A DNA stretch of 32,000 nt, taken from Gynuella sp. GTDB taxonomy: Bacteria; Pseudomonadota; Gammaproteobacteria; Pseudomonadales; Natronospirillaceae. The stretch spans positions 38,265 to 70,264 of the forward strand of contig JANQHX010000094.1 of NCBI GenBank assembly GCA_028282465.1, written 5' to 3'. The notes under the pieces are model-generated. The model made no database searches. It was not told the origin of the DNA and saw nothing but the letters and a program-made list of their open reading frames with translations. Below, piece by piece: positions 1 through 32,000 of the stretch. Position 1 is the stretch's first letter; the number at the start of each line of letters is the position of its first letter. Made by a program: the position numbers and the translations under genes.

Positions 1-93
1 TTACAGTCGTGCTTTTTTTTGGGACAATCGGTCACGACAGTTAACCAATTTACTTTATACTGCTTGAAGTACTAATTTCGGAGACTCCCCAAA

Positions 94-1860
94 ATGAACC
101 TGTGGTATCGATTTTTAGCCTTGATTGCGATGGCATTACTGATGACGGCTTGCGGTCGTGTGCCTGATGAAGAGGATACAGGGGGCACGGATACCGGTAC
201 AGATACGGGAACAGGAACGGGTGTAAATGATGACGGCACTGTTGGTATCGGAGATGGAACAAGGGAAGGAGTGAGTTACTTGCCTCTATCTTTTTATTTA
301 CAACACGCAGAATACTGGGAGGATGCTGCAGATTCTTTTGTAATAGACACAGATGCTGACAGCTTTTATATCTGGAACTATATGATTCAGCCCATCCATT
401 CTTTTACAAGGGAAGCCATAACCACTGCAACCATAGAAGATTACTCCATTATTGAAGATGGCGAAGAAATAGAAGCAGAAGAGCAATTTCCCACACTCAA
501 CAGAGTAGCTAGCCCACCTATTAACCTGCTTACAGCGATTATCGTCGATGGCTCGCTGAGTGTTGCTGACTCAAGTGATATTGATGTTGATGAAGCTGCC
601 CTTATAGCTGAAATTAAAGAATTCATAACGCTGGCTCAAGCCAGTGATGACCCTAGTATCGCTAATCAACAATTTGTAGTTTGGCAGGTCGGAGAGTTTA
701 TAGAAGACGACTCGTACCCCAACGAATTTTGTTGTGACGTTACTAATATGAATTATATTTCTCAAGGTGCTGTTAATTTAGCAGATAGGAACTTTACTAC
801 TGATTCTGATGTGGTTGATGATGCTTTGGATGCGGTTTCATTTGGTCATTATGACTCTAACCTTTATATGGCTGTTGTTAAAGCCATTGGCATGAGAATA
901 GAAGCGCTTGCAGGCTTCCAAGAAATTGGAGAGCTTTTTTTCTTTGATGGCAACAACGACTTATATGATTTTGTTGGAGCAGATGGCATTCAACTCGGCA
1001 ACGTTTTACTTTTTTCAAAAGGCGGTGACGTTGGTGACGTTAGCCGAGAAGATTACATAAAGGCATTAGAATCTCAGGTTACTCTTAGATATGACACCAA
1101 CCCAGTACTAGATGAAGTTGATCTAGAAGGTAGCGGCAATGAACTTAATGATGATGATGAAGAGCAGGTCGTTAGCAGTCCAGTAACACAGATTTTAAAA
1201 CCTGTAATTTACCTTACACCAGTCAGTCAGAGTAATTTTGGTGATTCGGAGCAGTTTATTGCAGACAATGCGGAAGCTGTAATTCAAATTAGTCAGACTG
1301 GAAATTATGATTTTGCTGAAGATATTATTGCTGCCCAACAGGCAGCTATCTCAGCTCGTGTAGATCAAGATTCCGTTTATATGGTGAGATCGGAGCTAGG
1401 CTTTAGAACAGGGAATCACACTCGCGAATTTACGTCTGCCTCTAGCAATGGGGGTTACAATTACACCTTAGGTGTTGAGCTAATTGAAATGAACGGTGGT
1501 ACAGTACCTTTGGCTTTTTGCTATCTAGATACAGTTCTAGAACTCATGGGCCCCAACGAAGAATACCTTTCCAATTTAACCATCAGCAGATCTGAGTTTA
1601 ATCGTGTTTACGCCCATACCCTTTGGACAAATACTGAGTATCAAGCCAATGATTACAATTGGTCAGGCACAGCCGCGTTCGTAGACAATAATGATGGCAG
1701 TATCAACCTCACCGGAAATGGAACCATCACCCTGACCAACACAAACCCTCAATTTGCCGCTGCAAGAGCTGCGTGCCCTCAGGTGGCAATTCCGAATACT
1801 AACCCGATACAGTACACGGACAGGGTTGATACCGGAATTACCTATACAATTACCGACTAA
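94..1860 (+). CDS. Acidic secreted lipoprotein of unknown function, possible von Willebrand A (vWA)-like core
   Basis: 588-codon ORF with GGAG about 10 nt upstream of the ATG. The N-terminus MNLWYRFLALIAMALLMTAC has a hydrophobic region ending in Cys (lipobox-like), followed by a TDTGTDTGTGTG linker. The protein is very Asp/Glu-rich. A hydrophobic strand followed by DGSLS (nt 547-561) resembles the DxSxS MIDAS motif of vWA domains. A hairpin terminator follows directly. Confidence 0.8.
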   Translation: MNLWYRFLALIAMALLMTACGRVPDEEDTGGTDTGTDTGTGTGVNDDGTVGIGDGTREGVSYLPLSFYLQHAEYWEDAADSFVIDTDADSFYIWNYMIQPIHSFTREAITTATIEDYSIIEDGEEIEAEEQFPTLNRVASPPINLLTAIIVDGSLSVADSSDIDVDEAALIAEIKEFITLAQASDDPSIANQQFVVWQVGEFIEDDSYPNEFCCDVTNMNYISQGAVNLADRNFTTDSDVVDDALDAVSFGHYDSNLYMAVVKAIGMRIEALAGFQEIGELFFFDGNNDLYDFVGADGIQLGNVLLFSKGGDVGDVSREDYIKALESQVTLRYDTNPVLDEVDLEGSGNELNDDDEEQVVSSPVTQILKPVIYLTPVSQSNFGDSEQFIADNAEAVIQISQTGNYDFAEDIIAAQQAAISARVDQDSVYMVRSELGFRTGNHTREFTSASSNGGYNYTLGVELIEMNGGTVPLAFCYLDTVLELMGPNEEYLSNLTISRSEFNRVYAHTLWTNTEYQANDYNWSGTAAFVDNNDGSINLTGNGTITLTNTNPQFAAARAACPQVAIPNTNPIQYTDRVDTGITYTITD

Positions 1861-1896
1861 ATAAAAAACCCGGCTTATTTGCCGGGTTCTTTATTT
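1861..1896. terminator. Bidirectional rho-independent terminator between convergent genes
   Basis: AACCCGGC (1867-1874) / GCCGGGTT (1881-1888) form an 8-bp GC-rich stem with a 6-nt loop. It is flanked by an A-run on the left and a T-rich tract on the right, so it can serve both strands. Confidence 0.8.
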
Positions 1897-2718
1897 CAAC
1901 TGAATCTTCTCAAACACAACATCAGACGGGCGGCTTTTCATTTTCACTTTACGCCATTGCTGTTCAGCCTTTTCTCGAGATGTAAATGGTCCTAAATAGA
2001 CTTGAGTTTTTTTATCTCTCAGGCGTACAAATTTTTTCACATCATCATTAAGCAATGGATAATTTAGCTGCCATTTTGCAGGCGTTTTTTGGTATTCAAT
2101 TACTACCCAATAACCTGAAATAAAAAATACATCATTTTCTTTTGATTCTTTTTCTTCTTCTGGAATTTGACCAGTAAGCTCATCCAATTTTGCTGCTAGC
2201 GGAAATTTTTTAAATTTCCAACGTATCCCAAAACCTGCGCTGCCTGTTTTATCTCCTTCAAAGAAGCCGGTTTTGTAAGATGAATAAAAATAAGATTGAA
2301 AAGGCGCTTCAACTTCTAGATTAAGTCTTACTCCTGTTTCTAGCTGGCTTTGCCACTGTTCTATATACACTTGATCTTGATATTCGAAATACCAATTCGA
2401 AAAACCAAATGTTGCAAAGGGCTCAACATCGAATGGGCCAACATCAACAAGATGAATGCCGATCCCAAATTCTGTCACTAGGTCGTCGGTAGCAACCACA
2501 CTGTCTTGAACTTGGTATTTCTTTGAGAATCGATAGCTATAGCCCGTGTAAAAGGTAAGTAGCGTTCCGATATCTTGGTTTAAGCCGATTGAAACGCCTG
2601 TAGTTTTCACTCGAGGGTCATTAAAAAACTGTGTGTGTACTCCAAGAGCATTGCACTGTTGAGAAACAAACATCAGGGCACAGGAACTCACTGCTACTGT
2701 AAACGCTACCCGCCTCAT
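1891..2718 (-). CDS. Outer-membrane beta-barrel protein with C-terminal SPOR-like (peptidoglycan-binding) domain
   Basis: 275-codon ORF with signal peptide MRRVAFTVAVSSCALMFVSQQCNA. About 150 aa show alternating aromatic/hydrophobic beta-strand pattern ending in GFGIRWKF (a terminal Phe, as in a barrel beta-signal). A charged linker (EEEKESKEND) follows. The C-terminus YWVVIEYQKT...VYLGPFTSREKAEQQWRKV matches the SPOR pattern (...V.LGPF.sr..A...). Confidence 0.7.
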   Translation of the reverse strand: MRRVAFTVAVSSCALMFVSQQCNALGVHTQFFNDPRVKTTGVSIGLNQDIGTLLTFYTGYSYRFSKKYQVQDSVVATDDLVTEFGIGIHLVDVGPFDVEPFATFGFSNWYFEYQDQVYIEQWQSQLETGVRLNLEVEAPFQSYFYSSYKTGFFEGDKTGSAGFGIRWKFKKFPLAAKLDELTGQIPEEEKESKENDVFFISGYWVVIEYQKTPAKWQLNYPLLNDDVKKFVRLRDKKTQVYLGPFTSREKAEQQWRKVKMKSRPSDVVFEKIQLK

Positions 2719-2794
2719 TTTGTCTCGCTACAATTCTGCCTAGAATTAATGGTATCGGCTAAGTTGAGCTTTTCTTGATAGCCCCTAATGTAAA

Positions 2795-5700
2795 TTAGGT
2801 TTGTTTTTGCATTCTTTGGATTTTAGTAATTCCTTTTAACCTGTGGGAGATTTCTTCAATGGTTAGAAGTACACCAGGTACTAAAAACAGGATTAATAAA
2901 GTACCAAAGGCAAGCCCAAATACGATCACCGCAGCCATTGGAATCAAAAATTGAGCGTCGAAAGAGTCCTCAAAAAGTAATGGTGTCAGCCCTGCTATAG
3001 TGGTGATTGAAGTTAGCAATACCGGGCGCAATCTCTGACAGGCGGCTTCGATAACAGCTTCAGTAATTTCCATACCCTCTGCCTTGAGACGACGATAAAA
3101 ACTAATCAATACAATGGAGTCATTGATGACGATGCCTGCTAACCCAAATAGACCGAACATGGATAACAGGGTCATGTCCAAGTCCATCACCCAAAGCCCT
3201 ATAAGCGCACCAGTAAACCCGAAAGGCACAGATACCAAAACTGCCAGTGGCCATGTCCAGCTTTCGAACACCCAAGCTAAAATTCCAAAAACTATTAAGA
3301 ACGAAATGATTGCGCCAAAGAGCATGTCGTTATAAACCTGCCGCTCCTCCCGACGATCTCCTTCAACATTAGAAATTACGCCAAACTCAGACTCAATGGA
3401 TGGCAATACCTCTTGCATCAGCTGCTCTTGAATCAAAGTGGTGCTGGCTTGGTTATCGTCAACATCAGCCGTGACGACCACCGACAACTCACCGTCCTGA
3501 CGTCTTAGGCTGTCTAATCCCCTACCGACATCCACTTGAAGTAAGCTGGCAAGAGGAAGCCAATCACCATTGCTAAGCGTAACAGGCAAACTGTTCAAAC
3601 TACTGAGCCTGTCTCTCTGCTCTTCTGGTAGCTCAATTAGAATATCAACCTCATCTCCGCCATCTTGAATAAACTGCACTTTTCGGCCATCCAACATCGC
3701 CTGTAAGTCACTGGCTAGGCCAGCCATATTCACCCCCATGGTCCTGGCTTCAGGGGTTAGCGAAAATCGCCATTGCTCTGATCCGTATGGAAGGTCATCT
3801 TTTAGGTCACTCACGCCCTGAAAATTTCTCATGGCATCCTGGACGGATAGAGAAGCAAACTTAAGCTGGTCAGTATCCTCACCTTCTAACCTCACGGTTA
3901 AATCGCTGTATGGACTGCCCCATCTGGCTCGGCCAAAGGTAATTTTTTCTACACCTGGAGGAATATCAACCTTGGCTCGCCAAAGGCTCACAAGCTGCTG
4001 ATTGGTTAAAGGTCGGTCTGTTGACGCTTCCAACTCCACCTTAACCGAGCCAGTACCAGGCCCTCTCTCCCTCTGCTCTAGCGTAACGGTGTTAATGAAA
4101 CCGTAGCCGGTTTCCCGTTCAACCTCCCGTAACTTTTGTTCCATTTCTGCAAGAAATTCAGCCACTCTTTCTTCAGTAGTGCCAACGGCGAACTCTACAT
4201 CTACCGTCATGGAGGGTCGCTCTATTGATGGCCAAAGCCTAAGATTAATATGCCCTTCATCCAACAGACCTTTTGCCAATATGAATACACAGATAAAAAC
4301 TGTAAAAAGTCCGAGACGATAGTTAAGAGCCCAGGTCAGCGCTGGTCTAAACACTTGATCGCGGAATGCATATACATAGCCGTCAACGGTTTCTCTAAAT
4401 TTGCTGGGCTGGCTTTTCTTTTTCTTCATGCTGTGAGCCAAATGACCCGGCAAAATAAAAAAGCATTCAATGAGTGACGCGATGATGGCACAAACAACTA
4501 TTTCAGGAATATCTCGCATAATAGCGCCACGAATGCCATCGATAAGAAGCAGCGGCAAAAAAGCCGCAACGGTAGTTAAACTCGAAGCCAGGACTGGAGG
4601 CCACATCCGCTTCGCCGCCATCACTGCTGCATCCGTTGCACTGTAACCTTGCTCTCGCAGAACCATGCAGTCTTCGCCGACTACAATGGCATCATCAACC
4701 ACAATTCCCAGAGCAATCATAAATCCAAACAAGCTAATGACATTGATGGTGAGATCATTTACATCCATGAAAATGAATGTCACAAAAAAGCTGATAGGAA
4801 TTCCCGCAACAACCCAGATTGCTAACCTGTGGTTAAGAAAAACAAACAGCACGACTAAAACCAGAACCATTCCGAAAAACGCATTCCAACCCACCAAACT
4901 CATCCGGGATTCAAGAAATGCCCATTGCTCATCGAACGCATAAATTTCAATGCCTTCAGGTAGTGTCGGCCTTACTTCTTCTAACCAGTCGATGTAAATC
5001 TGCGCCATGTCTAAACTGTCTTGGCCTACAGCTCGGCGCAAGTCGAATTCGATGGCTGGGTTACCCTGGTAGAATATCGCGTGATAGTCGTCTTCCAGTT
5101 TTCGCTCAATATGTGCAAGGTCGCCCAACCGCAATTGCGCACCGGTTTCCAAATCAGTTCCGATAATTAAATCAGAGTATTCATTAACGGTTCGCGCTTG
5201 CCCCTGAGCTCTGAGCTGAGTTGCAATGTCTCGATCACCGGCAACACCAGCGGGTAAGTTATTACTCTCTGTATTAATTGCTCCAGCGAGTCCATTGAGG
5301 GTGAGTCCATTATCAAGAAGATTTTCAACAGGGACTTGAATACTTACTTGTTCTGAAGGCATCCCTCTAACCCTTACTTGGGCGATCCCTTCATTCAGTA
5401 ACTCTAACCTGAGTTTTCTTGCCAAGGGGATAAGCTCCGCGATACCTACATCACCATGAATTAACAAATTCACCAAAGGTTCGTAACGAATCACTGGATT
5501 CACAGAAGGGTCATCGACACCCTCCGGTAAATTTACGACTGCAATGGCGTCTTCAATGTCTTCAACCCCCTGTTTTAGGTCTGCACCCTCCAACATGCGG
5601 ATTGAAAGATTAACGGAGCTTTCGCGACTGGTTGTAGACACTCGATCGACACCCGTTAAACCAATGATGGCATTCTCGAGTGGCACACCCAAAGCTTCTT

Positions 5701-5881
5701 GAACATCTTCGGCGCTGGCACCATCCCAGGTGGCGTTAACATTGATTCTGTCGATATCAAAGTCAGGAAAATATTGTCTATTCACATGGCTGAGTGACCA
5801 GGCACCAACGATCAAAACCAATAACATCAACCCATTAGCTGCTATGCGATGCCGAGTGAGAGTTTCAATTAAGCCACCCAT
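2795..5881 (-). CDS. RND-family efflux transporter permease (AcrB/AcrD/AcrF-like)
   Basis: 1028-codon ORF with two blocks of TM helices separated by large soluble loops. RND-typical motifs are present (ALGIVVDDAIVVGED, GLAGIVINDSIVLISF). The ATG lies 1 nt after the upstream adaptor stop (TGAcATG), indicating an operon. Confidence 0.93.
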   Translation of the reverse strand: MGGLIETLTRHRIAANGLMLLVLIVGAWSLSHVNRQYFPDFDIDRINVNATWDGASAEDVQEALGVPLENAIIGLTGVDRVSTTSRESSVNLSIRMLEGADLKQGVEDIEDAIAVVNLPEGVDDPSVNPVIRYEPLVNLLIHGDVGIAELIPLARKLRLELLNEGIAQVRVRGMPSEQVSIQVPVENLLDNGLTLNGLAGAINTESNNLPAGVAGDRDIATQLRAQGQARTVNEYSDLIIGTDLETGAQLRLGDLAHIERKLEDDYHAIFYQGNPAIEFDLRRAVGQDSLDMAQIYIDWLEEVRPTLPEGIEIYAFDEQWAFLESRMSLVGWNAFFGMVLVLVVLFVFLNHRLAIWVVAGIPISFFVTFIFMDVNDLTINVISLFGFMIALGIVVDDAIVVGEDCMVLREQGYSATDAAVMAAKRMWPPVLASSLTTVAAFLPLLLIDGIRGAIMRDIPEIVVCAIIASLIECFFILPGHLAHSMKKKKSQPSKFRETVDGYVYAFRDQVFRPALTWALNYRLGLFTVFICVFILAKGLLDEGHINLRLWPSIERPSMTVDVEFAVGTTEERVAEFLAEMEQKLREVERETGYGFINTVTLEQRERGPGTGSVKVELEASTDRPLTNQQLVSLWRAKVDIPPGVEKITFGRARWGSPYSDLTVRLEGEDTDQLKFASLSVQDAMRNFQGVSDLKDDLPYGSEQWRFSLTPEARTMGVNMAGLASDLQAMLDGRKVQFIQDGGDEVDILIELPEEQRDRLSSLNSLPVTLSNGDWLPLASLLQVDVGRGLDSLRRQDGELSVVVTADVDDNQASTTLIQEQLMQEVLPSIESEFGVISNVEGDRREERQVYNDMLFGAIISFLIVFGILAWVFESWTWPLAVLVSVPFGFTGALIGLWVMDLDMTLLSMFGLFGLAGIVINDSIVLISFYRRLKAEGMEITEAVIEAACQRLRPVLLTSITTIAGLTPLLFEDSFDAQFLIPMAAVIVFGLAFGTLLILFLVPGVLLTIEEISHRLKGITKIQRMQKQT

Positions 5882-5882
5882 G

Positions 5883-7292
5883 TCATAGCCCTCCTAACGC
5901 TCTTACCTGCAACCCTGTGGCTGCGTTGGGCAACCTTGTCACTAACACTTGTTGGCCTGAACTCAGATCATTAGAAGCCACTAGCGCCCAAGTATCCCCG
6001 TTGTTAGTTAATTGACCTTGAAGCTCCACAGGAACAGCTTTTAGCAGTCCATCTTCAATCCGGTAAATTACGCGGTTTTCGTAAAGGCTGGATGCCGGAA
6101 CTGAATAAACATCCTCTAATACCGGAAGTGCTACACGTATTTGTAAATGCTTGCCCAAGGCTTCATAAGTTTGGTTTTCAAACTTGAATCTAGCTGCAAT
6201 CACTCCGTTATTCGCCACTGAATCCAAATCCGTCATCGTAAGCTCATAGCCATTGGCTTGAGCTGTCACTCCATCGGCTTTCCATAAAGAAGATGCCCAC
6301 CGCAATGGCACTTTAGTTTCCAAACCCATTCTTGTTTCATCGAAAACCAACACCAACTCTTGATTGGCGGTAACAGACTCGCCCAGTTCCACATTTATTT
6401 GACCAATCACACCATCAAACGGAGCAATCACCTTGGCTTCGGATAATTGCCTTTCAGCTTCTTCCAGTTGAGATGCTGCTTCACGTGTTTGAGCTTCCAT
6501 CTGAGTCAAACTGTCTTCATGTTTGGCAATTGAAAATTCGCGATTCTGAACATTGAGTAATTGAGTCTGATAATTTTTAAGAGCAGTCTCATAGTCGTTA
6601 GACGAAGTCAGCTGCTGACTCGATAAATTCTCATATCGCTGCAAACTCAACTTAGCAATGCGCAACAGTTCTTTATCAATCTCTAAAGCTTTGATATCTC
6701 CTTCCTGTCGTAATTTTTCCAACCGAATACCTGCTTGTGAGTTTTCGACACGAGCTTGGAGTTGCTTAACCTGGCTTTTTAAATCCTCGGCATTTAATAC
6801 CACTAGAGTTTGCCCAGCTTGAACTCTATCACCAGCATTCACAAGCAACGACTTCACGTCTGTACTGAATGGCGCAGCTAGCCATTGCTGCTGATAACTT
6901 TTTACTTTGCCATATAAGGTTATTTCTGGGGTGTAGCTACCCGATTCCAAAGTCAGTGCCGACACCGTTGCTGCGGAAGTTTTTCCAAAGGTTCTACTGC
7001 GGTTCGAGGTTTGTTTTCCCTGTGTGTATTGCTCTTGCTGATTTGAAGTTTTGCTAGTGCCAGTGTCTGTGCTGGTATCAGTTTTTTTACTGACTTCTGC
7101 ATTTGAATCTGCTGAATCAGATTGCTGGTTGCTTCCGCTAGGCTTCGCTGATGCTTGAGCACTTGCTGGAGGCCCGCCCCAAGCATTGGCTTTAGGGGCT
7201 GTAGCAGTAATCACTTGATATAAAAAAAACGACGCCAGAATAACCAATACTGGCACTATCAGCTTTAATGATAGTTTTGAAGGCATAGACAT
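5883..7292 (-). CDS. RND efflux periplasmic adaptor (membrane fusion protein, HlyD family) with long low-complexity N-terminal spacer
   Basis: 469-codon ORF with an N-terminal anchor helix (LIVPVLVILASFFLYQVI). About 100 aa of Ser/Thr/Gln/Lys-rich low complexity follow. Next come a coiled-coil hairpin (KSQVKQLQARVENSQAGIRLEKLRQE...) and the MFP signature VIAPFDGVIGQINVELGESV. Confidence 0.9.
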   Translation of the reverse strand: MSMPSKLSLKLIVPVLVILASFFLYQVITATAPKANAWGGPPASAQASAKPSGSNQQSDSADSNAEVSKKTDTSTDTGTSKTSNQQEQYTQGKQTSNRSRTFGKTSAATVSALTLESGSYTPEITLYGKVKSYQQQWLAAPFSTDVKSLLVNAGDRVQAGQTLVVLNAEDLKSQVKQLQARVENSQAGIRLEKLRQEGDIKALEIDKELLRIAKLSLQRYENLSSQQLTSSNDYETALKNYQTQLLNVQNREFSIAKHEDSLTQMEAQTREAASQLEEAERQLSEAKVIAPFDGVIGQINVELGESVTANQELVLVFDETRMGLETKVPLRWASSLWKADGVTAQANGYELTMTDLDSVANNGVIAARFKFENQTYEALGKHLQIRVALPVLEDVYSVPASSLYENRVIYRIEDGLLKAVPVELQGQLTNNGDTWALVASNDLSSGQQVLVTRLPNAATGLQVRALGGL

Positions 7293-7531
7293 GGGGCTGG
7301 TCTCGAATCCTAATTTGGTAGAGGAAACTTACTCTTTCTGATACGGGACAAAAAGTTAATCAGAGTAAATAGACAGAAAACCTATGGGTACTGTCTGGGA
7401 CTGTCATTTTGTGCTGGATTTGGGACCGCTCATCACGTGATCTTATCTTTTTGACAATCGTTTATGCCTTGATAACTGGACTCAGGTAATCTTTTCTGTA
7501 TCCAGGATGGATTCAATCATAGGAATGAAGT

Positions 7532-9034
7532 ATGTCGTTAGCCATTGTCGCCACCCGTGCTAGGGTTGGAATTGAAGCACCAGAAGTAGTGGTTGAAGTG
7601 CACTTGTCTAATGGTTTGCCAGGCCTTTCGATGGTCGGGCTACCTGAAACGGCAGTCAAAGAAGCTAAAGACAGAGTTCGATCTGCCATCATTAACTCTC
7701 ACTTTGAATTTCCGCAAAAAAAAATCACAATTAATTTGGCACCAGCAGATTTACCCAAGGAAGGCGGTAGATTTGATTTAGCAATCGCCATAGGTATTTT
7801 AGCTGCATCTGGACAAATCCCAGCCAATGTTTTGAAAGAGTTTGAGTTCTTGGGTGAATTAGCACTCACTGGCGAAATCAGAGCCATAAACGGAGTACTA
7901 CCTGCCAGTATCAAATGCTCTGAGTCGTCCCGACAACTTCTTGTTCCCATCCAAAATGCAGATGAAGCCTGTTTGTGTAAGCAAGCCCAAGTCATTCCCA
8001 TTCGACATTTATTGGATGCTTGTGCGCACTTAACTGGGCAAGATCCATTGCCATTTCATCATCAAGAACACACCCAACCTATTAGTAATTTAAATCATCC
8101 AGATCTCAAAGATGTTAAAGGCCAAGCCAGTGCGAAAAGAGCGCTAGAGGTTGCGGCAGCCGGTAAACATAACCTTCTCTATTACGGGCCACCAGGTACC
8201 GGCAAAACTCTGCTAGCGAGCAGATTACCAGGTATATTGCCCAATATGACTGAAAAAGAGATGCTGGAGGTCGCTTCTGTTCATTCCATCGCGGGAGTGA
8301 AGCAGCATACTTGGTATCAACGGCCATTTCGCGCCCCACACCACACCTCTTCAGGTGTAGCCTTGGTCGGAGGCGGATCAAGTCCAAGGCCAGGGGAAAT
8401 AACCCTTGCGCACAATGGAGTGCTATTTTTGGACGAGCTTCCAGAATTTCCAAGATCAGTTTTAGATGTACTAAGAGAGCCAATGGAATCTGGAGAGATT
8501 GTCATCTCAAGAGCAGCAAGGCAGCTCACTTTCCCAGCTCGCTTTCAGTTAATTGCTGCGATGAATCCCAGTCCCGGTGGTTACAGTGCCACTGATTCAA
8601 GAAGTGCTGGCTACACTCAAGATCAAATTAAAAAATACCTATCCAGAATCAGTGGCCCATTTTTAGATCGCATGGATATGTATGTTGAAGTGGCACCGGT
8701 ACCCACCGAATTACTTGGCAAACCGAGCCAAGAAGAAACCAGTTCAGCTGTGAGAGAACGTGTTACTAAGGCTTTTGAGATTCAACTATTAAGACAAGAA
8801 AAATCTAATTCAGAACTATTGCCTGCAGAAATAGATACATTGTGTGAATTAAACAGTGAAGACAGAAATTTATTAGATAAGTCCATTCAAAGACTCGGCT
8901 TATCGGCGAGATCCTATCATCGAATACTCAAGGTAAGCCGCACGCTTGCGGATTTAGAGTCAGAACCAAAGATACAAAGAAAGCACATTACTGAAGCATT
9001 GGGTTATAGACAATTAGATAAGTTGTTAGGATGA
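7532..9034 (+). CDS. comM: Mg-chelatase-like AAA+ ATPase ComM/YifB
   Basis: 500-codon ORF with an N-terminal Lon-protease-like domain (DLPKEGGRFDLAIAIGILAASGQIP). It has Walker A YYGPPGTGKT and Walker B VLFLDELPEF. The C-terminal region is collinear with the YifB/ComM family. Confidence 0.92.
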   Translation: MSLAIVATRARVGIEAPEVVVEVHLSNGLPGLSMVGLPETAVKEAKDRVRSAIINSHFEFPQKKITINLAPADLPKEGGRFDLAIAIGILAASGQIPANVLKEFEFLGELALTGEIRAINGVLPASIKCSESSRQLLVPIQNADEACLCKQAQVIPIRHLLDACAHLTGQDPLPFHHQEHTQPISNLNHPDLKDVKGQASAKRALEVAAAGKHNLLYYGPPGTGKTLLASRLPGILPNMTEKEMLEVASVHSIAGVKQHTWYQRPFRAPHHTSSGVALVGGGSSPRPGEITLAHNGVLFLDELPEFPRSVLDVLREPMESGEIVISRAARQLTFPARFQLIAAMNPSPGGYSATDSRSAGYTQDQIKKYLSRISGPFLDRMDMYVEVAPVPTELLGKPSQEETSSAVRERVTKAFEIQLLRQEKSNSELLPAEIDTLCELNSEDRNLLDKSIQRLGLSARSYHRILKVSRTLADLESEPKIQRKHITEALGYRQLDKLLG

Positions 9035-9327
9035 AGATATAACAGGAATAACAGCCAATTTATTGCGTGTTTTTTCTTACAGAAATCTTTAGTTTTTACC
9101 TGAACTCACATAGAAACTTTATGTAAGCCCTTACAACTTGAGATTTTTATCTGACCAAACAGGTTAAATAGTTTCGTTATTTGTCATTTATTTGCCAATT
9201 AACGACACCGCTTTAGGACTATATAAAAAATCGTTATAGTTTTTTTGTAGAGGACTAATGAACCTAGAATATTTTCCCTGTAAAGTTTAATAATTAAAAT
9301 AAATTAAGAAAATAAATAGTCACCATT

Positions 9328-16996: not shown

Positions 16997-18514
16997 TCAT
17001 GGAGCCAATTCCTGAGTATTGGTTGAAACACCAGGAATTAAATTGATTAATTCAATAAATGGCTGGTTGTAGAAGAACAACACTAAACACCCAATACTGG
17101 TAATCACAATGGCGATTAAACTGGGCAGTGGCGCCTCTTTGGTTTGCGACCAAGACCAGGGCTGTTCATTTTTTTCCGGTGAATTAAAAAAAGCTTTAAT
17201 GGGAATAGGTAGAAGGTAAGCAATATTTAATAAAGAACTGATGGTCAAAACGGCTAGCACAATTAATTTATCCGCCTCTAACGCACCCACAAATAAAAAC
17301 CATTTGCTCCAGGTTCCAGCGAAAGGTGGCAAACCAATAATACTTAATGAGCCGATAGCAAATGCAATCATTGTGATTGGCATGGTACGACCCAGCCCTG
17401 CCATTTCACTGATATTTTTTTTATGAGCAGCCACCATAATGGCGCCCGCACAAAAGAATAACGTAATCTTGCCAACGGCATGGGTAACGATGTGAAGAGT
17501 GGCTCCTGCAGTGGCAACTGATGAAGCTAACAGCGCACCTAAAACAATATAACTGAGCTGGCTAACCGTTGAATAAGCAAGTCGCGCTTTCAAATTATCT
17601 TTGGTCATGGCAATGCATGAAGAAAGTAAAATGGTTGCCGCTGCGATATAAAGCATTAGATCTGCAGTGGGTACTTCTTTCAGACCATCAATACCAAATA
17701 TATAAATGGCCACTTTGAGAATACTGAAAACACCGGCTTTTACCACAGCGACCGCATGCAATAATGCGCTAACCGGTGTGGGTGCAACCATAGCCGCTGG
17801 CAACCACCGATGAAACGGCATGATTGCAGCTTTACCAATGCCGTAGCAAAACAGAACCAATAACACACCCAACACAAGGGGGTTATTGACCTCATTTAAA
17901 ATTCCGCCCGGTGTAAATTCCAAAATACCTGCAACTGACCAAGTACCCAATACTGCTAGCAAAAGAAATGCGATAGACGTACTCAATAGAATGCCTAAAT
18001 AGATTCTTCCACCCTTTTTCGCTTCGTAAGTACCTGCATGAGTCACCAATGGGTAGGTAGAGAGTGTCAGCACTTCATAAAAAACAAAAAGAGTGAGCAA
18101 GTTTCTAGAGAAACAAATAGCCATGACTGAACTAATTGCTAAAGCAAAACAGAAAAAGAATCGAGTTTGATTTTTCTCGTGATGACCACGCATATACCCA
18201 ATGGCGTAAATACTGGTAATAATCCAAAGAAAGCTGGCAACCAGTGCAAATAAAACACCCAATGGCTCAACTTCAAACGCCAAAGCAATACCTGGAACCA
18301 ATTCAACCCAGGTGACTTGCATTTGAACACCATTGAAGGCATTACTGGTAATGGCAAGTACGATGGTAAAAAGAATGATCGAGGTAGTAATGGTGACTGC
18401 TTCACGCAGGTTAGGTGACTTTCTAGCTGCCAATAAGGCACACCCACCAATTAAAGGAACAATAATCGCTAATAAAATTAATTGTGACGGTTCAACAAAC
18501 CCCCATAAGTTCAT
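16997..18514 (-). CDS. MrpD-like antiporter subunit (NuoM/N family), paralog 2
   Basis: 505-codon polytopic ORF with motifs WLPAAMVAPTPVSALLHAVAVVKAGVF, TLHIVTHAVGKITLFFCAG, GLGRTMPITM. A 4-nt ATGA-type overlap joins it to the upstream gene. Confidence 0.88.
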   Translation of the reverse strand: MNLWGFVEPSQLILLAIIVPLIGGCALLAARKSPNLREAVTITTSIILFTIVLAITSNAFNGVQMQVTWVELVPGIALAFEVEPLGVLFALVASFLWIITSIYAIGYMRGHHEKNQTRFFFCFALAISSVMAICFSRNLLTLFVFYEVLTLSTYPLVTHAGTYEAKKGGRIYLGILLSTSIAFLLLAVLGTWSVAGILEFTPGGILNEVNNPLVLGVLLVLFCYGIGKAAIMPFHRWLPAAMVAPTPVSALLHAVAVVKAGVFSILKVAIYIFGIDGLKEVPTADLMLYIAAATILLSSCIAMTKDNLKARLAYSTVSQLSYIVLGALLASSVATAGATLHIVTHAVGKITLFFCAGAIMVAAHKKNISEMAGLGRTMPITMIAFAIGSLSIIGLPPFAGTWSKWFLFVGALEADKLIVLAVLTISSLLNIAYLLPIPIKAFFNSPEKNEQPWSWSQTKEAPLPSLIAIVITSIGCLVLFFYNQPFIELINLIPGVSTNTQELAP

Positions 18515-20034
18515 GGTTTCATCTCCATTACTTGAGGCACTGAGGTTTGTGAATTTTCAAATAGCCATTGTGCGGCTGCGCTGGCTGCGTCAGTCGTTAG
18601 CGATGTATCAATGCCAAAATATAAATTGGCGATGACTAATATCCACATGGGTACCAGCATCAAATATGGCACTTCTTTAACTTGTTCAGGATCAGTGCCT
18701 TCGGGAAGTTTTTGGAAATAAGCCGCCTCTAAAATTCTACCTATATAGACGACCGCTAATAGCGACCCCAACAACACCAGCACAGCCACCAACCAATTAC
18801 CCTGATCCAATGCGGCGCTCACCAAATACCATTTACTAATAAAACCAACGGTCAGAGGCACACCGATAATACTTAGACCAGCTAAGGTAAATCCGGCCAT
18901 GGTCCAAGGCATGTGCTTACCCAACCCACGAAAGTCCTGCAAATTCACGGAACCCACTCGATAGAACACAGCACCAACCGCCATAAACAACGCACCCTTC
19001 ATTAAGGCATGGTTGAAAATATGAATGAGGCCTGCCATTAATCCAGCTGCACTGACTAATGCAATGCCCAAAACCATGTACCCAATTTGCGCAACAGAGC
19101 TAAAGGCTAAAACCGTTTTTACATTGTTCTGTACGGTTGCCATATAAGAGCACTTAAAAATAGCGACAACCGCAAGCACCATTAAAATCAGATCCATACC
19201 CATGTCATTAAATACATGGTCTGCCCCGAAAATGGTGAAGATAAAACGAATCATCACATACACTGCAACCTTGGTCGCCGTGCTGGCTAAAAACGCGGTA
19301 ACAGCAGATGGCGCGTGAGTGTAGGCAGGTGGTAACCACATATGCAGCGGAAACAATGCTAATTTAATTCCCACGCCAACCATCACAAACGCGAGACCCG
19401 TGTTGATGGTTCTACTGCTTTCATAAAGGTTTATGCGCACAGACAAATCAAGCATATTTAAAGTGCCGGTTTTCATATACAGCATACCGACACCGATCAA
19501 AATAAAGGTCGCGCCTATGGTTCCCATCACCAAATAGCGAAAGGCCGCGGTTAAACAACGGCGATCAGATGCAAGACTGACCAGTGTGTAGGTAGCAAGC
19601 GAAGAAATTTCCAAAAACACAAACAGGTTGAAGGCGTCGCCGGTAACCAAGATGCCAGAAAGACCTGCCAAACAAAGCATATGTGCCGTGTAAAACAGTA
19701 AGTGCTTATCGCTCTCAATTTCTTTAGCGACACTGTCTTTTGAATAAATCAAAACTAGGGTTGAAATGGCAGTGACCGCAAGCAAAACAAAAGCATTGGC
19801 AGCATCAATTCGTAATTCAATACCCCATGGTGCCATCCAACCACCCACAGCATAAGATAAAGAACCGCTCGCTAAGCAGGTTATTAATAATTGCCACGCA
19901 GCAATGGTTGCGAAACCACTCACTAGAGTTGCCACCATCCAAGCCAAGCTCGAACGGCCAACTAAAAGCACAATAGGCGCTGCTATCAGCGGTAATAAAA
20001 TGGGCAGCGCAGCTAAATGTTGTTCAAGCATCAA
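18511..20034 (-). CDS. MrpD-like antiporter subunit (NuoM/N family), paralog 1
   Basis: 507-codon polytopic ORF with motifs WLPPAYTHAPSAVTAFLASTATKVAVY, LIHIFNHALMKGALFMAVG, GLGKHMPWTM. It has 4-nt overlaps with both neighbouring genes. Confidence 0.88.
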   Translation of the reverse strand: MMLEQHLAALPILLPLIAAPIVLLVGRSSLAWMVATLVSGFATIAAWQLLITCLASGSLSYAVGGWMAPWGIELRIDAANAFVLLAVTAISTLVLIYSKDSVAKEIESDKHLLFYTAHMLCLAGLSGILVTGDAFNLFVFLEISSLATYTLVSLASDRRCLTAAFRYLVMGTIGATFILIGVGMLYMKTGTLNMLDLSVRINLYESSRTINTGLAFVMVGVGIKLALFPLHMWLPPAYTHAPSAVTAFLASTATKVAVYVMIRFIFTIFGADHVFNDMGMDLILMVLAVVAIFKCSYMATVQNNVKTVLAFSSVAQIGYMVLGIALVSAAGLMAGLIHIFNHALMKGALFMAVGAVFYRVGSVNLQDFRGLGKHMPWTMAGFTLAGLSIIGVPLTVGFISKWYLVSAALDQGNWLVAVLVLLGSLLAVVYIGRILEAAYFQKLPEGTDPEQVKEVPYLMLVPMWILVIANLYFGIDTSLTTDAASAAAQWLFENSQTSVPQVMEMKP

Positions 20035-20387
20035 ATTGCATCATCACTATTTTTAAACTCATTCTCTTCTACCGTGCCGTAAGCACGCTTGATTCTAATA
20101 ATGAGGGCTAAACCCACAGAAGTTGTTGCTACACCCACCACAATGGCGGTAAGAATCAACACATGGGGAAGCGGATTGGAATAAAGTTCAACACCTTCCA
20201 CGACAATGGGCGCGGTTCCACCGGTCACCTTTCCCATGGAGATATAAAGCATAAATACAGAAGTCTGAAAGATATTCAAACCTGCTATTTTTTTAACCAA
20301 ATTATTTGCTGATATGACAATATAAAAACCGGTCATCATGAGGAATACCACAACCCAATAATTGTAGTAGTCGAGAATAAAACTCAT
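20031..20387 (-). CDS. MrpC/MnhC-like subunit (NuoK-like)
   Basis: 118-codon three-TM ORF. NLVKKIAGLNIFQTSVFMLYIS and LPHVLILTAIVVGVATTSVGLALI are typical of MnhC/NuoK. It is overlap-coupled to both neighbours. Confidence 0.85.
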   Translation of the reverse strand: MSFILDYYNYWVVVFLMMTGFYIVISANNLVKKIAGLNIFQTSVFMLYISMGKVTGGTAPIVVEGVELYSNPLPHVLILTAIVVGVATTSVGLALIIRIKRAYGTVEENEFKNSDDAI

Positions 20388-21364
20388 GACACGTTTCTCC
20401 TTTCAGCTTGACTGGCAAAGGCGTAAAAAATGCTGAGCATTACCGCAAAAACAGTAATGCCAACGCCGAGTTCAATAATAATAATGCCGTAATGCTGACC
20501 ATGAACAGGATCATGGGCGAGCTTGTTGTAATCAAGAAAGTTACCACCCATAAACATGCTGTAGATTCCAACACTGGCATAAAGCAATACACCTAGCGGC
20601 GCCAGAATTTGCAGAAATTTTGGACTGATTACACGTAGTGCCATAGGTAACCCAAACACCAAGGCATAAAGAATAATGGCCGCCGCTGCTATCACGCCCG
20701 CTTGGAAACCACCCCCAGGGCCATAGTCACCGTGAAACTGAACATATAGGGCAAACAAGATCACAAATGGAATAATGATCTTAGCAACAACGTGCAAAAC
20801 CCGATGAGACTTAAGACCAGAGTCAGGGGCTTCATCATCTTCTTTGCGTCGAACACTTAACAGGGTCAACACGCCAATCATCGCGGCGAATACAACAACG
20901 GTTTCGCCCAATGTATCAAAGCCCCGGTAGCTCGCTAGTACAGACGTAACCATATTAGGCAAGCCCACTTCTACAGGAGACTGTTCTATATAACGTGGTG
21001 CCACATGTTGATGGATAGGATTATTAGCATCACCAAATGGAGGCATGTCTATGGTGCCATATATTAACGCTGCGCCCGTTACCGTCACCACAAGGAAGGG
21101 CAGTATAGAAGAATGCTTACTTTCTTTTTCCTTGCGCCCGGTGAGCGCTAAGGTGCTCAGCATTAATACAGTCGAAATACCAGCACCTACGGCCGCTTCA
21201 GTGAACGCAACATCAACCGCATCTAAGTTAATGAAAATGAGTGCAGACAAAAAGCTGTAAATACCGAACAGCATAACAACAGCGAAGAGATCTTTTAGAA
21301 AGATAATTCTCAATGCAGTGAGTGCTAACATCGACAATAAAACCAAATCTATAAGCACTGCCAT
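20384..21364 (-). CDS. MrpB/MnhB-like subunit with an N-terminal MbhD/MrpA-C-terminal-like (DUF4040-type) module
   Basis: 326-codon polytopic ORF. The N-terminal ~90 aa (LFAVVMLFGIYSFLSALIFINLDAVDVAFTEAAVGAGISTVL) resemble the MbhD/DUF4040 segment. The remainder (RGFDTLGETVVVFAAMIGVLTLL...) resembles the MnhB domain. Confidence 0.75.
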   Translation of the reverse strand: MAVLIDLVLLSMLALTALRIIFLKDLFAVVMLFGIYSFLSALIFINLDAVDVAFTEAAVGAGISTVLMLSTLALTGRKEKESKHSSILPFLVVTVTGAALIYGTIDMPPFGDANNPIHQHVAPRYIEQSPVEVGLPNMVTSVLASYRGFDTLGETVVVFAAMIGVLTLLSVRRKEDDEAPDSGLKSHRVLHVVAKIIIPFVILFALYVQFHGDYGPGGGFQAGVIAAAAIILYALVFGLPMALRVISPKFLQILAPLGVLLYASVGIYSMFMGGNFLDYNKLAHDPVHGQHYGIIIIELGVGITVFAVMLSIFYAFASQAERRNVS

Positions 21365-21365
21365 A

Positions 21366-21689
21366 TTATGAATTCTCTTTTTTCTTTTTAGACTCTGGAA
21401 TACTCAAAAGACCACCGTGACGGGCAGATTTTGCTAAGGCATGGGACGCAGTTGGGCTGGTAATCATTAAAAAGAGCAAAATAAATATTAACTTTGCCGT
21501 ATTTAAATCGAATTGGGTTTGCAGCATTAAGCCAGTCAAAATCAAAATGGATGCGATTGATTCGGTCACACTGGCAGCATGTACTCGCGTGAAAAAGTCT
21601 GGAAATCGGAATAAACCCAATGCACCGGTAAAACCAAAAAACACCCCGACAAGCAAAAGAACGCCACTAAGAATATCCAAAAAGAACAT
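21366..21689 (-). CDS. MrpG/MnhG-like subunit
   Basis: 107-codon ORF with an AAGGA RBS 6 nt upstream. It carries the MnhG signature GALGLFRFPDFFTRVHAAS. Confidence 0.85.
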   Translation of the reverse strand: MFFLDILSGVLLLVGVFFGFTGALGLFRFPDFFTRVHAASVTESIASILILTGLMLQTQFDLNTAKLIFILLFLMITSPTASHALAKSARHGGLLSIPESKKKKENS

Positions 21690-21710
21690 GCTCTATCCTT
21701 AACCTGTTTG

Positions 21711-21977
21711 TTATTCGATGGGTGCGATGTATTCAAAAAATCGCAACACCGCAATCATTCCAATGAAATTAATAAGCGCATAGACGATGGCGATATCAAG
21801 AAAATCAGGACGCCCCATTAGAAAACCTACCGCCGCGATGAATAACACAGTTTTAGTGCCAAACATATTAACGCCCAAGATTCGGTCATAAACGGTGTCG
21901 GCATAACAGGCTCGGGCTAGGGCCAGCCCCATTACCACTAAAATGGCGATACAAACCGTCGCGAGCACTCCGATCAT
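21711..21977 (-). CDS. MrpF/MnhF-like subunit
   Basis: Three-TM ORF with VYDRILGVNMFGTKTV... as in MnhF. I prefer the ATG at 21977, which forms an ATGA overlap with the MrpE stop. The ORF track start at 21992 is 5 codons longer. Confidence 0.8.
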   Translation of the reverse strand: MIGVLATVCIAILVVMGLALARACYADTVYDRILGVNMFGTKTVLFIAAVGFLMGRPDFLDIAIVYALINFIGMIAVLRFFEYIAPIE

Positions 21978-22450
21978 TTGTTTTCTCCCCAAATACTGGT
22001 GATTTTTCGTTCCATTTCACCAGATTTCAGATCATCAATAGACTCTTTCTGTAACGCATGAACGGTAATCTCGCCATCTTCCAAATCAACACTCATGGTA
22101 CCAGGGGTAAGAGTAATGGAGTTTGCATAGAGAACTCTTGATGCTTCGCGAGTGTTTTGAACGGAAATCTTTTCTAAGGAAGGTGAAAGCTTAATCGTTG
22201 GAGACCAAATTAAACGGGTAACCTGGACACTGGATAATACGATTTGCCAAAACAACCACACAACGTAACGCAGCATGCGGTGACCGATACTAATGACCAT
22301 GGGTTCTTCATCTGCTTTATCCATGCGCCTAAGAAACACTAACACGATAACCACAGACAACACGCCGAATCCGAGCATCAAAGGCTTGAAATAACCTGAA
22401 AGCAGCATCCAAAACACCGCTAAAAACAACGTCCATTTTCCGAAATGCAT
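21974..22450 (-). CDS. MrpE/MnhE-like subunit
   Basis: MHFGKWTLFLAVFWMLLSGYF... has a typical MnhE N-terminus, with an AGGA RBS 9 nt upstream of the ATG at 22450. The 43 extra N-terminal codons in the ORF-track version (start 22579) look non-coding and contain a TATAAT box. Confidence 0.78.
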   Translation of the reverse strand: MHFGKWTLFLAVFWMLLSGYFKPLMLGFGVLSVVIVLVFLRRMDKADEEPMVISIGHRMLRYVVWLFWQIVLSSVQVTRLIWSPTIKLSPSLEKISVQNTREASRVLYANSITLTPGTMSVDLEDGEITVHALQKESIDDLKSGEMERKITSIWGENK

Positions 22451-22495
22451 ATCATTGTTTCCTAAATCGCTCGTTTTCCCGAGTATTATCAACGA

Positions 22496-22524
22496 ATTAT
22501 AGCCGTCATTTAATGTAATAACGA
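22496..22524 (-). promoter_or_regulatory. Candidate promoter of the Mrp-like operon
   Basis: On the minus strand: TCGTTA, a 17-nt spacer, then TATAAT (perfect -10, weak -35), about 45 nt upstream of the preferred MrpE start. Confidence 0.3.
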
Positions 22525-23213
22525 CACTATAGCTACTTTGTTTTACAACTGATTTTATTGTTTCATACAAATTAGGCAAATTTTGTGCTTTAAAATAGCG
22601 AGATTGATGAGTTAAATGACAGATCGCAAGCTGACACTTTTAAAGCAGTGGTTTTTGGTGATCCAATATTTACGGAAGCCAAGCTCTTGCGTGACAAACA
22701 CCAGCTTGATAGAACATATAATGCTCGGTATCAATAGCTTGCCTTCCAGATACTCGCGACAGAACTTCAAGTGCCCTTTTCTTTCTGCATCAGTCATTAA
22801 TTCACTAATGAGCATCAGCCAGCTCATTAAAACTTTATCGGGCGATCCAAAACTATTTTCCTAATAGCACATAACTAATGATAGGTATCAAAAGGACAAT
22901 ATTTCCATATCGAAATTATTAGTCTTCATAAAATGATTTAACTACTAAGAATATCCAATGGCAGAGTCATTAAAAAATATATTTATTTAGCTAAGGGGTA
23001 ATTGCCACTTTAGCTTTCGCGTCTTGTTATTTCATTGGCATATTCTTCAATTAAAATTTGACAAGACTAATTTCGATCACCTCGTTTTTTAGCATGATGC
23101 TTTATTGGAAAAAATAAAAACACTTTTTTGGTCAAACAGCCCCCTCTATTCCTTTACTTACCGGTATTTGAAAACTATACATATGTGAGTTGTAGAAATA
23201 GATTAAGAAGTAA

Positions 23214-25889
23214 ATGACACGTCGTACCGATATTGGTCTAAGGCAGGCCATAAGTAATATTGAGCGAATGATGATGGCTGATCCAGAGATGGATCGTGTA
23301 CTCAGTAGATGCCTTTATCAGCTTTTATCTTTATTTAAATCACCCAATGGTTATGTGTTTGAGTGTTACGATACCACTGAAAACCATATCCCTTGGCAAT
23401 TGGCTGCTTACATAAAATCCAATAACGGGGTGTTAACTGAAGAAGACTTCTTTACCACCTCTAGCTTTATCCCCGAAGACCTCAAATCAAAACTGTTAGC
23501 TGGGCGAATAATTGTCGAAACCGAATTTGAAGACAGTGCCATCCCGTTTCCTAAAACTGATCAACCGATCAAGAACTGTATTGTTGTACCTATTGTCGAT
23601 GCGAAACGCATCCATGCAGTATTCGTGCTGTTCGATACCCCAAAGCTAGGCGACCATCTCGCCGAAATCCAAAATAGGCTAAGACCCTTTAATTCAGCCT
23701 GTTTGTGCCTCTTGAATGCCATAGAAAAACGCAGAGTGTTTCAGGCACCCAAGGTGTTTCCACCCACTATTAGCGACCACCCGGAACAATTGCTAGGTGT
23801 TTTAGACAGCCTATTCAATAGCGTTATCATCGTTAACCAAGATGACTTAATCGTCATTTGCAATCAGGCTGCGGCTGCACTTCTTTCTACCTCTCGTCGA
23901 AATATGATTGGCAGTAATATTTCTGAATTTCTACCCAGAGGCGCGCCTTACATTACCAGTCGCCTTAAAGCTCAGCTCAATGGCAGCAACACCAACCATA
24001 AGTCTGCAAGAATTTGGCGAGGTGTTCCCGCAGTTACAGCTGAACAGAAAAATATTATTGTTGACCTGAGCGCTTTTGAAATTCGAGACGGCGATCGTCA
24101 ATTATTAGGCATTGTGCTAAACGACATCAGTGACCGATTAAAGTCTACTTCTGAGTATCATGAAACTCTTCAACGCTTTCAGGTCATTACTAACCTAGCT
24201 CCCGTTGCAATCTTGCAATTAAATAGAGATTGGGAGTGCACCTATGTTAATGATACCTGGTGCGACTATTGTCAGATGACACCAGACGAGACTGAGGGAA
24301 CCGGATGGATAAACGGTGTTCATCGTTCAGATATAGACCAAGTTCTGAATGAGTTAAGAGTTAAAACTAATTTAGAAGGTAAATATGAAGGAGAATTTCG
24401 ATTAGTCACACCTTTAGGCCGAATCATTTGGGTAAAGGCCAACGCCTGTAGCCTTTATTCTGAAGAGGGTGAGATATCTGGACTAATCATCACGTTCCAC
24501 GACATTACTGAGCATTTGAGAAAAGAAGAAAAACTCAAAGACATCGCCGAAAAAGATCAGCTTACCGGTTTAATTAACCGAACTTTATTTAACGACCGAC
24601 TAGAGATTGCCCTTAGTGGCGTTTCTCGTTTTGGCGCTGTGGCATTGATGTTCATTGATTTAGATGAGTTTAAGATGATTAATGACACCATGGGTCACGA
24701 CGCTGGCGATGAGTTATTAAAAGTTGTGGCAAGCCGATTTAGAAAAAACATTCGAAAAGTGGATACCATTGCACGAATTGGCGGCGATGAGTTTACGGTG
24801 ATTCTCACATCCGTCACCAACACCCACTCCATAACCTCAATAGCTGACAAGTTAATTGAGTCGTTGCAAGAACCAATCTATCTTAGTAATAAATGTATTT
24901 ATGTTACGTGCAGCATAGGTATTGCTGTTGCTGAAGACTCGAAAACCAATAGCAAGTCTCTTTTAAAATATGCCGACTCCGCTTTATACCGAGCTAAAGA
25001 CTCAGGTCGAAATCAATATAAGTTTTATACAGAAGAGCTAGACAAGAACGCGCATGTTCACATCCGTCTTAAACAAAGTATTCGTGAAAACGCAAACCGC
25101 GATTTTCATTTGGTATTCCAGCCACAGGTGAATGTAAAAACTGGTGACATAGTCGGGCTTGAAGCACTAGCGCGATGGTCCCATCCAGACCTAGAACCCA
25201 TTGGGCCTAGCGTGTTTATTAAAATGATTGAAGAGTCGGGGCTAATTAAAGACTTTTCAGAGTGGCTACTGACTGAAACATTTTCCACCATGAAGCGATG
25301 GCAAGACCAAGGCCTAATGGATGGAATACGAGTTTCAATAAACCTGTCTGCCAAACAATTCAGAGATAAATCATTAGCGACTTATCTTTATCAGAAAGCA
25401 CGAGAACATGATATTGCCCCCAAATCTGTCATTCTAGAAGTCACAGAAACAGCATTAATTGACGATTCAAGCGTTACTCAAAAAACATTGAACCGCCTTG
25501 CCAGTATGGGGTTTGATTTATCACTAGATGATTTTGGTACTGGTTATTCATCATTAAGCTACTTACGCACAATGCCATTAAAAGGGGTGAAGATAGACAG
25601 ATCCTTCACCAAAGACGTGCTTCACGATGATGAAGACGCAAAAATTGTTACCGCCATTATTCAATTAGCCGGCGCTCTTGAATTAGATCTTGTGGCAGAA
25701 GGGGTAGAAAATGTGTCTGTAATGGAATGGTTAAAGGAACGTCATTGTTACATTCACCAAGGCTTTCATTTTTATGAGCCACTCATAATTGACGATACCG
25801 AACAGGAACTTTTCAACAGGATGAACAACACAACCACTAATCAAAATGTTATAAGACTGGTAACGGAAAACAGAAATAACTTACTATGA
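23214..25889 (+). CDS. GAF-like/PAS/PAS/GGDEF/EAL c-di-GMP turnover protein
   Basis: 891-codon ORF with an N-terminal GAF-like region and two PAS-like segments (LDSLFNSVIIVNQDDLIVICNQAAA...; APVAILQLNRDWECTYVNDTWCDYCQMT...). The GGDEF domain has an intact RIGGDEF (nt 24780-24794) and an RxxD I-site (RKVD) five residues upstream. The EAL domain has EALARW, EVTE, DDFGTGYSSLSYL, KIDRSF and EGVE. Confidence 0.92.
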   Translation: MTRRTDIGLRQAISNIERMMMADPEMDRVLSRCLYQLLSLFKSPNGYVFECYDTTENHIPWQLAAYIKSNNGVLTEEDFFTTSSFIPEDLKSKLLAGRIIVETEFEDSAIPFPKTDQPIKNCIVVPIVDAKRIHAVFVLFDTPKLGDHLAEIQNRLRPFNSACLCLLNAIEKRRVFQAPKVFPPTISDHPEQLLGVLDSLFNSVIIVNQDDLIVICNQAAAALLSTSRRNMIGSNISEFLPRGAPYITSRLKAQLNGSNTNHKSARIWRGVPAVTAEQKNIIVDLSAFEIRDGDRQLLGIVLNDISDRLKSTSEYHETLQRFQVITNLAPVAILQLNRDWECTYVNDTWCDYCQMTPDETEGTGWINGVHRSDIDQVLNELRVKTNLEGKYEGEFRLVTPLGRIIWVKANACSLYSEEGEISGLIITFHDITEHLRKEEKLKDIAEKDQLTGLINRTLFNDRLEIALSGVSRFGAVALMFIDLDEFKMINDTMGHDAGDELLKVVASRFRKNIRKVDTIARIGGDEFTVILTSVTNTHSITSIADKLIESLQEPIYLSNKCIYVTCSIGIAVAEDSKTNSKSLLKYADSALYRAKDSGRNQYKFYTEELDKNAHVHIRLKQSIRENANRDFHLVFQPQVNVKTGDIVGLEALARWSHPDLEPIGPSVFIKMIEESGLIKDFSEWLLTETFSTMKRWQDQGLMDGIRVSINLSAKQFRDKSLATYLYQKAREHDIAPKSVILEVTETALIDDSSVTQKTLNRLASMGFDLSLDDFGTGYSSLSYLRTMPLKGVKIDRSFTKDVLHDDEDAKIVTAIIQLAGALELDLVAEGVENVSVMEWLKERHCYIHQGFHFYEPLIIDDTEQELFNRMNNTTTNQNVIRLVTENRNNLL

Positions 25890-25915
25890 CCCAGTATTAA
25901 ATTAAACCACAAAGT

Positions 25916-28900
25916 TTGGAGTCAATTTTGGACGAAATTAAAAAGGAAGAGTTTAATTTAGAAAGTCCATCGCACTTTGTTGGTATAGGAGCTTCCGCAG
26001 GTGGGCTGGAAGCCTTGCAAGTTTTTTTTCGTCACCTACCTAGCAATACCGGTGCATCCTTTATTATTGTTCAGCACCTTTCCCCAGATTATAAAAGCAT
26101 GATGCCCGAATTGCTGAGCAAACATACCAGCATGAGTATTCATCTAGTGGAAGATGGGATTGCCTTAGAGCCAGATTCTATTTACTTAATGCCTCCTCGA
26201 AAAAATATGTTGCTGGGTGAAGGCAAGCTCTTTTTATCCGAACAAATGCCAGAAGCCAATGTGCATATGCCCATTGATACTTTTTTACGTACATTAGCAG
26301 AAGACCAACAACACAAAGGTATTGGTATTGTGCTGTCAGGTACTGGTAGCGATGGCACAAGAGGTATCAAAGCTATTAAGGAGGCAGGTGGACTTGTTAT
26401 CGTTCAAGAACCAAGCACAGCCAAGTTTGATGGCATGCCAATCAGCGCTTTAAAAACCGGCTTAGCAGATATATTGTTGGCTCCAAAAGACATGGGAGTC
26501 ACACTTGCAAAATTTATCGAACATCCATCCATTTCAGGAAAAGACTCATCCATTAAATATTCGGTTGGGCTCGAAGACGATACCTTCAGTGAGATCTTTC
26601 AGCTACTCAAAAATGAATCTTCAATTAATTTTTCTCAATACAAAGCATCCACAGTAGCAAGAAGGATAGAACGACGACTGGGAATTAATCAGCTTACCTC
26701 TTTGGAGTCTTACCTAAAACTTTTACTGGACTCACCCAAAGAGCTTCAAACCCTTAGTAAAGAATTACTTATTGGCGTAACGCGATTTTTTAGAGACGAT
26801 GAAGCTTTTAGTAAATTAACAACCACAGTGGTACCTGCCATTGTGGAAAAAGCACACAAGTACGAAGAGGAGATTCGAATATGGGTGGCCGGATGCTCTA
26901 CCGGTGAAGAAGCCTATTCCATTGCCATTCTCTTTGATGAATACATGCAAAAGAAAGACATGGTATGTCCGGTTAAAATATTTGCTACCGATGTCGATAA
27001 AGAAGCCATTTCAGAAGCCAGCTATGGTATTTACTCAATTGACATTTTGCAGGACCTTACTGAAGAGCGGTTAAGTCATTACTTTGAATTGAGAAAAGAC
27101 AAATATGTGGTATCAAGCCGTATAAGACAAATGGTGATATTCGCCTCTCATAACATGATTGAAGATCCACCGTTTTCGAATCTAGACTTAGTTACTTGTA
27201 GAAATGTACTAATTTATTTTCAGCACTCAGCTCAAAAACGGGTTCTAGCCTCTCTCCATTTTGCTTTGAATAAAGAAGGCTACTTATTATTAGGGGCGTC
27301 AGAAACGCTCGGCGACCTTGCTACTCACTTTTATAAAGTAGATGAACGTGCAAAAGTTTTTTTAAAAATAAGCAACCTTAAAGTACCCTTCGCAACAGCG
27401 CCAGGCCAATCAGACTCTGAAGTTGCTCGGTTAGCAGCACCTGGGCTAGGCATGTCGACAACAGCGAACATCACGAAAAAGATCACACAAATTTCAAGAG
27501 GGCCAATGGAAGCCGTACTTGAAAGATTGGTCAGTGAGTACTCACCCAATTGCATAGTGATTAACCAAGAAGTGGGTACTGAAGGTCAGCTCGGCGGCAA
27601 AGCCGAAGTGCGAGGTGTGTCTGGTGCTTGGCAAGAGCTCACAGACAACGTAAACGGCATGGCCGACAACCTCACTAATCAGGTTCGAAACATTGCCACC
27701 GTAGCAACCGCAGTGGCCAATGGTGACCTTAGCCAGAAAATTACAGTAGATGCTCGCGGCGAAATTCTAGAACTGAAAAACACTATCAACACCATGGTGG
27801 ACAAGCTTACCCGATTTGCTGCAGAAGTTACTCGAGTGGCGCAGGAGGTAGGTACCGAAGGTAAGTTAGGTGGACAAGCAGAAGTAAGTGGCGTAACTGG
27901 AGCCTGGGGAGACCTAACCTTTAACGTCAACAAATTAGCCAACAACCTGACTGACCAGGTGCGAGATATTGCGCGGGTGGCACAAGCCGTTGCTAACGGT
28001 AACCTGGAACAAAAGATCACGGTGGAAGCACAAGGCGAAGTGCTCGCGCTGAAAGAAACCATTAACTCCATGACAGAAACTCTGTCTTTGTTTGCTAACC
28101 AAGTAACCAGTGTTGCGAAAGAAGTGGGGACTGAGGGTAAGTTGGGCGGTCAGGCCGATGTACCTAACGCAGAAGGTATTTGGAAAGACCTTACCGAAAA
28201 CGTTAACGAACTGGCAGATAACTTAACCCGTCAGATTCGCGCCATTTTAACCGTGGTAACCGACGTAACCGAAGGCAACTTAACCGGCAGCATTGACGTG
28301 GTTGCAAAGGGAGAAGTTGAGACCTTGAAAAATGGTCTTAACCAAATGATTAAAACCCTGAAGGACACATCAGACATTAACTTTGAGCAAGACTGGCTTA
28401 AAACCAACCTGTCTAACTTTAGCCAGTTAATGCAAGGCAATAAAGATTTGCAATCTTTGGCTGATGTGGTGATTCAAGAACTTTGCCCGGCCATTGAAGC
28501 ACAGCATGGTGTGTTTTATTTACTAGATGAAGGCTCAGAGGATAGACCAAAAACGCCTGAGCTAGTCTTGCTGGCAAGCTATGCTTATCACGAGCGTAAA
28601 TCTGTGGCGAACGCCTTTGAGCTCGGCCAAGGTTTAGTTGGGCAAGCCGGGCGTGAGAAAAAACGAATTTTGGTTCACCAGGCTCCCGATGATTACATCA
28701 AAATTGGCTCTGGCTTAGGTGATGCATTGCCACTGCATATTGTAGTCATTCCTGTATTGTTTGAAGGTGAGTTACTGGCTGTGATTGAGCTTGCATCTTT
28801 TAATCATTTCACTGACAACGAACTGAACTTTCTCGATCAACTTGCTGCAAGTTTAGGGGTGGTAGCGAACGCGGTGAAAGCCAGTGCCCAAACTGAACGA

Positions 28901-31288
28901 TTGCTGCAAGCGTCACAATCACTTTCTCAAGAACTTCAGGATCAGCAGGCTGAGCTCACTGAAACTAACCAGAAGCTTGAAGTTCAAGCGAAAAACTTGC
29001 GAGAGTCTGAATCGAAATTAAAAAGTCAGCAGGAAGAACTTCAACAAACCAATGAAGAGCTGGAAGAAAAATCAAGAGTACTGGCTGACCAGAAACGAGA
29101 GGTGGAACAAAAGAATCGTGAGGTTGAAATTGCCAAAGTTGAGATTGAAGAAAAAGCGCAACAATTGGCTGTGTCTTCCCGTTATAAATCTGAATTCCTG
29201 GCAAACATGTCTCATGAATTGAGAACACCACTAAACAGCTTAATGGTGCTCTCTGATGGTCTGCGCAAAAATATTGATAAAAATCTGACCGACAAACAAA
29301 TCGAAAAAATGAGTACCATCCATGATTCCGGTATTGAATTATTAGAGCTCATCAATGAAATTTTGGATCTTGCAAAAATTGAAGCGGGTAAAATGTCAGT
29401 GCAAATTGGTGATATTTTCCTTCAGCGATTAACTAACTGGGCTGAACGGGGCTTCTCACAACTAGCTGAAAATAAAGGTCTGAAATTCCTAACCTCAATT
29501 GATGAAAATCTACCCGCAGCTATTCAAACGGATGAAAAACGATTACAACAAGTTATTAAAAACTTTTTATCCAATGCCATTAAATTTACTGAAAAAGGCA
29601 AGGTATCGCTTGATATATACCAAGCCTCTCATGGTTGGAGTTCTAGTAACCAGTCACTGAACCAAGCCAATATTGTGATTGCATTTGCGGTGCAAGATAC
29701 TGGTATTGGTATACCAGAAGACAAACATCAAGTTATTTTCGAGGCTTTTCAACAAGCCGATGGTACAACAAGCAGACGCTTTGGTGGCACAGGCTTAGGA
29801 CTTTCCATTAGCCGTGAGATCGCAGGTATTATGGGTGGTGAAATTACACTGCAAAGCACTGTCAATGAAGGCAGCGTATTCACGCTATTCCTGCCTCAGG
29901 TATTTCCTAATCCAACGCAAAAAGAACCTGAGCCTATAAGAAGTACACCAACGCCCTTACCTAGCTCAAGTATAAGTGCTGCCATTCAAAATGCTGACCC
30001 TGCCACTCCATCTTATTTGCTACAAAATGAGAGAACCGCCGTTATTGAAGCACCCACAAGTTCAGAGATGGAAGACGATAGAGTTAATATAAAAGCAGGT
30101 GACCGAACAGTTCTAATTATTGAAGACGATTTAACCTTTGCCAAAGTGTTGCTAGATCGAGCTAGAGAACAGGGGTTCAAAGGCATTGTAGCAACCCAAG
30201 GAGATACCGGCCTGTATTGTGCTCAGGAATACAGGCCAGACGCTATTATTCTAGATATACGCTTACCAGTCATGAATGGCTGGACTGTGCTAGACCGAAT
30301 AAAACATGATGCCAATATAAGACACATACCCGTTCATGTTGTATCAGCCGATGACGTTGCTTACCGAGGCCTCAAACATGGCGCCATTTCCTGTTTACAA
30401 AAACCCCTAGATGAAGATCACCTAGTCAGTATGTTTAACAGCATATCTGTATTTAATCAGGAAAAAGTACGTCACCTGTTGGTGATAGAAGATGATGAAA
30501 GCCAGCGTAAAGCCATTGCAGATCTAATTGGTAATGGTGACGTGCATACCAGTACCGCAGCTACCGCATTGGAGGGTTTGGAACTGTTAGAAAAACAAAC
30601 CTTCCATTGTTTAGTGTTAGACCTAATGCTGCCAGACATGAGTGGTTTTGAACTCATTGAAAAAATAAAACAAAACGAAAATTTGCTTAACCTTCCAATT
30701 ATTGTTTACACCGGCAAAGAACTCACTGAGCATGAAGAAACAAGGCTTCGTTCTGTAGCAGAAACCATTATTGTGAAAAACGTTCGATCTCCTGAGCGCT
30801 TGCTCGATGAAACGGCTTTGTTCCTGCATCGAGTTGAGGCCAATCTACCCGAATCTAAAAGGCAAATGCTGCAACAGGTTCATGAAAGTGACCCTCAATT
30901 AGCTGGTAGAAAAATCCTTATCGTGGATGATGATGTACGCAATATCTTCACATTAACCTCAGTATTCGAAGCTCATGAAAGCGTAACGGTTTATGCCGAA
31001 AGTGGTAAAGAAGCGATAGAGATTCTGGAGAAAACACCAGACATTGAAATAGTACTCATGGATATCATGATGCCAGAAATGGATGGTTATGAAACCATGC
31101 GCCGTATTCGACAGAAGCCAGAATTTGTTGATCTCCCTATTATTGCAGTAACGGCTAAAGCCATGAGAGAAGACCGACAAAAATGTTTAGACGGGGGGGC
31201 ATCTGATTACCTTGTGAAACCGATAGATACTGAGCAGCTATTGTCTTTAGTGCGTGTTTGGTTATATCGCGAGCCTGGATTGAATTAG
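25916..31288 (+). CDS. CheB-methylesterase / CheR-methyltransferase / poly-HAMP / GAF / hybrid histidine kinase with three receiver domains
   Basis: 1790-codon ORF only 26 nt after the GGDEF-EAL stop. No in-frame ATG precedes the first domain. The start is TTG at 25916 or, more likely, TTG at 25928, which is 6 nt after GGAG.
- CheB: [23 protein letters not shown] (about 25970-26500).
- CheR: [27 protein letters not shown] (about 26580-27370).
- Three 92-aa HAMP-pair repeats (27566-28393).
- GAF (about 28400-28890).
- Coiled coil (28895-29200).
- HisKA: SHELRTPLN (His codon 29213-29215).
- HATPase_c: [17 protein letters not shown].
- REC domains at about 30104-30420, 30470-30830 and 30908-31265. 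Confidence 0.92.
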
Positions 31289-31290
31289 TG

Positions 31291-32000
31291 ATGATTGAAA
31301 CCGACGATAGCCTGTCTGGAAAAAGTAAGGCCTATAAAGAACAACCTAGACTTTATTCCAATGTAGAAACGGATAACCTGACAGATATAGAACTGAATCT
31401 GTTAACAGAGGCTATTTATGCTTATCGCGGTTTCGATTTTAGAGATTACGCGAGGGAGTCACTGCAACGCCGAGTCTTTAACTTAATGGAGCTGGAAGGT
31501 TTAGCCACTATTTCGGCGCTACAAGAAAAGGTGCTACACGAAAAATCAGTCATGGAAAGGTTTTTATTAGCCATGTCCATTAATGTGACTGACATGTTTA
31601 GAGACCCGGAAACTTTCTTAATTTTCCGCGAAAAAGTAATACCTATTCTTCGAACCTATCCATCAATACGCATTTGGCATGCAGGATGTTCAACAGGAGA
31701 AGAAGTCTATTCTCTAGCTATTTTACTTGAAGAAGAGCATCTAATAGACAAAACACAAATTTATGCCACCGACATAAATGAAGCGGTACTAAAAACTGCT
31801 AAGCAGGGAGTTTATCCTTTAAGCGTAATGCAAGGCTATACTAATAATTATATGAAAGCAGGAGGCAAAAGAGCTTTTTCTGAGTATTACCATGCCAGTC
31901 ATGAACATATTATTTTTAAGCCTTCTTTACGCGACCGAGTTGTATTTGCACGACACAATTTAGTAAGTGATGCATCCTTTAACGAATTCAATGTTATATT
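31291..32000 (+). CDS. Stand-alone CheR-type protein-glutamate methyltransferase (3' end beyond window)
   Basis: Open frame from the ATG at 31291 (TAGTGATG junction with the upstream stop) to the window end. It is absent from the ORF track because no stop is reached. Translation by hand gives ...AIYAYRGFDFRDYARESLQRRV...MFRDPETFLIFREKVIPIL...[23 protein letters not shown]...IYATDINEAVLKTAKQGVYP, matching CheR N-domain and SAM-binding motifs. Confidence 0.88.
   Translation, partial: MIETDDSLSGKSKAYKEQPRLYSNVETDNLTDIELNLLTEAIYAYRGFDFRDYARESLQRRVFNLMELEGLATISALQEKVLHEKSVMERFLLAMSINVTDMFRDPETFLIFREKVIPILRTYPSIRIWHAGCSTGEEVYSLAILLEEEHLIDKTQIYATDINEAVLKTAKQGVYPLSVMQGYTNNYMKAGGKRAFSEYYHASHEHIIFKPSLRDRVVFARHNLVSDASFNEFNVI

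Follow-up and report, generated by a model that had tools for sequence, protein, structure and literature searches.

The window analyzed here, a stretch of 32,000 nucleotides from Gynuella sp., contains toward its right end an open reading frame (positions 25916–31288; all features described are on the forward strand) that runs without interruption for 1790 codons from a TTG at 25916. A TTG at 25928 is likelier to be the start because a GGAG Shine-Dalgarno sequence (25918–25921) stands 6 nt upstream; initiation in this segment (25918–25930) would yield a product of 1786 amino acids, as in the NCBI entry P0001, which begins here. From N to C terminus the frame encodes a CheB domain, a CheR domain, three 92-residue HAMP pairs, a GAF domain, a coiled coil, a HisKA/HATPase core, and three receivers. 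A Pfam profile search, the source of the domain coordinates and bit scores given below, confirmed the domains, and the frame too is as a model had described it in a sequence-only reading of this DNA. The predicted product is soluble and has a mass of about 197 kDa. In a protein-cluster search, the proteins of the window were singletons.

The CheB-type methylesterase domain (25979–26497; PF01339, residues 22–194, 185 bits, cut-off 24) has matches in the PDB to 3SFT, 1CHD, and 1A2O. In the alignment with 1A2O, Ser27, His54, and Asp146 occupy the positions of Ser164, His190, and Asp286 of the Salmonella typhimurium CheB, and these triad positions agree with the consensus of 63 homologues. Pfam detected no receiver ahead of the domain, which begins at residue 22; the intact triad and the missing receiver had both been read correctly from the letters. 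The receiver-plus-methylesterase arrangement of a chemotaxis-type CheB is thus not present, and the cut-offs of the NCBIfam CheB subfamilies were missed as well (NF009206, 193.5 versus 342; NF001965, 179.6 versus 293). The SAM-dependent methyltransferase region that follows (26585–27349) consists of CheR_N (PF03705, residues 224–274, 53 bits) and CheR (PF01739, residues 288–478, 190 bits), and matches the solved CheR structures 5FTW, 5Y4R, and 1AF7. A variable linker and a stub of about 20 residues complete this half (27350–27565), as defined by alignment with 63 homologues of CheB-CheR-PAS_10-receiver (CheBR) architecture; the stub is the beginning of the sensor region that comes after CheR in that family.

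Residues 1–550 share 60–68% identity with CheB-CheR-PAS_10-receiver proteins, which are about 1010 residues long, and represent the 5′ half of such a gene. The homology to the 63 family members breaks off precisely at N550, within a block that is well conserved and in which the family consensus reads ...EYAPDCIVLNDSFDAVHVYGDV. The complete family architecture, in which the module is followed by a PAS-like domain, a NEEL coiled coil, and PAS_10, is absent from the fusion: Pfam found no PAS_10 match in it, and the missing sensor part (PAS-like domain, NEEL coiled coil, PAS_10, and receiver) was not found elsewhere in the window. The gene on the 5′ side, which encodes a PAS-GGDEF-EAL protein (23214–25889; Pfam), marks the left parental locus, as its orthologue lies 5′ of an intact CheBR gene. 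At locus L085 a GGDEF-EAL orthologue (47% identity over the full length) is directly 5′ of the intact gene, and the same order of GGDEF-EAL followed by intact CheBR-PAS_10-receiver is found at L090–L093. None of these five loci has a poly-HAMP kinase in its flanks.

The second half of the protein begins with three HAMP and three HAMP_2 stretches (about residues 551–826; 27566–28393) that form three repeats with a spacing of exactly 92 residues and a mutual identity of 47–67%. The GAF domain (28442–28861, residues 843–982; PF13185, PF01590) is separated from the DHp domain by a Glu/Gln-rich coiled coil of about 108 residues (28862–29185; from the sequence). The kinase core (29186–29899) comprises HisKA (PF00512, residues 1091–1158), with the H-box SHELRTP, and HATPase_c (PF02518, residues 1205–1328). 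Three receivers (PF00072; 30104–31252, individually about 30104–30460, 30470–30840, and 30914–31252) all retain the equivalents of CheY D13, D57, T/S87, and K109 in the CheY alignment, which bears out the earlier statement that each keeps its phospho-Asp. With its H-box His, ATP-binding domain, and complete receivers, this half has the features expected of a hybrid histidine kinase. No Hpt domain was detected in the fusion.

Comparison with relatives put the repeats in a different light. Residues 551–1790 share 85–89% identity with the last 1232 residues of a 2157-residue kinase, P0121, and the alignment begins partway through a HAMP helix, at about P0121 residue 926. They make up the 3′ 57% of a gene for a conserved 2157-residue OsaA-like kinase with eleven 92-residue HAMP units, the identity across the aligned region being 87%. 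The spacing relative to P0121 and P0123 identifies the three repeats as the last three of these eleven, and the first is incomplete, its AS1 helix lacking the N-terminal half. The three HAMP-pair repeats described earlier thus have the correct spacing, but they are a truncated remnant and not a three-unit array in their own right. The N-terminal 925 residues of the kinase were not found in the window, and the fusion consequently lacks the full-length OsaA-like poly-HAMP/GAF architecture. A protein search with the P0121 N terminus gave matches dominated by poly-HAMP repeats. Members of this highly conserved kinase family (about 2100 residues; poly-HAMP, GAF, coil, kinase core, receivers; free of membrane segments) range from Gammaproteobacteria to Streptomyces, Nostoc, and Acidobacteriota, and the closest named relative among the matches listed is from Spartinivicinus poritis (78%). 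No NCBIfam model claims either parent.

The stop codon of the chimeric gene abuts the start of a free-standing CheR gene (TAGTGATG), as had been noticed before. This frame starts at 31288/31291 and is cut by the end of the window (31291–32000); the fragment scores 36.5 bits with PF03705 and 98.8 bits with PF01739. It is 84% and 67% identical to the CheR proteins encoded 3′ of the intact kinase genes at L002 and L001, respectively, which marks it as the partner with which the kinase originally shared an operon. In both relatives the gene order is CheBR-PAS_10-kinase, receiver, receiver, 2157-residue kinase, CheR. The CheB-CheR kinase from this operon is only 43–44% identical to window residues 1–550. 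With the enteric CheR equivalog model NF007902 (cut-off 435 bits), the orthologous free CheR of L002 scored 84.7 bits, as against 124 bits for P0003, a CheBR protein; both are divergent CheR-family enzymes below the enteric equivalog level.

The two halves meet between codon 550 (AAC) and codon 551 (CAA), that is, between N550 and Q551 (27565/27566; blastn and protein alignments). By blastn, homology to the L001 and L002 kinase genes begins at 27565. The join is in frame; it leaves only the first strand of the PAS-like domain and breaks the HAMP helix midway. Could it be an artifact, produced by a chimeric template or a misjoin, in a genome that really holds two separate intact genes? The junction was seen only once, the joined loci are separate in all relatives examined, and poly-HAMP genes are often fragmented in assemblies, with many entries marked partial. 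Moreover, the Logan contig of the same sample (L003/L087), which is 100% identical to window positions 22001–31090 over the stretch compared, is demonstrably chimeric elsewhere: beyond 31090, inside the third receiver, it continues into an OmpR-type regulator and a sulfatase, and the switch point is the conserved receiver motif MMPEMDGY, common to the regulator switched into. At 27565/27566, however, the protein alignments revealed no stretch homologous to both parental families, and the gene contains no exact repeats of 14 nt or longer; a repeat-type misjoin is disfavored here because a k-mer misjoin requires a shared stretch. Two different assemblies cross the junction unbroken, the second (Logan, SRR20820736) showing it in identical form, although both probably stem from one read set and are not independent. 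In addition, the reading frame is kept and base composition is equal on the two sides (GC3 of 0.36 and 0.35). On balance we judge an artifact very unlikely.

We consider it probable that the gene is real and is a lineage-specific chimera, the product of a single illegitimate (non-homologous) recombination, whether this was a deletion or a rearrangement of another kind. Such an event would have joined codon 550 of a CheB-CheR-PAS_10-receiver gene to about codon 926 of a gene for an eleven-HAMP, OsaA-like hybrid kinase. The sequence-only reading had proposed a kinase that carries its own adaptation enzymes. As an evolved architecture this was not supported, as there is a single junction, the parents are separate in every relative examined, and the arrangement was seen in one genome only; because the gene is a unique splice of two others, made in mid-domain on both sides, we regard it as a rearrangement product and not as an evolved self-adapting kinase. 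Among the matches listed from 5.8 billion protein clusters, the only proteins combining CheB/CheR with HAMP were P0001 and P0240, both of which derive from this very sequence, and the back-translated junction peptide had no match in the JGI metagenome collection. As to whether the architecture is new, which had been left to a search, the junction was indeed found in this genome only, but as the product of a two-gene splice it does not amount to an evolved architecture. The DNA is about 75% identical to its nearest intact relative, a divergence large enough to leave the event undated.

Several routes to such a product were considered. A simple deletion inside the operon seen in the relatives was rejected because the window CheB-CheR, just 43–44% identical to the operon CheB-CheR kinase, belongs to the receiver-ending paralogue. 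Deletion between adjacent genes is unsupported, since the kinase was found in the flanks of 0 of 5 relatives with the GGDEF-EAL/CheBR pair. Base composition gave no support for a foreign origin of one half. Pseudogene decay was not seen in either half: the CheBR part departs from its family at 1 of about 167 invariant columns and the kinase part at 2 of 475, with a rate that is not accelerated relative to P0121.

If the gene arose in this way, the kinase would have lost its N-terminal 180 residues and 8 of 11 HAMP units, presumably its input side, and the CheB-CheR parent would have lost all of its regulatory domains. The kinase core and the three receivers probably still run a phosphorelay, which would go to a separate partner because the fusion has no Hpt domain. 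Control of the kinase is expected to be altered or locked, by analogy with the perturbed HAMP units of fungal group III kinases. CheB, without a receiver, and CheR retain the residues needed for catalysis but probably escape regulation. The fusion would tether a paralogous CheB/CheR copy to the kinase, in our view by accident rather than by design. One feature argues against a one-off accident: the gene that was joined is a CheB-CheR paralogue of a gene that normally lies in the kinase operon, which a breakpoint placed at random would hardly be expected to hit. Considered along with the preserved reading frame and the absence of decay, it allows for a working fusion having been kept by selection.

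Such a fusion would be functional, with its CheB and CheR and the downstream CheR methylating and demethylating Glu residues of the kinase, for example in the coil between GAF and DHp; a histidine kinase would then have gained methylation-based adaptation of its own, without a chemoreceptor. The in-frame junction, the presence of all catalytic, H-box, and phospho-Asp residues, and the absence of excess substitutions at family-invariant positions in either half are consistent with this reading, although a recent event would equally leave no decay. The rearrangement also took away the operon's CheB-CheR kinase yet supplied another CheB-CheR module, and close linkage to CheR, along with CheB or CheB-CheR proteins, recurs in the kinase family, with MCP and CheW absent nearby. 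A stretch of the kinase coil resembles the NEEL heptads of the CheB-CheR-PAS_10 proteins. In a motif comparison that covered 83 loci, at least two EEL motifs occur in the coil at 9 of 15 loci with CheR/CheBR neighbors and at 9 of 67 without (among the matches listed; Fisher p = 4e-4), a correlation that ignores phylogeny and to which several CheR-linked kinases without the motif are exceptions. Against selection, both parents were severed inside a domain and not in a linker, and the architecture is known from one genome only. Methylation sites of MCPs follow the consensus [ASTG][ASTG]xx[EQ][EQ]xx[ASTG][ASTG], which had 0 matches in the fusion, P0121, P0123, and the CheBR proteins (P0002, P0003). 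We therefore think a selected, functional fusion rather unlikely and continue to favor the chance rearrangement, while the Glu/Gln-rich coil is, speculatively, a candidate methyl-acceptor region. A broader version, that OsaA-like kinases paired with CheR, and with a receiver-less CheB or CheB-CheR kinase, are themselves methyl-accepting (a divergent CheR/CheB pair acting on Glu pairs in the GAF-DHp coil or the HAMP array) and that the window chimera is a functional natural tether of enzyme to substrate, seems to us distinctly unlikely. If true, methylation adaptation would act directly on a histidine kinase with no chemoreceptor, in some lineages wired to KaiB/KaiC.

Whatever the fate of the chimera, the intact relatives define an association of wider occurrence. 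In a sample that draws on the 80 loci, all distant relatives, listed from a scan of genome contigs with P0121, a CheR gene lies 3′ of this kinase family at 14 of the 82 loci compared, spread over several phyla, and two relatives have KaiB/KaiC with the kinase-CheR pair. No MCP or CheW was found within 10 kb of the CheR-linked loci; by tblastn, MCP-like genes occurred at 2 of 83 loci among the matches listed, neither of them CheR-linked. Within the window, to position 32000, tblastn with the Tsr signaling domain and Escherichia coli CheW gave no match, and Pfam detected no MCP, CheW, or CheA in reading frames of at least 150 residues (CheA by Pfam only), so that the MCP signaling domain, CheW, and CheA of a Che pathway are missing from this cluster. 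The earlier claims that these components are absent and that the cluster does not serve chemotaxis accordingly stand, and the kinase lineage is indeed tied to CheR/CheB-type enzymes without a chemoreceptor. We infer that the conserved system is the kinase-CheR pair, joined in relatives by a receiver-less CheB or a CheB-CheR-PAS_10 kinase, and that it operates with no chemoreceptor.

The locus cautions that an intact-looking multidomain frame may be a one-off splice of two genes, visible only against relatives. It also provides a natural domain-shuffling event with both parents identifiable and, through the loss of 8 of 11 HAMP pairs, a ready-made truncation allele for poly-HAMP control of the kinase. 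Finally, it points to an apparently unstudied pair found across phyla, the OsaA-like kinase and a divergent CheR, which are often accompanied by either a CheB-CheR kinase or a CheB that has no receiver; the methyl-acceptor of this pair, once known, would explain the role of the abundant 'cheBR'-type enzymes outside chemotaxis clusters. In keeping with the earlier remark that CheB-CheR kinase fusions lack a mechanistic description, the searchable literature yielded no mechanistic work on CheB-CheR fusions, on poly-HAMP kinases with CheR, or on KaiBC with CheR.

Window residues 1–550 resemble the CheB/CheR fusion family, in which a receiver-less CheB is likewise followed by CheR. The JGI name for the 60–68% identical relatives is 'two-component system CheB/CheR fusion protein', and the gene name is in use in metagenome surveys (PMC8067831). 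The earlier statement that CheB-CheR modules fused to kinases occur in databases proved accurate: fusions with GAF-containing hybrid kinases are common and are built through PAS_10 domains, as in P0027 (CheB-CheR-PAS_10-PAS-GAF-PAS-HisKA-HATPase-REC x2). In this family the module is always followed by the PAS-like region, the NEEL coil, and PAS_10, whereas in the window about 20 residues lead into HAMP units; no other protein among the matches listed joins CheB/CheR to HAMP. Alternative-function chemosensory pathways, such as Wsp and Che3 of Rhodospirillum centenum, are described as using CheR/CheB outside motility control with hybrid kinases involved (PMC3868531). Pathways of the Wsp/Che3 type retain a receptor of MCP kind together with CheW and a CheA-type kinase; no such component was found in the window or in the surroundings of the CheR-linked kinases.

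For the kinase half, a close described system is the OsaA/OsaB osmoadaptation system of Streptomyces coelicolor. OsaA is a large, apparently cytosolic hybrid kinase with more than 10 HAMP domains, followed by the receiver/coiled-coil protein OsaB (PMC9739842; PMC10117811). The Streptomyces loci in our kinase sample have an OsaA/OsaB-like layout, and architecture and synteny suggest that OsaA is a member of the same family. Relative to OsaA-type kinases, the window gene has no counterpart of the first 925 residues, 8 of 11 HAMP pairs included, and in this gammaproteobacterial clade the kinase is followed by CheR and not by an OsaB-type regulator. The fungal group III kinases (Nik1/Os-1/Bos1) are cytoplasmic osmosensing hybrids with five to six tandem HAMP repeats before the kinase core and receiver. 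They differ from the window protein in being eukaryotic and in having no GAF domain, a single receiver, and no link to CheR/CheB. Perturbation or deletion of their HAMP units switches the state of the kinase (PMC3418262), and by analogy they offer a working model of what losing eight HAMP pairs might do to the window kinase.

The open reading frame on the + strand of the window runs without interruption from 25916 to 31288. Translation probably begins at TTG 25928, with a GGAG lying six bases 5′ of it; the database entry for this protein (P0001, 1786 aa) has the same start. Pfam searches placed CheB_methylest at aa 22-194, CheR_N at 224-274, CheR at 288-478 (which also matched solved CheR structures), three HAMP and three HAMP_2 stretches between CheR and a GAF domain at 843-982, HisKA at 1091-1158, HATPase_c at 1205-1328, and three receivers C-terminal to HATPase_c. 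Every domain scored far above its cut-off, and the CheB-CheR-HAMP-GAF-kinase-three-receiver order proposed by the sequence-only reading was correct. The HAMP-pair units are 92 aa each, at a spacing of exactly 92 residues. Alignment to 1A2O matched Ser27, His54 and Asp146 with the triad Ser164/His190/Asp286 of S. typhimurium CheB, and equivalents of CheY D13, D57, T/S87 and K109 were found in all three receivers, in agreement with the claim that the catalytic and phospho-Asp residues are intact. The protein contains no Hpt domain. A free-standing CheR ORF recognized by Pfam begins on the same strand at 31291 and is cut at the window end. No MCP signalling domain or CheW was matched within the window, Pfam scans of the other ORFs likewise giving none, so that within these 32 kb the reported second CheR and the reported absence of chemoreceptor components were both upheld.

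Searches with the whole protein returned, among the matches listed, a single cluster with the full architecture, and this was the same sequence (P0001 and a Logan copy, P0240). All other strong matches were limited to the first 30% of the query and corresponded to CheB-CheR-PAS_10-receiver proteins of ~1010 aa that are 60-68% identical. A search with residues 556-1790 retrieved hundreds of hybrid kinases of ~2100-2160 aa, each with numerous HAMP domains, one GAF domain and three receivers. The best match, the intact 2157-aa poly-HAMP kinase P0121, was 87% identical, and the next named one, from Spartinivicinus poritis (P0123), 78%. Both contain eleven 92-aa units, the last three of which are kept in the window. 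Pairwise alignment showed that the window protein enters P0121 at about residue 926, directly after ...FASEVTRVA. On the other side, in an alignment with 63 CheB-CheR-PAS_10-receiver proteins, homology stops at residue 550; the window codons there end ...ATTAAC, and the family goes on ...DSFDAVHVYGDV..., with the PAS-like consensus ...LND SFDAVHVYGDV across the breakpoint. The sequence right of the junction is CAAGAAGTGGG, before which an intact kinase gene would read ...GTN GCN. Since DNA similarity to the kinase genes of relatives starts at 27565 and the left homology ends at residue 550, the join lies between codon 550 (AAC) and codon 551 (CAA), in frame. The left cut falls a few residues into the sensor region after CheR and the right cut in a HAMP AS1 helix. 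The gene combines two known kinds, most likely through a single illegitimate recombination. For this fusion, a one-off whose breakpoints are mid-domain on both sides, the earlier suggestion of a self-adapting kinase gained no support.

The loci of relatives were examined for both parents. S. poritis (L001) and the closest relative (L002) have an operon encoding a CheB-CheR-PAS_10 kinase, a small receiver, another receiver extended at its C terminus, the 2157-aa kinase and a CheR. The second CheR of the window is 84% identical to that of L002 and is therefore the kinase's original partner. At only 43-44% identity, the operon's own CheB-CheR gene was ruled out as the counterpart of the window's CheB-CheR part, which belongs to the receiver-ending paralogue. 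The paralogue is intact in five relatives (L085, L090-L093), directly 3′ of a PAS-GGDEF-EAL gene orthologous to window 23214-25889, and no poly-HAMP kinase was present in the flanks of these five loci. The two loci are separate in relatives, and the window thus has the left side of one conserved locus fused to the right side of a second. Three pieces were absent from the 32 kb: the PAS_10-receiver end, the N-terminal part of the kinase, and the CheB-CheR kinase of the operon together with the two receivers encoded there. In the five relatives, PAS-GGDEF-EAL and the CheB-CheR-PAS_10-receiver gene directly 3′ of it form a conserved pair, to which window 23214-27565 corresponds. The pairing hints that CheB-CheR-PAS_10-receiver proteins act together with c-di-GMP turnover.

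Misassembly could in principle account for the junction, which is a singleton, and both assemblies that bear it probably derive from the same reads. We nevertheless regard this explanation as improbable. The Logan assembly of SRR20820736 has the same junction in a contig (L003/L087) that is 100% identical to the window over 9 kb, no stretch near the junction is homologous to both parental families, the gene holds no exact internal repeat of at least 14 nt, and GC3 is equal on both sides. This Logan contig matches the window at 100% identity over the stretch compared as far as 31090, where it switches to an OmpR-type regulator, with sulfatase and hemerythrin genes beyond. The switch lies inside the third receiver, after ...MMPEMDGY, a conserved receiver motif common to both genes; this true assembly chimera, formed at the common motif, is the source of the spurious 1890-aa database protein P0240. 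A k-mer misjoin like that at 31090 needs a shared motif, and the junction at 27565 looks unlike it. In the JGI metagenome collection, nothing matched the back-translated junction peptide. On the assembled sequences, the junction is probably real.

Judged by sequence conservation, the chimeric gene is without decay. Of ~167 columns with at least 95% invariance in its family, the CheB-CheR half departs from the consensus at one, conservatively. The kinase half departs at 2 of 475 invariant columns, on a par with intact family members, and is no farther from outgroups than P0121. Lack of decay is compatible both with a recent origin and with selective retention of the product. An in-frame join has a prior of one in three. 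The striking coincidence that the fusion partner is a CheB-CheR paralogue keeps retention by selection alive; the mid-domain breakpoints and uniqueness favour accident.

Upstream of the GGDEF-EAL gene lies a complete Mrp-type multisubunit cation/proton antiporter operon (15028-22579, - strand) with three Proton_antipo_M subunits, MnhB/MbhD/MbhE and MNHE; small subunits were seen in the Logan contig L003. A tRNA-Arg(CCG) at 14510-14586 is followed by a ~135-nt unit repeated ~2.3 times (14565-14856). Every unit opens with a duplicate of the tRNA 3′ end, AATCCTCTAGGGCGCGCCA, and copies of the tRNA 5′ half (87-89%) occur just upstream at 14315-14386. The repeats at 14315-14856 look like integrative-element scars or a decayed tRNA array. 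Two ORFs beside an AcrB/HlyD-type efflux pair, 94-1860 (+, 588 aa) and 1891-2718 (-, 275 aa), had no Pfam match at E <= 1e-5.

The chimeric protein, of ~197 kDa, is predicted to be cytoplasmic. With the N-terminal 180 kinase residues and eight HAMP pairs gone, the input setting the kinase state would be lost or altered. Fungal group III kinases have 5-6 tandem HAMP repeats, and their signalling is switched or abolished when individual HAMP units are perturbed (PMC3418262). A deregulated kinase would therefore be expected in the chimera, which keeps three 92-aa HAMP-pair units of eleven. By analogy, such a kinase would still pass phosphate to its own receivers and then to a further partner. The CheR domain would no longer be followed by the parent's sensor and receiver domains. 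In chemotaxis CheB the esterase is inhibited by its receiver; the CheB domain of the chimera is receiver-less, so constitutive activity would be expected. The MCP-type methylation consensus was found zero times in the fusion, the intact kinases and the CheB-CheR proteins. The coiled coil that separates GAF from the kinase core (window 28980-29060, aa ~1030-1050) is close to the NEEL heptads of CheB-CheR-PAS_10 proteins, in P0002 and P0003 the TNEELQS repeats at aa ~670-720. Coils with at least two EEL were commoner beside CheR or the CheB-CheR fusion module (9/15 versus 9/67 loci; Fisher p = 4e-4 with kinship ignored, and exceptions exist). The EEL-rich coil may serve as a lead on the methylation substrate.

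The kinase family itself is conserved and very widespread (51-62% identity, Nostoc to Streptomyces). Neighbourhoods were counted for 82 kinase loci among the matches listed, and in 14 a CheR gene stands directly 3′ of the kinase, mostly overlapping or within ~30 nt. These loci span Gammaproteobacteria, Betaproteobacteria, Gemmatimonadota, Verrucomicrobiota, Acidobacteriota, Myxococcota, Eremiobacterota and one Syntrophobacterales MAG. A receiver-less CheB is added in three of the 14, a CheB-CheR kinase adjoins the kinase in two Nostoc loci, and none of the CheR-linked loci had an MCP or CheW within 10 kb. The free CheR scored 84.7, far below the NCBIfam cut-off of 435 for chemotaxis CheR. The proposed non-chemotaxis phosphorelay tied to methylation enzymes is thus supported as a conserved kinase-CheR association, but lacks support for this particular fusion. 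Two further gammaproteobacterial relatives, one of them Thalassomonas haliotis, carry an intact poly-HAMP kinase in clusters of two layouts: kinase, CheR, receiver-less CheB, receiver (320 aa), KaiB, KaiC and receiver-kinase (L088, 14533-18884), or a shorter form with kinase, CheR, receiver, KaiB and KaiC (L089, 14531-18211), the receiver-less CheB occurring in L088 only. This suggests that the kinase-CheR module is tied to a KaiBC system, a link that is unstudied. Poly-HAMP entries in public collections are often 'partial' or without the kinase end, which makes database architecture counts for the family unreliable; the 276-nt repeats probably break assemblies of these genes.

CheB-CheR fusions are an annotated class ('CheB/CheR fusion protein' in JGI and KEGG-style sources) with a gene name in use (PMC8067831). 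Members running into PAS, GAF, kinase core and receivers are common, P0027 being an example, which bears out the remark that fusions to kinases are seen in databases; in databases, therefore, a kinase that carries a CheB-CheR module is nothing new. In line with the sequence-only reading, no paper on how CheB-CheR fusions work was found in the literature searched, and there was none on the mechanism of the kinase-CheR pair either. The fusion is a curiosity and a warning against reading architecture from one ORF, and the kinase-CheR(-CheB/KaiBC) module that it exposed is the part worth following. The novelty here is the HAMP linkage, a one-off: in the CheB/CheR fusion family the module is followed by a PAS_10 region, whereas in the chimera it is joined to HAMP units instead. 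From architecture and synteny, we infer that OsaA-type kinases of Streptomyces belong to the kinase family; these cytosolic hybrid kinases have >10 HAMP domains and a role in osmoadaptation (PMC9739842, PMC10117811). In OsaA-type loci the kinase is followed by OsaB, whereas in the 14 CheR-linked loci it is directly followed by CheR.
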